From Epithemia pelagica (Eukaryota; Protista; Bacillariophyta), in assembly GCA_946965045.2 (NCBI GenBank), contig OX337235.1:2294001-2358000 (forward strand): 64,000 bases of DNA, written 5' to 3'. Made by a program: the position numbers and the translations under genes. The notes beneath the pieces are model-generated. The model was given only the letters and a program-made list of their open reading frames with translations, was not told the DNA's origin and searched no databases. Positions 1-64,000 of the stretch are shown here, piece after piece; positions within the stretch are counted from its first letter, which is position 1; each line of letters begins with the position of its first letter.

Positions 1-235
1 TCTTGCTGGATGACTTTCCATCCTCGTCTCGTTTAGAAGAAGTTCCATCTTCCTTCATACTACTTTTCTTCTTCTTCTTCTTTTTGATTGCATTTGATCC
101 TCCATCAGACGAAGCGCTCGATGCATTCGCCACTAAAAAGGTTGACTCATTTGAGCCATCCGAAACCTCGTCCACCACAAGGGCTTCGACACCACTCCTG
201 GTACTGTCAATGTGCGGACCAATTCTCATTGGCAT
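1..235 (-). CDS. N-terminal part of a hypothetical Lys/Ser-rich protein running off the window edge
   Basis: ATG at 235 on the minus strand opens MPMRIGPHIDSTRSGVEALVVDEVSDG...IKKKKKKKSSMKEDG with no stop before base 1; translated by hand. Confidence 0.5.
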   Translation of the reverse strand, partial: MPMRIGPHIDSTRSGVEALVVDEVSDGSNESTFLVANASSASSDGGSNAIKKKKKKKSSMKEDGTSSKRDEDGKSSSK

Positions 236-853
236 TGTCGATGCAACTCCTCTTGTTTACGTGGGATGAATGAAAGACGAGTTGTTCAAGGCGTGCAAAT
301 GGTGTTAGTGGACGTTCGAATCGGTAATGCAAGAAGAGTGGTAAGGTCAGAGCGGCGAAAGCGATCTCACTCTTGCTCACCTTTGGAGTCCAAGATGCGA
401 AATACTACAGTAAAAATGGAACAACATTTAAAATGTACTCGTAGTAGGCCGTTTTTCAGGTGTAGGGCCCCAAAATGCATTATGGCAGGTTGGGACTTGA
501 CAGTCAGTACGAGTAGAGTCTGAAAAGCCCTAAGTATTGTAAGATATTCTATTGCTCCGTACCAACTAGCAAAAGACACCAGAGACTGCAATTAACCCCC
601 TTAATCGTTAATGAAACCTTTTTCGATATCAGATTTAATGATATCCATATCATATAGATCTAAGCCCCCGTGACTTCAGTCACTTTCAAAAACTATTGCC
701 TTTTCCGGGGGAATTATATGCGACCCAAACTTCACATAAGTCCCTTCAAGGAATCAACGTCAAACAGGATCCAAGTATTCGTGACTCAAAAGATACATGT
801 TCCGTCAGTGTCAACACCGCAAGAGCTACTTTTGATTGGACACCAGTTCGACG

Positions 854-2678
854 ATGATGCCTCCGTTTCACCGTTCAATGGCCACCTTTGTTGCCTTTCT
901 TTTCTTCTGGTCGGTTGCGGTTCAAGCTGAGGGAAGTTTCAGAGCAAGGCGCGCAGGGACCTCGTTGGCAGTTTCCCACACAACGACACTCCCGAAAGAT
1001 ACCGACAAGCCATTCTTGACACGCTACTGCAAAGAAACCAAAAGGTATGTTACAGGAACAGTGAGCTTTCTCTCTTTGATAGATTATTTGCTGACAAATG
1101 TCCCGTTGTATTGTTTGAACTGCTGTCGTTCACTCGATCGTCGATATGTGTTGACAGCCTTCCGTCCATTCCACGCGGTGGAGCTAGTAAAAAAGAGGAA
1201 GAAGGTGATTCATGGGAGCTTTCTGGTAAAAAAGTTTCCGTTGCACTGTTTGCGTTTGCCCTGCAGCAAGTGCTGACCAGGATTATCGATCCTAAGCAAG
1301 CTTCGCTTCCATCCCCTTCGAAAAAAGGACGAGTCATCGATAATGTGGTCGAAGGAACCACGGGGGCTAGTGAAACATCCGACGGAGCTACAATGCCAGA
1401 ACATGTTTTGTAAGTGAACCACAGGATCCTCGTCCTCTAATATGATACGAAACTGACGCAAAATGTGTGTTGAACGAATCCTGCAGCAATATGGTCAAGG
1501 GAATTGTTGGCGTTGGAGTGCTGAGTATTCCATCTGGTATTGCTGCGTTTGGCAATCATAAATCCGCTATTATTCCAGCAGTCACGATTATTGCCTTGAT
1601 CGGAGTATTGTCGGCCATTGGTTTTTCTTGGACGGGAGAAGTTTGTGACGTGTTGGTCCAGGACAAGACGAATGAAATTTCTGCTCCGTCGTACCGCGAA
1701 GCCTGGAGCTACAGTATTTCCGACGAGTCGTCATGGATTCCAGCCGTGTCTACAACGAGTATGACCTTCATTGCCTGTTTGTGTTTCTCGATGGTTCTAG
1801 CGGACAGTTTGACTGATCTTGTGAAACCGATAGTGTCTGCTGCAGGAAGAACTTCAGTGTTATGGACCGTGACTGGAATCATTCTATTGCCTTTGTGTTG
1901 GATGAAAGATCTGAAGAGTTTGGCACCCTTCTCTCTCCTGGGTGTATTGGGTATGGCGTACACCGGGCTAGCCATGGCTGGTCGTTTCTTGCATGGCAGC
2001 TATGAGCTCGGTTCACCATTGCTGCAGCAGATCCCAAGCAATATGCGACCTTCCTTTGGAAAAGACGGATGGAAGTCGGTCTTCAAGCCCAGCAGTATCA
2101 CCCTTGTGTCAATGCTGAGTACTGCCTACATGTGTCATTACAATGCGCCGAAATTTTATAATGAGCTGAAGGACAACACAATTCCTCGTTTCAATACCGC
2201 CGTTGCAGCTGGATTTGCCCTAAGCATTCTCATGACTTGCTTTATTGCATGTGTTGGCTTTGCCACCTTCGGTTCCAACAGCAATGGATTCATTCTCAAC
2301 AACTACGCTCCTAACGATTTGTTCATGAGTCTCAGTCGTGTGGCTGTGGCTCTTTCGCTTACCTTCAGCTACCCTCTTTGCTTTCAAGGATTGCGCGATG
2401 GTGTACTGGATGTCCTGCAAGTCGAAGATCGTTCCCTGTCGAATTTGAATTCCGCGACTGTTGCCCTTTTGTTGGGTTTGACCCTCCTTGCCACACTCCT
2501 CAAGGATGTGAGCACGGTCCTGGCGTTGACAGGTGCTACACTGGGAAATCTATTGTGTTACATCTTCCCGGCGATCATGTACGGACGAGTCAATCCCAAG
2601 GTACGACTTCCAGCCGTGATTCTGGGCACCACTGGAGTTGTTCTTGGAGTCATCGGTATCAAGCTCGCACTTGAATAG
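854..2678 (+). CDS. Amino acid transporter (Aa_trans/SLC38-AAAP family) with N-terminal signal-like extension, 3 exons
   Basis: Motifs FNMVKGIVGVGVLSIP, DLKSLAPFSLLG, AYMCHYNAP and FSYPL, plus many TM segments. GT-AG introns 1045-1157 and 1410-1486 join three ORF-track frames in phase. Start may be 854 or 878. Confidence 0.85.
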
Positions 2679-2977
2679 ATTTAACGTCATTTATCGAAAG
2701 AGTCATTCGTTGGTGTTGATCAGGGTTAGGATGAATGTTCATTGTTCATGGAAGCAGCAGACCCAGGATAGACCTTTATAGCAACAAACTCCTACTCCTA
2801 GAGGAGTTAGAGGTGTTGAACTACAAGAGAATTAGGAGTAGTTTACGAGAGGTGTAGCTTTTTCCACCGTTCGAAGCACGTTCCTTCCTCCAGTCCAACC
2901 AAGAGTCCCCCAGAAATTGTTCGATATGGGGATGTCAACAAAGATGCCGACCTGAACAGGGAGAAAAGACGTCGAAC

Positions 2978-5389
2978 ATGGCTCCTAACAATGCCTTGGC
3001 CGAAAGAAGGAAAGCGGAAACACAAAAGAATCAAGGTAGCACGACAGTGTTGGCCGCTGGCACCGTCGAAGCCCGTGGTACTGGATCGAGTAGTAGTAGT
3101 CATGTGATCGAGGCCGAAATCCAACAATTTTTGGACGGACAGGGAAAGCTTTCAGCGTATGCAGAAACCAGAGCTTTCTTCACCCTTTGGACGTTCCTCA
3201 CGCGGCTTCCTGGTCCTACGTGGACAGACCACCATCCTGGATTTCTTATGCGTGGAGCTGCCTACTTCCCACTGGCTGGATTTCTCATTGGAATGTTTGT
3301 TAGTGTCTTTGCAGATTTCGCTCACGTTGTTCTGGGGCTGCCTTTGATCGTCTCTGTCCTAATGAGTACAGCGGCGAGCTTTTGGGTCACGGGATGCTTC
3401 CACGAAGATGGATTGGCGGATGCGTCGGATGGGATTGGTGGAGGATGGTCGCGAAATCAAATTTTGACCATCATGACAGATACCCGTCTTGGCACCTATG
3501 GTTGTGCAGTATTGCTTTTTTATGTGATGGCCAAAGTTCATTTACTAGCATCTCAAGGTCCATCGTCTTGGGGAGGAATGGTTGGCACTAGTCACGGTGT
3601 CGGCCCGGCCTTACTTGTTACACATGCGGCCGCTCGCAGCGTCGCACCTTATATGATTCGGACCCGTGATTATGTGGATGAAACAGGGCCAAAGTACAAG
3701 TTTTACAAGTTTATGGTACATGCGAAGCATTTGGTGTCTTGGCATCGTGTTGGATTTGCCGTCGGGACCACAGTACTTTTGGGGTTTATTCTGTATGGAC
3801 CCGTTGTAACCCTGTTCCTTTTCTTGTCTCTCTGGTGCTTGGCGCACGCATCTGGAGCCTATGGAGAGTACTTGCTAGGAGGTGTCATGGGAGACTTTTT
3901 GGGTGCAACAATATGTGTTGCTGAGCTTACGTGCTTGACGGTGTTGCGTGTTTCTACTTCTTTGAATCATCCTGGAATCGAGACTTTCATGGGTACACTC
4001 AAGGACTTTACCTCTTCAGCTTCTTGGGGCAACTTTTCGGATCCTTCTCATCCTCTGGGAGTCTTGGCAAGATTTGTGTTGGTGATCACGTTGACGGTGC
4101 TGTGGTCAAGAAATGTCGGTCACCCGAGCGTTGTGGTGCGAGAGACTGTCGCCAAGGCTCAGGACAAAGCATCTGACGAATCAGATGATGGAGAAGTGCG
4201 TGTGGCATTCCAAGAAGAAAGTCAATCGACTCCGGAATCAAAGACATCAGCGAGGTTGAAAGTAAAAGAAGCTCTCTCTCTATCCGGTTCGACTTTTTCG
4301 GACAGATACGAAGCCGCCCGTTCATATTTGGATGGTCTGGCCAAACCAATGGGCTCATTAGGAACTCTTGAAGACTGGGCAGCCAAAGTAGCAGCCCTGC
4401 AGGGTACTACGAAAATTCAAGTCGACCCTGTTGCCTGCCTCATTTTCGCCGCAGATCATGGCGCTGCGAAATCTGTCGAGGATGGTGGATCTGCATGCTC
4501 GGCCTACCCACAGGCAGTGACACAAAGCATCATCAAAGGACTGGAAATGGGAATTGCTGGAGCATCCGCCATATCGAAAGCGAACTCAGTTCGTCTTTTT
4601 GTCGTAGATGTTGGAGTCTGCGGTGCCACCTACAATGGTCCGATTGTACAATCGGCAAAGTCAAAATTGGTTGGTGGTACACGAAACATATGCGTGGAGC
4701 CAGCCATGACAGTGGAAGAGACCAAACAATGTCTAAAAAGTGGGCGTCTCGAATTGGCGAATGTAGTGGCCAAAGGTCAAGCTAAAGTGGTAGTTCTCGG
4801 CGAAGTGGGGATTGGCAACACAACTGCATCCTCTGCTCTGGCTGCACTTTTGACATCTGCCAAGGTGGACAAGCTTTGTGGAGGAGGAGCCACGACAAGT
4901 CGCACTGTGACTAAGGAGAGTGTGAAAAAGAAGATTCAGCTGGTTCGTCGTGCTGTTGAAATGCACTCCACTTCCTGGCTGAGCAAGAAACTGACTGCTT
5001 TGGACGCACTCACTCTCGTTGGTGGAGCTGAAATTGCGGCTTTGGTGGGGGCATTTTTGGAGTGCTCGGATCGCCAGATCCCAGTGTTGTGTGATGGCTT
5101 TATTGTCTCGACGGCTGCAATGGTCGCGGTCATGATGGAGCCCAAAGTCTGTCGAGTTATCTTGCTTTCTTCAACCAGCACGGAACCAGGTTACCAGGTG
5201 GTTGTCGAAAAAATTATGGAAATATCGAAAGTCAACAATATTCCAATGTCGCCACCAGCGCTATCCATGGGTCTTCGAATGGGTGAGGCTACGGCTGGCT
5301 TAGTGGCGGTCCCCTTGCTGCGAAGTGCTGCCGCAATGATAAAGGAAATGGGAACAATTGAAGACATTCTAACGGAAGGTCCGAAGTGA
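2978..5389 (+). CDS. cobS-cobT: Fusion of cobalamin synthase CobS (N-terminal) and nicotinate-nucleotide:DMB phosphoribosyltransferase CobT (C-terminal)
   Basis: CobS motifs HEDGLADASDG, IMTDTRLGTYG and GGVMGDFLGA (~3160-3950). CobT motifs LAKPMGSLG, FAADHG, GEVGIGNTT, GGAEIAALVG, DGFI and LRMGEATA (~4300-5380). One uninterrupted 803-aa ORF. Confidence 0.93.
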   Translation: MAPNNALAERRKAETQKNQGSTTVLAAGTVEARGTGSSSSSHVIEAEIQQFLDGQGKLSAYAETRAFFTLWTFLTRLPGPTWTDHHPGFLMRGAAYFPLAGFLIGMFVSVFADFAHVVLGLPLIVSVLMSTAASFWVTGCFHEDGLADASDGIGGGWSRNQILTIMTDTRLGTYGCAVLLFYVMAKVHLLASQGPSSWGGMVGTSHGVGPALLVTHAAARSVAPYMIRTRDYVDETGPKYKFYKFMVHAKHLVSWHRVGFAVGTTVLLGFILYGPVVTLFLFLSLWCLAHASGAYGEYLLGGVMGDFLGATICVAELTCLTVLRVSTSLNHPGIETFMGTLKDFTSSASWGNFSDPSHPLGVLARFVLVITLTVLWSRNVGHPSVVVRETVAKAQDKASDESDDGEVRVAFQEESQSTPESKTSARLKVKEALSLSGSTFSDRYEAARSYLDGLAKPMGSLGTLEDWAAKVAALQGTTKIQVDPVACLIFAADHGAAKSVEDGGSACSAYPQAVTQSIIKGLEMGIAGASAISKANSVRLFVVDVGVCGATYNGPIVQSAKSKLVGGTRNICVEPAMTVEETKQCLKSGRLELANVVAKGQAKVVVLGEVGIGNTTASSALAALLTSAKVDKLCGGGATTSRTVTKESVKKKIQLVRRAVEMHSTSWLSKKLTALDALTLVGGAEIAALVGAFLECSDRQIPVLCDGFIVSTAAMVAVMMEPKVCRVILLSSTSTEPGYQVVVEKIMEISKVNNIPMSPPALSMGLRMGEATAGLVAVPLLRSAAAMIKEMGTIEDILTEGPK

Positions 5390-5869
5390 CAAGCAAGAGC
5401 GTAGCAAATAACAGCTTCCTGACTCTCTAGAGATACAGCGCAATCAGGCGTTCGAGGAAAGCCTCTTCACCACATATCAAACCGTTTCTTTCCACGACTT
5501 TGGTCAACTTCTGATGAAGTATCCTCCTGCTCCCCTCTACTAGAGCAAGGATTAGGTACTCACATCTCAATCTCACATGCCTTTTCCGATTCATCTATTG
5601 GGGACTGGGGTAGCAGAGGTAGGCGTAGAAGTTTTTCAGCCAGCCAACTTTTTGGTCGTGGTCTCGGAACCGTACGTTTCGACGTAAGTACGTGTTCAGC
5701 TGGTGTGGGAAATTGGGAAAGCGGAAGCAGACAGACGCATGCGAACAACAAAAATTAACATTCATTCCAATCCACAATCCACACACTCGCACGAACGCCG
5801 AGACACAAGGAGAACGAGAACAATACACCAATAAAGTCCACAAAATTCCCTTCTAACACAAGACAGACA

Positions 5870-7291
5870 ATGAAAAATACATTTTTGTTACTGAGACGAG
5901 CATTGGGCAGCAGCACGGCTTCCCGCAATCGCGGAATTGGCAGCTACCATAAGATGAGTTCGATCGCTTCAAGCACATTGCTAGAACGGAAGCTTTCCGT
6001 TGTCCCATCCTTGTCGGCCATTTCAACTTCAACGTCCTCGTCAACGAGTAGTCTGAATTCGACATATTCTCCAGTGGGAATTTCTGGTGCGGGAGATGTT
6101 GGATCAAGATCAAGATCTTACTCAAATACCAGTGCTACAGAACAAGGCATGAAGGACGAGTATGGGGCAATGGATGATTCTGGTGACACTTTTGCCCACG
6201 ATGGCGACTTCGTTCTGGAAAATGGACAAGTAATTGAGAATGCACAGCTGAGGTACCAAACATATGGAGAGCTGAATGCATCTAGGGACAATGTTATCGT
6301 TGTCTGTCATGCGCTCACAGGCAATGCCAGTCTGCATGCTTGGTGGGGTGATTTACTGGGACCAGGCAAGGCTTTTGACACGGACAAATACTTTATCGTA
6401 TGCTGCAATATTTTGGGATCTTGTTATGGATCTTCGGGCCCCCTGTCCACAAATCCCCAAACCAAGGACGCCTACGGTGTTGAGTTTCCTGACATATCGG
6501 TGAAAGACACTGTTCGTCTGCAACTCCTCATGCTCCAAAAGGGTCTGCAAGTCAGCAGTGTAAAATGTGTGATTGGGGGATCCTTTGGTGGTATGCAAGT
6601 AATGGAGTTTGCCGTGCAGGGGGGATCATCGAAGCACGCCGACTTTACGGATGCAACTGGAAGTCCCTTTGTGCGTAGTGTGATACCCATTGCTTGTGGT
6701 TCCTACCACACGGCCTGGCAAATTGCCATTAGCGAATCGCAACGCCAGGCGATATACAAAGACCCACAATGGACAACCAGTCCCATGGAGGCTACTGCTG
6801 GACTGGAAGTGGCACGACAAATTGCCATGATCAGTTACCGGACCTCTCATGGGTATTCGTCCAAATTTGGTCGTCGGAAACAACAGCCCAAGGGTGAAGA
6901 ACAAGCCTCATCTTCACCCGAATATGGATCAGCTGCCCGGTGGCAGGCAAAGTCATATTTGGTTTATCAGGGCCAAAAGTTCTTGAATCGGTTTGATCCA
7001 ATCACGTATGTGAAAATGACGGAACAGATGGACTCTCATGACGTAGCACGTGGCAGGGCCGAATCTGTGGAGCAAGTCTTGAGCGCCATTGAAATTCCGT
7101 CTTTGGTTATGGGCATTGATAGTGATGTATTGTATCCCCTTCATGAACAAGTTCACCTGGCGGATCACATGCCGAATAGCACCCTGAAAGTGATTCGGAG
7201 CGACGAAGGACACGATGGCTTTTTGCTAGAACAAGATCAAGTCGGTGGGCATATTACTGAATTCTTGTCCAGTTTAGACAAGAGTAGCTAA
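5870..7291 (+). CDS. metX: Homoserine O-acetyltransferase (MetX/Met2 family), possible mitochondrial presequence
   Basis: VVCHALTG, GGSFGG nucleophile elbow, RFDP..Y and GHDGFLLE; Arg/Ser-rich N-terminus. Confidence 0.9.
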   Translation: MKNTFLLLRRALGSSTASRNRGIGSYHKMSSIASSTLLERKLSVVPSLSAISTSTSSSTSSLNSTYSPVGISGAGDVGSRSRSYSNTSATEQGMKDEYGAMDDSGDTFAHDGDFVLENGQVIENAQLRYQTYGELNASRDNVIVVCHALTGNASLHAWWGDLLGPGKAFDTDKYFIVCCNILGSCYGSSGPLSTNPQTKDAYGVEFPDISVKDTVRLQLLMLQKGLQVSSVKCVIGGSFGGMQVMEFAVQGGSSKHADFTDATGSPFVRSVIPIACGSYHTAWQIAISESQRQAIYKDPQWTTSPMEATAGLEVARQIAMISYRTSHGYSSKFGRRKQQPKGEEQASSSPEYGSAARWQAKSYLVYQGQKFLNRFDPITYVKMTEQMDSHDVARGRAESVEQVLSAIEIPSLVMGIDSDVLYPLHEQVHLADHMPNSTLKVIRSDEGHDGFLLEQDQVGGHITEFLSSLDKSS

Positions 7292-7826
7292 TTTATAAGC
7301 AGGTTCGAGCGTGTGCCCATGTCATAAAGCACATTCGACAGCATTGTCAACAGGTTGTGGACATTTTTTCAGCGGACTCTGGATCCGTGGTCTTTGCCAG
7401 AGGTCTCCTTTTTCTGTCCAGATGAGAACTGTCTTCTGAATCTCATGTGTGTTGATGGTATGTCGCCGTTCGCCGTGTCCATTGTTGTCCTTTTTTTGAC
7501 CGCGTCGTCCGTTCTCCTAGACTATACCTTCTTGGAGGAGATAAAAGTAAATGTACTCCTATTCGAGATCTATTTCAGCTACCACATACCACATGCACAT
7601 CTCGTACTCTCAAGCGGAGGTGGAGTCATGAGATTCCGTGACTCGCCTCTTTGTGTGAACTGGTATACTCATAACATATCTTAGTCACGAATCTTTTCGG
7701 CTCATCCTCCGCTGGGAAGTAGCACATATCGGACGCCTACCCAGGTAGCTCACGCGCGACCAACATCTTTTGGAGCGACTCCGGGTTCCGGAGTCGTTTG
7801 GTCGAGTTGCGTATCATGAATCATGA

Positions 7827-10418
7827 ATGCCACAATGGCGAGCCTTTGCTCCGCCCTTTACAAGGAAGAACACAACGTGGCTCCTTGCTAGAGGATTCCC
7901 TGTTTCGACTGATAGGCACAAAGTCTTGTATTTTAGAGGACAAGACATCCAGGGCTCCCGAATCTGTCGTAAAAACATGCCAGCGGGGGTGGCAGCGGCG
8001 TCTACCAATGCGATATCTCGTGGTGACCGTCGTCGTGGGTTGCCTGGTCGCTCCTTGAATTCATATTGGACCAAATTGTCGACAGTAACACTGCTACGAC
8101 CTCAAGTTTCGATCGTACGATGGGTGGCTGTTTTCCTGGTGGGTTATTTCGCGGGAACCTTACAAAGCAATCATTACTGCGCTTCTGTCTTGTTCACTCA
8201 GCAACAACCACTTGCATCACAGCAAGAACTCAATAGCCACATTCCTCCAGGAATGAGAACCTCTGTGACAAGAGCAACACGTAAAACTGCAGTGGGTGAT
8301 CCATCTCAACAGCAACGACTTCCTCGTGGCGGAGAGTCACTCCTACAAGGACAGGAATCTGTGTCAGGAATTTGTCAACGACTTCGTGGGTACCCTGCCG
8401 AAATCCAAACCGCACTTTCTGAAAAGCAACAGACTCCATCGGCATTGGATTTATGGTTTCAACATTATGTCGCAATCCACCAGGCATCGCAATTATCGAC
8501 CAATGACTTCCATTACAAATTATCTGATTTTTCGGCGGAATTGTTGCGTTTGATATCGCCGCGATTGCCCAAATCAACCGTGGCCTTGCCTCAAGACTGG
8601 GAGGTCGTCCGACGAATTCTGCACAAACTGGACCTGCGTCTGGACTACTTGATTCAACAACACCGAAATACCTCCCTCTGGGCTTCCAAACAAACTCCCC
8701 CTCCACCACCCGTCCAAATACTTGTCATGGGTGGATCCGTCTTGGTGGGTCGCAACTGTCGCAAACTGCTAAAAGATTTGAATTTGCAATTCCTCTTGCC
8801 GAATCGGGAATGTACCTACAGTTTTCGTTTGCAAGTATTTCTCGATTTGATGACACATGTCTTGCTGCAGCGCTATTCTTCTGCGAGTGATGATTCAAAC
8901 CGCAACAGTTCCCCCTCCATTCCCATTGGCACATCGGCACGCGCATTGGCTCCACAATTGTTTCAAGTTACCAAGATTGCCATGGGTGGGACGAATACAG
9001 CCGTGGGGAGTCAAATTTTTAAGTACGACTTACTCCCAGATGAAGCACGACACGCTGACATTGTCATCAATGGCTATGCTACCAATGATATGCATATATT
9101 GACCATTCTGGAAATGAAAGAGTCTGGAAAAACGTTGAGGCAGGGTGTGTTTGAAATGTTGCAAGACTTTGTACGCAATATGCTACGCACCAACGATGCA
9201 TCGTGCAAAACCAAAACACAGAATCAGAATGATTTTGGGACGCCCCTGTTGATACATTTGGATGATTATTTGGGGAATGAACAACGCGAAATATTGCAGA
9301 CGATGGAGTTGTCGCAGTCCGTATCACTTTTGGCGCAGTACTATGGCTTTGGTGCAATTTCCTACGCCAACCTGGTCCGAGATTGGGTTTACGGCGATAC
9401 ACGCGAATTCTGGTTCTCTCCGGAAGGATGGTGGAATCACCAGGTAGATGAAGAACAACAGCGTCGAAGGCGGCAACCCAGAGGAGACCAAGTGAAACAT
9501 ACCAATACATCAGGGATGGAGCGAGAAATACATCCTGGAATGGGTGCTCATATTGTCAACACATGGATTATTGCCTATAACTTTCTTCACATTGCGTCCA
9601 CTTATTGCTCTTTGGAGCCGTACCTCGATTTGGACGACCACCATCATGACGGCAAGAGAAACAATGATGGCGCTCCTTCGCCGATGGAGTACGATGCCTC
9701 CTCTTGGGCATCTCGTCTTGTTCCATTGAACAAATCAGTGAAACAAGCTCCGGGGCGTCCACATGAGGTACCAAAAAGCTTACCGCCCAAATTGACCGGA
9801 GAGTTGTCCCTGGAACATGTGTCCGAGGAGTGGCAGCGTCAAGATTTACAATCTCGCCCACCCTCCATCACCACTTGTCCGAACGACAATGCAATACATA
9901 CGACGGACCGAAGATGTCCATATTCCTGGGTTGGTGGATTGTCTTTGCAACAAAACAACAAGACTTGGATCAACGAATTCTTCTCTTCGCACACTGTTGC
10001 GGGGAGTCCTACCTGGGAGCTTGTAGAAGAAAACGGCAAGGTTGGCTTTCTCGCAAGTCCTTCCACCCCGGAATGGCAGCTCGAGTTTCCCTTGTTACAA
10101 ACACCAGTGTCGACCGTTACCGTGTTTTATCTCAAGAGTTATGGTGAAAAATGGAAGGACAGTCGCGTACAGGTGACGATTGCGATATCCTCCTCAAGCT
10201 CTGGCCGGCTTTTGGACGGGAACCACGAGGAACCGATCGTAGCCTCTGTGGAATTACTGGGAAGTCATACCAAGAATACGTCAGAAATGTATACACACGA
10301 ATTGCCCTTGAAGGAGTCTCTCTCGATCTCGAGGCATCATGGCGAGAAGCTTCGAGCTGCATTCCGGTTGACAGGTGGTACCACCTTCAAACTACTGGGA
10401 ATGGCCATCTGTCGGTGA
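7827..10418 (+). CDS. Signal-anchored SGNH/GDSL-hydrolase-like protein
   Basis: 863-aa ORF (start 7827 or 7977) with a TM segment (WVAVFLVGYFAG) and SGNH-like blocks ILVMGGSVLVG, MGGTNT, DIVINGYATND and IHPGMGAH. Confidence 0.6.
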   Translation: MPQWRAFAPPFTRKNTTWLLARGFPVSTDRHKVLYFRGQDIQGSRICRKNMPAGVAAASTNAISRGDRRRGLPGRSLNSYWTKLSTVTLLRPQVSIVRWVAVFLVGYFAGTLQSNHYCASVLFTQQQPLASQQELNSHIPPGMRTSVTRATRKTAVGDPSQQQRLPRGGESLLQGQESVSGICQRLRGYPAEIQTALSEKQQTPSALDLWFQHYVAIHQASQLSTNDFHYKLSDFSAELLRLISPRLPKSTVALPQDWEVVRRILHKLDLRLDYLIQQHRNTSLWASKQTPPPPPVQILVMGGSVLVGRNCRKLLKDLNLQFLLPNRECTYSFRLQVFLDLMTHVLLQRYSSASDDSNRNSSPSIPIGTSARALAPQLFQVTKIAMGGTNTAVGSQIFKYDLLPDEARHADIVINGYATNDMHILTILEMKESGKTLRQGVFEMLQDFVRNMLRTNDASCKTKTQNQNDFGTPLLIHLDDYLGNEQREILQTMELSQSVSLLAQYYGFGAISYANLVRDWVYGDTREFWFSPEGWWNHQVDEEQQRRRRQPRGDQVKHTNTSGMEREIHPGMGAHIVNTWIIAYNFLHIASTYCSLEPYLDLDDHHHDGKRNNDGAPSPMEYDASSWASRLVPLNKSVKQAPGRPHEVPKSLPPKLTGELSLEHVSEEWQRQDLQSRPPSITTCPNDNAIHTTDRRCPYSWVGGLSLQQNNKTWINEFFSSHTVAGSPTWELVEENGKVGFLASPSTPEWQLEFPLLQTPVSTVTVFYLKSYGEKWKDSRVQVTIAISSSSSGRLLDGNHEEPIVASVELLGSHTKNTSEMYTHELPLKESLSISRHHGEKLRAAFRLTGGTTFKLLGMAICR

Positions 10419-10706
10419 TGCAGAAACAGAGAACGCACAAGATTTACCCTGTTGTGCATACTGATATACCACCATCAAAATTGACTCTATTCCGCCAAAC
10501 CAACCCCGTCTTGAACACACGAGCGTGCTACGGGTCCAAACAGCATGGCATTGTTCATGTACGCTTCATCGCAAAACACTACAAGTGTGACTATTGTACT
10601 CTATGAGCATGTCTGTTACATCGATACAAGATTGTTTCATCCTTGTTGTCCCTTTATTGCGCACACATAATTCGCTTCCCGCAGCATATACATTCCTGAA
10701 AGAAGC

Positions 10707-12290
10707 TCAGGACTGTCCCTTATTCATGGCGTCCCATAGGAATCCCACCGAGTTCAGTCGATCAATCTTGTCTTGATCAATCAAGGTGCTCTGACCAACC
10801 TGAAATAGCTTGTACTCGGAACGTTCTGAAGTAAAAGCACGAGTACAACTGTTGAGCTTTGGAAATGGAGCACAAACAAGGAATCACTTTGTACGTACGC
10901 GTAGAGACCCAACGGCCGAGGGCTGTGTTGGGTGCAAACTTGGTGGGAACATTGGAGTTCCCGTAATCGAGAACATATTGTTGAAGGTTGTGAAAATGCT
11001 CCTCCCACTTAGCATCGCCTTTGTTTTCTCCCCAGTTGAATCCAACATTGTTGAGATGGTGAAGTCGAATGTCGTTCAAGCTCGATTGCTCGCCCCTGTC
11101 ATACTTTTTCTTCTCCATTCGGGTTTTATTCACCCTACCATTGCGAGAAAGTATCATGAGAAGGGAATGCTCCATTCAGGATCAAGATCAATCACTTACC
11201 ATACTCCAAGCGCCTGGTTGGGTTGGAACTTTTGTGGCACATTGCAATCCCCATATTCATCACGATATTGAACCAATTCATTCAGGCGATCATAGAATGT
11301 GTTTAAGGCATTCAACTTTCGGTTGCATGAACACAATCCTATTTCCGCTTCGGAAGGCTCGATGCGTGGAAGATTGGCTCTCGGTACTCCCACCGGGATT
11401 TCTTGCCTTCGAGCAAATGCTTGAGGGTTACTGACTTGCGATATGGGAAGCACCCGGCTTCGAGCTTCCACAGACTGTGTTGAGGGTCGTGTTCTTGTCA
11501 GCCGTGTGCTGCGGCGCGTCGAGGATCGTTTGGGTGGCTTCGCCTTCGTTTCTTTCTTTTTTACAACTCTCTTCTTGCGGCTGCTCCGCCTTCTTGTCGG
11601 AGGTAGCTCGGTCTTGGCATCGCCACCCCCCTCGCTGGGCCTCGTTTCCACTGGCAAAAAGATTGCGCGATCGTCCGGATGCGATGCAGAAGGATCATGA
11701 TTGAGAACAAAAGGAAACGCAGACGAAGCAGCATCGTTCGTCGGCACAGAATCTCCCTGGAGAATTTCTACCGGAGTGTTGGGAGATCCCATGGAGATAT
11801 GCGGCATGAATTCTCCTTCATATTCGGCATGGGGGTTAAACGTTCTCGTTTCTACCTGTGAAGATGCGACAGGAGGTGGTTTGAGATCGGGAGGTGGAAG
11901 ATTGGCATGGGAAGATTCAAAGGAATCCGATGCACCCAGTACCGTTGGTCGACTCCCGCCGTCCGTTGCAGCACTCACTGCAAAGAAACCCTCCGGATGT
12001 GCGGCGGGTTTCCTTTCATCCTCTTCCTCTTCTTCTCCTTGTTTCTGTTCCAGGAGACCCGGTGGTGGCCGTGACTCTTCCTGGCCATGATCCCAAGCAC
12101 TGAACGACGCACTGTTCTGGTTCTGGTTGCTGTACGTCAACGAGCGTTGCTGGTAGGTAGAATCCCACGTTAGAGGATGGAAATCAATGTCTTCTTCGTT
12201 AGGTGGTTGGTGTACATTCTCGTCCATGTCAATCAGATGGCTCCGGTAGACTAATGGCACAGTCGGGCCCTGGTTCCACAAGCTCATCAT
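10707..12290 (-). CDS. Helicase-associated (HA) repeat domain protein, 3 exons
   Basis: Two HA-type repeats (FYDRLNELVQYRDEYGDCNVP..LGVWV and WEEHFHNL..YGNSNVP..LGRWVSTQRSEY). Introns 11135-11199 and 10826-10898 restore the frame; stop at 10707. Confidence 0.85.
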
Positions 12291-13069
12291 GATTTCAAAA
12301 AGTGAGCAGTGTCCTCTGTGGAGAGAGATAGAGAGCCTCTCTCTTTGGAGGACGAGAAATGGATGGATTGCGTGCGTGTCTGTGGTGGAACAATCAATTT
12401 TTGGACGAAACGAAAAATGAGTGTCACACAGAACACACAAGATTTTTTCCTTCGGTTTGAAGGAGGCCAATGTGGCCTGCGTGATGGAGGGACGTTGGGT
12501 GTCCTATTTGATACTCGTATTCCAATTCGCTACCGAAAACACATCATGTGTTCACGCTGTGATGGTTCAAATTTGGGAAACTTGTATGTGTCGAACGCAA
12601 AGATTTGTGTAACGCAACGAAAGGATCCTACCAAACGAGGTTCGCTGGCGTATCGATGATCGATGGAGAAAAACTCAGCTGTCGACTACTGGCAGTACCG
12701 TGTGACAACCATTGGGTATTTTGGACACAATGTTTGGATTTATCGCCCAGTACCGCGCCTCTTGTAGCGTCTCGTTGCTGCTTTTTCGGATTTTCGGGAG
12801 TAGCGGGTCGATTGTAGTCGGTGTGCTAGAGTTTTGCCGTCCGGCGACCACCTCCTCTCACATTTTCGAGTTTGCAACTTGCGCAAAAGGGCATTCAATC
12901 CTTGCAAAGTTTCAAACGTTCGAACAAAGACAAAAAAGGAAGAAAGCGAAGGAAGATGTCTCTCAAATTTCGACGACGGCGAAGGATTCACTCACTTGTT
13001 GGTTTCCCTACTAGGGGCCTTGACAAACACGCAAGGATTGACAGCGGATGTCGACAACCCAACGAAACG

Positions 13070-13933
13070 ATGGACGATGAGCAAGATCGAAACTTCCAGA
13101 GGGGACTACTAAACGATGCCGAGGACAACGGAGACCGAAAGCCGCCTGTCCAACCGTCTGGCGCTACAAGCTCATCCAACGCTTCCGAGTCCCATGAGAA
13201 AGACGAAGAAAAAGAAGGCAAGGAAGCAAAAGAAGAGGACGATACCACAGTCAACCCTGATCATGAAGGCGGTAGGGCTCGGGGAAATCCTGCGCCAAGT
13301 ACCGCGTCGCTGGAGAACGTTCGGGAGACAAATATGGCCGTAACAAGCACTTCCTCTTCTGCTGTGATGGCTCAATCGTCGTCGAATAGGGCTGATCGTA
13401 CACTAGAAAGTTCGTACCAAAAGCTAGCCGAGTTGGAAAAATTTAAGGAGAAGAATGGTCACTGTGACGTGCCGCAGAACTACGGACCACTGGGCAACTG
13501 GTAAGTTTACGGATATGAGCACTTGTACCTTTTGGGAATATGCTGTGTTTCTGATACAAACATTCCTGATCGCAGGGTAATGCGAGTGAGGAAACTGAAG
13601 AAAGAGCACGAGGAAAAAGGACACTACACGTCATCTAGTTTGAATGATGACATTGTGGCTCGTCTGGACCACCTAGGTTTTACCTGGGTAGTCTACCAAA
13701 AAGGAGATTCCAATTTTGAGCGACACTTTCAAGAGTTATGTCGGTATAAAGAGAAGCATGGGCACTGTGTTGTCCCTACTAAGGAAGGTACCTTGGGGCG
13801 TTGGGTAACGGATCTTCGTCATCAGTATAAAGTATTCCAAGACCCCGAAACACGGCTCAAATCTAAGCTCAACCAAAGTAAGATTGACCGCTTAAATGAA
13901 CTTGGCTTTAAATGGAATATGCAAGCTTCCTAG
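13070..13933 (+). CDS. Helicase-associated (HA) repeat domain protein, 2 exons
   Basis: LAELEKFKEKNGHCDVP..LGNWV and FERHFQELCRYKEKHGHCVVP..LGRWV..LNELGFKW; GT-AG intron 13501-13575. Confidence 0.85.
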
Positions 13934-14079
13934 CGAGTCAGATAACCAACAGTAAAGATTATGCCTGGAAGATTTAGCCTCCATTCTGAGTTTGACGCAA
14001 CATGTCTATAAGGATAAAAATTATGCTTGTCTCAACACGAACACTATAAAGGACAATAATTTTGCATGTGACGATGAGG

Positions 14080-14994
14080 CTATTCTGGTCTTTGCACGAG
14101 TGGCACGTATCGCACACCAAGCAACTGAGTGACATGAAAGTCTTCCCACACAAAATGCTCCTTGTTCGTGTCTGCGACTCGTTCCACTTTCAAAAGACTT
14201 TGAACATTTCCGGTCGGCCCCACGGGGACAATCAGTACCCCATGTAAGGTCAGTTGCCGAGCTAATTCAGCTGGAAAGGATTCTGCTGCTGCACCTACGT
14301 GAATTGCATCAAAGGGAGCTTCCTCAGGCCAGCCCATCCATCCATTTCCATGTCGCAACGTGATGGTATGGCTGCTGAGCAAATCGCCGTCGTTCTTTTG
14401 AATATTCTTGGTCGTAAACTCAACAAGTTCAGGGTGAATGTCCATTCCATACACCAATCCTGGAAATGGTAAAATGGGAGAGGTCGATGAAGGATCATCG
14501 TGATTCACTTTGGCTGAGAACCATCGTCCCATGCAAGCTGTTAAGTAACCAGAACCGCTTCCAATATCCAGTACCTTGACTGGGCGTCCTTCTTTCGTTG
14601 CAGCGTTGCGCTTCAAGGCCGGAAGAATTTCTTCCAGGGCATGAGCATGCATATGTGGAGCGGAAATGGTCTGCGACTTGCCAATGCCTTGCGGAGTATC
14701 AAGATAGGGATTCACCCCACCACTGAGGTTGGAATCGGCCGTATAGTACTGTCGATCCACCACTTCCATTACTTGCTGCACTGCTGGTGTCTTTACTATA
14801 CGAGCTTGCCGTAAGCGATCTACCAAGTCTCGTTGGGATCTTCCATGGCAATGCCACGCTTTCATGATCGGTTCGTTGTCTCGTGAATGTCTGGGAGGAG
14901 GCGTTTGTTGATAACTCGTCACCACAAGTGATAGGGAAAGAAATGATGTAGTCCAAAGGATCAAACGATTTTGAGTTCGATATGGCTGACACAT
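14080..14994 (-). CDS. pcm: Protein-L-isoaspartate O-methyltransferase with hydrophobic N-terminal extension
   Basis: QTISAPHMHA, VLDIGSGSGYL, APFDAIHVGAAA and VRYVPL; start ATG 14994 or 14865. Confidence 0.92.
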   Translation of the reverse strand: MCQPYRTQNRLILWTTSFLSLSLVVTSYQQTPPPRHSRDNEPIMKAWHCHGRSQRDLVDRLRQARIVKTPAVQQVMEVVDRQYYTADSNLSGGVNPYLDTPQGIGKSQTISAPHMHAHALEEILPALKRNAATKEGRPVKVLDIGSGSGYLTACMGRWFSAKVNHDDPSSTSPILPFPGLVYGMDIHPELVEFTTKNIQKNDGDLLSSHTITLRHGNGWMGWPEEAPFDAIHVGAAAESFPAELARQLTLHGVLIVPVGPTGNVQSLLKVERVADTNKEHFVWEDFHVTQLLGVRYVPLVQRPE

Positions 14995-15376
14995 AGGAAA
15001 AGGGAATATAGTGACAGGTAAATGCGACAACAACAGAAATTGCGTGATCACTGATTCGAGAAGCTGGCAGTCAACCAAGAGCACGTTACGGTTCGCGTTT
15101 CCTTGATCCCCACCAGCGAAGCCAACAATGCGGGGACAGTCCTGATTCTAGATCTGGATATCGTTTGAAGACAGCTTTCTCTACCTAGTATATTGACGGA
15201 ATGCCAATGAGATGAAATATGTCAGTTAAGGGCCTTGGAGAAGACAGAGATGCTTTGTCCATTTGCCTGGTCCATGCTGAATCTCATGCCAGAAATCAGA
15301 AAGATACACCTGATGGCCCCGACAAGATGGAAAAAGTGAGAAGCCATCTGCTTTCCCTTCACAATAATGCGACCAA

Positions 15377-15490
15377 ACACGTAGGTTGGACACGTAGGTT
15401 GGACGCAACATTTCGCGCCAAAAGAGAGGACACGCACGCGCACTGGCACGGCCACGCGCACTCACACGCGCACGGGCACGCGCACGCGCA
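15377..15490. repeat. Tandem 13-mer (ACACGTAGGTTGG x2) followed by a CACGCG-rich alternating purine/pyrimidine tract
   Basis: Read directly at 15377-15404 and ~15430-15490. Confidence 0.7.
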
Positions 15491-15835
15491 GTTTTTGGGT
15501 GCGATTGGGGGGGTACCTTTGTTCGTCCGTCATCCGAAAGGAAAAAAATTGTCTCGTATTTTTTCCCAAAGCGCCAGCCGGGTGATATCGCCAGCCTCCC
15601 TTCGATCGATCGAACTAGACGCGCCGGTCACGCCTTGTATTGCTTGCACAAGGGCCAGGAATCGTCTCACTTTTCGAGCAACACCACAAAAGACGACCAT
15701 GAGCACACCAAAAACCAAAAGAAAACCATCCAGCCGTACGAACGACCACAGTGACAACTTTATGGCCAAAACCATCCACCTAGATCACAGGTGAAGGCGG
15801 AATACATCAAAGGAAGGATGACAACATGAAACATG

Positions 15836-15875
15836 ACAATCAACCACTGCAATGAACAATCAACCACTGCAATGA
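15836..15875. repeat. Perfect 20-bp tandem duplication ACAATCAACCACTGCAATGA x2
   Basis: Read directly. Confidence 0.8.
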
Positions 15876-16522
15876 TGAAGCGAAGGTTTGACAGCGTCAT
15901 CATGGGGTATGTAAGCCCAGGAAGCAGGAAGCCTAAACTAGTAGTGGACTATGCTTTTATCTTTCCCATAGACAAAGTGCCAGGAGCTTGTGTTGATACT
16001 CCTAGAGGTGCATTGCACCATGTGTGTGTTTCATGGTGTGTGTGTGATGATTCCGTGAAGCTTGATCCACTACTACGTAAAGAGTACTCGCTTCTGAAAC
16101 AGTATAGACTTTAGAGTACAAAATGGGCTTGTAGATTTCTCTGTGCATGTCTCGTCAAGTCTCACGGCTCACGGTTCCTGTTTCCCATTCATGAGCGCAA
16201 GCGGCTACACAATAGGGCGAAGCCAGTTATTACAGTTGGCTGGGACGTTATAATAATGTGCTTAATCAAAAGAAATTTGAAAGAAATAATTTTTACATTT
16301 TTAGGAAAATTTGGGAATAACCGTATGGACAGCAGACGGGAGGTACCCCCGCAATCGGAGCGTTTCTACATTGTAGATTGTACTCGGATGATGTCTTCCG
16401 CGCGGGCCGGCCTGAGGATAACATTTCTCCGAGCCAGCCAACACAATCGTCTCACAAAATGTCGAATGACAAACGCCATTGCCTGCAGGTCCACATTGCT
16501 GTGAGAGGTTTTAATCTGCATA

Positions 16523-17815
16523 ATGGAAGAAAATTCATCTTTTCCATTGAAAGACCCAACGAGAATAGGAGATCGGCCTCGAACAATGTATGTGGTAGGG
16601 TTGTTGGCTTTGACGTTGTCGAGTCTGGTGTTCGTTGCAAGTCAGTGGACGATCTCCACGGAACTGACATCCGTTCGGTCCTTGCCAGAAGAATGGATCT
16701 CGCCGTTACAAGATATGGAACAGGCTGTTACCGGCGCTGATGGTTCAGGCAGACGTAAAGATAAGCCAGAGGTAGCCTGGCTATTGTCGTTCCCCAATTC
16801 CGGCACGTCGTACACTTTGGCGTTGACCGAGTCGGCATCCAATCGTTCCATTGCCAGTAATTACGGTGTTGAGTTCACCAACAAGTATTATCCCGTGCCC
16901 CTTCCGGTCGATCCCCAATATCCTGAAGGTCCGTTTTGGGAAGGTCCCGAGTCCGATCTAAAATTTGGCTCGAGTGTCGTTCCGCTGCCGGAAAATTTTA
17001 TCTTGACCAAGACGCATTGTGGGGGTCGATGCATCGAATGTAATGCTTCAAGCTATCTTCCAAATGCATCGACATTTCTTGACGCCTGCAAGCGAACGAC
17101 TTTTCGCCAAAGAGATGACTCGACGCAAACTGCTCGACGTCAAGAAGGTGTAATCAATGAGAAACGAGTTATGCGAGCCATCCACTTGATTCGGAACCCA
17201 CTTCACAACGTTGTTTCACGGTTTCATCTTCAAGCCAGGAATTGGAAGAAAAGGAATCAAGGTCCTGGGGGTAATGACAAGTTGATTTTCCCAATCAATG
17301 CTACCGGTTTTCGACAGTATTGCTCCCATTTGGATACGAGTTCGATATTGGATGCAGAATTCGACTACATCTGGAATACGATCACCGAGGAATGGCCCGC
17401 CTCCAAGAGTCGACGAGTTGATAGGAACAAAGTGAAAAGATGGTTTGAGATGATTCCTTGTCGAGCAGAGTTTGTCAAATATGTGAAGTGGCACGATCGC
17501 GTGCTTCACCATGTCTTACCAGCGTTGGGACCCCACCCATTTTCCAAGCCTGTCCCTGTCTTTACGCTATACTACGAAGACTTTGGCCATGACCTTCCCT
17601 ACATCACCAAAGACGTATTGGAATTTTTAGGATTACCAAATGTCGTCAAGAATGAATCCAACTACCAGATATTTCGAATTTCCAACTATGATGATCACTA
17701 TGCTGAACATGAAAGGCAGTCTATCGCTTTGTTGTTACGTACTATGGCAACACCCGAAACGTGGAGAAGGATCCGCCATTACTTTCGAGAGTGGTTTGTG
17801 CAACAGGACAACTGA
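16523..17815 (+). CDS. Type II membrane sulfotransferase-like protein (WSCD-like sulfotransferase domain)
   Basis: N-terminal TM anchor; PAPS-binding-like WLLSFPNSGTSY and HLIRNPLHNVVSRF; YYEDF near the C-terminus. Confidence 0.75.
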   Translation: MEENSSFPLKDPTRIGDRPRTMYVVGLLALTLSSLVFVASQWTISTELTSVRSLPEEWISPLQDMEQAVTGADGSGRRKDKPEVAWLLSFPNSGTSYTLALTESASNRSIASNYGVEFTNKYYPVPLPVDPQYPEGPFWEGPESDLKFGSSVVPLPENFILTKTHCGGRCIECNASSYLPNASTFLDACKRTTFRQRDDSTQTARRQEGVINEKRVMRAIHLIRNPLHNVVSRFHLQARNWKKRNQGPGGNDKLIFPINATGFRQYCSHLDTSSILDAEFDYIWNTITEEWPASKSRRVDRNKVKRWFEMIPCRAEFVKYVKWHDRVLHHVLPALGPHPFSKPVPVFTLYYEDFGHDLPYITKDVLEFLGLPNVVKNESNYQIFRISNYDDHYAEHERQSIALLLRTMATPETWRRIRHYFREWFVQQDN

Positions 17816-18940
17816 TGGTCCATTTCGCTGCCTGGGCCATCATCTATCTGTGGCGTTTCCGTGTTCATTCTCCCCAGAATTTCCCATGTATCAAACAAGA
17901 CTTTTCTATACATTATATTGAGCTGTGGAGTGCAAGTTTGCGTGCGCATGTGTTTACAAAGGTACACCCGATCCACTCTTGCACGGATATATGGATAACC
18001 AGAAATTGCAATCAGCCGAGATACGATGCATTTCGAACAACACGGGTTGCCAGTCTGCGATATGCAAGCAATACATTATTTGCCGATCTACTAATTCTTC
18101 ATGGGGATTTAAGCAACATTCATCGATAAAAAACGATGGACACATTTGGAAGCACCTACTTGGAACTCGCATTGCTCCTCCCACTACGCACTCAGCGATC
18201 CACCATCCATGGTTCCATTTCTGTGCGATGTCTGGGCTGCCAAAGTCTCATGACCTTATCCCAAACATCAACTTCGGTGCGTGTTGTTCCACAGGACTAG
18301 AGAGGTAGTCCATATCCCTGTCCCGCCACTGTTTGTTGTAGGAGTTATTTACCTCTACCAGAGATTTTTCCAGCGACCGTAGCTTATGAGTCGTCTTTTA
18401 TCTTTCCCGCAAAGCGCGCCAGGAGTGCGCACTTCCGAGTTCGTCCGAGCGGCTTGGTCACGTCATATGTTGAAACACAGAAACACACTGTGTCACGCAC
18501 CGTAGCCTATCCGTAGCCTAACTCTCTAGAGAACCAACCATTAGTGTTTGCTGATGCTCCTAGGAGTAGAAGAGATACATTATCGCCGTAATAATCCCTA
18601 CTAATACTGATTCATGTGCTTTGCAACGGTAAGAAGACAACACAGTTTCGGATTGAAATGAATTGGAGATTAATTGGGCATGTCGTCTGCATTTCCTCGT
18701 CATCCAGGCGATGCCGTATTCTTAATGATGAGAAACACTACATGCCTTCAGTGTTGTCCGCATTGTAACGAATCTGTCAGTCAAGCTTTTGCTTGCCGTA
18801 TATATTGCAAGCAGTTTGGTCTCCAGACTTCTCTAAAATGCATCATTGGTGCTGCACGAACGACTTAACATCCATGATCCCTTAGTCATTCGTCGTCTTT
18901 GGCAATATGGACTGTGTATTCTGCAAGTTCTTCATGCGCG

Positions 18941-19721
18941 TCACCAGCTTCCTCCCCCTAATACCAAGACTCTAGGTGCTCGAGCTGGTTCTTGGTTCGC
19001 ATTGTTTCGCAATGCATTTCCTTTTGCCACTCTTGCAAAATTCTGCAGCAAGTGATCTTGTGTGATAGGAAGGTCCTGTGAATATCCGTTTGGGGTCGAA
19101 GCTGTTAAGTCAGTCCCCAGTTTTCTTCACAAACGGAGAAAAAGGTTGTGGGCTTACCTGTTGTGCTGAGCCCTGAGACTGTCTCCCAAAAGAGTCGTTG
19201 TTGCTGGATGAGACTGAGCAGCCTGATAAGATTGACACATCATCGCTCGAACAGGCCATAGTGGACGAGCAGTCGGAGGATGCGACGACGATAGTTAGCC
19301 CTGTAAGAGTAACGCGTTTGCGTTTCAATCGATTAACGGATAGCATGGTATCGGGAGTAGACAGGTAAGGACGATCGATTCTTTGAACTCCTTGTTTCGA
19401 TTTCAACCGTCGCTTCTTTTGATCACGTCGGCTTTTGTGACGGGGACCTACGGTTTGCCGAAAGACGAGGAATCTCGAGATGATTCTTTGCAAGATCATC
19501 GTCTGAGTTGGTGCTTCCGCGTTGTTGTGGTGATGTCTGAAAGATGTGGCTGCTGTCAGGAGAAAGACACGCTCTTCCCATCGACCACAGCTGCTTGGAG
19601 CTTGGAGGGAGGTTTGACCCGTTCCGCTCTGCAGAGAAGAGCTGCAAATGTTTCTGTCCGAGGACATGTCCAATGACTGAATGTCTGAATGTCTCTGTAG
19701 CTGATTTGGGTGCATGTGCAT
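18941..19721 (-). CDS. Hypothetical protein, probably 2 exons
   Basis: 203-aa ORF with CAG|GTAAGC donor at 19157, CTGAC branch and acceptor at 19102, giving an in-frame second exon to TGA at 18941. No recognisable domain. Confidence 0.35.
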
Positions 19722-20332
19722 GCGCTCATTTTTTGTCTAAGGTTACCACCACCCACCACCCACCACGCATGTTGCTAACAAAGCCAACGCAACTTACAGG
19801 TAGTGAGTCGTTAGATTTCTGTCTGACGGATGCTTGCATCAACATACCAATCGCTTGTTACTTTACGTGCAGTTTCAGGAAAGAGAGAGGTTGAGAGAAG
19901 AAACCGTGAACTGTTGCACCATGCACCATGGATCTTGGTTCTACATTCTACATGACTACCTAGATCTTCTTGATTTCTGCGCAGTCCACAGTGTGCACAA
20001 TACGTTGTCAATGTCATCTACGGGATACCGTGATAATTGCTAGGTGCGTGGCACTCCCAAGAAAATCGAGGTAGCTGATTGAGGACAAGCCGGGGCTTGA
20101 CTACGCAATGACCATGGAAACCTCAGAGATCGTCGGTACTCGATGGTCAGGTTTCTCAAGGATACCCCTAGGTAGTCCCGCTGTCTACAAAAACTATGGA
20201 CAGAATCACCAACTTGTTGTGAAGAAAGGTAAATGGGCGGCCCACTTACCCGCATCAGCACAACTATAGTTTAAAGTAGGGACGCAATCACATGATCTAC
20301 TTGGGTCAGCCAATTTACAACATTTGACGCCC

Positions 20333-22147
20333 TTACCACAACTTCACTGCCTCCATATTGTGCATGAGTTCTGCTTGGAAGATGAACCTCAGTGCCGGAG
20401 AGGCGACATGGATATCGTGATAAAGAGACTTTGCAATACCCTCAATAATCTCAACAGCCAAGGCAGCACCGATGAAGGCAGGTTCCAATTTGACTTTGTG
20501 ACGGCAAGCTAAATAGCAAATGTCCGTGATTTTGTCACCGACATGTTCCACGAAGTTTGTGTCCTGATTGCAAATAATGCCAATTCCTTCGACAAAGAGA
20601 TCCATGTCTTCCTCTGTAGCTTGACAGTCAGAACTTGTGTCCACCATTAACTGTCCTGCCAGTCGCCCCTGTCGTCGTGAGAATGCTCCCAAAATCTTTG
20701 TCAGATTCACGTGTTGTTCGGGTCCCATTTCAATGACCAAACCGCAATCTAACAAGTTCAAACCCAACTTCCCATTTTCGTTAAGATGGACCAAGATGTT
20801 GCCTGTGAGTGTAGAAATTAGTTGACCTGTGTGAGTATGAGACTTGGAACTCCTGGTGAGACGTACACTTCACCTACCGGGATGCAGATCGCCATGAAGA
20901 AAGTCGTGCAGGAAAATCATTCTCAGTGTAGTCTCTACACCAAGATTTGCGAGATCTTTACGCACATGCTCCGGCTTTGATGTGTATTCGAGTATGTTCA
21001 CCCCAGGAAGAAATGTTTCGGTGAGAACCCTCTTTGTGGTCAGGTCGTTCAGTGGTGTTGGAAAGTTGACCCGATCAATGCTCGAAAAATCGCGATTGAA
21101 TCGTTGTAAATGTTTCGCCTCCAAAGTAAGATCAAGCTGGGGTAACATGATATCCCGAAATTGACGAACCGTGTCAACCAATGCCAGGTATTTGAGCTGC
21201 AGGTACGGAAGGCTCTCGAGAAATACAGCAACCTTGTCAAAAATGTAAAAATCGACACAAACCTTTTCCCAAATACTGGGATGCTGGACCTTAACAGCCA
21301 ATTTTGTCCCCGAAGGAAATTGTCCAACAGCTTCTGTGAGCGTTCCGCGATAGACCTGAGCAATGCATCCAGAGCCTATCGGAGTTGATTCAAGCTTCAA
21401 ATGGGACGCGAGAGGTCCCAGGTCTTCCTCCAACAGTGTTTGGGTATGCTCCCAGGGATGCCCTCTAGTATTATCGCGCAATTGTCCAAAGTACTGGCAA
21501 AACTCGGGGCTGAACAAATCTTGTCTTGTGGTGGCCCACTGAACCCATTTGACGAAGGTCGGACCAGCTTGTTCAATTCCCCACAACGCGTATTCCCACG
21601 AATATTTGTGTACAGTATTTGATACATAGGCAAACGGCGCCATAACAACGAGCGGTGTGGCCAACATGGAGAGTTGCGCAAGTCGAGTCAATGCTGTCCA
21701 AGCACGCTGCATCTTCGTATTACCTAGTGATTCCAGTAAATCATCCGCCCAGTCTCTCCTCGTCCAATTCTGCCAATCATGAGGCCGTTCCACCACCTCT
21801 TCCATTCTGGTTCGAAACTCCTTAGTTGCCAGAGATGCAATGGCGATTTCAACCAGCCTCCGCGTCCGCAATCTTGTAATGTTTCTACCGATTCGGTCAA
21901 ACGATTCGGTCAACGTTCGGTTGAAATAGCCGTTCGAACCAAGTTTTTTGTCCCCTTCCCACAAAACTTTTGTGTGCAACTTTTGTCGTTTCACTCCAGT
22001 TGCCCATAAAACAGGATCTAGGAGAGTACCAGCCGATCGATCCGTCGAACAAACTCTTGACATGATGGATCTGCCGTAAGCTGCCTGACCAAGCAAACGC
22101 TCCGCCGCAACCTGAGTTAATCCTGTACCAATGCGTGTCGATAACAT
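20333..22147 (-). CDS. ABC1/UbiB atypical kinase (ADCK2-like), 2 exons
   Basis: AGPTFVKWVQW, PIGSGCIAQVY, AVKVQHP, LHGDLHPG|NIL and LLDCGL; intron 20803-20877. Confidence 0.9.
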
Positions 22148-22671
22148 TTTGCCACAGCGTCCTCCTTAACCTTAACCAAGTCCTTTTCCCCTATGATACC
22201 TGCCTAAAAGGATTGGGTATCGATTTTCGACTCGTCAATTAGCAGATTCACACCCAAAGACAAAGACGGAAGTGTCAGTCAACGAGTTATGATGGCATCA
22301 AGAATCAAGAAACCTCATCTTGTGGTGAACGCAGTGCGCACTGCGCCGCTCTTGCCTCCGGTCATATTTTTAAATCATATTCATATCCATCAACCCCACT
22401 TAAGAAAGAATTATCTTTTACATTTTAGGGCTCTTGTGGGGTTAGATTCATATTATTGTCTGCCATACATCTTCTCAACATCATATTTTGAATAATATTG
22501 GTGTGATGTTTTCGACACGTCAGTGATGATCTCACAGACACATCTTCAGGTTGATTTTGATACATTGATGGTCGGCATTTCGGGTAGGATCCCCTCTGCC
22601 CTCATCCACCATCCATCCCATCTTTAGAAACTCGACGCCTTCTCCTTCAAGGACTTTCAATCAGTTCGGCA

Positions 22672-23983
22672 ATGAGCGTTTGGAAGCTCTCTATCGTTTT
22701 TATTTCGATTATGTCTGTAGTCATGCAGCTAATCAGAGATATCCATGGGTTTGGTCAAGCTCTCGCACCAAGACATGTTCACTTCTCCTCTGTCAAGTCG
22801 AAGTATCAACAGACGTTCCAAAGGAACACTGGATCCCAACTTTTCATGGCTTCCACAACTCCACCTCCTCCCTACCCTGTTCGGATCGCAGTCATGGGTG
22901 GGGGCAATTTCGGACTGGCGCTAGCCACTGTATGTGCCCGACAGGGCATTCCAACAACCATCTTGGTTCGAAGGCAAGGAATTGCTGATTCTATCAATGC
23001 AAACCACACACATCCGACCAAAATGTCGGATATAGTCATGCCAGCGAAAGTGCGAGCGACAATTCACCCAGAAGAGTGTTTACCGGACGCAACCTACATT
23101 GTTCATGCCGTTCCAGTGCAGTACAGTCGCGAGTTTTTGGGGTCGGTGGCAAGATATATCCCTCCAACCACTCCTGTGTTAAGTGGATCCAAAGGAATCG
23201 AAACGTCGTCCTTGGGTTTGATGGCTGATATTTTGAAAGAAACTCTTGGTCGAGAACGCCCCTATGCCTTTTTGTCGGGACCCTCCTTCGCACGCGAGAT
23301 TTGTCAAGGCGTTGCCACCGCCGTTGTAATTGCCTCAGAAGATATTTTGTTGGCTCGTGACTTGGCAAGTCTTTTATCTGATGATAATTTTCGCTGTTTC
23401 ACCACCAGGGACGTTATGGGAGTGGAGATTGGAGGAGCGGTCAAGAATGTGATTGCCCTGGCTGCCGGGATGTGCGAGGGGCTGGGCCTGGGAACAAACG
23501 CGATGAGCGGGCTCGTCACTCGAGGATGTGGCGAGATGAGACGACTTGGGTTGTCTTTGGGAGCGTTGCCAAGTACAATGGCAGGGTTGTCTGGTACGTC
23601 TTTCTCTGTGTTATCTGGAAAATCTTTTCGATGCCGCTGGCTTACGATACCTCTGCTCGTTTTCTGGTAAAGGTGTGGGGGATACATTCGGCACCTGCTT
23701 CGGTCCACTTTCTCGTAATAGAAAATTTGGTTACCGATTAGGGAAAGGCGAAACGATGAAAGAGATTCTAGCTTCTACAACAGAAGTGGCGGAAGGTGTG
23801 GACACGTCCGTTGCTTTGGTCAATTTTATCAAAACAAACTGCAGAGGCTACCGGCTTGATCTGAAGTATCCTATTTTGTTTGGCATTGCCGATATATTGC
23901 AAGGAAACCTAACACCAGCTGATGGATTGAAGGGTCTTATGAACATGCCTTTTCTCATGGAGAGCTTTGATGAGCGTGATTAA
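22672..23983 (+). CDS. gpsA: NAD(P)H-dependent glycerol-3-phosphate dehydrogenase (GpsA type), probably plastid-targeted, 2 exons
   Basis: Signal peptide, GGGNFG, SKGIE, GPSFA and GGAVKNVIA; intron 23594-23672 restores LSGVGDTFGTC..SRN. Confidence 0.92.
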
Positions 23984-24016
23984 TAATGTTGCTAATGTTG
24001 TACTTCACTGGACTAC

Positions 24017-24658
24017 CTAATAGCTGCTGTAGGTGTATGGAACAGGAGGCCACTTTGGTGGATCGTAACCCTTTCCTCCAATGGGCGAGCATCGTAATAG
24101 TCTCCACGCAATGAGAATTGCACCCTTGGCAGGTCCAAATTCTTCAATAGCTTGTACTCCATAGCGAGAACAAGTTGGCACGAAGCGGCAAGCGGGCGGC
24201 AACAGCGGTGATATAAACTGCTTATAGAAGCCAAGACTCGCCACCATACCCGAGGATAACGCTTCTTCGGCAACTGCTGGCTTATTCTCGTCGTTGTCCG
24301 TCCCCTTGGACTGGTCGGAGTCGTTGGAAGCTGAAGGATCGGACAAGAACGTGGGGATGGACTGTGTGGCAGCTCTTCCCGCCATACAAGCAACTCCCAG
24401 CAGGAGTATTCCGCCTGCATTTCGTGGAGTCAACAAGTGTCGACCGGCCATCAACACTGCCAGTTCCGATGCTGTGGTGGAAGCAATTTTTGCAACGGTC
24501 GTGCGCCGAGAAAGAGGCCATCGAGAAACCACTGGATCCGCCATGTGACAGCACATACACGTTGCAGCGACTGGTTCTATACCAAACAAGCCAAGGAAGA
24601 CCAGACAGAGCAAATTTAGTGCAACTGTAAGACGTTTCCGTAAGTCCATCATCATCAT
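24017..24658 (-). CDS. yidD: YidD / membrane protein insertion efficiency factor-like protein with signal peptide
   Basis: YKQFISPLLPPACRFVPTCSRYG..AIEEFG..RLLRCSP.GG.GYDP. Confidence 0.85.
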   Translation of the reverse strand: MMMMDLRKRLTVALNLLCLVFLGLFGIEPVAATCMCCHMADPVVSRWPLSRRTTVAKIASTTASELAVLMAGRHLLTPRNAGGILLLGVACMAGRAATQSIPTFLSDPSASNDSDQSKGTDNDENKPAVAEEALSSGMVASLGFYKQFISPLLPPACRFVPTCSRYGVQAIEEFGPAKGAILIAWRLLRCSPIGGKGYDPPKWPPVPYTYSSY

Positions 24659-24672
24659 CGTTATCCATAAAA
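24657..24672 (+). repeat. LINE target-site duplication, left copy
   Basis: ATCGTTATCCATAAAA, identical to 37069-37084; flanking bases differ on both sides. Confidence 0.85.
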
Positions 24673-24788
24673 AAAAGGTACAGTCTATTTTAACGCTGCC
24701 GCACGTATCCGCTAGGATAACGCCGACCGACGCGCCGGGCCTCCGAGCTAACGAAGGCGAGGACTAATAGAGCGAAACATGTAGCAAG

Positions 24789-26357
24789 TTAGGTGTGGTT
24801 GGCAGATTGCAAGATGACAGGTCTCCAAGTATTGAGCCAGGAACGGAGAGCAACAGAAGTCGTATCGATGGAGAAGTGAGTATCAAGGGAATCGTATAAA
24901 AGTGATTGATCACGGGGTAGAACGGTGTGGCGGATCGAATATAAGGCAGCAACTTCGCGTTGGGCCTGTGCATAGGCTGCGGTTTCACGGGAAGGAGATG
25001 TAGAGCCATGGAGAGCTTCATTCCTGGTTTTCCATAGTTGATACATATGTACCCACATGAGCTTGATGGTACCAGTAACAAATCGTTGTCCAGAAATTGC
25101 TGATTCGGTAGTAGTTGTGGCGTAGGTGTCTTGTAGTGCGGACCATAGGAGTGCAAAACGGCCGAGAATTAGTTGATTTAGGCCAATGTTGAGTTGAGTG
25201 CGTTGAAGGGCGAAGTAAGGAGATGTTGTGGGTAGGGGAGATGGCTGAGTGGAAGAGAACCAGGAGTGGAGATACTCGGTGAGGAGAGTGCAGAGGGACG
25301 GGTGAACGTGATGATCGTGCCAAAATTCTCGAAGATCGTCAAGTAATGAGCCAAGCCAAGACCTGTTGGGACATCGAAGAAAATGGTCATGGTCTTCGTG
25401 TGTAGGTTGTGGACACGAGGGGCATTCGTCGCTGTAGTAGGTGGCATAACGTGCTTTCAGATGACCCAGGGGAAGCCATTGGTGAAGAAATTTAACCACA
25501 AAATGACGCCTGGAAAAATTAGAGCGAACTGCAATACCGTGTGACTCCCAATCGATGGAATTGAACATATCAGAACTCCAATTGTGCTTGTTGAGTAGGT
25601 AATTGCGCAAGGTTGGTGCTGAGGCTAACGTACGGAGAATGGATCGGTAATTTGAATTTATCGTGCCATAGGGACCATGAAGAATAGCAGTTGCTCCCCC
25701 AATAAGAGGAGCTATCCGCGAGGAGATTGAAGGTGGATAAACGTACGACGATGCTAAATTGTCGGCTTCAACATTCAATTGGGCTGGTAGGGACAGAGTG
25801 GAGGGAGCGGCATTATTGTCTTGATGGCCTTTCACGTGACGAAAAGACGGGACTTGTGGGAATTGTCTTACTGTAGAAGAAATAGACTGTTGGATGTCCC
25901 AGTCTGGGTTCATTGTTGAGTACGTGAAGTCATAGGACCACTCGAGACGTTTGTTGATAGTTTGAACCAGACTCTTGGAGTCTGTGTACACTGTGACCGA
26001 ATCTGGTAAAGATTGGGAGTAAAATTCAAACAAGCGAAATAAGAATCAAAGTATGCTGAGGCAGCCATAACTTTCGGACCGAAAAGATGAAGTCCTATAG
26101 CCAGGAGCAGGACCATTTAGACAAAAGAGACGAAGACCTTGAAGTGTACATCCAACACAGCCGAATGTGCCCCGGAATTGGGCCGCAGAGCCGTCGCTAC
26201 ACAGGAGAAGTTGCAAATTGGTTTGGAACAGTTCGTGCTGTAAGGTATTGAGTGAGCAAATGATGTCAAACCCGCGAAGAAGCTGTGATTCCCAATCCTC
26301 CAATTTCGAAATATGGCTAGACAAGTCGATTGCAGGCGCTTCTGGGGGTGTAATGGT
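24789..26357 (-). pseudogene. LINE ORF 3' part (RNase H and CCHC), with a premature TGA at 26046-26048
   Basis: ORF-track pieces 26046-26372 and 24789-26033 are in the same frame, separated by one TGA (LSIL*FLFRLFEF). Confidence 0.85.
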
Positions 26358-27123
26358 TAGTAGAACTCTCACCGAAAATCATCGGTTAGGTTTGGCACCT
26401 CATCGGTTAGTCGAGTCCCGTGGCTTCAAACATCACCTACATCACCTACATCCACACTACATACCTAGCTTCGCGCTAGCTCAACATATATTTCGGTCGC
26501 ATATACCAAAAAGTGAGAACAGATTGACGAACGTGCTATCAAGAATCAACTTTGGTCTTGATATCCCATCAACGGACGATCATCCGTTGAACATCCGAGC
26601 CTGACCTATGCCGTAAGCATGCGCGCCCAAATTCGTCAAGACGCGCGCAAGAGCTATCCGAGCGTGGCGACCATATATCCGACCCAACGGTCTAAGTACA
26701 CAAGGCACGAATCACGATCACGCGAGACCATATCATCGTTCCCACTATTTCAAGATTGCAAACAAGGACGCGCCAACAAAACTACATATACCAACTTTAG
26801 CCAAGAATCGTTGAGGCTGTATATGATATACAAGCACATATACATGTTATATACCTCACATACATCAACTCCAACCATTCCAGTCCTATCACCGCCAAGA
26901 ACCTATTTCACACGATCAACAACAAGAATGGAAACCTCACACACCAAACCTAGTAGTAAGCTCACAATCATTAACATTACCATATCATCACGTCTTCAGT
27001 GTCCTGACTATCCCTACGATAGAGCCCTTGGGTTTCCTTTGTTCTCTGACCCGTGGAGAACTTTGGTATCAGTTGGTAATCGATTGTGGCTCTTCTAGAG
27101 CGTGTATTGATGAATCTCTACTA
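26358..27123 (+). repeat. 5' LTR of element A (TAGTAGA...TCTACTA)
   Basis: Matches 33353-34118; I found two A/G differences. Confidence 0.95.
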
Positions 27124-27138
27124 GATTAACAGTCTCAC
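27124..27138 (+). promoter_or_regulatory. Candidate primer-binding site complementary to the tRNA-Asn(GUU) anticodon arm
   Basis: GATTAACAGTCTCAC; reverse complement G-TGAGA-CTGTTAA-TC; no TGG after the LTR. Confidence 0.65.
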
Positions 27139-27516
27139 CGCTTATTTCCCTGCAGTTGCAATTGAAACCTTACTTACCCATCAACACCCGTTACAGATTG
27201 AGCTACCACAACAACAAGAGTTAGAGGACAAAGCTACTCAACCCATCAACAGGGCCAGCCTGGCTAAGGCTAGGGTCACCAACCCTTTCCTATTCCAAGA
27301 CCTCAAGCTGCACCAGGACTCCGTACAACTACCTTCCCAATACTCATCCAACGAGTGAACCACTTTTGTTGAGGACTACTACGAGTACGACGAAGAAGCC
27401 GCCTTCTGTTACTGAATCTCCGGTTCAACTCGATCACCGCAACGAGTCTGGAAGTGACCAAGAATAAGTAACTTTAAGTAGTTTTCACACCAAACCGGAG
27501 ACAAAACCAAGTTCCG

Positions 27517-27620
27517 CACATCCGGGTTACCTTTTGGACATCACAACACACATCCGGGTACTTCATACGTGGCACACACGTGGCACATCCGGGTTCAGAA
27601 GGCACACCACACATCCGGGT
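27517..27620 (+). repeat. Four copies of CACATCCGGGT in the leader of element A
   Basis: Copies start at 27517, 27549, 27584 and 27610. Confidence 0.85.
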
Positions 27621-27698
27621 TACAAAACAAGACTAAAGTTTTCGACTAAGACATCACAGGACACATATCAACATATCTTATCACAAAGTCAAGCAATC

Positions 27699-30600
27699 AT
27701 GGAACCAACTACACCGACCCCACCAGAGTTCAACCCCAATCAAAGTATATCTGATCAAGAAGTCTTTGATCATATTACTCAGGTGTTGTTCAACTTTTCC
27801 AAGGAAAGGGTCGATGTACTCGTGAAATGGATGCACCATCATGCTTTTGATGATATCCTTAGTATCATTGAACATATGGCGATTGACCCTGAGAAGAACA
27901 TGGATAGTATGACAAAATACAAGTCAGGAAAACAAATGCACGACCTACATGTCAATACAAGCCAGCAGATCAAGTTGCTTGCCCATTGGTTCCGACAAAC
28001 AAGTATCGATATTCAGGGTATACCTTCCAAGGCAACCTGGATGAATCTGACCAAGGCAGAATTTGATCTATGGAGGATAAACACTGACTTTCGCTCTGGA
28101 AGCCCTATCAATGACCCAGTATCACCTATGAAATCTCCATCCCATTCGACGTCACCAAAATCGTTTAGTACTACTTCTGCTGCATCACAGTCCCAACTGG
28201 ACCTAACCGCATTCAAGAAGGGAACCAAGCGTGACGCTATGGCATATGAAACATTCAAGGATGAACGATACTACGACACGTTCTGGAGGACTTTCAAGAC
28301 CACAGCAAAAGCCCAAGGTTTATCTAATGTTCTTGACTTCCGATACAAGCCGCCAACGAATGATACGTATGCAACAGAACTTTTCCAAGAGCAACAAATC
28401 TTCCTATACTCCGTCCTTGTGCGCATCATCCAGACTGATCAAGGAAGAGCTTATGTTTGCGAACATGAACATGATGAAGACGCACGAGCAGTGTTACAGA
28501 AGCTTCACACATTGCATACGAAGTCAGACTTAGCAAAACGAGAGGTCTTACGATTAACCAATTACATCTCCAACCTTCACCTCGATGATACATGGCGTGG
28601 ATCATCACGTCAATTCTTGCTTCATTTCCAAGACAAACTACGTTTACTCGATAACCTTGTTGATCTCTCTGATCGCATACCTGATCACACCAGGATGACG
28701 TTTCTTATGCAAGCTGTCGAGAAGGTACCTGACCTTCGCAGAGTTAAAATCTTGGACAACGTCGTCAACACGAAGTCTGGAGCAAAGTCTTTATGTTATC
28801 GGTCGTACTTCTCCATTTTGATGGATGCAGCATATGACCATGATCAAGTCACGCAATCTTCTGCAACTGGTCGTCGTCGTAGTGTCAAGCAACACGAGCA
28901 ACACGAAACACAACATGATATTGAGGGATCCCTTCAGGAAGACGATGCATATCAGATAAACAATACCAATGTCCAAGATGATAACACGGCATCTCCAAAA
29001 GCCAGTCTTCCTCGTGACCTATGGTTTAAACTTCCTGAGGATGCTCGCAAGATGATTGTTGAGTATAACAAGAACGTGCAAGCTTCTACTCCGAGTCCAA
29101 GAAAGGTACAGCAACACTCCCTTGACATTGATCCTGACCCTGGTCAAGATGTTTTCGATGACCTGGACAACCCCACATATTCGCAGGATGATTCCGATCC
29201 AGCCACCCATCTCATCCATCAAGCAATGACGTCAACCGACCTCAATCACCCAGCTTCTGATTTGTCTAATGTTCTATCCAATGCCGCATCCAAGACGAGT
29301 AAGAAAGTTAGTTTCAAACAGAATGAGCACAAGCAGAAGGTCCACATGACTCAATATATGTTCTCTCGAAAGTCGACTTATACTGGGAATCAACTCATTG
29401 ATCGTGGTGCCAATGGTGGTTTAGCCGGAGCTGATATGCGTATCCTTTCCAAGACAGGTCGTAACATCACGATTGTGGGAATCGACAACCATGAACTTAC
29501 TGGTCTCCCCATTGTCACTTGTGCTGCCAAGTTTGAAACTAATGATGGACCAATCGTTGGCATCTTCAACGAATATGCATACTATGGAAAAGGACAGTCT
29601 ATACATGCACCTTGTCAATTGGAACATTATGGGCTATCTGTGGATGAACGTTCTGTCAAGGTGGATGGAAAGCAACGTATCACTACCCTTGATGGACGTG
29701 CTTTACCTCTATGTATCAAGGATGGACTTGCCTTTATCCACTCATTAGGTATCCCTTCTGATGATGACATGGACCGATTGCCGCAAATCATCTTTACTTC
29801 GCCATCTACTTGGGACCCCTCTGTTCTTGACCATACTCATTCAGATCCACAGCATGATGCTTCTACTACATGGTATCAGGTTGTGACCGATGGCAGTATG
29901 GCACGTTATCCATATGACACGTATGGGGAGTACACTGATCATGTTGTCTGCAATCTCAATCTTCTCCTTGACCTTCCTTATCACCACGGACCCGACAACA
30001 CCACATATTTCTCTATCTATGCTGATGCTAATGGTGAAGACCCAACCCTTCAACATGCATCTGTCCATTGTCGTTATGTGGAAGAACATGATTGGAAACA
30101 ATTTTGTCCCTTCTTTGGTTGGCAATCCAAGGAAGTTATTGCCGATACTTTCAAGCATACTACACGACATGCTAATGTGATTTTTGACTGTGACACTCTC
30201 AAGAAACATTTCAAGGCACGCAACCCTATCCTGAATCTACCACGTCGTCATGAACCCGTTGCTACCGATTCGATCTTTTCTGATACACCTGCTGTTGATC
30301 ATGGTGGAAAGGTGGCTCAAATTTTTGTTGGCCGCGATACTCTTGTCACTGATATTTACGGTATCAAGTCTACCAAGCAATTTGTGAACACTCTTCAAGA
30401 CAATATACGCATGCGAGGTGTTATGGAGACACTCATTAGTGATGGGGGTTCATCTCTCATTTCCCATAAGGTTAAGGATATCCTTCGCACCTTGCTCATC
30501 GGGGAGTATCGCTCTGAACCATACCACCAGCATCAGAACAAAGCCGAGAATCGTTATCAGACCGTTAAACGAATGACGAACGCTATCATGAATGCAACTG

Positions 30601-33355
30601 GATGCCCGGCCAATGTTTGGTTACTTTGCCTTGAATATGTCTGTGACTTATTGAATCATTCTTCTTCACATGCACACTCTGGACGTACTCCTATTGAGGC
30701 TCTCACCGGTCACCCTCCCGACATTTCGCACCTCCTGTTCTTTCCCTTCTGGGATGAAGTCTACTATCGTGTTGACCCCTCCGAACCGTCGTCTGGTCCC
30801 TACCCTTCTTCGACCGATGAGAAACTTGGCCATTGGGTTGGTTGTGCTCACAACGTTGGTGATGCTTTTACATGGAAGATTTTGTCTGCTGACAACCATA
30901 TCCTCTACCGTTCCGCTGTTCGCCGTGTCGCTTCCACTACACCCAACCTTCGTGTGGATCGACCTTCAGGGGAGACGTCTCCGAAAGATGACACTGATAA
31001 GCAGGCTGACACTGTCTTCATTCGCAGTAAAAGTGAAGATCCATCCAAACCAATGCCTACAATTGATTACGAAGACATGATAGGACGCACTTTCCTATGC
31101 GACACTGAAGAAAATGGGGAGCGTCATCGAGCACGCGTTGTCAAACGAGTTGTAGATCTTAATGAAGAATCACTCAAGCAAGAAGAACGCATCAAGTACA
31201 TCTACCGCAAGACAAATTCTGACGTTGATGAAATGATCTCTTATAACCAGTTGATGGAGTATATTAAGAGGGACAATCAAACGCAGACCTCGGGAGATAA
31301 TTTGTTCCGTTTCAGGGATGTTATTGCACATCAAGGCCCACTGTCTTCAACCGACCCGGATTATAAGGGGAGTAAGTATAACTTGCTTGTGGATTGGGAA
31401 ACTGGGGAGACAACCTATGAACCACTCTCCCTTATTGCCAACGACAACCCAATCACCGTTGCCATATATGGAAAGAAGCATGGGCTCCTCAACGAACCAG
31501 GATGGAAACACCTGAAACGCTACGTCAAGACGAGTAAACGCCTGATACGTGCTGCAAAACAATCAAGGATCAAACAAGTACGTCAATCAGTCAAGTATAA
31601 GTTTGGATTCCAAGTCCCTCGAGATTACGCCGAGGCTGTCAATCTTGACAAACAAAATGGTACCACAAGGTGGCAAGACGCAACTGAATTGGAACTGTCT
31701 CAGATACAATCATATGAGACATTCAAGGACCATGGGAAGGCCATCTTCACAAATGGCAAGGTATCAAATGCACCTGAGGGATATCAAAAGATTCGAGTGC
31801 ATCTCGTTTTTGATGTGAAACATGATGGTAGGCACAAGGCACGACTTGTTGCAGATGGACACTTGACGAAGGAACCTGTGGAAACGATCTACTCTGGAGT
31901 TGTTTCTATTTGCAACCTACGAATTGCTTTATTCCTTGGATCTCTGAACGATCTAGAAGTATGGGGAGCAGACATTGGGAATGCGTATCTTGAAGCATTG
32001 ACTGGGGAGAAGTTATATATTGTGGCAGGACCCGAGTTCAAGGAGCTAGAAGGTCACATCCTCATCATCTACAAGGCCCTCTATGGTCTCAAATCTTCAG
32101 GCGCACGATGGCATGATGTCCTTTTTGACGTCCTCACCGATATGGGTTTCTCACCAAGCAAGGCAGATCCTGACATTGGGATGAGAAAAGCGCCTGGGGA
32201 GGATTGCTACGAATACATCGCCGTATATGTGGATGACTTAGCCATCATAGCTACTGACCCTGGAAACATTTGCAAAGTCTTCAAGGAAAAGTACAACTTC
32301 AAGCTTAAGGGAGATGGACCTATTGACTATCACCTGGGATGCCGGTACACCAAGGACCCTGACGGAACCCTAGTCTCTGATCCACGCCGATACATTAGCA
32401 AAATGATGGACACCTTTGAACGTACCTTCAAAGAGAAACCCAAGAAGGCTAAAACCCCTCTCATTGCTGGTGATCACCCGGAATTGGACGACACCGAACT
32501 CCTTGATGAAGAAGGTACACAGCACTTCCAGACCTTGATTGGACAGCTTCAGTGGGTGATTACAATTGGTCGCTTTGATGTTTTTACTGCTACGATGACC
32601 CTTTCCAGGTTCCGCGCAGCTCCAAGACAGGGACATTTCAACAGAGCTAAACGCATCTATGGATACCTTTTCAATCTTTCTGATGGTGCAATCAGATTCC
32701 GAATCAGAGAGCCCGATTTCTCAAGCATTCCAAGTCAAGACTTTGATTGGAGTCGTACGGTCTATTCAGATGCCAAGGAATACATCCCTCATGATTGCCC
32801 AGAACCACTTGGACGATATGTGACGACAACGCACTATGTTGATGCTAACCTTATGCACGACATGATCAAAGGAAAGTCTGTAACAGCCATCCTGCATCTC
32901 TTGAATGGGACACCAATTGATTGGTACAGCAAACGACAGAGCACTGTGGAAACGGCAACATATGGATCAGAATTTGTGGCAGCAAGGACAGCAGTCGACC
33001 AAATCACTGAATTACGGCATTCACTTCGTTACACCTTGGAGTACCAATCAGGGATTGCAGTTATCTGTTTGGAGACAATCGATCTGTGGTTGTTAACGCA
33101 ACAATGCCTCATTCTATCTTGTCCAAGAGACATCATCTCCTTTCATATCACCGGGTACGAGAAGCGATAGCAGCGCAATACGTTGCATTCTATTGGAAGG
33201 ATGGGAAGACCAACCCTGCCGACATCCTCAGCAAGCATTGGAAGTTTGCAACTATTTGGCCTCTACTCAAGCCCCTATTGTTTTGGAGAGGAGAAGTTCA
33301 AGATCTCTACGAATCCAGCGATGACAAGGCTGAACCAACGAGCTGTGGGGAGTAG
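27699..33355 (+). pseudogene. Gag-Pol polyprotein of element A, frameshifted in RNase H
   Basis: Single ORF from MEPTT; an extra AC at 33033-33034 shifts the frame; the corrected frame reads RYLGVPIRDCSYLFGDN...NPADILSKHW and stops at TAG 33353-33355. Confidence 0.88.
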
Positions 33356-34118
33356 TAGAACTCTCACCGAAAATCATCGGTTAGGTTTGGCACCTCATCG
33401 GTTAGTCGAGTCCCGTGGCTTCAAACATCACCTACATCACCTACATCCACACTACATACCTAGCTTCGCGCTAGCTCAACATATATTTCGGTCGCATATA
33501 CCAAAAAGTGAGAACAGATTGACGAACGTGCTATCAAGAATCAACTTTGGTCTTGATATCCCATCAACGGACGATCATCCGTTGAACATCCGAGCCTGAC
33601 CTATGCCGTAAGCATGCGCGCCCAAATTCGTCAAGACGCGCGCAAGAGCTATCCGAGCGTGGCGACCATATATCCGACCCAACGGTCTAAGTACACAAGG
33701 CACGAATCACGATCACGCGAGACCATATCATCGTTCCCACTATTTCAAGATTGCAAACAAGGACGCGCCAACAAAACTACATATACCAACTTTAGCCAAG
33801 AATCGTTGAGGCTGTATATGATATACAAGCACATATACATGTTATATACCTCACATACATCAACTCCAACCATTCCAGTCCTGTCACCGCCAAGAACCTA
33901 TTTCACACGATCGACAACAAGAATGGAAACCTCACACACCAAACCTAGTAGTAAGCTCACAATCATTAACATTACCATATCATCACGTCTTCAGTGTCCT
34001 GACTATCCCTACGATAGAGCCCTTGGGTTTCCTTTGTTCTCTGACCCGTGGAGAACTTTGGTATCAGTTGGTAATCGATTGTGGCTCTTCTAGAGCGTGT
34101 ATTGATGAATCTCTACTA
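33353..34118 (+). repeat. 3' LTR of element A
   Basis: Preceded by a short purine tract (TGTGGGGAG) and followed by TSD ATGGT. Confidence 0.95.
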
Positions 34119-37068
34119 ATGGTTGCTGGTGACACTGGGAGAAGAGTACGTCGCCCATTCTGATGCACGCTTTGAGCAGTAAGACAGGTCGAAGGAAGCA
34201 TGTTGACGAGCGATGCGGTGGTGACAAAGTAAGGACGTTGGTATACGAAACGCTCAAACTGAGCATCAATCTGGACATAGAGGGAGTAGTTTGTTGGATC
34301 CAGGTATTCATTCCACTGGCGGTAAGTATCAAGACCTGTGACCAGCCATGCTCTAAGCGGTCGGTGTAGACGCTTCAAAGATCCCGAAACAGTGAAGCTC
34401 AGCAAAAGTCTTTTCCATATCGTCCACGCTTTGCGGCTCGGATTAGTTTGATAGGGCAATAAGCCTTTTGCTCTAGAGTGCGTGTCCCGAGAACAGTCGA
34501 TCGCGAACAAGGACAGGTATTTTCCATCGACAGTCACAATGTCACTCATGAGAGTGACGCCCAAGTAGAGTCTGCACGCATTGACCAAACATAACTCAGT
34601 ATCGTTGAAGTCCAGTGAGATGGCGTGGTCCATAAGGAAACTGTCACCTTGACGCTGCAGGGGAGGAACAAAGGTTGTTGCCAACTCGACGGTACACTTG
34701 ATAGACGCCAAAAAGGATCGTACTTGAGGGACCCAGACCATTGGTTCCATATGAGGTAAGCGTATATCCACGTGCTGTAGAATAGGCTTGCTAATCCCTG
34801 CCAAGAACTGTCCCCACGACACTGCAATCAAAGCTAGTTCTGAAGCGACTCCTTGGGATCTCACACATGCAAGGAAAAGATAGATTTGACTGATGCTCTT
34901 TTCGACTGATAGGTCTCGTAATGCAAGGCCGCCATATTCAGTAGGACCATATACAACTGCATTGGGAGTATTGCGATTAAACCCGTATCTTGGTAAGAAG
35001 ACTTGTTTGAAAGGACGTTGTAAGGATTGACAGTTCGAATCAGACAAGGTCGAAGACGGGAAGGGGTACGTCATACTTGATAAATAGATTGAATGGTAAT
35101 ACGCCCAAGAATCAGTGGGGGTGAATGGACTGTTGGCCATTGTCCGAATATGAGCTTTGTTTTTCTTATCTAGCGCTACGTAGAGTTCGGAATCCGTGCA
35201 TTTGGGTGACTTTTGAACACCAAGAGTTTTGTGGCATGCGTAGGAGGAGAGTTGTCTAAGTTTCTGAGGTTGGTCCGTTCCGTGCAGGTGAATCGTAACA
35301 TCAGGTCCGCTCTGGCCATGTTGTAAATTGGGTAGACCATCAATACTGAACGTATAATGCATAAAATGATATGTGCATTTCTCAAGGTTGAGGGCACCTC
35401 CAGAGAGACTAAGCGTATCGTTCCAATGTTGAGCATCATGTGTAGCCTTGGAAATATAGGTATCCAATGGAGCTTGAGTAGGTAGAGCAAAATCATTTGT
35501 GCTTCCACTCGTATCGTCGACAAACCCTATCATGTAGAGTTGAGTCTTGAATTTTCTGCAAGGAGATTCGAATGTCGCCCCGTACGCCTTTTCCTCGTAG
35601 ACATCAAAAAGCACACAGCTGATCACACACCAGATGGCTGGTGAGTTTCCTGCTCCTTGGCCCGAGCCGTAGATTGGAAAAATCTGACAATGCTTGTAAA
35701 ACCTTTCGGAAACGCCCAATTTTGTTTTCAGGTAATATTTTGCTTCGGCCAAATTCCGAGCGTTGATGAAGGTGATAGAACGGTGTTGTCCAAATGCTCG
35801 AGATGCGAGGCTCCCGAAGTTCATCACTATACGGTCGTAACATGCCGTTGCATCGTAGTCCATATGGACTAAAGGTCGTTTGCTTGCCATTGAAATCTCA
35901 TATTGCATTTCTTCAATGAATGTAGGGATCACAGCATCTTTGCCGGGTACTCCACCAAACTGTGACGGATTTAGGACTTGCTGATTGGAGCAGTTCGAAA
36001 TCATCTTTCTCCACTTGGTAGCCAAGACTAGATTGTAGTCTTGCTCGTATAGATGTATGACTCTCCACCGGTGTATTTTCAAGTTCCCCGGTTCTTGTAG
36101 AATCATAACATTTACGATGTGTTTCCAACGTTCGTAGCAATAACCATTTTCCAAGGCAACATTTAACAGTCCCACTTGCCAGTCAATCAAATTAGCTCTC
36201 TTTTCCTCTAGAGCTTCGAATTTGGTTGATTGTGGTTCTAGATCAGTCGGAGCTAACAGGACTTTACTGTGCCTGAGATGAAAGCCGGAGGGGGACATGG
36301 TAGTGGATTCAGGCCATACCTTAATCTTACCGATCCATTCCTCTTTTGTAAGACCTCCTGGCACGCTGTCAAGATTGACGCGTGATTTCATATGATTTAT
36401 CATCGATTGCGAAAGCTCGTCGATTTCTGGTGGTGCCCATGAGCCCTCTAAGATCAGTTCCGAAGTGTGACTGGATGCTCCCCAATCTACCCACTCAGAG
36501 AAAGGTGGAATTGTTGGGTAAGTGTTCTGCGCCTGTCCAAAATGTCGTTGATTGCGTTGAAGAAGCTTTGTCTCGATCTCTGAAGGAGTATCGATAGTTA
36601 TCCATTCAGTACACGCGGCGTAGTCTTGGTCGTTGTCTTCAGCTGGTACATCAAGGCGAGTGATACCATTTTTCGTGGTTCCGCGGCATTTTCTGAGTTT
36701 GTCGTACATTGCCTTGGTCCGTTCCGCTGCCATCCTGTGTTTGATTGCTTTGGAAGTTTTAGTATCGCCTGATTTCTTTGCCTCTTCAAGAGCTAGTTTT
36801 AGTTCATTTTGTCTCCGAAAGACGGCTGTTTTGGTGATTTCAGTTATGCGTCGTTGGACAGCTCGTAATTGGGTTTGACAATCTTGAAGAGTATCAGGAA
36901 TCAGAAAGGAGTGGCCATGGCGTGTTGTATGCATAAGTCCTGCGTCGAAATTGCGGTTCAACCTAATAGAAGAGATCACTTTTAAGAGAGTGTTCTTTTG
37001 GACTCGGAGGTCAGCAAGTTCGCGCGAAAAGGGGATTGATCTTGGTTTCTTGGTGCAACGTTTATCAG
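34119..37068 (-). pseudogene. LINE ORF 5' part (reverse transcriptase), truncated upstream with no endonuclease domain
   Basis: The frame is open from the TSD junction (KRCTKKPRSIPFSREL...) to the Copia junction; removing the Copia joins PVSPAT to ITPPEAPAID in frame. Confidence 0.88.
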
Positions 37069-37084
37069 ATCGTTATCCATAAAA
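37069..37084 (+). repeat. LINE target-site duplication, right copy
   Basis: Identical to 24657-24672. Confidence 0.85.
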
Positions 37085-37168
37085 CATAGAGCCGAGATCA
37101 AAAGCGACCCAGAAGCGATAAGATTGGTTCCCCATTCCCCATCCGATGGTCCGTCAGAAAAGCTCACG

Positions 37169-38290
37169 ATGGAATCGTTGTATCCTATGGTCTCTGGTTT
37201 CCTCGCCGGAACCGTGAGTACAACGCTTCTGCTCCCACTTGATGTTATCAAAGTGCGCATGCAAGTTCATGAAGGGACTGAAGAACGCGGTAGCCAAAAT
37301 GTATCAAAACAACCAGCAGCAACGAGGACAAGGTCACCTCAACCAACAAATCCTCGGAATCCACGGAGAATAGGTGCCTTTCAGTTGGTTCGAGGAATTC
37401 TAAGATACGAAGGTGTACAAGGACTGTTTGTGGGATGGACACCTGCCGTTTTCGGATCTGCAGTGTCATGGGGAGGCTACTTTTTTGTCTACGAAGCGTT
37501 TAAGAAGAAATGGCTCACATGGAAAACTGATCTTGCGAATAGATCAAAGAATGATAACAAGAACAGTCAATCACAAATTCCTTCACAAGGAAAGGAAGAG
37601 CAAGTGTCGTTGAATTCTCTAGATTTCTTCATGCTGTCATGTGGAGCAGGTGCCGTCATGGTTGCACTAACCAACCCGATTTGGCTCATCAAAACACGAA
37701 TGCAGCTTCAAATGAAGAAGGCTTCCGAACAGAACAATGTTCGCCCATACAATGGAATGCTTGATGCCTTTCGGACAATTTTACGACAGGAAGGACCGTT
37801 GGCTCTGTACCGAGGCAGCGGTGCGGCCTTTCTGTTAACTTCCAACGGTGGTATCCAGTTTGTGGTCTACGAAACACTGCGCAAGTATTACCACATGCAG
37901 AATAAACAGATGAAAGCACAAAGAAGCAGTGGCGAGGAAAATCAACTAACGATACTGGAACGTTTTGTCACATCATTGGGTTACATGACTATAGGTGCCA
38001 CTGCAAAAGTTGTTGCCAGTACACTGACGTATCCCCTCCAAGTGGCCAAATCGCGGATCCAGCAGCGTGCCGAGGCTCTGGAGTTCACCGGAGACGGACA
38101 CGTTCGTGTTGTCCAGCGGCATTACGCCGGCTTATTCGAGACATTGCAACGAACAGTCACGGCTGAAGGTATATCTGGATTGTTCAAGGGGTGTATACCA
38201 AACGCACTCAGGGTCGCTCCCAATGCTGCTGTCACATTTGTGGTTTATGAAATCACAATGGACATGCTGTCCTCTTCAGCTCGCCATTAA
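37169..38290 (+). CDS. Mitochondrial carrier, folate/FAD carrier-like (SLC25A32/FLX1 type)
   Basis: Three PxDxxK-type repeats (PLDVIKVR, PIWLIKTR, PLQVAKSR) and GSAVSWGGYFFVYE. Confidence 0.88.
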   Translation: MESLYPMVSGFLAGTVSTTLLLPLDVIKVRMQVHEGTEERGSQNVSKQPAATRTRSPQPTNPRNPRRIGAFQLVRGILRYEGVQGLFVGWTPAVFGSAVSWGGYFFVYEAFKKKWLTWKTDLANRSKNDNKNSQSQIPSQGKEEQVSLNSLDFFMLSCGAGAVMVALTNPIWLIKTRMQLQMKKASEQNNVRPYNGMLDAFRTILRQEGPLALYRGSGAAFLLTSNGGIQFVVYETLRKYYHMQNKQMKAQRSSGEENQLTILERFVTSLGYMTIGATAKVVASTLTYPLQVAKSRIQQRAEALEFTGDGHVRVVQRHYAGLFETLQRTVTAEGISGLFKGCIPNALRVAPNAAVTFVVYEITMDMLSSSARH

Positions 38291-39442
38291 CGGGTCCCTT
38301 AAGCGACGTCGCTTAATTTTCCTCCTTCGCCTTTTTGGCTCTGTGGGTTCCTCAGTTTCCGGGGGGTCCTGGAAATAGGTTGTCAACATTTTCTGTACTT
38401 CTTCGTCCCGTCCTTTGCGATAGCCTGCCATAAACTCCTGTACGACCTCTGTGAAACGTTCCAAGAAGTAGCGTGACAATTCTCTCATGTCATCAGTGGT
38501 CCGGAGCCCCGTCTTCTCCGTAAACTCTTTGTGGGCCATCATTGCAAGAGTCTTCGCCCCACGAATGTTTCGGCGTGCATTTCTCTCTGCTTGTTTGAGT
38601 GTCGCTTCAAACTCAAAACTTGCTTTTTTCAATTGTTCTTCTTCGTCTTTTTCCCTTGCTCGTTCCTCCAATTCTTCCTTAGAGTATACTATTAAGCCTG
38701 GCTGAGTAAAGAACCCATCCCAAGTCTCAATGTACTCTTTCAGCACCTTCCCCAACAATGGAAAGAATGTTCGGGGGTGAAAATGACAAATAAAGTGCCA
38801 ACTGCTCGCACGTACTTCTGCCCAATAACGTCTATTCTCTTCTTCAGTGTACCAAGGGTCAGGCCATAGAATATCACCAATCGTTCGCGTATCCTCTTCT
38901 TCTTCCTCCTCCTCCTCTGCCATGTCGTCCTCGGCGACTGCGCCTTTTCTACGTCGTCCTGCCCGTGCACGTTGCAATCTCCTCTGTAGATTTCGCCTTC
39001 TTCGCGCCCGCCCCGAACTATAAGAGAGCATGTGAGGGTTGCGTGACCAGGACTCAGGCCATAAGTATGTGTCATCAGCATCGGGGTTGGAAGAGGAGGA
39101 AGAAGATTTTGATGTTTCTGAGGAAGAGGTGGAAGCGGAGGAAGAAGATTTTGATGTTTCTGAGGAAGAGGAGGAAGATTCTGGGTTGGACGAAGAGCCG
39201 ACGGAAAACCAGCGAAAAGTAAGCTGTACATAGCCGTCATTCTTTTTTCTTATGGTGCTAAAGATTGCTGGGAAATGGCCTTGATTGATGACTCTGTAGG
39301 TGCAACTCTTAGTTCCGAAGTGGCCGATCTGACACTGTTCTGGGAAGAAAGAAGATCCATGCGAAGGAACGATTCCGTTGAATCTCAGAAACCATCTCCG
39401 TCCAGATATATTAGCAGTACAATGAACTCTTTGAAACATCAC
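38276..39442 (-). CDS. Hypothetical protein, possibly mitochondrial, with a Ser-rich 42-bp internal duplication and basic C-terminus
   Basis: 388-aa ORF with presequence-like N-terminus; C-terminal region looks conserved (FMAGYRKGRDEE); repeat at ~39096-39171. Confidence 0.7.
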   Translation of the reverse strand: MMFQRVHCTANISGRRWFLRFNGIVPSHGSSFFPEQCQIGHFGTKSCTYRVINQGHFPAIFSTIRKKNDGYVQLTFRWFSVGSSSNPESSSSSSETSKSSSSASTSSSETSKSSSSSSNPDADDTYLWPESWSRNPHMLSYSSGRARRRRNLQRRLQRARAGRRRKGAVAEDDMAEEEEEEEEDTRTIGDILWPDPWYTEEENRRYWAEVRASSWHFICHFHPRTFFPLLGKVLKEYIETWDGFFTQPGLIVYSKEELEERAREKDEEEQLKKASFEFEATLKQAERNARRNIRGAKTLAMMAHKEFTEKTGLRTTDDMRELSRYFLERFTEVVQEFMAGYRKGRDEEVQKMLTTYFQDPPETEEPTEPKRRRRKIKRRRLRDPLMAS

Positions 39443-39827
39443 GAAACAAAGTCTTTATCATGGACCCAAAGATTGTGTTTGCATTCAAAGACGCAGCGAT
39501 AGTGAATGGTGATTGGTGATGGCCAGAATAATGGGGACCGATCCTCACACATAAAAAGGGGGGTGCTGTCTTTTTGAAGGGTGTATTGCATGGTTGGCAG
39601 GCGCACAAGACACGCCAGTCGGCAAATTTATAGCGACAAAGAGGCAACCACATTTTCATTTTCAACCCTCGTGCCTGTCGCCAATGGTGAACGAACCGCA
39701 AGAGCGATCATAGAGACCGTGTTATCCTAACAGCATTGCCAGTATTCAGACGCAACGATAAACATCAACCTACTACCGTTGGTTGCAAAGATGAAGCTGA
39801 GACGTCAACAAGATCGAGAAAGCCGTT

Positions 39828-40300
39828 TGTTCAAAAGATCTACGTAATCGTCCGGGAATGGACCCGGGACTCCCATTCGGAAGTAGGAGATCGGCCGAAG
39901 AAAAGATGAGCATCATTCATCTTGAGAATTTGTCCCTCATAGGACAAGAACGACGGGCATCCAAACAAGATGCTCACGAACGATACAACAAAGACAACGC
40001 GTCATCGTCATGAGCGTTTAGAAATGACAAACCGGCACAATCCAACTGATACAGGCCAAAAGAATAACTGGCATTGCCTAAAAGGAACAACGGCCAAGAA
40101 CGGGCAGGAGACACCCATTTAGGAAAACAAGATCGATGGACGATTGAGCTATCGCCCAACCATCGACTCAACGCATCAAAAGGAAAGACCTCAACGCCTT
40201 AGGCTACAACACGCTAGATTAACCAAATAAACTCACAACTTAACTTCGTTTACACGGGTTGAGCTCTTTCTCTTTTACCTACGGTAGGGAGAAAACAACA
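39828..40300 (+). repeat. 5' LTR of element B
   Basis: TGTT...AACA, matches 45688-46160. Confidence 0.96.
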
Positions 40301-40315
40301 CGCTTCCTCTGCGCT
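40301..40315 (+). promoter_or_regulatory. Candidate primer-binding site complementary to the initiator tRNA-Met D-arm
   Basis: CGCTTCCTCTGCGCT; reverse complement AGCGCAGAGGAAGCG, compared with eukaryotic tRNAi RGCGCAGNGGAAGCG. Confidence 0.7.
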
Positions 40316-40350
40316 GTTAACAGCTTACACGTTGTCACTCAAGAATCACC

Positions 40351-41604
40351 ATGGCCGCGAACTTTGCTCTATCTCCAGCCCACGCCAACGCCAATCAAGT
40401 GATCAACTTCACGACGGCAGGAGGCGCCAAGTTTTATAAGCAAGCGACACGCGGATTGTATGATGGTAGTGACCTTTACGACCTCAACGCAGAAGGATTG
40501 AAAACGTTCCTCGATACCTTGCAGGATCGGATCGTGGAACAGAACTGGACGTCTATCTTTTCGATTCCGGAAGCAATCGCTGCTCCAGCCGCAAACCTTC
40601 GTAACTTGACGTCCGAATACGGTCGCGTCTCTCTTCAACAAGTCCGAGCCTTCGTCGACCATTACAATGGGCAGAATCGTCAGACGCAGAACTCATACAT
40701 GGCCTACACATGTATCATGGCTTCACTTACCGAAGACGCAAAGGCACAAGTGAATATTCGACGCGAAGAGTTTACGATCAATGGCCGCGGAGCTGGACCT
40801 CTCCTTCTCAAAGTTATCGTCTCGCTTGCTCACGTGGACACGGAAGCCACGGTTATGGTACTCCGCCAACGTCTGGCCGACTTGCACGTGTACATTATGG
40901 ACATCAACGCGGACATCGCCAAGTTCAATTTCTATGTGGACGAAACCCTTCGAGCCCTCAACGCGCGCGGCGAGCAAACTCTGGACCTCCTTCCCAACCT
41001 TTTCAAGGCGTACGAAAATGTGAACGACGATAACTTTCTGGAGTTTATCCGTCGCAAGAAGAACGCATATGAAGAAGGTGACAATCCGGGATTGACCCCG
41101 CGCCAACTTATGACATTGGCACGCACCAAGTATCAGACCTTGATCGAGCAAAAGAAATGGCAGACGCTATCGGCACGTGACCAGAAACTGATCGCTCTCG
41201 AAGCATCCGTGAACAAACTCAAGGACTCGAAACGTAAGGCAGTGCAGACGGACCAAAAGAAACAGTCAGCAAAAGTGAAGACGGACAAGACTACGGACAC
41301 CGACAAGGGATGGCTTACGATTGGTCCCAAGAGCGGGCAACCGGAGGTTAAAGAAGTTAACGGCAAGACTTGGTATTGGTGCAAGTGGCACCAGAAGTGG
41401 TCAACTAACAAGAATCACACGTCTGCGACATGCAACGGACGTGGTCTTACCGGAGACAAGAAACGCGCTTATGACGAAGCTCACGGGACTGGTGACGGTG
41501 GAAGTCAAGCTGATCCATCTACCCCAGGACTCCGCCTAGCAAGTGCCTTAGCTAACCTGTCTCCAGACGACGAAGAAGATGACGATGACAGCAACGACGA
41601 GTGA
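40351..41604 (+). CDS. gag: Gag of element B
   Basis: 417 aa; atypical knuckle C-x2-H-x8-H-x4-C (CKWHQKWSTNKNHTSATC); acidic tail. Confidence 0.9.
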   Translation: MAANFALSPAHANANQVINFTTAGGAKFYKQATRGLYDGSDLYDLNAEGLKTFLDTLQDRIVEQNWTSIFSIPEAIAAPAANLRNLTSEYGRVSLQQVRAFVDHYNGQNRQTQNSYMAYTCIMASLTEDAKAQVNIRREEFTINGRGAGPLLLKVIVSLAHVDTEATVMVLRQRLADLHVYIMDINADIAKFNFYVDETLRALNARGEQTLDLLPNLFKAYENVNDDNFLEFIRRKKNAYEEGDNPGLTPRQLMTLARTKYQTLIEQKKWQTLSARDQKLIALEASVNKLKDSKRKAVQTDQKKQSAKVKTDKTTDTDKGWLTIGPKSGQPEVKEVNGKTWYWCKWHQKWSTNKNHTSATCNGRGLTGDKKRAYDEAHGTGDGGSQADPSTPGLRLASALANLSPDDEEDDDDSNDE

Positions 41605-41631
41605 CAACCAAACCCGGGGTGGCTCCCCGGG
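41602..41631 (+). other. Candidate stop-codon readthrough signal: UGA-CAA-CCA plus a 7-bp hairpin
   Basis: TGA CAA CCA AA CCCGGGG TGGCT CCCCGGG; the frame continues without a stop into pol. Confidence 0.8.
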
Positions 41632-44600
41632 CTGCTTCAAGACATCAAGCAGCTCATATACACAGTATTAGTGACGATCGTGTTATCAGGTTATACTATA
41701 CTGTGTTTCGAGCTATGGTCCCCTAGACGAACTACCATCGACTACTGGCTAAAGACCGCAAGCAACGCATGCGACCAGATGGCGACTACTATGGCGACCG
41801 CAATCAAGACGAAGAAGAAAAGACGACTCGACCATGGTAAACTAAGACGACGGAGGAAGATGACCGGACTCCTAAGAGCATTATGCATGGCGACGATTCT
41901 TACTTCAACAACTGGATTCGTATCCAACAGAGCGGCCCATGACGTCGGATTCGATACCGACAGCCGCAAAGTACTCATCGACAACTGTGCCACTGCGTCC
42001 ATCACCAACGACATCAACGACTGTTGCACGAAACCAGTCAAGATTAAGCGACGAGTGAAAGGAGTGGCCGGGACGTTCCACCCAGACATTTACGAGACGA
42101 CAATACGATGGGATATCGAGGACGACGATGGGAAAATACATACAATCACGCTCCCCCGATCATTCTACATCCCATCAACGCCGACGCGACTCTTGTCTCC
42201 ACAACACTGGGCTCAAACCGCAAAAGACAACAAACCGGTACCGAGAGGGACTCGATGCACAACGTATGGTAACAGTATCGAACTCGTGTGGGGACAAGGA
42301 CACTTCAAACGAACAGTGCCGCTCAACAAGAAGGGATCAAACGTTGGAGAATTCACAACGGCCCCAGGCTTTACACGATACGAGACGTTCTGCAAGAAAG
42401 CGGGCACAACGATCGAACAAGAAGATAACAAACCACTGTTAGCTCACAACGCGAATCTCATCGAAGACGACGACGAGTCCATCATGGAACGATCTCCAGC
42501 AACGGTCGGAGAAGACGAATCGACAGACGACGAGAGTATTTTCCAAAACGACAATCTCGACGACGAGGAAAATGAGAAGTACTTTCCGAGTAGAGACGTA
42601 CCGATGACTACAGAATTTCTCATCGGTCCGCATGAAACGGTACACGTGATCCCCAACGAAGAAGAACGACTACCCGAGAGTCCAACGCTAGAGTTATTGA
42701 GGACTCACCACCGTATGGGACACCTCTCTATGGCTAAGATCCAATCAATGGCACGCCAGGATATACTCCCAAAACGACTGGCTAATTGCAAAATACCTGT
42801 TTGTACAGCATGCATGTACGGAAAGGCGACCAGACGCCCATGGAGAATCAAGGGTCATCGGGGTACATTGGACGTCATGACGTCACCAGGACAATGCGTA
42901 TCCGTGGATCAAATGATATCCAAGACTCCAGGGTATATAGCCCACTTACGAGGGACTCCAACACGGGACCGATATAAGGTGGCTACCATCTTTGTGGATC
43001 ACTATTCAGGTATAGGTTACGTTCACTTGCAGAGAACTACATCGGCAAAAGACACTATAGAAGCTAAAGATCGATTCGAAGCATGGGCCGATACGCATGG
43101 AGTTGCAATTCGTCATTACCATGCCGATAACGGTATCTTCGCTGACAACAAGTTCCGAGAAGCCATCCAAGCAAAAGGCCAACGCCTTACCTTCAGCGGG
43201 GTCAACGCACACTTCCAGAGCGGTATGGCCGAACGCCGCATTCGGGACCTACAAGAATCAGCACGAACCATGCTAATTCATGCACAGAGACGCTGGCCGT
43301 CCACCATAACGACGAACCTATGGCCCTACGCCATAAGATACGCCAACGACATGTTCAACGAAGCACCTATGAAGAAACAGAAAGACAAAACTCCAATGGA
43401 GTTATTCACTGGTTCAACAGTTCGGTTCAATACAAGACTAGCCCATACGTTCGGGTGTCCCGCTTACGTGCTTGACAACGATCTCCAGAGTGGAACACCT
43501 ATCCCGAAATGGTCAGAACGCGCTCGGGTTGGCATTTTCTTGGGATACTCTCCGCAACATTCTAGAACCATTGGGCTTATTCTATCACTATCATCCGGAT
43601 TGACGTCACCTCAGTTCCATGTGCAGTACGACGACGCTTTCGAAACACTAAGGGCGAGTTTCGGAGAAACCCCGCCAGTATCACAATGGCAGTACAAAGC
43701 AGGATTTACGAAAAGAGCCCCACGAATGAGGGAGACAGCAAGTGCACCTCAACTCGGAAGCACAGCGACGTCACCAAGGAGAACAAGAATCGCAAACGAC
43801 GTGCCGCATGACAACGATGTATCACATAATGAAGAACCGTCCTCGGACACTATGCATCCTACCTTAGATGAGGGAGAAACGCTACCCCAACATGAGGGAG
43901 CTAGGCGGTCGCAACGTACAACCCGTCGGACTCAGAGGTATCAGGACTATTTGACATCGCTACAAGACGAAAACGACGCCATTGCAGAATTAGCTATCAC
44001 TGCTAGACCAGCGATTACGGTCAAGACAGCCCAAGCAAACAGTAACCCAGATGTAATGTACTGGCATGAAGCTATGAAACAGAAAGATCGAGAAGAGTTC
44101 ATCAAAGCCGCTCAGAAAGAAGTACAAGATCATAGCGACAATGGACTATGGGAAGTTGTCAAAAGGAAGGACATTCCGAAAGGAGCATTGATTTCACGCG
44201 GAGTATGGAGCTGTGTCCGAAAACGAAGACTCAAAACAAGAGAAGTCTATAAATGGAAATCAAGACTAGCTTACGACAGGTCTATGCAAGAAAAGGGAGT
44301 CAACTACTGGGAAACATATGCCCCAGTTATTCAATGGCCGGTCGTACGTTTTGTCTTAACTATGGCACTTACTCAAGGATGGCATATCAAGCAAGTTGAT
44401 TATGTCCTGGCGTATACACAAGCAGTGGCGGAGACCGACATGTATATGGAGGCGCCGAGGAGCTTTACATTCGACACCAAAGGCAATCAACGAGCCGAGG
44501 ATTACGTGCTCAAAATCAAGCAAAATTATTACGGCCAGAAACAAGGAGCCCGAGTATGGAACCAACACTTGGTCAAGCGGCTGAAAGACGTGGGTTTCCA

Positions 44601-45660
44601 ACAGAGTGCATATGATGAATGCCTCTTTTACCACGGAAAGTGCGTGTACATTTTGTACACTGATGACTCTCTCTTGATGGGCCCAGACCAAGACGAGCTA
44701 AACAGGTTGATTGTCACAATGGAAGAAAGTGGATTGAAGATGACATACGAGGACGGAGTAAATGACTTTCTCGGAGTCAACGTCGAAAAGAAAGACGATG
44801 GGACCATCCATTTGACCCAACCACATTTGATCGACTCGATCCTCCACGACCTTCACTTGACCGACGAAACAACCAAGACAAAAGACACACCGGCACCCAC
44901 AACGGTACGACTAAGACAAGATCAGGACGGGAAGCCTTTTGACGGGCACTTCCATTATCGAGCCGCAATAGGAAAACTGAATTTTCTGGAAAAGAGCACT
45001 CGGCCAGATATCAGTTTCGCCGTTCACCAATGTGCAAGATTTTGTGAGAGTCCACGAGCAATACATGGCAGAGCAGTAAAACACATTGCACGTTACCTGG
45101 CTGCCACAAAGAAGAAGGGGATCATCCTCAACCCAGACGAGACACAGTCATTCCAAGTCTTCGCAGACGCCGACTTCGCAGGCAATTTCAATAGGCTGGA
45201 CCACCCGAATCGGGACATGGCACGATCAAGAACAGGGTTTGCAGTCTTCTATGCAGGTTGTCCTATCCTGTGGCAATCCAAATTGCAGTCAGAGATCGCA
45301 TTATCAACAACCGAAGCCGAGATTATAAGCCTCTCACATGCATTACGTACCGTGATCCCATTGATGTCCATCACTCGAGAGATGAAGGAATTGGGTTTCC
45401 CAGTACTATCCACAACGCCACAAGTCCACTGCAAGGCATTCGAAGATAACAGTGGCGCTATGGAATTAGCAACTGTACACAAGTATCGCCCTCGAACACG
45501 ATATCTCTGCACCAAGTTGTTCCACTTCAAATCTTTTGTGGAACGAAAGGAAATCGAGATCCTCCCATGCGCGACAGACGACCAGACGGCAGATATCTTC
45601 ACAAAATCTCTTAGCACAACGCCCTTCGAGAAACACCGCAAGAAACTTCAAGGATGGTAG
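41605..45660 (+). CDS. pol: Pol of element B, in frame with gag
   Basis: 41671-40351 = 1320, a multiple of 3; no stop between 41605 and 45657; all catalytic motifs present. Confidence 0.92.
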   Translation, partial: QPNPGWLPGLLQDIKQLIYTVLVTIVLSGYTILCFELWSPRRTTIDYWLKTASNACDQMATTMATAIKTKKKRRLDHGKLRRRRKMTGLLRALCMATILTSTTGFVSNRAAHDVGFDTDSRKVLIDNCATASITNDINDCCTKPVKIKRRVKGVAGTFHPDIYETTIRWDIEDDDGKIHTITLPRSFYIPSTPTRLLSPQHWAQTAKDNKPVPRGTRCTTYGNSIELVWGQGHFKRTVPLNKKGSNVGEFTTAPGFTRYETFCKKAGTTIEQEDNKPLLAHNANLIEDDDESIMERSPATVGEDESTDDESIFQNDNLDDEENEKYFPSRDVPMTTEFLIGPHETVHVIPNEEERLPESPTLELLRTHHRMGHLSMAKIQSMARQDILPKRLANCKIPVCTACMYGKATRRPWRIKGHRGTLDVMTSPGQCVSVDQMISKTPGYIAHLRGTPTRDRYKVATIFVDHYSGIGYVHLQRTTSAKDTIEAKDRFEAWADTHGVAIRHYHADNGIFADNKFREAIQAKGQRLTFSGVNAHFQSGMAERRIRDLQESARTMLIHAQRRWPSTITTNLWPYAIRYANDMFNEAPMKKQKDKTPMELFTGSTVRFNTRLAHTFGCPAYVLDNDLQSGTPIPKWSERARVGIFLGYSPQHSRTIGLILSLSSGLTSPQFHVQYDDAFETLRASFGETPPVSQWQYKAGFTKRAPRMRETASAPQLGSTATSPRRTRIANDVPHDNDVSHNEEPSSDTMHPTLDEGETLPQHEGARRSQRTTRRTQRYQDYLTSLQDENDAIAELAITARPAITVKTAQANSNPDVMYWHEAMKQKDREEFIKAAQKEVQDHSDNGLWEVVKRKDIPKGALISRGVWSCVRKRRLKTREVYKWKSRLAYDRSMQEKGVNYWETYAPVIQWPVVRFVLTMALTQGWHIKQVDYVLAYTQAVAETDMYMEAPRSFTFDTKGNQRAEDYVLKIKQNYYGQKQGARVWNQHLVKRLKDVGFQQSAYDECLFYHGKCVYILYTDDSLLMGPDQDELNRLIVTMEESGLKMTYEDGVNDFLGVNVEKKDDGTIHLTQPHLIDSILHDLHLTDETTKTKDTPAPTTVRLRQDQDGKPFDGHFHYRAAIGKLNFLEKSTRPDISFAVHQCARFCESPRAIHGRAVKHIARYLAATKKKGIILNPDETQSFQVFADADFAGNFNRLDHPNRDMARSRTGFAVFYAGCPILWQSKLQSEIALSTTEAEIISLSHALRTVIPLMSITREMKELGFPVLSTTPQVHCKAFEDNSGAMELATVHKYRPRTRYLCTKLFHFKSFVERKEIEILPCATDDQTADIFTKSLSTTPFEKHRKKLQGW

Positions 45661-45687
45661 CATCATCTTTCCCCGTCCGTGAGGGAG

Positions 45688-46160
45688 TGTTCAAAAGATC
45701 TACGTAATCGTCCGGGAATGGACCCGGGACTCCCATTCGGAAGTAGGAGATCGGCCGAAGAAAAGATGAGCATCATTCATCTTGAGAATTTGTCCCTCAT
45801 AGGACAAGAACGACGGGCATCCAAACAAGATGCTCACGAACGATACAACAAAGACAACGCGTCATCGTCATGAGCGTTTAGAAATGACAAACCGGCACAA
45901 TCCAACTGATACAGGCCAAAAGAATAACTGGCATTGCCTAAAAGGAACAACGGCCAAGAACGGGCAGGAGACACCCATTTAGGAAAACAAGATCGATGGA
46001 CGATTGAGCTATCGCCCAACCATCGACTCAACGCATCAAAAGGAAAGACCTCAACGCCTTAGGCTACAACACGCTAGATTAACCAAATAAACTCACAACT
46101 TAACTTCGTTTACACGGGTTGAGCTCTTTCTCTTTTACCTACGGTAGGGAGAAAACAACA
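45688..46160 (+). repeat. 3' LTR of element B
   Basis: Preceded by the PPT-like GAGGGAG. Confidence 0.96.
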
Positions 46161-47576
46161 GCCGTTCGATTCATGTTGGCTGGCTTGTTGCTACCGTCAT
46201 GCTTCTTTCGATATGGACCTGCTTGGAGTCAATGCTGATCAGTCCCATTGATCAAACTCTTCTCTTTGACAACCACCAAATTGATAAGCTCCATGAAGGG
46301 ATGGTCATCGATTCTTCCACCAATTCAAGTACTGTGTCATTACCTACAGCTCGAACTCTGGGCGTACAGGTTAGTCACATATGTAGAAATCTATCCAATG
46401 TTCGTCGAACTGGAAGCTTTTTCTACGACCACAATCTCCCTTACTGGTCAAGTCCCGTCTCTGTCGAGCCAAGACTTCATCTAAGCGCGCGAAGGTCGGA
46501 CCCCAATCTCCACAGACGTCTCCAAAGAGCCAATCTTGCCTTATTCCGTCAGCACTATGAGAAACACCGCCATCCTGATGGTGGTATAATCTTTGATATT
46601 GGAGCCAATCGGGGGATATATACATACTACGCAGCAACTCTGGGATGGGAGGTACATGCATTTGAAATTCAAGAACCAGTTTTCAAGCAACTTTCCCATG
46701 CTACACTGTTCAATCCAAAGGCTGTTTCGGATCGGGTTCACTTATATCCTATTGGAATATCAAGGACGATCTCTCGATCTGATCACGCAGCCACCGACGG
46801 TCTCGGATACCTCAATACAGCAAAGCATGCAGAGATAGAACTAGAGATGACACCAAGAGCGTCATCCAACAAAAAATCTATGGAAGAATCCGAAGTCGCA
46901 ATGTTTGAGGATTCTGGGTTGGGGAACGGGCCCACTTTGGTCATGCCTATGGACTGTCTGCTTTGGCATGTACCCGTTGATCTGGATAGAGTGGATTTGG
47001 TCAAGATTGATATTGAGGGTTTCGAAATTGCAGCTTTAAAAGGAGCGAAGCAGACATTATTTCGCAAACCACGTAGTGTCGGAGCTTTGCTGATAGAGGT
47101 TGGACCTATCCGGTGGGACCGTGCTGGAACGTCCCTTTCGGAGGGCATCTCCGAGCTGAGATCTTTGTTTCACATGTTTGCATATTCCCACGTTCTCTTG
47201 AGGAACTTTTCAGGTTGTCCTTACACGCTAGCCGAAAAACTTGTCCCCCGAAACGACAGCAGTCACACAAAATTCCAACTTGTAGCACAAGAGAGAATGT
47301 ATCGACTACAAAAAGACAATTGGCAACCTCTATTAGAGGAGCTGGATCGTACAAAAGCTGATTGCAATTTCTGGTACTCCAACCACCCATACGACGGCCA
47401 GCGAAGAGTACGTTGAAATTGAAAGTAGCAAGATACAAGAACGGTAGTTCGAAGTAGTGGAGACATATTTCATCATCATAGATGAGCGTGTTGAGAGCGG
47501 AATGCAGCGACTACAAAGCTTTCTCATCATACGAGCGTAATTGCGCGGAAGTGACCGAACGATGAGAAATCCCAGT

Positions 47577-47908
47577 ACTGTGCCCCTTTGGCCTCAGTTG
47601 GAATACAATATCATCAATGAGAACGGCGAGTAGTCAATTCTTACGTCTTCCTTTTCCCTTTCCAGTTGCTTTGGCCTGATGTGCAATACGGGAGTAGTTT
47701 GTAGTTTGGAATTTGTGTCGGCACTCGACATTATTTTTTTTGTTTCAGATTGCTCGCTTTGTCCTATTGCCTCTTTATTAGTGCCCCCACCCATTATTTT
47801 AATATTATTTATGCCTATGAAGATTTTGATTTTTGGAAAATGTGTTGGGTGGCCCCCAATCAATGTTTGTAAGCTTCCAGGACTTGAAACCAAAATCTTT
47901 CGCACAGT
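47577..47908. mobile_element. Possible MITE or DNA-transposon remnant
   Basis: AT-rich 332 bp bounded by ACTGTGC/GCACAGT and flanked by CAGT on both sides; the TIR is short. Confidence 0.3.
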
Positions 47909-48174
47909 CAGTCAAAAATACTCCCGAGCAAACTAATTTGTGTCGCTGGAAGATGACTATTTAAAAATTACTATCGATCAACGAGTTCAAAACACTTATA
48001 ACCGCTTGGAGGTATAATTGAAATTATTGGGCACCACCAACGCCGGCGTTTCCTGGTTTTCATCAAAACCTCGAGACACCTCACAAAGAGAGAAAGTCGG
48101 ATCAAGACCTGACAACAGATCTAAAATTGCTGTGCGCAACTCTGACAAGTCTCTCAGAAAGCCACAATTTTGCC

Positions 48175-48729
48175 ATGGGTGACCAGATTCCGTTTAGGAT
48201 GCGTCGATTCACGGGGTTGACGATCGAGATCCCTGCACCGAACTACCGCCTTTTCGACGAGGATGAAACCTCGTCCATGCTATCAGATATCACTGCTGAC
48301 GAAGGCCAAGACACACCTGGATGGGAAGACCATGATGATGATGATGAGTGTGGACAAAACGATGAAATAAATTACACTTTCCAAACGAATCCATTGATTG
48401 ACGAAGGAATCAGCAATCCATATTGTGAGTCACCAATACGTGCGACTCCGCCTCCTTCGTCCAAACCATCATTCCACAAAGGATGGTCGGATGCACGTTC
48501 TCGTACCTGGGAACGACTGAGCGTCGAGTGGGAGACACTTCGACGGAAACCGTCATCCTATGCGTCGTTCCTGGCGACACGGGTCAGCGAACGAAAAAGA
48601 ACTAGTCGACTCCTACAAGTCAGGCGTGGACGACTTTTTCAGTCTCATGATCCAACTGCTGGAATAGATGATCGCGGTCAGGCTTGGGAAGAGTTGGTTT
48701 CGCAGTGGTCCTCACTCCGGGTTTCGTAG
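48175..48729 (+). CDS. Hypothetical protein
   Basis: 184-aa ORF from MGDQIPF with an acidic middle; no recognisable domain. Confidence 0.5.
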   Translation: MGDQIPFRMRRFTGLTIEIPAPNYRLFDEDETSSMLSDITADEGQDTPGWEDHDDDDECGQNDEINYTFQTNPLIDEGISNPYCESPIRATPPPSSKPSFHKGWSDARSRTWERLSVEWETLRRKPSSYASFLATRVSERKRTSRLLQVRRGRLFQSHDPTAGIDDRGQAWEELVSQWSSLRVS

Positions 48730-49329
48730 TCCCTCCTCTTGGTGTTGTACAACAGTCGTCGAACAGGTGTAGAATTCATCACACCAAATCCTCAACTACA
48801 GACCATTCTTTCGTCTCGGGGAAAATGTGACTCTTGCTTCGTTATGTTTCTCATGGTTTTGTACTTTACAAAAGTTACCAAGAAACATTACAATGTACAA
48901 GTCGGTTTCTGTAGAAGCGACTCTACAAGTACATATGAGGGAAGAATCTGTAAAGTAGTTTGCTGTTCTCGAAAGCTCACCAGTTTGATTGCATTTCGCA
49001 ATGGTCACAAGTTTGACAATCCTTTTGATTGTCCAAAGGATGGCAACGGCCCCTCCATGCGCGTGTTTTGATCTGGTCTGCTCTCCACAGGAAACTAGGA
49101 AGCGCATAGATTGCTCCTCCTTGGTTTTAGTTGAAAGGCGTGGACAGTTCGTGTGTTGTCTACCTAGAGTAAAATTGTTAAACTAGACTCTTGCGTTCTT
49201 CTTGGTGGTCTTTGTCGCTAGAGTAGGTAGTTGGTATTTGGTATAGTTATTCGATCCTTTGATTCACCTTGCTTTGGATATAGATTTGTCCATTTTTTCT
49301 GACTCACAAAGAGAGAGAGAGAAAAGACC

Positions 49330-51702
49330 ATGGTCAACAACCGGACGTCACCGGTTGTCGTCCGTACGATTCATTCATGGACGGTATTGGCAGTTTGGTT
49401 CAGGATGATCCTCCTTCTCCTTGTCGGTGGAATAGTACAAGAAGCGTCCTTACGTGTGGCGTGGGGCTTTTCTGTTTCGTCGACAACGACTGCGATCCAC
49501 AACAGGAGGAGGAGGCCACACTGCCCCCACCACAACAACAACGACGACTACCACATGAGGAGACCAATGGTCCTTGTCGGCAAGAATCCTTGGTTGGACC
49601 GACAAGGGTCATCCTTGCTCTTCTCAGCCACGGACGACGCCACCAACCAGAGCATCCATGACGATGACGACATCAACCACAAGGACGACGACGAAACTGT
49701 CGTAGTGGATGTGGCGATTGTCGGAGCTGGATTGGGTGGTTTGTGTGCCGGTGCCATTTTGAATACCTTGTATGGAAAACGAGTGGGTATTTACGAATCC
49801 CATTACTTGGCCGGTGGGTGTGCCCATGCCTTTGATCGAACGATGCGTGACGGCCGAACGGTTTGTTTGGATTCGGGTCCCACCATTTTGTTGGGCTGTT
49901 CGACTCAACAAAATCCTCTCCAACAAGTCTTGAACGCGGTCGGACAAGAGGTTTCCTGGATTCCCTATTATGCCTGGGGCATGATTGAACCCCCTCCACC
50001 ATCCACCACCACATCACAATCTTCCTCACAACCACAACCACCACAACTAGAAGCATTGCGATGGAAGATGGAATTGGGTCCCACACAATTTCAACAAGGT
50101 CCCCTGCGACGATTTGGTGGACCGCAGGCCGAACTGGAATACCAACAATTGCGTCAACTCACCCGTCCCCTGGTGGCGGGGGCCGCCATTCCAGCCCTGG
50201 CCATGCGCAGTGGTCCCACAGCGGTGATTCCCCTCCTGGTACGACACTTTGGCACCCTGGTGGAATTGATTCAATTGGGTGCCGAATCCACGACCGGTAC
50301 CTTTGCACCCTACATGGATGGCCCCCTCTTTACCGTCACGGACCCGTGGCTGCGGAATTGGCTCGATGCCTTGGCCTTTAGTTTGTCTGGATTGCCCGCC
50401 TCACGAACGGCCGCGGCCGCCATGGCCTTTACCTTGATGGATCTCCATCAACCACAAAATGATGACAATGACGACGACGGCGGCGGTGGGGCCTGTTTGG
50501 ATTATCCCGTGGGTGGATTGGGTTCCATTGTCAATGCCTTGGTCCGTGGCGTGGAACAGGGATCGCAGGGATCCAAGGTTCATTTGCGTCGTCCAGTCCA
50601 ACAGATTGACTTTTCCGAATCGGGAGACCGTGCCACGGGTCTCACATTGGTCAATGGACAACGGATTGTCGCCAAGGAGGGGGTCATTTGCAATGCCCCC
50701 GTCTGGTCCTTTTGCGGGTTGGTCCAACATCATGGTCCGGCCCTCCAACGATTGGCACAAAATGCCGATCTGTCTTCCAAGGCGTTGGCGGAGAATGACA
50801 ACAAGACGTCCCGCCGTCGTCGTAGTTCCTGGATCCAGGTCCCACCGTCGTCGAACAAGAACAACAACAATGCAAAGAAGGACCGGGATCCCTTTGCCAC
50901 CCTTCGTTGGAAACGACCCTCGGAATGGGACGACGATTCCCAGAAAGGATCCGTCCAAAAGAATTTGATGGATCAGTGTGACTTGGCCGAACAAACGGGC
51001 TCCTTTTTGCATTTGCATTTGGCCTTGAATGCCACTGGATTGGACCTGACACAGTTGGAAGCCCATTATACCGTCATGGATCGAGGATTGAGTGGAACGG
51101 CCTCGTGGGACGGAACCCACAGCAACGACGACAACAACAGGAACAACGCTGTGGATGGCCCCTGTGGAGAATTGAACATGATTGCGGTATCCAATCCCTG
51201 CGTCCTGGATCCCACCTTGGCTCCCGAGGGGACCATTGTGGTGCATGCCTACGGCGCAGGCAATGAACCCTATGAATTGTGGGAGTGTCTGGATCGCAAG
51301 TCGCAGCAGTATCAAGACATGAAACAAAAACGCGCTCAAGTCTTGTGGCGGGCCGTCGAATCCATTATTCCGACGGCCCGAGACCGCGTCTTGTTGGAAT
51401 TGATTGGATCGCCCTTGACGCACGAACGATTTTTGCGTCGGCCACAAGGAACCTATGGAAGCGCCACAGAAGATTACTTGAAAGATGGCGCGACGCCCAT
51501 TGCCAATCTCGTCTTGGCGGGCGATGGAGTCTTTCCAGGCATTGGCCTACCGGCCGTGGCCATTAGTGGAGCCAGTGCGGCCAACAGTTTGGTGAATCCC
51601 TGGCAACACTTGCAATGTTTGCAACGTTTGGATCAACAACAACAACAAGTGGAGCAACACCGAAAAACCAAACAAGAACAACAAGCCAGAAACAGTAGAT
51701 AG
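49330..51702 (+). CDS. CRTISO/phytoene-desaturase-like FAD oxidoreductase, probably plastid-targeted
   Basis: VAIVGAGLGG..YESHYLAGGCAH, DSGP, YPVGG, SFLHLHL, PLTHERFLRR and GDGVFPGIG; signal peptide with AWG-F cleavage-like site (start 49330 or 49405). Confidence 0.88.
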   Translation: MVNNRTSPVVVRTIHSWTVLAVWFRMILLLLVGGIVQEASLRVAWGFSVSSTTTAIHNRRRRPHCPHHNNNDDYHMRRPMVLVGKNPWLDRQGSSLLFSATDDATNQSIHDDDDINHKDDDETVVVDVAIVGAGLGGLCAGAILNTLYGKRVGIYESHYLAGGCAHAFDRTMRDGRTVCLDSGPTILLGCSTQQNPLQQVLNAVGQEVSWIPYYAWGMIEPPPPSTTTSQSSSQPQPPQLEALRWKMELGPTQFQQGPLRRFGGPQAELEYQQLRQLTRPLVAGAAIPALAMRSGPTAVIPLLVRHFGTLVELIQLGAESTTGTFAPYMDGPLFTVTDPWLRNWLDALAFSLSGLPASRTAAAAMAFTLMDLHQPQNDDNDDDGGGGACLDYPVGGLGSIVNALVRGVEQGSQGSKVHLRRPVQQIDFSESGDRATGLTLVNGQRIVAKEGVICNAPVWSFCGLVQHHGPALQRLAQNADLSSKALAENDNKTSRRRRSSWIQVPPSSNKNNNNAKKDRDPFATLRWKRPSEWDDDSQKGSVQKNLMDQCDLAEQTGSFLHLHLALNATGLDLTQLEAHYTVMDRGLSGTASWDGTHSNDDNNRNNAVDGPCGELNMIAVSNPCVLDPTLAPEGTIVVHAYGAGNEPYELWECLDRKSQQYQDMKQKRAQVLWRAVESIIPTARDRVLLELIGSPLTHERFLRRPQGTYGSATEDYLKDGATPIANLVLAGDGVFPGIGLPAVAISGASAANSLVNPWQHLQCLQRLDQQQQQVEQHRKTKQEQQARNSR

Positions 51703-51939
51703 CAGTTCCCTGTGAACCTAAATCCCTCAAGTTTCCAGTAGTGTGGTGCGAGACTGTGCATTCGAACTCACAATCTCAACACAGACTACAACACGAGTTT
51801 GTAACGTACAAAAAATCATTGTGAACTAATCGTTTCGAATGGTTGTAGCAAATCTAACCTTTTGTGGTGGAGGAGCGGCGTTCCAATGATTGATTAGGCC
51901 ATCTATCGCGGACCAGCACATTCTAGGAATGGTGTGTTG

Positions 51940-53313
51940 TTATTGTGGATGATGATGATAGTGTTGCAAGAGTGCTTGTTTGGCAGTTTCGTAGGTCGTC
52001 CACGAAATGGCCACAGCCGGTGTGTGGGACAAGACCCGAGGCCAAAAGCCTCGACAAAATCCTCTCCATCCTTCAGTTTGATAAATAAACTTGGTCGCTT
52101 GTTGCCAATTGACATGTTTCAATACCCGTCCCCGACGGGTCGGACAGGCCGGATTGACGAGACAGGCCGGGGCCATGGTTTGGGTTTGCAAGGCCGTCTT
52201 GATCCGATCCAAGGGTGTCGTGACGGCCGACGCCGTAAAGCCGGCCACCGAACTGGCCATCAAGACGGTTTGCCACGATGTAGATCGCGTCAAGGCCCAC
52301 TCTAAATTCGATTTGTTGTTGTGATTGTTGTCATGGTGAAACTGACTCCTCTGCGACATCCACGACAAAAACACCAACGGTATCGTTTGTTTGCATGTTT
52401 CATGAGTCGTGACCATGACCATGCCGTAGGGAAGATTGGACACCAGAGTAATGGGGAAACTTCGATAGAGTGCGGCAAAGCCTTCTCGACGTACAATTTC
52501 CCGAATGGCCGTATAGGCCGAACTGTAATGACCCAATTGCATGCGTTGTTTAATGGTATCCAGTGGTGTCATGACCATATCATGACTCATGACAGCGGCA
52601 GCCCCTGCCAAGGACGACCCCCACCATGTTGTTGTTGTTGTAGTGGCTGTGTGGTTGGTCGGTGTGCCCGTGTTTTCGGTGGAGGAGAGTACCGGGGTGG
52701 TGGCACAGGCTGCCTTGACCATTTCATAGGACGAAAAGTACAAGGCATGGGCTGGAATGCAACCAATCAAAATGGCTTGGACGCCTCTCCACAAACGAGT
52801 CCAACCAGCCACTTCGGCCAACACAGTATTTGTTTTGCTGGTACTCGCCGCGGAAGCATCCAAGGCAGACCTTGTGGCCACGCCTCCCAGAGCTACGGGT
52901 TCATTCACTAAAAATCGCATGGTTTGCCAAAACCCCGTCGGCAGTGTATGAGTCGGATGTTGTGCGGCCGTTGTGGCCGTGACCAATCCTCGTAACGAGG
53001 GATGATGAGACGCCGAAGCAGCAGCGCTTGATGGTGTTGTTGTAAAGACTGAGGAAGAAGAGGATGTGGCCGCCGCCGCTGTGGCTTGTCCTCGATGGAC
53101 ACAAGAGGCACACACTTGAATGTGAGTCCGAACCGTGTCCAACGGATAGACCGCCGTATGTTCCACCACACCGGCAAGACTACCAGCCACGCAATGAATC
53201 CAAAAGGGAGACTTGCCATCCCATTCTTCCCAATCTTCTTCGACTTCGTCAATGTTGTTTTGTTGTGGTTGCCCTTCCTCCACCACCACAATGTCGTGCG
53301 GCGCAGAATTCAT
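51940..53313 (-). CDS. Mitochondrial iron carrier (mitoferrin, MRS3/4-like)
   Basis: AGSLAGVVEHTAVYPLDTVRT, GCIPAHALYFSSYE, HDMVMTPLDTIKQRMQL and TTPLDRIKT. Confidence 0.88.
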   Translation of the reverse strand: MNSAPHDIVVVEEGQPQQNNIDEVEEDWEEWDGKSPFWIHCVAGSLAGVVEHTAVYPLDTVRTHIQVCASCVHRGQATAAAATSSSSSVFTTTPSSAAASASHHPSLRGLVTATTAAQHPTHTLPTGFWQTMRFLVNEPVALGGVATRSALDASAASTSKTNTVLAEVAGWTRLWRGVQAILIGCIPAHALYFSSYEMVKAACATTPVLSSTENTGTPTNHTATTTTTTWWGSSLAGAAAVMSHDMVMTPLDTIKQRMQLGHYSSAYTAIREIVRREGFAALYRSFPITLVSNLPYGMVMVTTHETCKQTIPLVFLSWMSQRSQFHHDNNHNNKSNLEWALTRSTSWQTVLMASSVAGFTASAVTTPLDRIKTALQTQTMAPACLVNPACPTRRGRVLKHVNWQQATKFIYQTEGWRGFCRGFWPRVLSHTPAVAISWTTYETAKQALLQHYHHHPQ

Positions 53314-54142
53314 GGCTCTGAATCCCTCTCAATGCAATGCTCGAAATAGAAATATACACCTGTGTAACTTGCGAATTGTGATCGGAGCAGCACCGCAAGC
53401 TCACAAAGAAACACAAAACGGGGGCTTGCTGGCTTATGGGCTTTGGATGGATTTGCAATTTCGCGCCGTGTGTCAAGACAACAAGGAATGAATGAGTGGC
53501 CAATCAATAGATGATATGATAGGAACAAGCCAAACACGTTTGTCTCTCAGGAACCGCCAAGATAGGAACTTGTGTGTGTACTTTTCAAAGAACTCTGGGC
53601 CCTGTTTTCCAATCCCAACCAGCCAACAACTACACAATGGGATTGTCACAGGAAGGAGAGGGGCGAACCTCCAAAAAGTACGATGCTCGAACAACGAACC
53701 ACCATTCGATCAATCACATGGACGAGAACTGCTGCTTCTATCGCGTCTGTCCTGTATACGACAATGACGTCATGTATCCTTGCGCGCACGCCTGCCGCGC
53801 CGAGAGAACGAGTTCAGTCGCCTCAAAACGCACGGCGAGACGAACATTGGGGAACGCACACGATCTGTGCGACTGCTTCTCACAACCCCGAAATCCGAAC
53901 TCAACAGGGCTAATGAACACACAAGATCATGCCACTCTGCGAACTGCAAGGAGCTATCTTTGGATGGAATATGGAATGTTCCGGAACTGTTCCAACACCT
54001 TCATCCATTCGGAACACCCATTACACCATGCGCATGTTCCATCGCATAAAAACAACATAATATCCTACGTTTCACTGACTGCGAACAACAACAAAGCCTG
54101 CAATCAATACAATAGTCTGTCGACTCCTCACAAGTACCCATC

Positions 54143-55264
54143 ATGTCCTCATCGTCCCATCTTTCCGCTGCGACGGCGGCCAAGAATGCCAAACAGGTTC
54201 AAAAGGTGATTGTGTTTGGTGCCACGGGTGCCATTGGTACGGAATTGGTCCAGATTCTGTGTGCCGACTATCCGCACTGGACCATTTTGGCCGTGACACG
54301 CGACCTGTCCAAATCCAGTCGTTTGGCCTCGTTGCAGCTGGCCAATGTCACGTTGGTGCAAGGAGATCCCTTTGAGAAAGCGTCGGTTGCCGGCTTGAGC
54401 CGTGACTGTGACCTTGTCTTTTGTTGCATAGGCTTTCACAAGTACCAAGCCAAGTATTGGGCCGCCCATTGGCCAACCGTCGTTCAAAATCTCTTGTCTG
54501 CCGTCCAGGAGGCCAATACCACACAAAAGACCACCACAAGAAGGCACGGCTGGCAACAACGACTGGTGTTTTGTGACAATCTGTATGCCCATGGTGCCGG
54601 ACATGCCACAGCCATTTCTACTTCCACAACATCCACAGTACCTGCTAGTTTGACTCGAGGCAAACCTCATGCTCGAAGTTGGATGCGTCAAGTTTTTGCA
54701 AGGCACATGAAGGAGCATGCTGGAACCTTGACCGTCGTGGGCGGCTCTGATTTCTTTGGCCCTCATGTCACGGATACGTCCTTTTTGGGCGATACCATTA
54801 CGGGCAAGATTGTCACAAATCAACCCGCCTTGGCCATTGGTTCCGTCCAGCACATTCACGACTTTTGTTATGCACCCGACTTTGCCCGAGCCTTGGCCAC
54901 GGTGGCGGTCCAGTACGACACGGCCTACGATCGCTTTTGGATTTGTCCCCATGCCATTCACAACAAATCCCTCCAACAAATCGCCAATGATATAGCTCAA
55001 AAGATTCATCCAAACGATCCAAAGTTGCCCACCCAGGAACAACAAGACACGAATGTGTCCTTTCTGGTTCTTGGCAAGTATCTTCTCTATCTCTTGTCTC
55101 CCTTCATGTCATTTGCGTGGGAAATGATTGAAATGAATTCGTTCTGGTCCATGGACTACCGTATTGATGATTCGGAATTCATTCAAACATTTGGTGTCCA
55201 GCCCACGGACTATGACCAAGCCTTGCAAGCCCTCGTGGATTTTTACCAGACCCGTCAGTCATGA
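54143..55264 (+). CDS. NAD-dependent epimerase/dehydratase (atypical SDR)
   Basis: VFGATGAIG, DNLYAHG, DFFGP and HDFCYAPDFARAL. Confidence 0.85.
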   Translation: MSSSSHLSAATAAKNAKQVQKVIVFGATGAIGTELVQILCADYPHWTILAVTRDLSKSSRLASLQLANVTLVQGDPFEKASVAGLSRDCDLVFCCIGFHKYQAKYWAAHWPTVVQNLLSAVQEANTTQKTTTRRHGWQQRLVFCDNLYAHGAGHATAISTSTTSTVPASLTRGKPHARSWMRQVFARHMKEHAGTLTVVGGSDFFGPHVTDTSFLGDTITGKIVTNQPALAIGSVQHIHDFCYAPDFARALATVAVQYDTAYDRFWICPHAIHNKSLQQIANDIAQKIHPNDPKLPTQEQQDTNVSFLVLGKYLLYLLSPFMSFAWEMIEMNSFWSMDYRIDDSEFIQTFGVQPTDYDQALQALVDFYQTRQS

Positions 55265-55627
55265 GCAGTCGTCGTGATAGTGTTGAAGGCCGGGGTGGCA
55301 AGGAACAAGAACATAAATACCGACAGTGTCGTTTTGCAGAATGCGTACCGTGCAGTAGATACACAATTCATATACATAGCAAAGACGTTTGTTTCTATCA
55401 CGTAGCAACTTGAATGAAGCATGGAGCATTTGCTCAGTTGGTGGGCCTTGTCCACCGTCTACACCTACATAGGAGGCGAAGATAAATTGAAATAATAGTA
55501 TAGCCTTATCGTTATGATTCCAAATCAGTCACCATATGATCTATTTATATATGTATATGCAAGCTTTATCGCAGTGTGGTGGCGCATGTGCCGAACGGCA
55601 TTTTCCCAGTTTGTACTCGGAGTAATC

Positions 55628-56302
55628 TTACCGCGGTAAAATGTGTGTAGGTATCCAGTAGCTTGATTCCATTTGAGCCATGGCAATTTCCCGAGCAAAT
55701 AGCTTGGAGGGTTGGCTAATGCGCTCGCTGTAAATGCGAATGTGGTAGTCCTTGGCTTCCTGGTCCATCCGTCTACTTTGAGAGATATGGTGAATGGCAC
55801 TGAGCAAAGATCGTTGCCTTCGGAAACCATCGGCCCGAAGTTTGGGTAGGAGGACATCTTCTATTCCCACAAGCTCGGGTGCTTGCGAATACATGGACCG
55901 CAGTCGTTCATTGCCGGTCATTCCTTTGGATTGTGCCATTGGACAACGGTCAACCTCGAGTGAATCTTGATATGTCAGGTGGAGAGTTTGCAACCATACT
56001 CGCGCACGGTGTCGATTTCCCTTCTCCATGTTAATGGTGACATTTCCATAGTCCCTCATGAATCGATCCTTGTCTTCCGAACTGTACCACACCCTTCTCT
56101 TGTCGGTGTACGAACTCAACACCTCACTCGTAGCAGCATCGTGGTATGTGTTGTTTTCCTCACAAAAGCGGACCACTCTATACTTGGGGCTTGGTCGTCG
56201 CTTGGCCCATTTCGCTTCGGGTGTTATTATGTGCGGCGACAGCGTGAGAGTGGACTCCTCTTCAGGGTACATGAGCGTGTTTCCTCTTGTGACAAGCTTC
56301 AT
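55628..56302 (-). CDS. Hypothetical protein (VRF...WYS motif type)
   Basis: 224-aa ORF; VVRFCEENN..RVWYSSEDKDRF and C-terminal YSERISQPSKLFAREIA resemble an expanded diatom family, from memory. Confidence 0.65.
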   Translation of the reverse strand: MKLVTRGNTLMYPEEESTLTLSPHIITPEAKWAKRRPSPKYRVVRFCEENNTYHDAATSEVLSSYTDKRRVWYSSEDKDRFMRDYGNVTINMEKGNRHRARVWLQTLHLTYQDSLEVDRCPMAQSKGMTGNERLRSMYSQAPELVGIEDVLLPKLRADGFRRQRSLLSAIHHISQSRRMDQEAKDYHIRIYSERISQPSKLFAREIAMAQMESSYWIPTHILPR

Positions 56303-57447
56303 TTTTCTTGCTTCCTTGTTCTTGTTTCCTCTTCTCGAGAGCAGATAATGATACGTTTATCTGAAAGATCAAGGAATCAGATGAGACGATGTGCGTTTTT
56401 AGTTTTCCAACCCGTGGCTTAAACACATGGACAGAGGGAACACCGAGTTCGAGAATTATGATGAACGGACGGAGTTGTGTTCGTGGCTTAGAAAATGGGG
56501 AGGACTTCGTCGATCAGTCAGGACTTGTCGCCCGGCGTCTTATTAACTATTAGCGAGGGCTATTCATTAAAGTAGTTCTGCTGTACTCGTACGAGTACGA
56601 GTATGATGCAGATCCACACGTGCACACTCGTATCCCATAAATCATTGTCATGAGGAGTACATTATTATTGTTTATTGACCTTTCCGTACTACCGATCGTT
56701 AGCTTCGTTGCGCTTTCCGTTCAGTCGAGTAGACCACCAACTGCAATAAGGGTAGCTAATAGATGATAGACTATCGAAAAATCAATCGGGAACGAGGCAC
56801 ATCTACTCCTAGAACATAGAACATACAATACGATTGAGATGAATGTTGAAACAATTGAAACTGGTCTGTTGCTGCTTATCTCTCAGTCAAGCAACAGCTA
56901 TAAATGAGCTCTAACAGCTTCTACTGTCTGGTCAGAAGAGCATAAAGACCTCACACATTCAACACGAACAAGTGGAACCTTATTGCGATTGGAGTTGTAT
57001 CATTGCGAGAGGGTATGACTCGTGCATCAAAGTCGCAGCGGCAATCGATTTTTCTTCCTCTCAAGTCTGTTTGTGCTCCATCGTTGACTGTTGCAGGTTG
57101 GAGAGGGACAATGATTCATTCGTGCCTTTTTGTTCGTTCCACGAAGCACTGCACCTAGTCCTAACTCTTCACTTGAGCAGTTGTCTTTGTAGCCTAGGAG
57201 TACTCCTATAATTCAAATGTAGCGGGGGCGAATTCAAAGTCCACTCTTCTCTCAAGTGATCTTTCGATTTCGAGTGGCTATGATATAGGAGTATGATCTA
57301 TGATCTGCTTTGATGTCTAAACCAGCTACCCTCGAGAGAGAAACAGGGATTCAGTCGCTTTTGTTGCCACATTCCTTGTTGTTCCAGAATCTTTTGTGTG
57401 TATCCACTTTTTTTTTGGATTCTTCGTTTCTCTTGTGTTTGCACACC

Positions 57448-59202
57448 ATGTTTGGAGAGAAGAAACCGTTGCTTGCCACTTCTGATCATGTTTCACTCCC
57501 GAAACACCATACGACAGAGTGGAGCCAGGGAGATGTGGAAGCCTGGCGGGCGTTGATGAAAGGAACTCATGATTCTGCGATAAACTTTTCATATGAATGG
57601 CGAATGAAGCAGCTAGGTGCCATGCGACGCATGATCGTGGAAAATACCAATCTTTTGGTGGAATCTTTGAACAAAGATTTGGGTAAGGAAAAAACGGAAG
57701 CTATTGGAACTGAAATTAGTCAGATTCTGGGGGAGATTACCTACTTTGAACGTAATCTGAAGAATTTGATGAAACCGCAGCACGTCGCCTCTCCGGGGTT
57801 GTTTGCACCCGCTTTTACATGGATCGAAAGACGTCCACTTTTGGGCCCGGCTGTCTTGGTTATTGGTCCATCAAACTACCCTGTTTCCTTGTGCTGTCAA
57901 CCTGCGGTTGGCAGTTTGGTGGCCGGAAATCCAACGGTTATCAAACCATCAGAACTCTGCCCTGCTGTTTGCGATACCTTGGCAAAGTTGGTGCCGCAAT
58001 ACTTTGATCCAAGTGACTGCCGAGTAGTCTTGGGATCCGCGGAACAAACAAAGCTACTACTTCGGTATCCATGGGGCAAAGTCTTTTTCACTGGAAGTCC
58101 TCGAGTTGGACGACTCGTTGCCCAACAAACGGCAGTTACGCTCACACCAACCGTTCTTGAATTGGGTGGCAAGTCTCCATGTTACATTGACGAGGAAACC
58201 TGCTCCTCCTTTGATTGGAAATTGCTTGCAAATCGAATCATGTGGGCCAAGTTGTTGAACGTTGGACAAACCTGCGCGGCTGTCGATTATCTCATTGTAC
58301 CCCAATCCAAGGTGGACATGTTGTTGTCGCATCTCAAAGAAGCTATTACAACCCAGTTTGGCTCTGACCCGTCCAAAGGAGAACTTGGTCGTATCCTTCA
58401 GGCGAAACCACACGCGCAACGTCACGTTGACATAATTGAAGAACTGGAGAGGACAGCGTCTGAGCAAGAACGCGCGACAAACAGGCTTGGCAACGACAAA
58501 CCATCCTGTCAGATTGTGTCGGGTGGGTCAGCCTTTTGTCGCCCCGAAGAAAAGTACATTTGCCCTACGATAGTTCTCAATCCACCGATTGACAGTCGTG
58601 TAATGAAAGAAGAAATTTTTGGTCCAATTCTTCCCATTGTCACGGTGAAGGACCGCCAGGAAGCCATTGACCTCATGCATGCTGTAGAGACCTCCGCCGG
58701 CACTCCGCTGTGCATGTACGTCTTTACCGATTCGCACGACGTTTTCACTCAGATAACCACGTCATGTCGTGCGGGGTCAGTCATGCGCAATGACTGTTTG
58801 GTTCACCTGGCAAGTCACCAAATTCCTTTTGGCGGGTTGGGCCAGTCTGGAATGGGCGTCTATCATGGACCACACTCATTCAATACCTTTTCCCAGGCAT
58901 TGCCTTGCATGTATCGACCATTGATTCCTGGTTCAGATTTGAATGGAATTCGCATGCACCCATTTGGCACTGGAATGAAAGTGAAATTGGTCATGACAGG
59001 TCTGCATATACCCTACATTCCTGCCATTTTCCCTCGCAGCATTACCTTCAACTGGACTCTTGGTCTGATGGGAATGAGCCTAGTGTTAGCGAAGCTATTC
59101 CCTGGAGCAGCGACATTTTGCATGCAACCGGTTCTATCGGCTGTAGCCAATGGTCTAAGGTGGCTGGCTGACCACCTATCAGCAGGAGAAGATGTATACT
59201 AG
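57448..59202 (+). CDS. Aldehyde dehydrogenase family 3 (fatty aldehyde dehydrogenase-like) with C-terminal hydrophobic anchor
   Basis: PSNYP, IKPSE, FTGS, LELGGKSP, GQTC, EEIFGP and PFGGLGQSGMG. Confidence 0.92.
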   Translation: MFGEKKPLLATSDHVSLPKHHTTEWSQGDVEAWRALMKGTHDSAINFSYEWRMKQLGAMRRMIVENTNLLVESLNKDLGKEKTEAIGTEISQILGEITYFERNLKNLMKPQHVASPGLFAPAFTWIERRPLLGPAVLVIGPSNYPVSLCCQPAVGSLVAGNPTVIKPSELCPAVCDTLAKLVPQYFDPSDCRVVLGSAEQTKLLLRYPWGKVFFTGSPRVGRLVAQQTAVTLTPTVLELGGKSPCYIDEETCSSFDWKLLANRIMWAKLLNVGQTCAAVDYLIVPQSKVDMLLSHLKEAITTQFGSDPSKGELGRILQAKPHAQRHVDIIEELERTASEQERATNRLGNDKPSCQIVSGGSAFCRPEEKYICPTIVLNPPIDSRVMKEEIFGPILPIVTVKDRQEAIDLMHAVETSAGTPLCMYVFTDSHDVFTQITTSCRAGSVMRNDCLVHLASHQIPFGGLGQSGMGVYHGPHSFNTFSQALPCMYRPLIPGSDLNGIRMHPFGTGMKVKLVMTGLHIPYIPAIFPRSITFNWTLGLMGMSLVLAKLFPGAATFCMQPVLSAVANGLRWLADHLSAGEDVY

Positions 59203-59293
59203 TCATCAACACCTTGTTCCAAAACGTCTATACATCCATGGTATCGAGGTATAGAGATACATTACAGTAGACTCAGCGTTGCTCGAAGCCCGA

Positions 59294-61040
59294 CTAGGCC
59301 TGGTTGAGTCGGAATGAGCTGAGTAGTGCTTCTGGACAAGTTCTTATCATCAAATGCATTGTGTTGTAGTCCGCAATACCGTTCAATGCCGCATAGTGGA
59401 CAGGCATTAGCCCTCTTCCACATGGTTCCCGCAATGTCGCTGGATCTTTGCTCACCAACAACTTCACTAATCGATAAAGATATGATGCCAATTTCTTCTT
59501 CTTGCTGCCATCCTTATCATCCTGACATTCTTTCACAATCCGTGGATTTTTGATGCACGCATAATGAATGGGCAAGTAGCCTGCATGACAGGGAATCCAT
59601 ATGGCCTTTGAGTCTTGTTTCATCACAAGCTCTAAAAGTGGCAGAGGGCAGAATTGGTGACATGCCATGTGCAACGCACGTCGTCCATGTCCGTCCGGAA
59701 AGAGTCGATGTGCTGCCATTTCACCCTTGATGCGAATGGGATCCAAAAAGTCTGTTTGCATGTATTCTTCCCAATCTTTCAACCAGTACATGTGAAGCGC
59801 TTCACAGAAACAACCTCTTTGTTCACGAAGATAGAGGTCAGTATGGATTATAGAAAGCATCCACAAGGCCAACCAAGAGTCCGGCTTCCCTCCAAGAATA
59901 CGAATGCAACTCTTTGCAAACTTGAAGAAGGATTCCGAGCTGAGCACACAAATGCGGTAAAATGAATTCCGACTTGGAGTACGTACTAGGTAGATCATAA
60001 ACGTTGAGATCCAAACCCTTGTTTTGCAACAACAAATTGAAGGGTGTTTCACCATTGTTGTTCAAAGCGAGCATGGCTTGCTTGTAACATCTTGTAAGAT
60101 ATGCGACAGCCTCAACACTGATACCGTTCCTACATGCTATATGCAAAGGAAGATCTCCATTGCTGTCAGGAATCGAAATTGCTTCTCGGTAGCGCTTGAA
60201 TAGAAATTGGAGCAGTTGCAACGATAAGGATTGGTATCGGGAGTGTTTTTTCGCACATGCCAGATGGAGAGGGAGACGTTGATGGTCGTTGGGGTCAGGC
60301 CTGAAAAGGTGGTGTTTGAATATGGTTGCCACACGAATGAATTGGTAGATTCCATAGCTAATGGCGCCGCCATGTTGTAAGACATAATGTACTGGCAGCT
60401 GGCTCTGACACAGTAATTTCACGGCGAGTGGTTCCATGCTCTGTTCACAAGCAAAGTACATCCACCCAACGGCATGCCTTGGCTCATGTTGGCCACACGA
60501 TGAAACCAAATATCTTATGTTCTGGATGGCATCAAAGCGTAGTTTCGGTATCATTGAATACGGCTCACCCACGTCGTCATCCTCCGATCCACGACGAAGC
60601 GTCTCCTTATGATTTTCAAGAAACCGTGTTATTTCGGATGGGGGCATTATCTTGTGCTCATCCGAAAAGTATTCATGAATCAGTTGCATGACTTGAATAC
60701 TTGGGTATTCTGCTGAAATCACGGCACGGTCAATGAAAAAGAGGTAGTCAGCGGAATCGAGATCGCGACGATAGTGATCCAGGAGCACACGAATGACATC
60801 AAGGTTGGGGCTTGTCGAAGAAGAGAGAGCGAGGTCGAACAAGGTTCGCATATTGAGGTTTTCCGTATTTGTAGTACTCATGCTCAAAAGATACCTCAAA
60901 TCATTCAACGAAGTGCACGACAATGATGACCATTCATCATAGTCGCAATGCATTGTCACAATATATCGAATGGCACGTTCCAAAGCAGAAGACTTGGAAT
61001 CACTCTGTGCCTGGAAATGCTCAAGCAGTTTCATTGTCAT
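59294..61040 (-). CDS. Ankyrin-repeat protein; two ORF frames probably joined by an intron near 59815-59905
   Basis: Repeated LPLHLAC, LPLHIAC, ALHMAC, LPIHYAC and MPVHYAA; splice sites not fixed. Confidence 0.75.
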
Positions 61041-61556
61041 ATTTTATAGTTTGTATTCTCCTGTTCTGGGACCCAATAGTGGTCTGTTCCATCGTCTTTG
61101 TCTTTTTAGCTTTTTTGTGTCTTGATCTTGGGAGGAAAAAGGAAAAGGGAACACGAACACGTCTGGAGCACACGTCTGTCATCTGTCATCCCCTACATTA
61201 AAATAGAAGCATCATCTAGTGGAAAACGGTTCCATACTACTCGAGCTTTATATAAGCCTTTTTGTGGGACTGACCTATATATTATTGCCCATTCCGTATC
61301 TTCAATCGTGATTCGTAATATCTGTTATCTGTTGGGCTTTGATTCTGTGCATCCATCCACAACATTGCTTCCACATAACACATGGGCATGGAGCATGGAG
61401 GTGGTCATGATCAACTAAAACGGAAGCAAAAGAAAACAAAAGCCTTGGATTCAAGATTCAGCATGTCGCAAAAGAACCCAAGTTTCAGACGACAGGAGGG
61501 GGTATCAAAGATTAATCTCGTTACTTTTCGCAACAACAGCAACCAAGAGAGACACG

Positions 61557-63986
61557 ATGGAAGAATCTCCAATGGTGAATGCAGAGGAGACTTCAGATGG
61601 GTGGACCGGAAAGATCATCCAAACAGCACAGGGGCTTGAAAAGTTTGTCATTGTAATGGGACAGTTTACCGATGCACTTCCATTTGGATCTGCCGTGTCG
61701 ATTGTGGTATCTCACATTCAAGAGGCTCGAGAACTACAACGACTTGCCCAAGTCAAGGAAAAAACTATTATAGCATCGATTCGACGAACCGAAAAGACTT
61801 TGCAACAGCTCGAAGAGAATCAAGTTTCGGATCAGTCCAAACATCGGCCCGTACAAAACCTCTTGTCGGAGTATGCAAAGTTGTTGGGAAATGTGGATAA
61901 TTTGTGCAAGGCGTGGAATCGATGCAACTGTATGCAGCAAATGTGCTATTCATCCAGGTACAATGATCAGTTTGACGACCTGACGCAGGACATGGCTGCC
62001 CTCAAGGCCGATCTGACACTCAGTACCATTGCCAAAGTGGACGCAGAAGCACGTGTTCATGCTCAGCAAACACAGTCTGCCATTGTGAGTGCAGATCAGG
62101 CAGCACAAGGGCGATTCGAAGAAACCAAGATGCAATTGAATGAGGCCGCCATGGTCCAGGAAGAAACAAGGTCGCACATTTTGGACCTCAAAGAATTGGT
62201 AGCAAATTCCGTCACAACAAACGCAATGACTCTGGAAATGACTCAGGAATGGGATTCTATCATGCGGTTTGATTGGACAGCGAAAAGCATTGGCGTTGTG
62301 ACTGATGCATGTCGAGCAGTGGTCGTGGGTCTGGTGGAACCCAAAGATTCTCCCCATCAATTGTTGTTGCTGCAATTCTTTGACACTGAAGAGCAGTACG
62401 AATACGGCAAGTCTTCAAGAAGTGGTGGTCGAATCATATCTTCCCAGCGACCCACATGGGCCATGACGATGGAAGCGCAAGAAATGAAAACGGTCCGAAC
62501 AGCCTTTCGAAAGCAGCAGCAGAACAACGCTTCCAATGGAGAAGCACCTTCGAATGAACCAATATTGATCCATCAAGAACCCTTGCTTGATGATGCGGAC
62601 TGGTACACCCGGGCATGGTGGGTTCCTTCCAACAAAGATGGGTGTTTGGGAATGCGTCTGGAGGTTAAGGCCTCCCAAGAACTTTTTCCAACAGTTCATT
62701 TTATCTTATTTGCTCTACAAGGCGATTTCTTTCGCAAAATTGGACCACCCAAGGACGAGACTCTCAGCAGTCAAGATCAGTTGACTTTGCGAGCAAAAGC
62801 CCTCCAGGAAGCGAGACAAATGCACAAACTACCAGCAAAGGTACGTAAGGGCCCACTTGTTGAAAATCCTCTGCTGTTCCCGAGTGAGAAAAAGTCGATC
62901 AAAACAGATTATGCGCCCGATGGAGATTCTCCCATGACAATTGAGATCGACAGCACTGGTGGAACGACGTACCATGAACAAGCAAATGCATCCCCAAAGT
63001 CCGTCAATCAGAATTTCATTAGCGGGAAAATCACTCTGCGAAACCCCACGGATCAAGATATTACTGTTCGTTCGGTGCAGGCCCATGTCAAGGAAGCTGG
63101 TGGGCACTTTGTGGACGCAAGCTGCGCCTTTGTGCCTGACTATAGCACACGCCAGGCAGTTTATGTAGGGTTTTACAAGGGTTCATTCATGAAATGGGGC
63201 GTTCGTCATCCGGAAGTCGAATGGATCAAAGAGGGCCACGAATTCACAATCAAGGCAAGGGATAAAATGGAAGTCGTAGTGCGAGTGATTTGGACCTTGG
63301 ACAACTGCAAAGCGTACAACGGGATGCCGCTGAATATGCGTATTCATTCCCAGATGGTTGACCTGGTGACGACCCGAGCCACGTTTGTCCAAGAATCAGG
63401 TCAGAAAGTGTCTGTCTGCTGGGATTGTACAAATGAAGTATTGGAAGATCGATCGTTTACCAATTACGAAGAATTGGTTTCCATGCCTGGTGAACGGGAT
63501 CCCCAGATTCCGTTGTGGAGAGAACGTCGGTTGCGAGGAATTGGAGATGACCATCAATGTCATATTTGGCTACATCTTGATGATCCAGATTCGTTGCTAC
63601 GATACTACATTGTTGTCACATCTCCAAAGAATGACCCCACGTATTGGATGATTCGAGCGGGACAAACTTCTGACAAATTCCCTTCCAATCATCATATTAT
63701 CCGACCCAAAGATCTCGAACGCATCGCATTCGACGCAAAGCATACACACAAATCTACCTCGAGTTCACCGACGAGAACCGTAGTTGTGGACAAGTCCTCT
63801 TCCTGGTCTTACGCTTCGAAAATATGCCATGTTCGTGTCTTCGTTGACCTTGATCGCCAAGTCGTGTATGGTTTACAAGCAGAAATAGAGTTGCCGCAAA
63901 GCAAGGGGGGTGGCGATAAGGCGACAACAGTGTATAGTGATACCATGTACTTTGACTGGGATATGTTCCGGGATGAGAGCACTTAG
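61557..63986 (+). CDS. Hypothetical 809-aa protein with helical-bundle/coiled-coil N-terminus (MLKL-NTD-like, tentative)
   Basis: Long intact ORF; the first ~160 aa are amphipathic helices (LPFGSAVSIVVSHI...YNDQFDDLTQDM..DLTL). Confidence 0.75.
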   Translation: MEESPMVNAEETSDGWTGKIIQTAQGLEKFVIVMGQFTDALPFGSAVSIVVSHIQEARELQRLAQVKEKTIIASIRRTEKTLQQLEENQVSDQSKHRPVQNLLSEYAKLLGNVDNLCKAWNRCNCMQQMCYSSRYNDQFDDLTQDMAALKADLTLSTIAKVDAEARVHAQQTQSAIVSADQAAQGRFEETKMQLNEAAMVQEETRSHILDLKELVANSVTTNAMTLEMTQEWDSIMRFDWTAKSIGVVTDACRAVVVGLVEPKDSPHQLLLLQFFDTEEQYEYGKSSRSGGRIISSQRPTWAMTMEAQEMKTVRTAFRKQQQNNASNGEAPSNEPILIHQEPLLDDADWYTRAWWVPSNKDGCLGMRLEVKASQELFPTVHFILFALQGDFFRKIGPPKDETLSSQDQLTLRAKALQEARQMHKLPAKVRKGPLVENPLLFPSEKKSIKTDYAPDGDSPMTIEIDSTGGTTYHEQANASPKSVNQNFISGKITLRNPTDQDITVRSVQAHVKEAGGHFVDASCAFVPDYSTRQAVYVGFYKGSFMKWGVRHPEVEWIKEGHEFTIKARDKMEVVVRVIWTLDNCKAYNGMPLNMRIHSQMVDLVTTRATFVQESGQKVSVCWDCTNEVLEDRSFTNYEELVSMPGERDPQIPLWRERRLRGIGDDHQCHIWLHLDDPDSLLRYYIVVTSPKNDPTYWMIRAGQTSDKFPSNHHIIRPKDLERIAFDAKHTHKSTSSSPTRTVVVDKSSSWSYASKICHVRVFVDLDRQVVYGLQAEIELPQSKGGGDKATTVYSDTMYFDWDMFRDEST

Positions 63987-64000
63987 CAAACAGCTCCGCA

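Follow-up and report, generated by a model that had tools for sequence, protein, structure and literature searches.

A conserved site complementary to the D-arm of initiator tRNA-Met as the likely primer-binding site of a clade of diatom Ty1/copia retrotransposons

Which primer starts reverse transcription in an LTR retrotransposon whose 5' LTR is not followed by TGG? The question is raised by element B, which occupies positions 39828-46160 of the window, by which we mean the whole 64,000-nt stretch of Epithemia pelagica DNA analyzed here. A preliminary description of this DNA had noted the missing TGG, and the sequence from 40301 onward confirms it. In LTR elements the end of the primer fixes the right end of the LTR, and we examined this boundary and the letters beyond it in element B and in its relatives. 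The features of element B are as follows.

39822-39827, forward strand: left target-site duplication GCCGTT, 6 bp, with an identical hexamer at 46161-46166
39828-40300, forward strand: 5' LTR, 473 bp, TGTT...AACA, 100% identical to the 3' LTR
40296-40300, forward strand: LTR end CAACA, the integrase end; pairing with nt 25-29 of the Thalassiosira pseudonana initiator tRNA is possible and varies among relatives
40301-40314, forward strand: putative primer-binding site CGCTTCCTCTGCGC, complementary to nt 10-24 (D-arm) of initiator tRNA-Met
40313-40324, forward strand: 12-bp palindrome GCTGTTAACAGC, unconserved and treated as chance
40351-41604, forward strand: gag open reading frame, 417 aa, TGA stop, 70 homologs
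41605-45660, forward strand: pol frame, 1351 aa, uninterrupted from the first codon past the gag stop
45677-45687, forward strand: polypurine tract ending GAGGGAG, adjoining the 3' LTR, with the same tract in relatives
45688-46160, forward strand: 3' LTR, identical to the 5' LTR
46161-46166, forward strand: right target-site duplication, matching the left hexamer

The pol frame reads, in order, a hydrophobic and basic leader, a protease motif (aa 126), an integrase zinc finger (368-403), reverse transcriptase (857-1092) and an RNase H motif (1188), of which the protease-like and RNase H motifs are by-eye readings. Pfam places gag_pre-integrase at 365-407, followed by a copia-type RVT_2 domain at 857-1092. 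The named homologs come from Cylindrotheca closterium (Gag) and from Chaetoceros tenuissimus and Fistulifera solaris (RT-RNase H), all diatoms, so that the element itself, as distinct from any host gene, points to a probable diatom host. With direct TG..CA LTRs flanked by a duplication, this pol order, a copia-type reverse transcriptase and a polypurine tract at the 3' LTR, element B has the features of Ty1/copia and, judged by its sequence, is a young LTR retrotransposon of the diatom type. It resembles the CoDi elements as the main text of Maumus et al. (2009; PMC2806351) describes them, which are likewise diatom Ty1/copia elements of 5-8 kb with young LTR pairs and at most one stop or frameshift separating gag from pol. 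Its target duplication of 6 bp (39822-39827, 46161-46166) is of a length rare in plant LTR elements, at 0.4% in the figures of one plant survey (PMC6317226).

The last two letters of the 5' LTR are CA (40299-40300), and positions 40301-40315 read CGCTTCCTCTGCGCT, which had been described as a 15-nt complement of the initiator tRNA-Met D-arm. The first 14 nt are indeed complementary, letter for letter, to nt 10-24 (10-23 by physical count) in the initiator tRNA-Met of T. pseudonana; the tRNA sequence comes from supplementary file 5 of PMC4156623, which covers three algae, and serves here as a stand-in for the host's own tRNA. The 15th base does not belong to the match: T. pseudonana has G9, and among 54 non-redundant relatives, the set left after removal of near-duplicate flanks, column 15 is A in 23, T in 20, C in 6 and G in 5. 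Thus, the site is 14 nt long. In the three-species tRNA table of PMC4156623 the GGAAGCG core is held only by the two T. pseudonana Met-CAT (initiator) rows, and, with about 3000 tRNA positions to compare against, a 14-mer at a fixed place would match by accident with a probability of about 7e-6. The 14-mer occurs once in the 64,000-nt window, even with two mismatches permitted, and the window holds no tRNA genes. In a set of 317 tRNAs predicted from viral contigs, complementarity over all 14 letters is seen in 32 of the 67 Met(CAT) genes, which had been selected for the motif, and in one Pro gene, the others reaching at most 9 nt; a 17-mer search of viral contigs returned 15 loci, of which all but two tRNA genes, a Met and a Pro, were unrelated. 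The initiator tRNA-Met of F. cylindrus mismatches the site at 3 of 14 positions of its D-arm (PMC4156623, supplementary file 5), and on these sequences the D-arm is therefore not invariant among diatom initiators. This altered D-arm makes F. cylindrus a natural test case for covariation between tRNA and site.

Conservation of the site among copies had been set as a test of the D-arm reading. After 59 Gag proteins were aligned, loci were fetched by Gag alone; 244 stretches encoded a Gag relative, and the best 80 of these 244 gave 79 distinct loci whose Gag is 33-40% identical to that of element B. Within 1500 nt upstream of gag the 14-mer is exact in 63 of the 79 loci, has one mismatch in 5 and two mismatches in 2 (70/79; best 80 of 244), and control searches for it in the coding region and on the opposite strand of the same loci (best 80 of 244) gave 0/79 each. 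A lack of conservation, which would have spoken against the reading, was thus not seen in this best-80 sample. Of the nine misses, one (L150) is a one-base insertion variant and eight lack the site in the 2-708 nt present upstream of gag; close relatives of some site-less loci have leaders of 440-710 nt, and the upstream sequence of the site-less loci is likely truncated. Three further loci (L157, L158, L159) all carry the 14-mer, two exactly and one with two mismatches. These three are diatom-type copia contigs within prokaryote genome bins, where they are probably eukaryotic contamination.

The site is kept over considerable divergence. The 71 site carriers with a Gag of at least 300 aa have a median pairwise Gag identity of 37% and fall into 44 clusters at 60%; the Gag tree comprises 76 sequences, shorter ones being excluded. 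In the 54 non-redundant loci, 51-54 agree at every one of the 14 columns and the flanks diverge, and conservation begins and ends at recognizable points of the tRNA, nt 10 and nt 24. Contigs of four sequencing runs over 39700-41700 represent several subfamilies, with the site letters unchanged among the matches listed; the best of these runs are possibly the source sample and are not counted as support. A search for relatives of the element in viral contigs found none.

Two further patterns around the site were considered and set aside. The deviations in L107 and L158 (opposite a variable D-loop base) and the L150 insertion fit tRNA variants but are not counted as covariation, since mismatches fall at other columns too. 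An excess of A at +16 (41/54), which would pair with U8, was dropped because the +15 and +16 letters cluster on the Gag tree. The palindrome GCTGTTAACAGC, proposed earlier as a dimerisation signal, is real, but that role was not borne out, since it is unconserved and expected by chance: the window contains 20 perfect palindromes of at least 12 nt, this being one, and none of that length lies at +11..+60 of the site in the 54 relatives.

Could the likeness to a tRNA be fortuitous, the 14-mer being a protein-binding cis element? Covariation with host tRNA variants is not demonstrated, which leaves this reading some room, but the match probability given above, the conservation edges at nt 10 and nt 24 and the location where a primer-binding site belongs make it very improbable. 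Against priming by the tRNA stands that none of the 79 metagenome loci has a site changed to match F. cylindrus; across the window and 156 loci, no site matching the F. cylindrus D-arm was found, save look-alikes in two tRNA-bearing viral loci. Pairing with the D-arm might instead serve packaging or dimer formation as an auxiliary box, with priming from a tRNA 3' end, a self-primer or a hairpin. Ty1 and Ty3 have auxiliary D-arm tRNA contacts of this kind, and the reading gains from that precedent. We nevertheless consider it quite improbable, as the site lies flush with the LTR end, the place required of a primer's end, and no TGG is present. The best match of the site to a tRNA 3' end is 7 nt among the 317 viral-contig tRNAs (not host tRNAs), and the LTR offers the site no complement longer than 5 nt in element B, the longest in 36 relatives measuring 4-7 nt, so that neither 3'-end priming nor self-priming, the outcomes named beforehand as speaking against the D-arm, turned up. 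Element B contains no anticodon-loop complement anywhere, and anticodon or T-loop complements near the site occur in 0, 3 and 0 of the 54 loci; the same-sense controls gave 2, 0 and 1. From its place at the LTR end and the sequences of its relatives, we take the 14-mer to be a primer-binding site conserved across the clade, pairing with the initiator tRNA-Met D-arm, as the preliminary description had proposed; the pairing is exact against the T. pseudonana stand-in.

Where the primer ends can be read from the LTR edge. The bounds of the relatives' LTRs were taken from contigs that run through pol end, polypurine tract, LTR and site, no single locus having both LTRs. In element B the site adjoins the LTR CA just as the polypurine tract adjoins TG, and likewise in relatives with suitable contigs. 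Both LTR ends are readable in 38 relatives, of which 33 have TG..CA and 5 have TA..TA, the latter in at least two branches. The right dinucleotide tracks the left one, which indicates that the tRNA is not the template for the letters to the left of the site; on this sequence pattern the terminal CA is the integrase end and G26 lies outside the primer. The terminal A is invariant (54/54 relatives), which leaves room for a primer ending at U25, and the -3 and -4 letters are variable. A longer primer, ending at U25 or G26, would require that RNase H leave one or two ribonucleotides and that the last LTR letters be copied from the tRNA. U25-G26 can pair with the terminal CA, all five of the last LTR letters of element B (40296-40300) could pair with T. 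pseudonana nt 25-29, and agreement with the tRNA at the fourth letter is seen in 18/28 relatives when counted from the right end, against 10/28 from the left; together with the invariant A, these points favor it. However, templates from nt 26-28 would overwrite the TA..TA ends (5/38) and the variable -3 and -4 letters, and AACA-type ends are also explicable as an inverted terminal repeat, whose first three letters agree in 26-28 of 28 relatives, so that only U25 is left to this reading, which we hold to be improbable. Thus, the pairing of a following UG with the terminal CA, raised earlier, is possible on paper and is at odds with the TA..TA relatives, and of the suggested primer of about 24-26 nt the short 5' piece stands, with an end most likely at nt 24 (23 physical nt), at most at nt 25 and not at 26.

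The chemistry of the start allows another view of the same end. Bacterial retrons prime from the 2'-OH of an internal G and make branched RNA-DNA. By analogy, an uncut initiator tRNA could prime from the 2'-OH of G24, yielding a branched molecule; the last paired base is a G, sequence cannot separate a 3'-OH from a 2'-OH start, and the literature surveyed names no nuclease for a cut at 24/25. Nor is an abundant 5' fragment of Met tRNA marked in the tRNA-fragment table for P. tricornutum, where reads of 21-30 nt are not tabulated. Precedent points the other way, as a tRNA half is the reported primer of Drosophila copia (PMC10275265), initiation in hemiviruses is placed at the 3'-OH of nt 40 (PMC1181622) and 2'-OH priming by an LTR element was not met in the parts of the literature surveyed. 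We therefore regard the branched start as unlikely, though it keeps some weight.

In our preferred reading, minus-strand DNA of element B probably starts from a 23-nt 5' piece of initiator tRNA-Met ending at G24. Since the site is flush with the LTR CA, DNA synthesis would start at tRNA nt 24, and the analogy with copia and Ty5 makes a cut tRNA the simplest reading. The tRNA would be packaged, and 14 base pairs formed with the element RNA would open its D-stem; either before or after this annealing, a nuclease would cleave the tRNA at the G24/U25 junction to give a 3'-OH; and reverse transcriptase would copy U5-R, starting at the terminal A. Plus-strand strong-stop DNA would then copy the primer back to nt 10 and halt at a methylated purine 9, so that exactly 14 nt are regenerated in each cycle, as m1A58 does for 18-nt sites, and removal of the primer by RNase H would leave blunt TG..CA DNA. 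For the stop, m1G9 is reported in human initiator tRNA and blocks reverse transcriptase, according to PMC7293042, and the m1A58 stop sets retroviral primer-binding sites, according to PMC13191261; that position 9 is methylated in diatoms and acts as the plus-strand stop is assumed here from the human initiator tRNA. Diatom tRNA fragments are described as numerous, and as more so under stress (PMC4156623, PMC4247016). The P. tricornutum fragment table marks no fragment pattern for Met-CAT, although it pools initiator and elongator and covers lengths of 18-20 and 31-35 only, and so speaks neither for nor against a 23-nt piece.

How does this compare with known priming? The plant survey in PMC6317226 distinguishes three primer types of LTR elements, namely a whole tRNA, a half tRNA cut in the anticodon stem and a self-primer, and reports half-tRNA sites in plants only in Osser, Bryco and Gymco-II (1/2 tRNA-Met) and Bianca (1/2 tRNA-Ile). 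Cut-tRNA primers thus have precedent in Ty1/copia elements (PMC6317226, PMC1181622, PMC10886601). Like the hemiviruses with half-tRNA priming (Drosophila copia, 1731, yeast Ty5, Volvox Osser and plant elements), element B is Ty1/copia with a site directly past the LTR; its site is complementary, over 14-15 nt, to an inner stem-loop of initiator tRNA-Met, taking in the 5' strand of the stem, the loop and part of the 3' strand, and a primer truncated at its 3' end is implied. Unlike them, with primers described as running to nt 40 in the anticodon stem (PMC1181622), its pairing reaches no further than nt 24 in the D-stem, which would mean a piece of 23 nt rather than about 39 nt, and hence a primer shorter than the copia and Ty5 half-tRNAs, as had been suggested. 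The full-tRNA arrangement of pseudoviruses, a TGG site matching a tRNA 3' end, is absent; of the hemivirus features, the internal initiator-tRNA site at the LTR is present (with T. pseudonana as stand-in) and the nt-40 end is absent. Element B may best be called hemivirus-like, yet lacking the defining nt-40 end, and so a variant of internal tRNA priming. In the rust-fungus Copia and Helenus elements, internal tRNA priming was likewise inferred from sequence, but the passages of PMC10886601 concerned name the anticodon loops of tRNA-Tyr, Ile, Asp and iMet, not the D-arm. Fungal GalEa, with a conserved hairpin site (PMC5445492), and Tf1/TAR, with self-priming, are also described as having no TGG-type site after the LTR; element B differs from both in its tRNA-complementary site and in having no conserved hairpin or palindrome and no notable LTR complement.

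Neither the main text of the CoDi paper (PMC2806351), where primer-binding sites go undescribed, nor that of PMC2774666 mentions tRNA. We found no description of D-arm priming in the open-access literature searched, a scope outside which GyDB, Repbase, subscription papers and the supplements of PMC2806351 and PMC6317226 fall, and the motif itself appeared there in one unrelated fish paper. Thus, the D-arm site appears to be real and clade-wide, and its primer class is likely undescribed. With a D-arm site, kept by diatom elements throughout a large clade, the primer types would number four; such a site points to a tRNA-cutting step and gives a second handle on how internal tRNA primers arise, and under the model methylation at position 9 should help to end plus-strand synthesis. 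Annotation pipelines that seek 3'-end matches would miss such sites, and filters of this kind have been applied to diatom genomes (PMC7466962).

More tentatively, a pan-diatom copia clade may rely on a reverse-transcription primer of a fourth class, a 23-nt 5' piece that a dedicated G24/U25 cut in the D-stem releases from initiator tRNA-Met (or a branch at G24), with the methylated purine 9 as plus-strand stop. If so, the D-arm sequence of the host and the stress-regulated cleavage of its tRNA would decide how far the clade can spread, and hosts with an altered D-arm, such as F. cylindrus, would have escaped the clade or forced a change of site.

Element B is not the only copia element in the window. 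Element A has 766-bp LTRs at 26358-27123 and 33353-34118, with TA..TA ends and a 5-bp duplication. Its site GATTAACAGTCTC at 27124-27136 is, by eye, a 13-nt match to the anticodon arm of T. pseudonana tRNA-Asn(GTT) that ends at nt 40, and element A may thus use half-tRNA priming with a non-Met tRNA. Elements A and B, both copia, lie 6 kb apart, and their sites suggest a different internal tRNA primer for each. In the single 1900-aa frame of element A (27468-33170), similarity to the RNase H ending is lost shortly before the stop, suggesting that a frameshift occurred late in pol. Around 60380 a third copia remnant was considered but not confirmed. Elsewhere in the window, one frame at 2858-5389 contains both CobS and CobT-type phosphoribosyltransferase domains and is, by its domain content, a fused cobalamin-remodelling gene.

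The coding region of element B has a further peculiarity. Its gag and pol share one frame with a single stop between them (41602-41604), and pol is open directly past the gag stop in 43 of the 47 relatives with both visible (loci L078-L159). A looser count of gag stops in relatives gives TGA in 43 and TAG in 2 of 45, with C as the next base in 27. This arrangement suggests stop-codon readthrough, a strategy known from Candida Tca2. Between the gag stop and the protease motif (41605-41980, about 125 codons), a hydrophobic, membrane-helix-like stretch is followed by a basic one, and a hydrophobic window of similar strength follows the gag stop in 32 of 45 relatives.

What the first reader, a model, noticed from the sequence alone, without database searches (positions are those of the whole stretch)
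41590..41680. Programmed UGA readthrough between gag and pol in a diatom Copia element
Seen: the ORF track shows two ORFs, but they share a frame and only one TGA (41602-41604) separates them, so removing it gives a 1769-aa Gag-Pol. The stop is followed by CAA CCA, and a perfect 7-bp GC stem (CCCGGGG-TGGCT-CCCCGGG, 41613-41631) starts after an 8-nt spacer. Known: CAR-YYA is the TMV-type leaky-stop context, MuLV uses an 8-nt spacer before its stimulatory structure, and most Copia elements have one ORF (Candida Tca2 and Sirevirus env are readthrough exceptions). Inference: this element sets its Gag:Pol ratio by stop suppression with two combined signals. I know of no characterised readthrough in diatoms.
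Basis: partly seen in the sequence, partly recalled or inferred. Interest (0 to 1): 0.88.

Follow-up and report, generated by a model that had tools for sequence, protein, structure and literature searches.

The report
Leaky stop splits diatom retrotransposon gag-pol
A young, intact copia-type jumping gene has its coat gene and its enzyme gene in one reading frame, split by a single UGA stop that sister copies and distant relatives keep, so the enzymes are likely made by occasional ribosome readthrough of that stop, a strategy known from other retroelements but untested in diatoms.

Summary
A young Ty1/copia element (39828-46160, identical 473-nt LTRs) has gag (417 aa) and pol (1351 codons) in one frame, split by one TGA. 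CAACCA follows, then the only all-G/C 7-bp hairpin in the window. The stop is not a private mutation: 10 of 15 listed sister proteins end there and none runs past. Among 66 distinct relatives 63 have TGA and 3 TAG; pol's own stop is TGA in 10 of 46. The protease is in gag's frame in 45 of 46, and 1293 codons before the first in-frame ATG hold 0 stops (about 56 expected). A hairpin follows in 26 of 62 relatives, mostly after a 7-nt spacer, with covarying pairs. CARYYA is not conserved (0 of 66) and no pseudoknot partner was found, so the signal resembles UGA-C plus stem (type II), not TMV plus MuLV. Programmed readthrough is the best reading (0.8) but is inferred: no RNA, footprint or peptide data were available, and the similar Tca2 junction failed a reporter test. 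The scan noted this layout before in other genomes. It is a new member of a known kind.

The parts
39822..39827 (+). target-site duplication, left copy (GCCGTT, 6 nt)
   Evidence: empty-site joint 39820>46160 in runs X1 and X2
39828..40300 (+). 5' LTR, 473 nt, TG...CA, identical to the 3' LTR
40301..40314 (+). primer-binding site, 14 nt, complementary to tRNA-Met(CAT) positions about 10-23 (D-arm) instead of the 3' CCA end
   Evidence: motif in 71 of 82 related loci; its complement lies in tRNA-Met genes in 70 of 119 matching viral-contig loci
40351..41601 (+). gag, 417 aa, no Pfam family, ends in a helix-like motif and an acidic tail
41602..41604 (+). in-frame UGA, the candidate readthrough codon
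   Evidence: TGA in 63 of 66 relatives
41605..41612 (+). 8-nt spacer CAACCAAA (C at +4; fits CARYYA here only)
   Evidence: +4 C in 39 of 66 relatives, CARYYA in 0 of 66
41613..41631 (+). 7-bp G/C hairpin with 5-nt loop, candidate stimulator
   Evidence: covarying 11-bp counterpart in relatives
41631..41653 (+). possible second, stacked hairpin (predicted only)
   Evidence: first fold
41653..41709 (+). hydrophobic, membrane-helix-like stretch in the linker between the stop and the protease, upstream of the first in-frame Met (41779)
   Evidence: Kyte-Doolittle 19-residue mean 2.14; 1.6 or more in 43 of 56 elements, window included
41605..45660 (+). pol frame: linker, protease (DNCA 41980), integrase (zinc-finger motifs 42706-42813, core from 42904), RT (YTDD 44656), RNase H (45163-45606), ending in TAG
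   Evidence: (PF07727, PF13976)
45681..45687 (+). polypurine tract GAGGGAG before the 3' LTR
   Evidence: same tract after pol in many relatives
45688..46160 (+). 3' LTR
46161..46166 (+). target-site duplication, right copy

Best explanation
This intact young copia retrotransposon has gag and pol in one frame split by a conserved UGA, and it likely makes Pol by programmed readthrough: most ribosomes would stop and release Gag, while a minority would insert an amino acid and make a 1769-aa Gag-linker-Pol polyprotein. Shown: the layout; conservation of the stop, of UGA and of the frame; coding-type selection on the stretch just after the stop; and a covarying hairpin at a fixed distance in part of the family. 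Inferred: that ribosomes read through; that UGA-C and the hairpin 7-8 nt downstream (at the mRNA entry channel) set the rate; and that the polyprotein is cut by its own protease. The rate and the inserted residue are unknown (Trp, Cys or Arg by analogy with plant viral UGA, PMC2194720 discussion).
For: Sisters: 10 of 15 listed members of the 90% Gag cluster end at ...SNDE, 5 are shorter and none runs on. A contig spanning 41400-41900 in run X1 differs at only 2 places, neither in the stop or hairpin. Relatives: 76 of 82 loci reach a gag stop (70 TGA, 3 TAG, 3 TAA). After dropping 5 broken and 5 near-duplicate rows: 63 TGA and 3 TAG of 66, against TGA in 10 of 46 pol terminal stops (Fisher p 9e-17, relatedness not corrected). 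Protease motif in frame 0 in 45 of 46, with no stop in between in 44, across 33 different linker lengths from 105 to 570 nt. 0 stops in 1293 codons between the stop and the first in-frame ATG, against about 56 expected from the other two frames. pN/pS of linker codons 13-60 is 0.56 in frame, 0.80 and 1.10 in the other frames, and 0.46 before the first Met (12 and 6 close pairs). A hydrophobic stretch lies in frame 0 in 43 of 56, against 4 and 5 in the other frames, and starts before the first in-frame Met in 18 of the 43. The first ATG after the stop is in the pol frame in only 14 of 46. A perfect stem of 8 bp or more follows in 26 of 62 (15 after exactly 7 nt) against 26 of 577 control windows. 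In 18 selected hairpins 96% of cells pair and 10 of 11 pairs show two-sided changes; 0 of 500 shuffles reach this and slid registers give 28-48%. Context xxA-UGA-C resembles type II sites and Tj1/Tosmo (PMC3159437, PMC10085805, passages).
Against: There is no direct evidence of translation through the stop. The similar-looking Tca2 junction gave only 0.3% readthrough, equal to a control stop, in S. cerevisiae and held a weak internal promoter (PMC2194720). 36 of 62 relatives have no perfect proximal stem of 8 bp or more; only 8 of 30 tested such loci show a long-range duplex better than all their gag controls. The covariation set was chosen for having the hairpin, and related sequences inflate the shuffle test. 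The window's hairpin is shorter (7 bp, 8-nt spacer) than the 11-bp type and cannot be aligned to it base by base. In a sister family two letters of it differ (41619, 41623), which breaks or re-registers the top pair instead of compensating cleanly (loose ends). A Met lies 11-17 codons before the protease motif in 27 of 46 relatives and could be an internal start. The three TAA rows were among those dropped as broken.
Confidence: 0.8

Rival explanations
1. Pol is made without Gag, from an internal promoter or by internal initiation or reinitiation at an AUG in the linker.
For: Tca2 has a weak junction promoter (PMC2194720). A Met sits 11-17 codons before the protease motif in 27 of 46 relatives. 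The long linker leaves room for a leader.
Against: This would not need frame 0 (45 of 46), an open frame before the first AUG (0 stops, about 56 expected), or UGA (63 of 66). The first AUG is out of frame in 32 of 46, and 7 of 46 have no Met within 40 codons of the protease; several of these carry L, F or Y at that place. The hydrophobic stretch starts before any in-frame Met in 18 elements.
Confidence: 0.08
2. A minor splice removes the stop and joins gag to pol.
For: Regulated splicing sets Gag:Pol in Drosophila copia (PMC2194720, background). One related family has fused 1869-1878-aa Gag-Pol proteins that lack the gag tail and stop, beside stop-bearing Gag of the same cluster. Such fusions could be retro-copied spliced RNAs.
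Against: Donor-like motifs are no commoner just before the stop (21 of 66) than in gag controls (16 and 25 of 66). An intron would not stay open and under coding selection. The codons possible at the fusion point of that family do not give GT-AG ends (reasoned from the proteins; its DNA was not obtained), so a deletion is more likely.
Confidence: 0.06
3. The stop is bypassed, but by a route other than near-cognate readthrough tuned by this local signal: selenocysteine insertion, RNA editing, or distant elements, with the hairpin serving another role such as genome dimerisation or packaging.
For: UGA is the selenocysteine codon (established knowledge). The family hairpin loop keeps a self-complementary GC at the nucleotide level in 17 of 18 while the encoded residue varies. 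Tca2 needs something beyond 300 nt of junction (PMC2194720).
Against: The same hairpin follows TAG in L001 and L040, and its 5' arm in the cut-off L019. No Rfam SECIS match was found in the element. The stop lies outside the duplex. The hairpin's distance from the stop is fixed (15 of 26 at 7 nt), which a packaging signal would not need.
Confidence: 0.05
4. The TGA is a private nonsense mutation in a single-ORF element, or the host reads UGA as sense.
For: None found beyond the general prevalence of single-ORF copia elements; another copia element in this window has one ORF.
Against: Sisters and relatives all stop here. The best 150 representatives of a library-wide profile search are all 368-557 aa. 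TGA ends 12 of 26 long ORFs in the window.
Confidence: 0.01

Closest known systems
Tca2 (pCal) of Candida albicans, Ty1/copia (PMC2194720: abstract, background and discussion read)
   Same: Copia element with gag-UGA-pol in one frame, an 8-nt spacer and then a predicted structure; Pol is made from the LTR-driven RNA.
   Different: Tca2 has a purine-rich spacer and a predicted pseudoknot, and its junction failed to give readthrough in yeast. Here there is a simple hairpin with covariation across many families and a 35-190-codon, usually hydrophobic, linker before the protease.
Tj1, Tosmo1-3 and Tcry1 of fission yeasts, Ty3/gypsy (PMC10085805, passages)
   Same: In-frame TGA between gag and pol with a conserved GAA-TGA-CT context; here GAR precedes the stop in most relatives and C follows in 39 of 66. 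The Tj1 stop is reported as essential for transposition.
   Different: Gypsy superfamily; the passages read mention no 3' hairpin. The +5/+6 letters vary more in this family.
Type II readthrough sites: alphavirus, tobra-, peclu- and furovirus UGA-CGG/CUA with a 3' stem (Firth et al. 2011, PMC3159437, passages)
   Same: UGA, C at +4, CGG the commonest next codon (13 of 66), UGG also seen, and a stem of about 11 bp starting 7-9 nt after the stop.
   Different: Those stems mostly enclose loops of about 100-150 nt; here the usual form is a compact 11-bp stem with a 5-nt loop. The window's next codon is CAA.
MuLV gag-UAG-pol (type III) and TMV UAG-CAR-YYA (type I) (PMC3159437, PMC2194720)
   Same: Gag:Pol control by a stop with an 8-nt spacer (MuLV); the CARYYA hexamer in this copy (TMV).
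   Different: The stop here is UGA, the spacer is not purine-rich, no pseudoknot partner was found, and CARYYA is absent from all 66 relatives.
CoDi elements, Ty1/copia of diatoms (Maumus et al. 2009, PMC2806351: passages and sections 6 and 18; supplement not readable)
   Same: PR-IN-RT-RH order, size range and TG...CA LTRs. Pol is 49% identical to a protein clustered with a Phaeodactylum tricornutum protein. [quoted passage not shown]
   Different: The main text does not identify the stop as conserved or propose readthrough (0 occurrences of the word). Additional file 1, which lists ORF1/ORF2, could not be seen and may bear on novelty.

Membership tests
Ty1/copia LTR retrotransposon | paired LTRs with TG...CA ends and a target-site duplication | tested here: met
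   473-nt identical LTRs, 6-nt duplication
Ty1/copia LTR retrotransposon | pol order protease-integrase-RT-RNase H with a copia-type RT | tested here: met
   PF13976 before PF07727, E 1e-32; motif positions (motif names are from my own knowledge)
CoDi (copia of diatoms) | RT groups with CoDi1-7 reference elements | not tested
   No named CoDi reference sequences were returned by any search, so no RT tree with them was built.
CoDi (copia of diatoms) | nearest named relatives come from diatoms | tested here: met
   Named relatives: P. tricornutum (in the cluster of P0148, 49%), Fragilaria crotonensis (45%), Chaetoceros tenuissimus (43%), Cylindrotheca closterium (Gag, 32%). Most hits are unnamed, and the host of this window was not itself placed.
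Type I readthrough (TMV) | UAG followed by a conserved CAR-YYA | tested here: not met
   The hexamer is present in the window but the stop is UGA; 0 of 66 relatives carry it. DNA of the four closest families was not obtained except for fragments.
Type II readthrough (alphavirus/tobravirus) | UGA with C at +4 | tested here: met
   window UGA-C; TGA 63 of 66, +4 C 39 of 66
Type II readthrough (alphavirus/tobravirus) | next codon CGG or CUA | tested here: inconclusive
   window CAA; relatives CGG 13, CTA 2 of 66
Type II readthrough (alphavirus/tobravirus) | conserved stem starting about 7-12 nt 3' of the stop | tested here: met
   met in the window and in 26 of 62 relatives, with covariation in 18 selected rows; no such perfect proximal stem in 36 of 62
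Type III readthrough (MuLV) | UAG-G, purine-rich 8-nt spacer and pseudoknot | tested here: not met
   The stop is UGA; a loop partner was found in 5 of 18, at chance level. Three relatives have UAG-G.
Programmed stop-codon readthrough (any type) | ribosomes shown to decode the stop at a rate above background | not testable with these tools
   needs a reporter, ribosome profiling or peptides

The most novel reading that the evidence does not exclude
A very large lineage of diatom-type copia elements (1853 representatives at 50% identity with E<1e-30) controls Pol by UGA readthrough, in one branch with a compact covarying 11-bp hairpin 7 nt after the stop. The first thing the readthrough makes is a membrane-helix-like linker, so only the rare Gag-Pol molecules would be membrane-anchored while free Gag stays soluble, tying particle assembly or protease activation to a membrane. 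Combined with priming from a roughly 23-nt 5' piece of tRNA-Met, this would be a copia replication scheme not found in the papers searched.
Probability: 0.3. Interest if true: 0.72.

Novelty: new member of a known kind. Interest (0 to 1): 0.5.

Why it matters
It would be a case of programmed stop-codon readthrough in diatoms; none appeared in the searches. It offers what Tca2 lacked: dozens of diverged natural variants that show which parts of the signal are kept (UGA, often C at +4, a stem at 7-8 nt) and which are not (CARYYA). A relative occurs in the transformable model Phaeodactylum tricornutum, so the open question left by Tca2, how a copia gag stop is bypassed, becomes directly testable. 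In practice, annotation pipelines split these elements into two genes or score them as defective, although the stop is part of the intact design.

Tried and rejected
No whole genome is held for this window, so genomic copies were judged from protein clusters and assembled contigs only. No RNA holder was listed; this says nothing on expression. The runs laid are contigs from at most 3 samples and may include the window's own source; contigs drop rare variants. Viral-contig scans with the Gag alignment and with P0398 found no relatives, so the DNA of the fused family could not be read. A search for longer Gag-containing proteins found none (weak by the tool's own note); 1 of the best 120 Pol hits was a fusion, from another family. 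Pseudoknot: rejected. CARYYA as a family signal: rejected. Rfam: one chance-level match, E 0.97. PDB sequence search with Pol: 0 hits. ESM Atlas: Gag resembles unnamed clusters only; the linker-protease piece scored 0.82, a lead at most. The bacterial promoter/terminator scan does not apply to a eukaryote and was ignored. The careful tree did not finish. The quick tree puts all hairpin-labelled rows, the window included, in one weakly supported branch (SH-aLRT 82), so one origin is neither shown nor excluded. Host genes were not in the exact look-up, so the host was not placed directly. Gao et al. 2003 on gag-pol recoding signals is not held, and Maumus Additional file 1 could not be read.
Full report
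Observation. The sequence and the stop-to-stop frames show a 417-aa ORF from Met 40351 ending in TGA at 41602-41604. In the same frame follows an open stretch of 1351 codons to TAG at 45658-45660; fused they would give 1769 aa. CAACCA follows the stop. After 8 nt comes CCCGGGG-TGGCT-CCCCGGG (41613-41631). This is the only all-G/C stem of 7 bp or more with a 3-8-nt loop in the 64-kb window, and the junction holds the most stable 45-nt windows of the element's interior. Shuffle z-scores are moderate, -1.2 to -2.9 by window. CARYYA by itself is common: 17 in the element, and 8 TGA-CARYYA in the window.

The element. Identical 473-nt LTRs (39828-40300, 45688-46160) with TG...CA ends are flanked by GCCGTT on both sides. 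Contigs of runs X1 and X2 join 39820 to 46160, the empty site, so the insertion is recent and polymorphic. Pol carries PF13976 and PF07727, with motifs in the order protease, integrase, RT, RNase H: Ty1/copia. Gag has no Pfam family. The few named relatives are from diatoms: a P. tricornutum protein in the 90% cluster of a Pol 49% identical to this one, Fragilaria, Chaetoceros and Cylindrotheca. The CoDi group was not determined, and the host was not placed directly.

Is the stop private? No. In the window's own Gag cluster 10 of 15 listed members (of 20) end at SNDE, 5 are shorter and none is longer; four sister families also end at the same acidic tail. A contig of run X1 covers 41400-41900 in one piece with two differences, neither at the stop or hairpin; these runs may be the window's source. 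A library-wide profile search found 1853 representatives at E<1e-30, and the best 150 are all 368-557 aa. One of the best 120 Pol hits is a fused Gag-Pol from another family.

Relatives as DNA. I fetched 79 metagenome loci (the best 80 of 243 matches) and 3 genome-contig loci, 31-41% identical in Gag. In 6 of 82 gag runs off the contig; 76 reach a stop: 70 TGA, 3 TAG, 3 TAA. I dropped 5 rows whose first stop falls before the acidic tail or after a frameshift (L028, L051, L058, L061, L075, which include all three TAA; L058's next stop, at the tail, is TGA-C). I also dropped 5 near-duplicates. Of the 66 left, 63 have TGA and 3 TAG. As a control, pol's terminal stop is TAA 25, TAG 11 and TGA 10 of 46, window and one minus-strand row left out. 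C follows the stop in 39 of 66. The next codon is CGG 13, CTC 11, TGG 10; CARYYA is 0 of 66.

Is the stretch after the stop translated from upstream? In 46 relatives where the protease motif was found, it is in gag's frame in 45, with no intervening stop in 44, over 33 distinct distances of 105-570 nt. Between the stop and the first in-frame ATG there are 1293 codons and no stop, against about 56 expected. The first ATG of any frame is in the pol frame in 14 of 46. In 12 close pairs pN/pS is 0.56 for linker codons 13-60 (other frames 0.80 and 1.10; gag 0.20; pol 0.33 in 5 pairs), and 0.46 for the part before the first Met in 6 pairs. A 19-residue hydrophobic stretch lies in the first 80 codons in 43 of 56 elements, window included (other frames 4 and 5; gag windows 3 of 263), and begins before the first in-frame Met in 18 of them. 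These are the signs of a coding region that can only be reached from gag. Against this, a Met lies 11-17 codons before the protease motif in 27 of 46; but 7 of 46 have none within 40 codons, and I read the position as part of a cleavage site (inference).

The hairpin. Without selection, a perfect stem of 8 bp or more starts within 22 nt of the stop in 26 of 62 relatives with enough sequence, 15 of them after exactly 7 nt. Control windows give 26 of 577, 11 of these in the window at +60. Energy z < -2 in 26 of 62, against 1-7 per control offset. For 18 rows chosen for a shared geometry (of 21 first aligned; L001, L004 and L081 left out for different loop lengths), the 11-bp helix pairs in 96% of cells and 10 of 11 pairs change on both sides; no shuffle of 500 reaches this and slid registers give 28-48%. 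Selection and relatedness inflate this test. 36 of 62 have no such perfect proximal stem; 8 of 30 tested such loci have a long-range duplex better than all their gag controls, a hint only. The quick tree places hairpin-labelled rows, the window among them, in one weakly supported branch. The window's 7-bp stem is a positional counterpart, not an alignable copy, and a sister family differs at 41619 and 41623 without a clean compensation. No pseudoknot partner or conserved splice donor was found.

Mechanism. Most ribosomes likely end at the UGA and release Gag. A few likely insert a residue, helped by UGA-C and a stem at the mRNA entry channel, and continue through a hydrophobic linker into PR-IN-RT-RH. 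The layout and selection are shown; decoding, rate and the stem's role are inferred from type II sites (PMC3159437, passages). Caution comes from Tca2, whose similar junction gave no readthrough in yeast although Pol came from the gag-pol RNA (PMC2194720). Odds: readthrough 0.8, separate Pol initiation 0.08, splicing 0.06, other bypass 0.05, accident 0.01.

Known and new. In-frame gag-stop-pol is described for MuLV, Tca2 and the fission-yeast Tj1/Tosmo/Tcry1 elements. Maumus et al. note one or no stop or frameshift between gag and pol in diatom elements without proposing readthrough; their supplement was unreadable and Gao et al. 2003 is not held. Searches for readthrough with diatom, CoDi, stramenopile or Blackbeard/Surcouf (listings only unless cited above) showed no paper on this lineage. 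Passage searches in PMC2774666, PMC13517186, PMC8147415, PMC7017206 and PMC5009743 found no mention. The library lacks most subscription journals, Repbase and GyDB. Earlier AI notes of this scan report the same layout in at least 3 other genomes; they are leads, not support. Verdict: real, family-wide, a new member of a known kind; interest 0.5.

Noticed in passing
window 40301-40314: The primer-binding site is not the usual TGG type. It is near-invariant in 71 of 82 related loci, and its complement is the D-arm (from position 10 or 11) of tRNA-Met(CAT) in 70 of 119 matching viral-contig loci. This suggests priming by a roughly 23-nt 5' tRNA fragment. No relevant paper; earlier scan notes report it.
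   Followed up: yes
window 41653-41709 and relatives: The readthrough product begins with a membrane-helix-like stretch, then often a Y-V-P-K-type motif (30 of 67, window included in n) and a basic region before the protease. A few relatives (L013, L018, L042) lack the hydrophobic stretch.
   Followed up: partly
proteins P0235, P0393-P0403: One related family has both stop-bearing Gag (P0398, P0391) and fused 1869-1878-aa Gag-Pol that lacks the gag tail, the stop and the start of the linker; 9 of 15 cluster members show the fused junction. Probably a spreading deletion derivative; DNA not obtained.
   Followed up: partly
L001:4884, L019:1894, L040:4018: Three relatives have UAG-G instead of UGA; L001 and L040 keep the same hairpin and L019 its 5' arm before the contig ends. 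L040 lies apart from the other two in the quick tree, so the switch may have happened twice.
   Followed up: partly
window 26358-34118: A second young copia element of another lineage (766-nt LTRs, 99.7% identical) with gag and pol in one ORF (27468-33170) and no match to this Gag. The RNase H end motif seems to lie in another frame after the ORF's stop, so a late frameshift is likely.
   Followed up: partly
window 34064-37072 (-) and 24789-26045 (-): A long RT-like ORF without a Pfam hit and an RNase H-bearing ORF flank the second copia element. They may be the two parts of a non-LTR retroelement interrupted by that insertion.
   Followed up: no
window 39822-39827 and 46161-46166: The target-site duplication is 6 nt, where 5 nt is usual for copia (recalled).
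   Followed up: no
L016, L032, L041 after the gag stop: This subfamily lacks the near hairpin, but its spacer-proximal bases pair best with a site about 180-210 nt downstream, like the extended stems of alphaviruses.
   Followed up: partly
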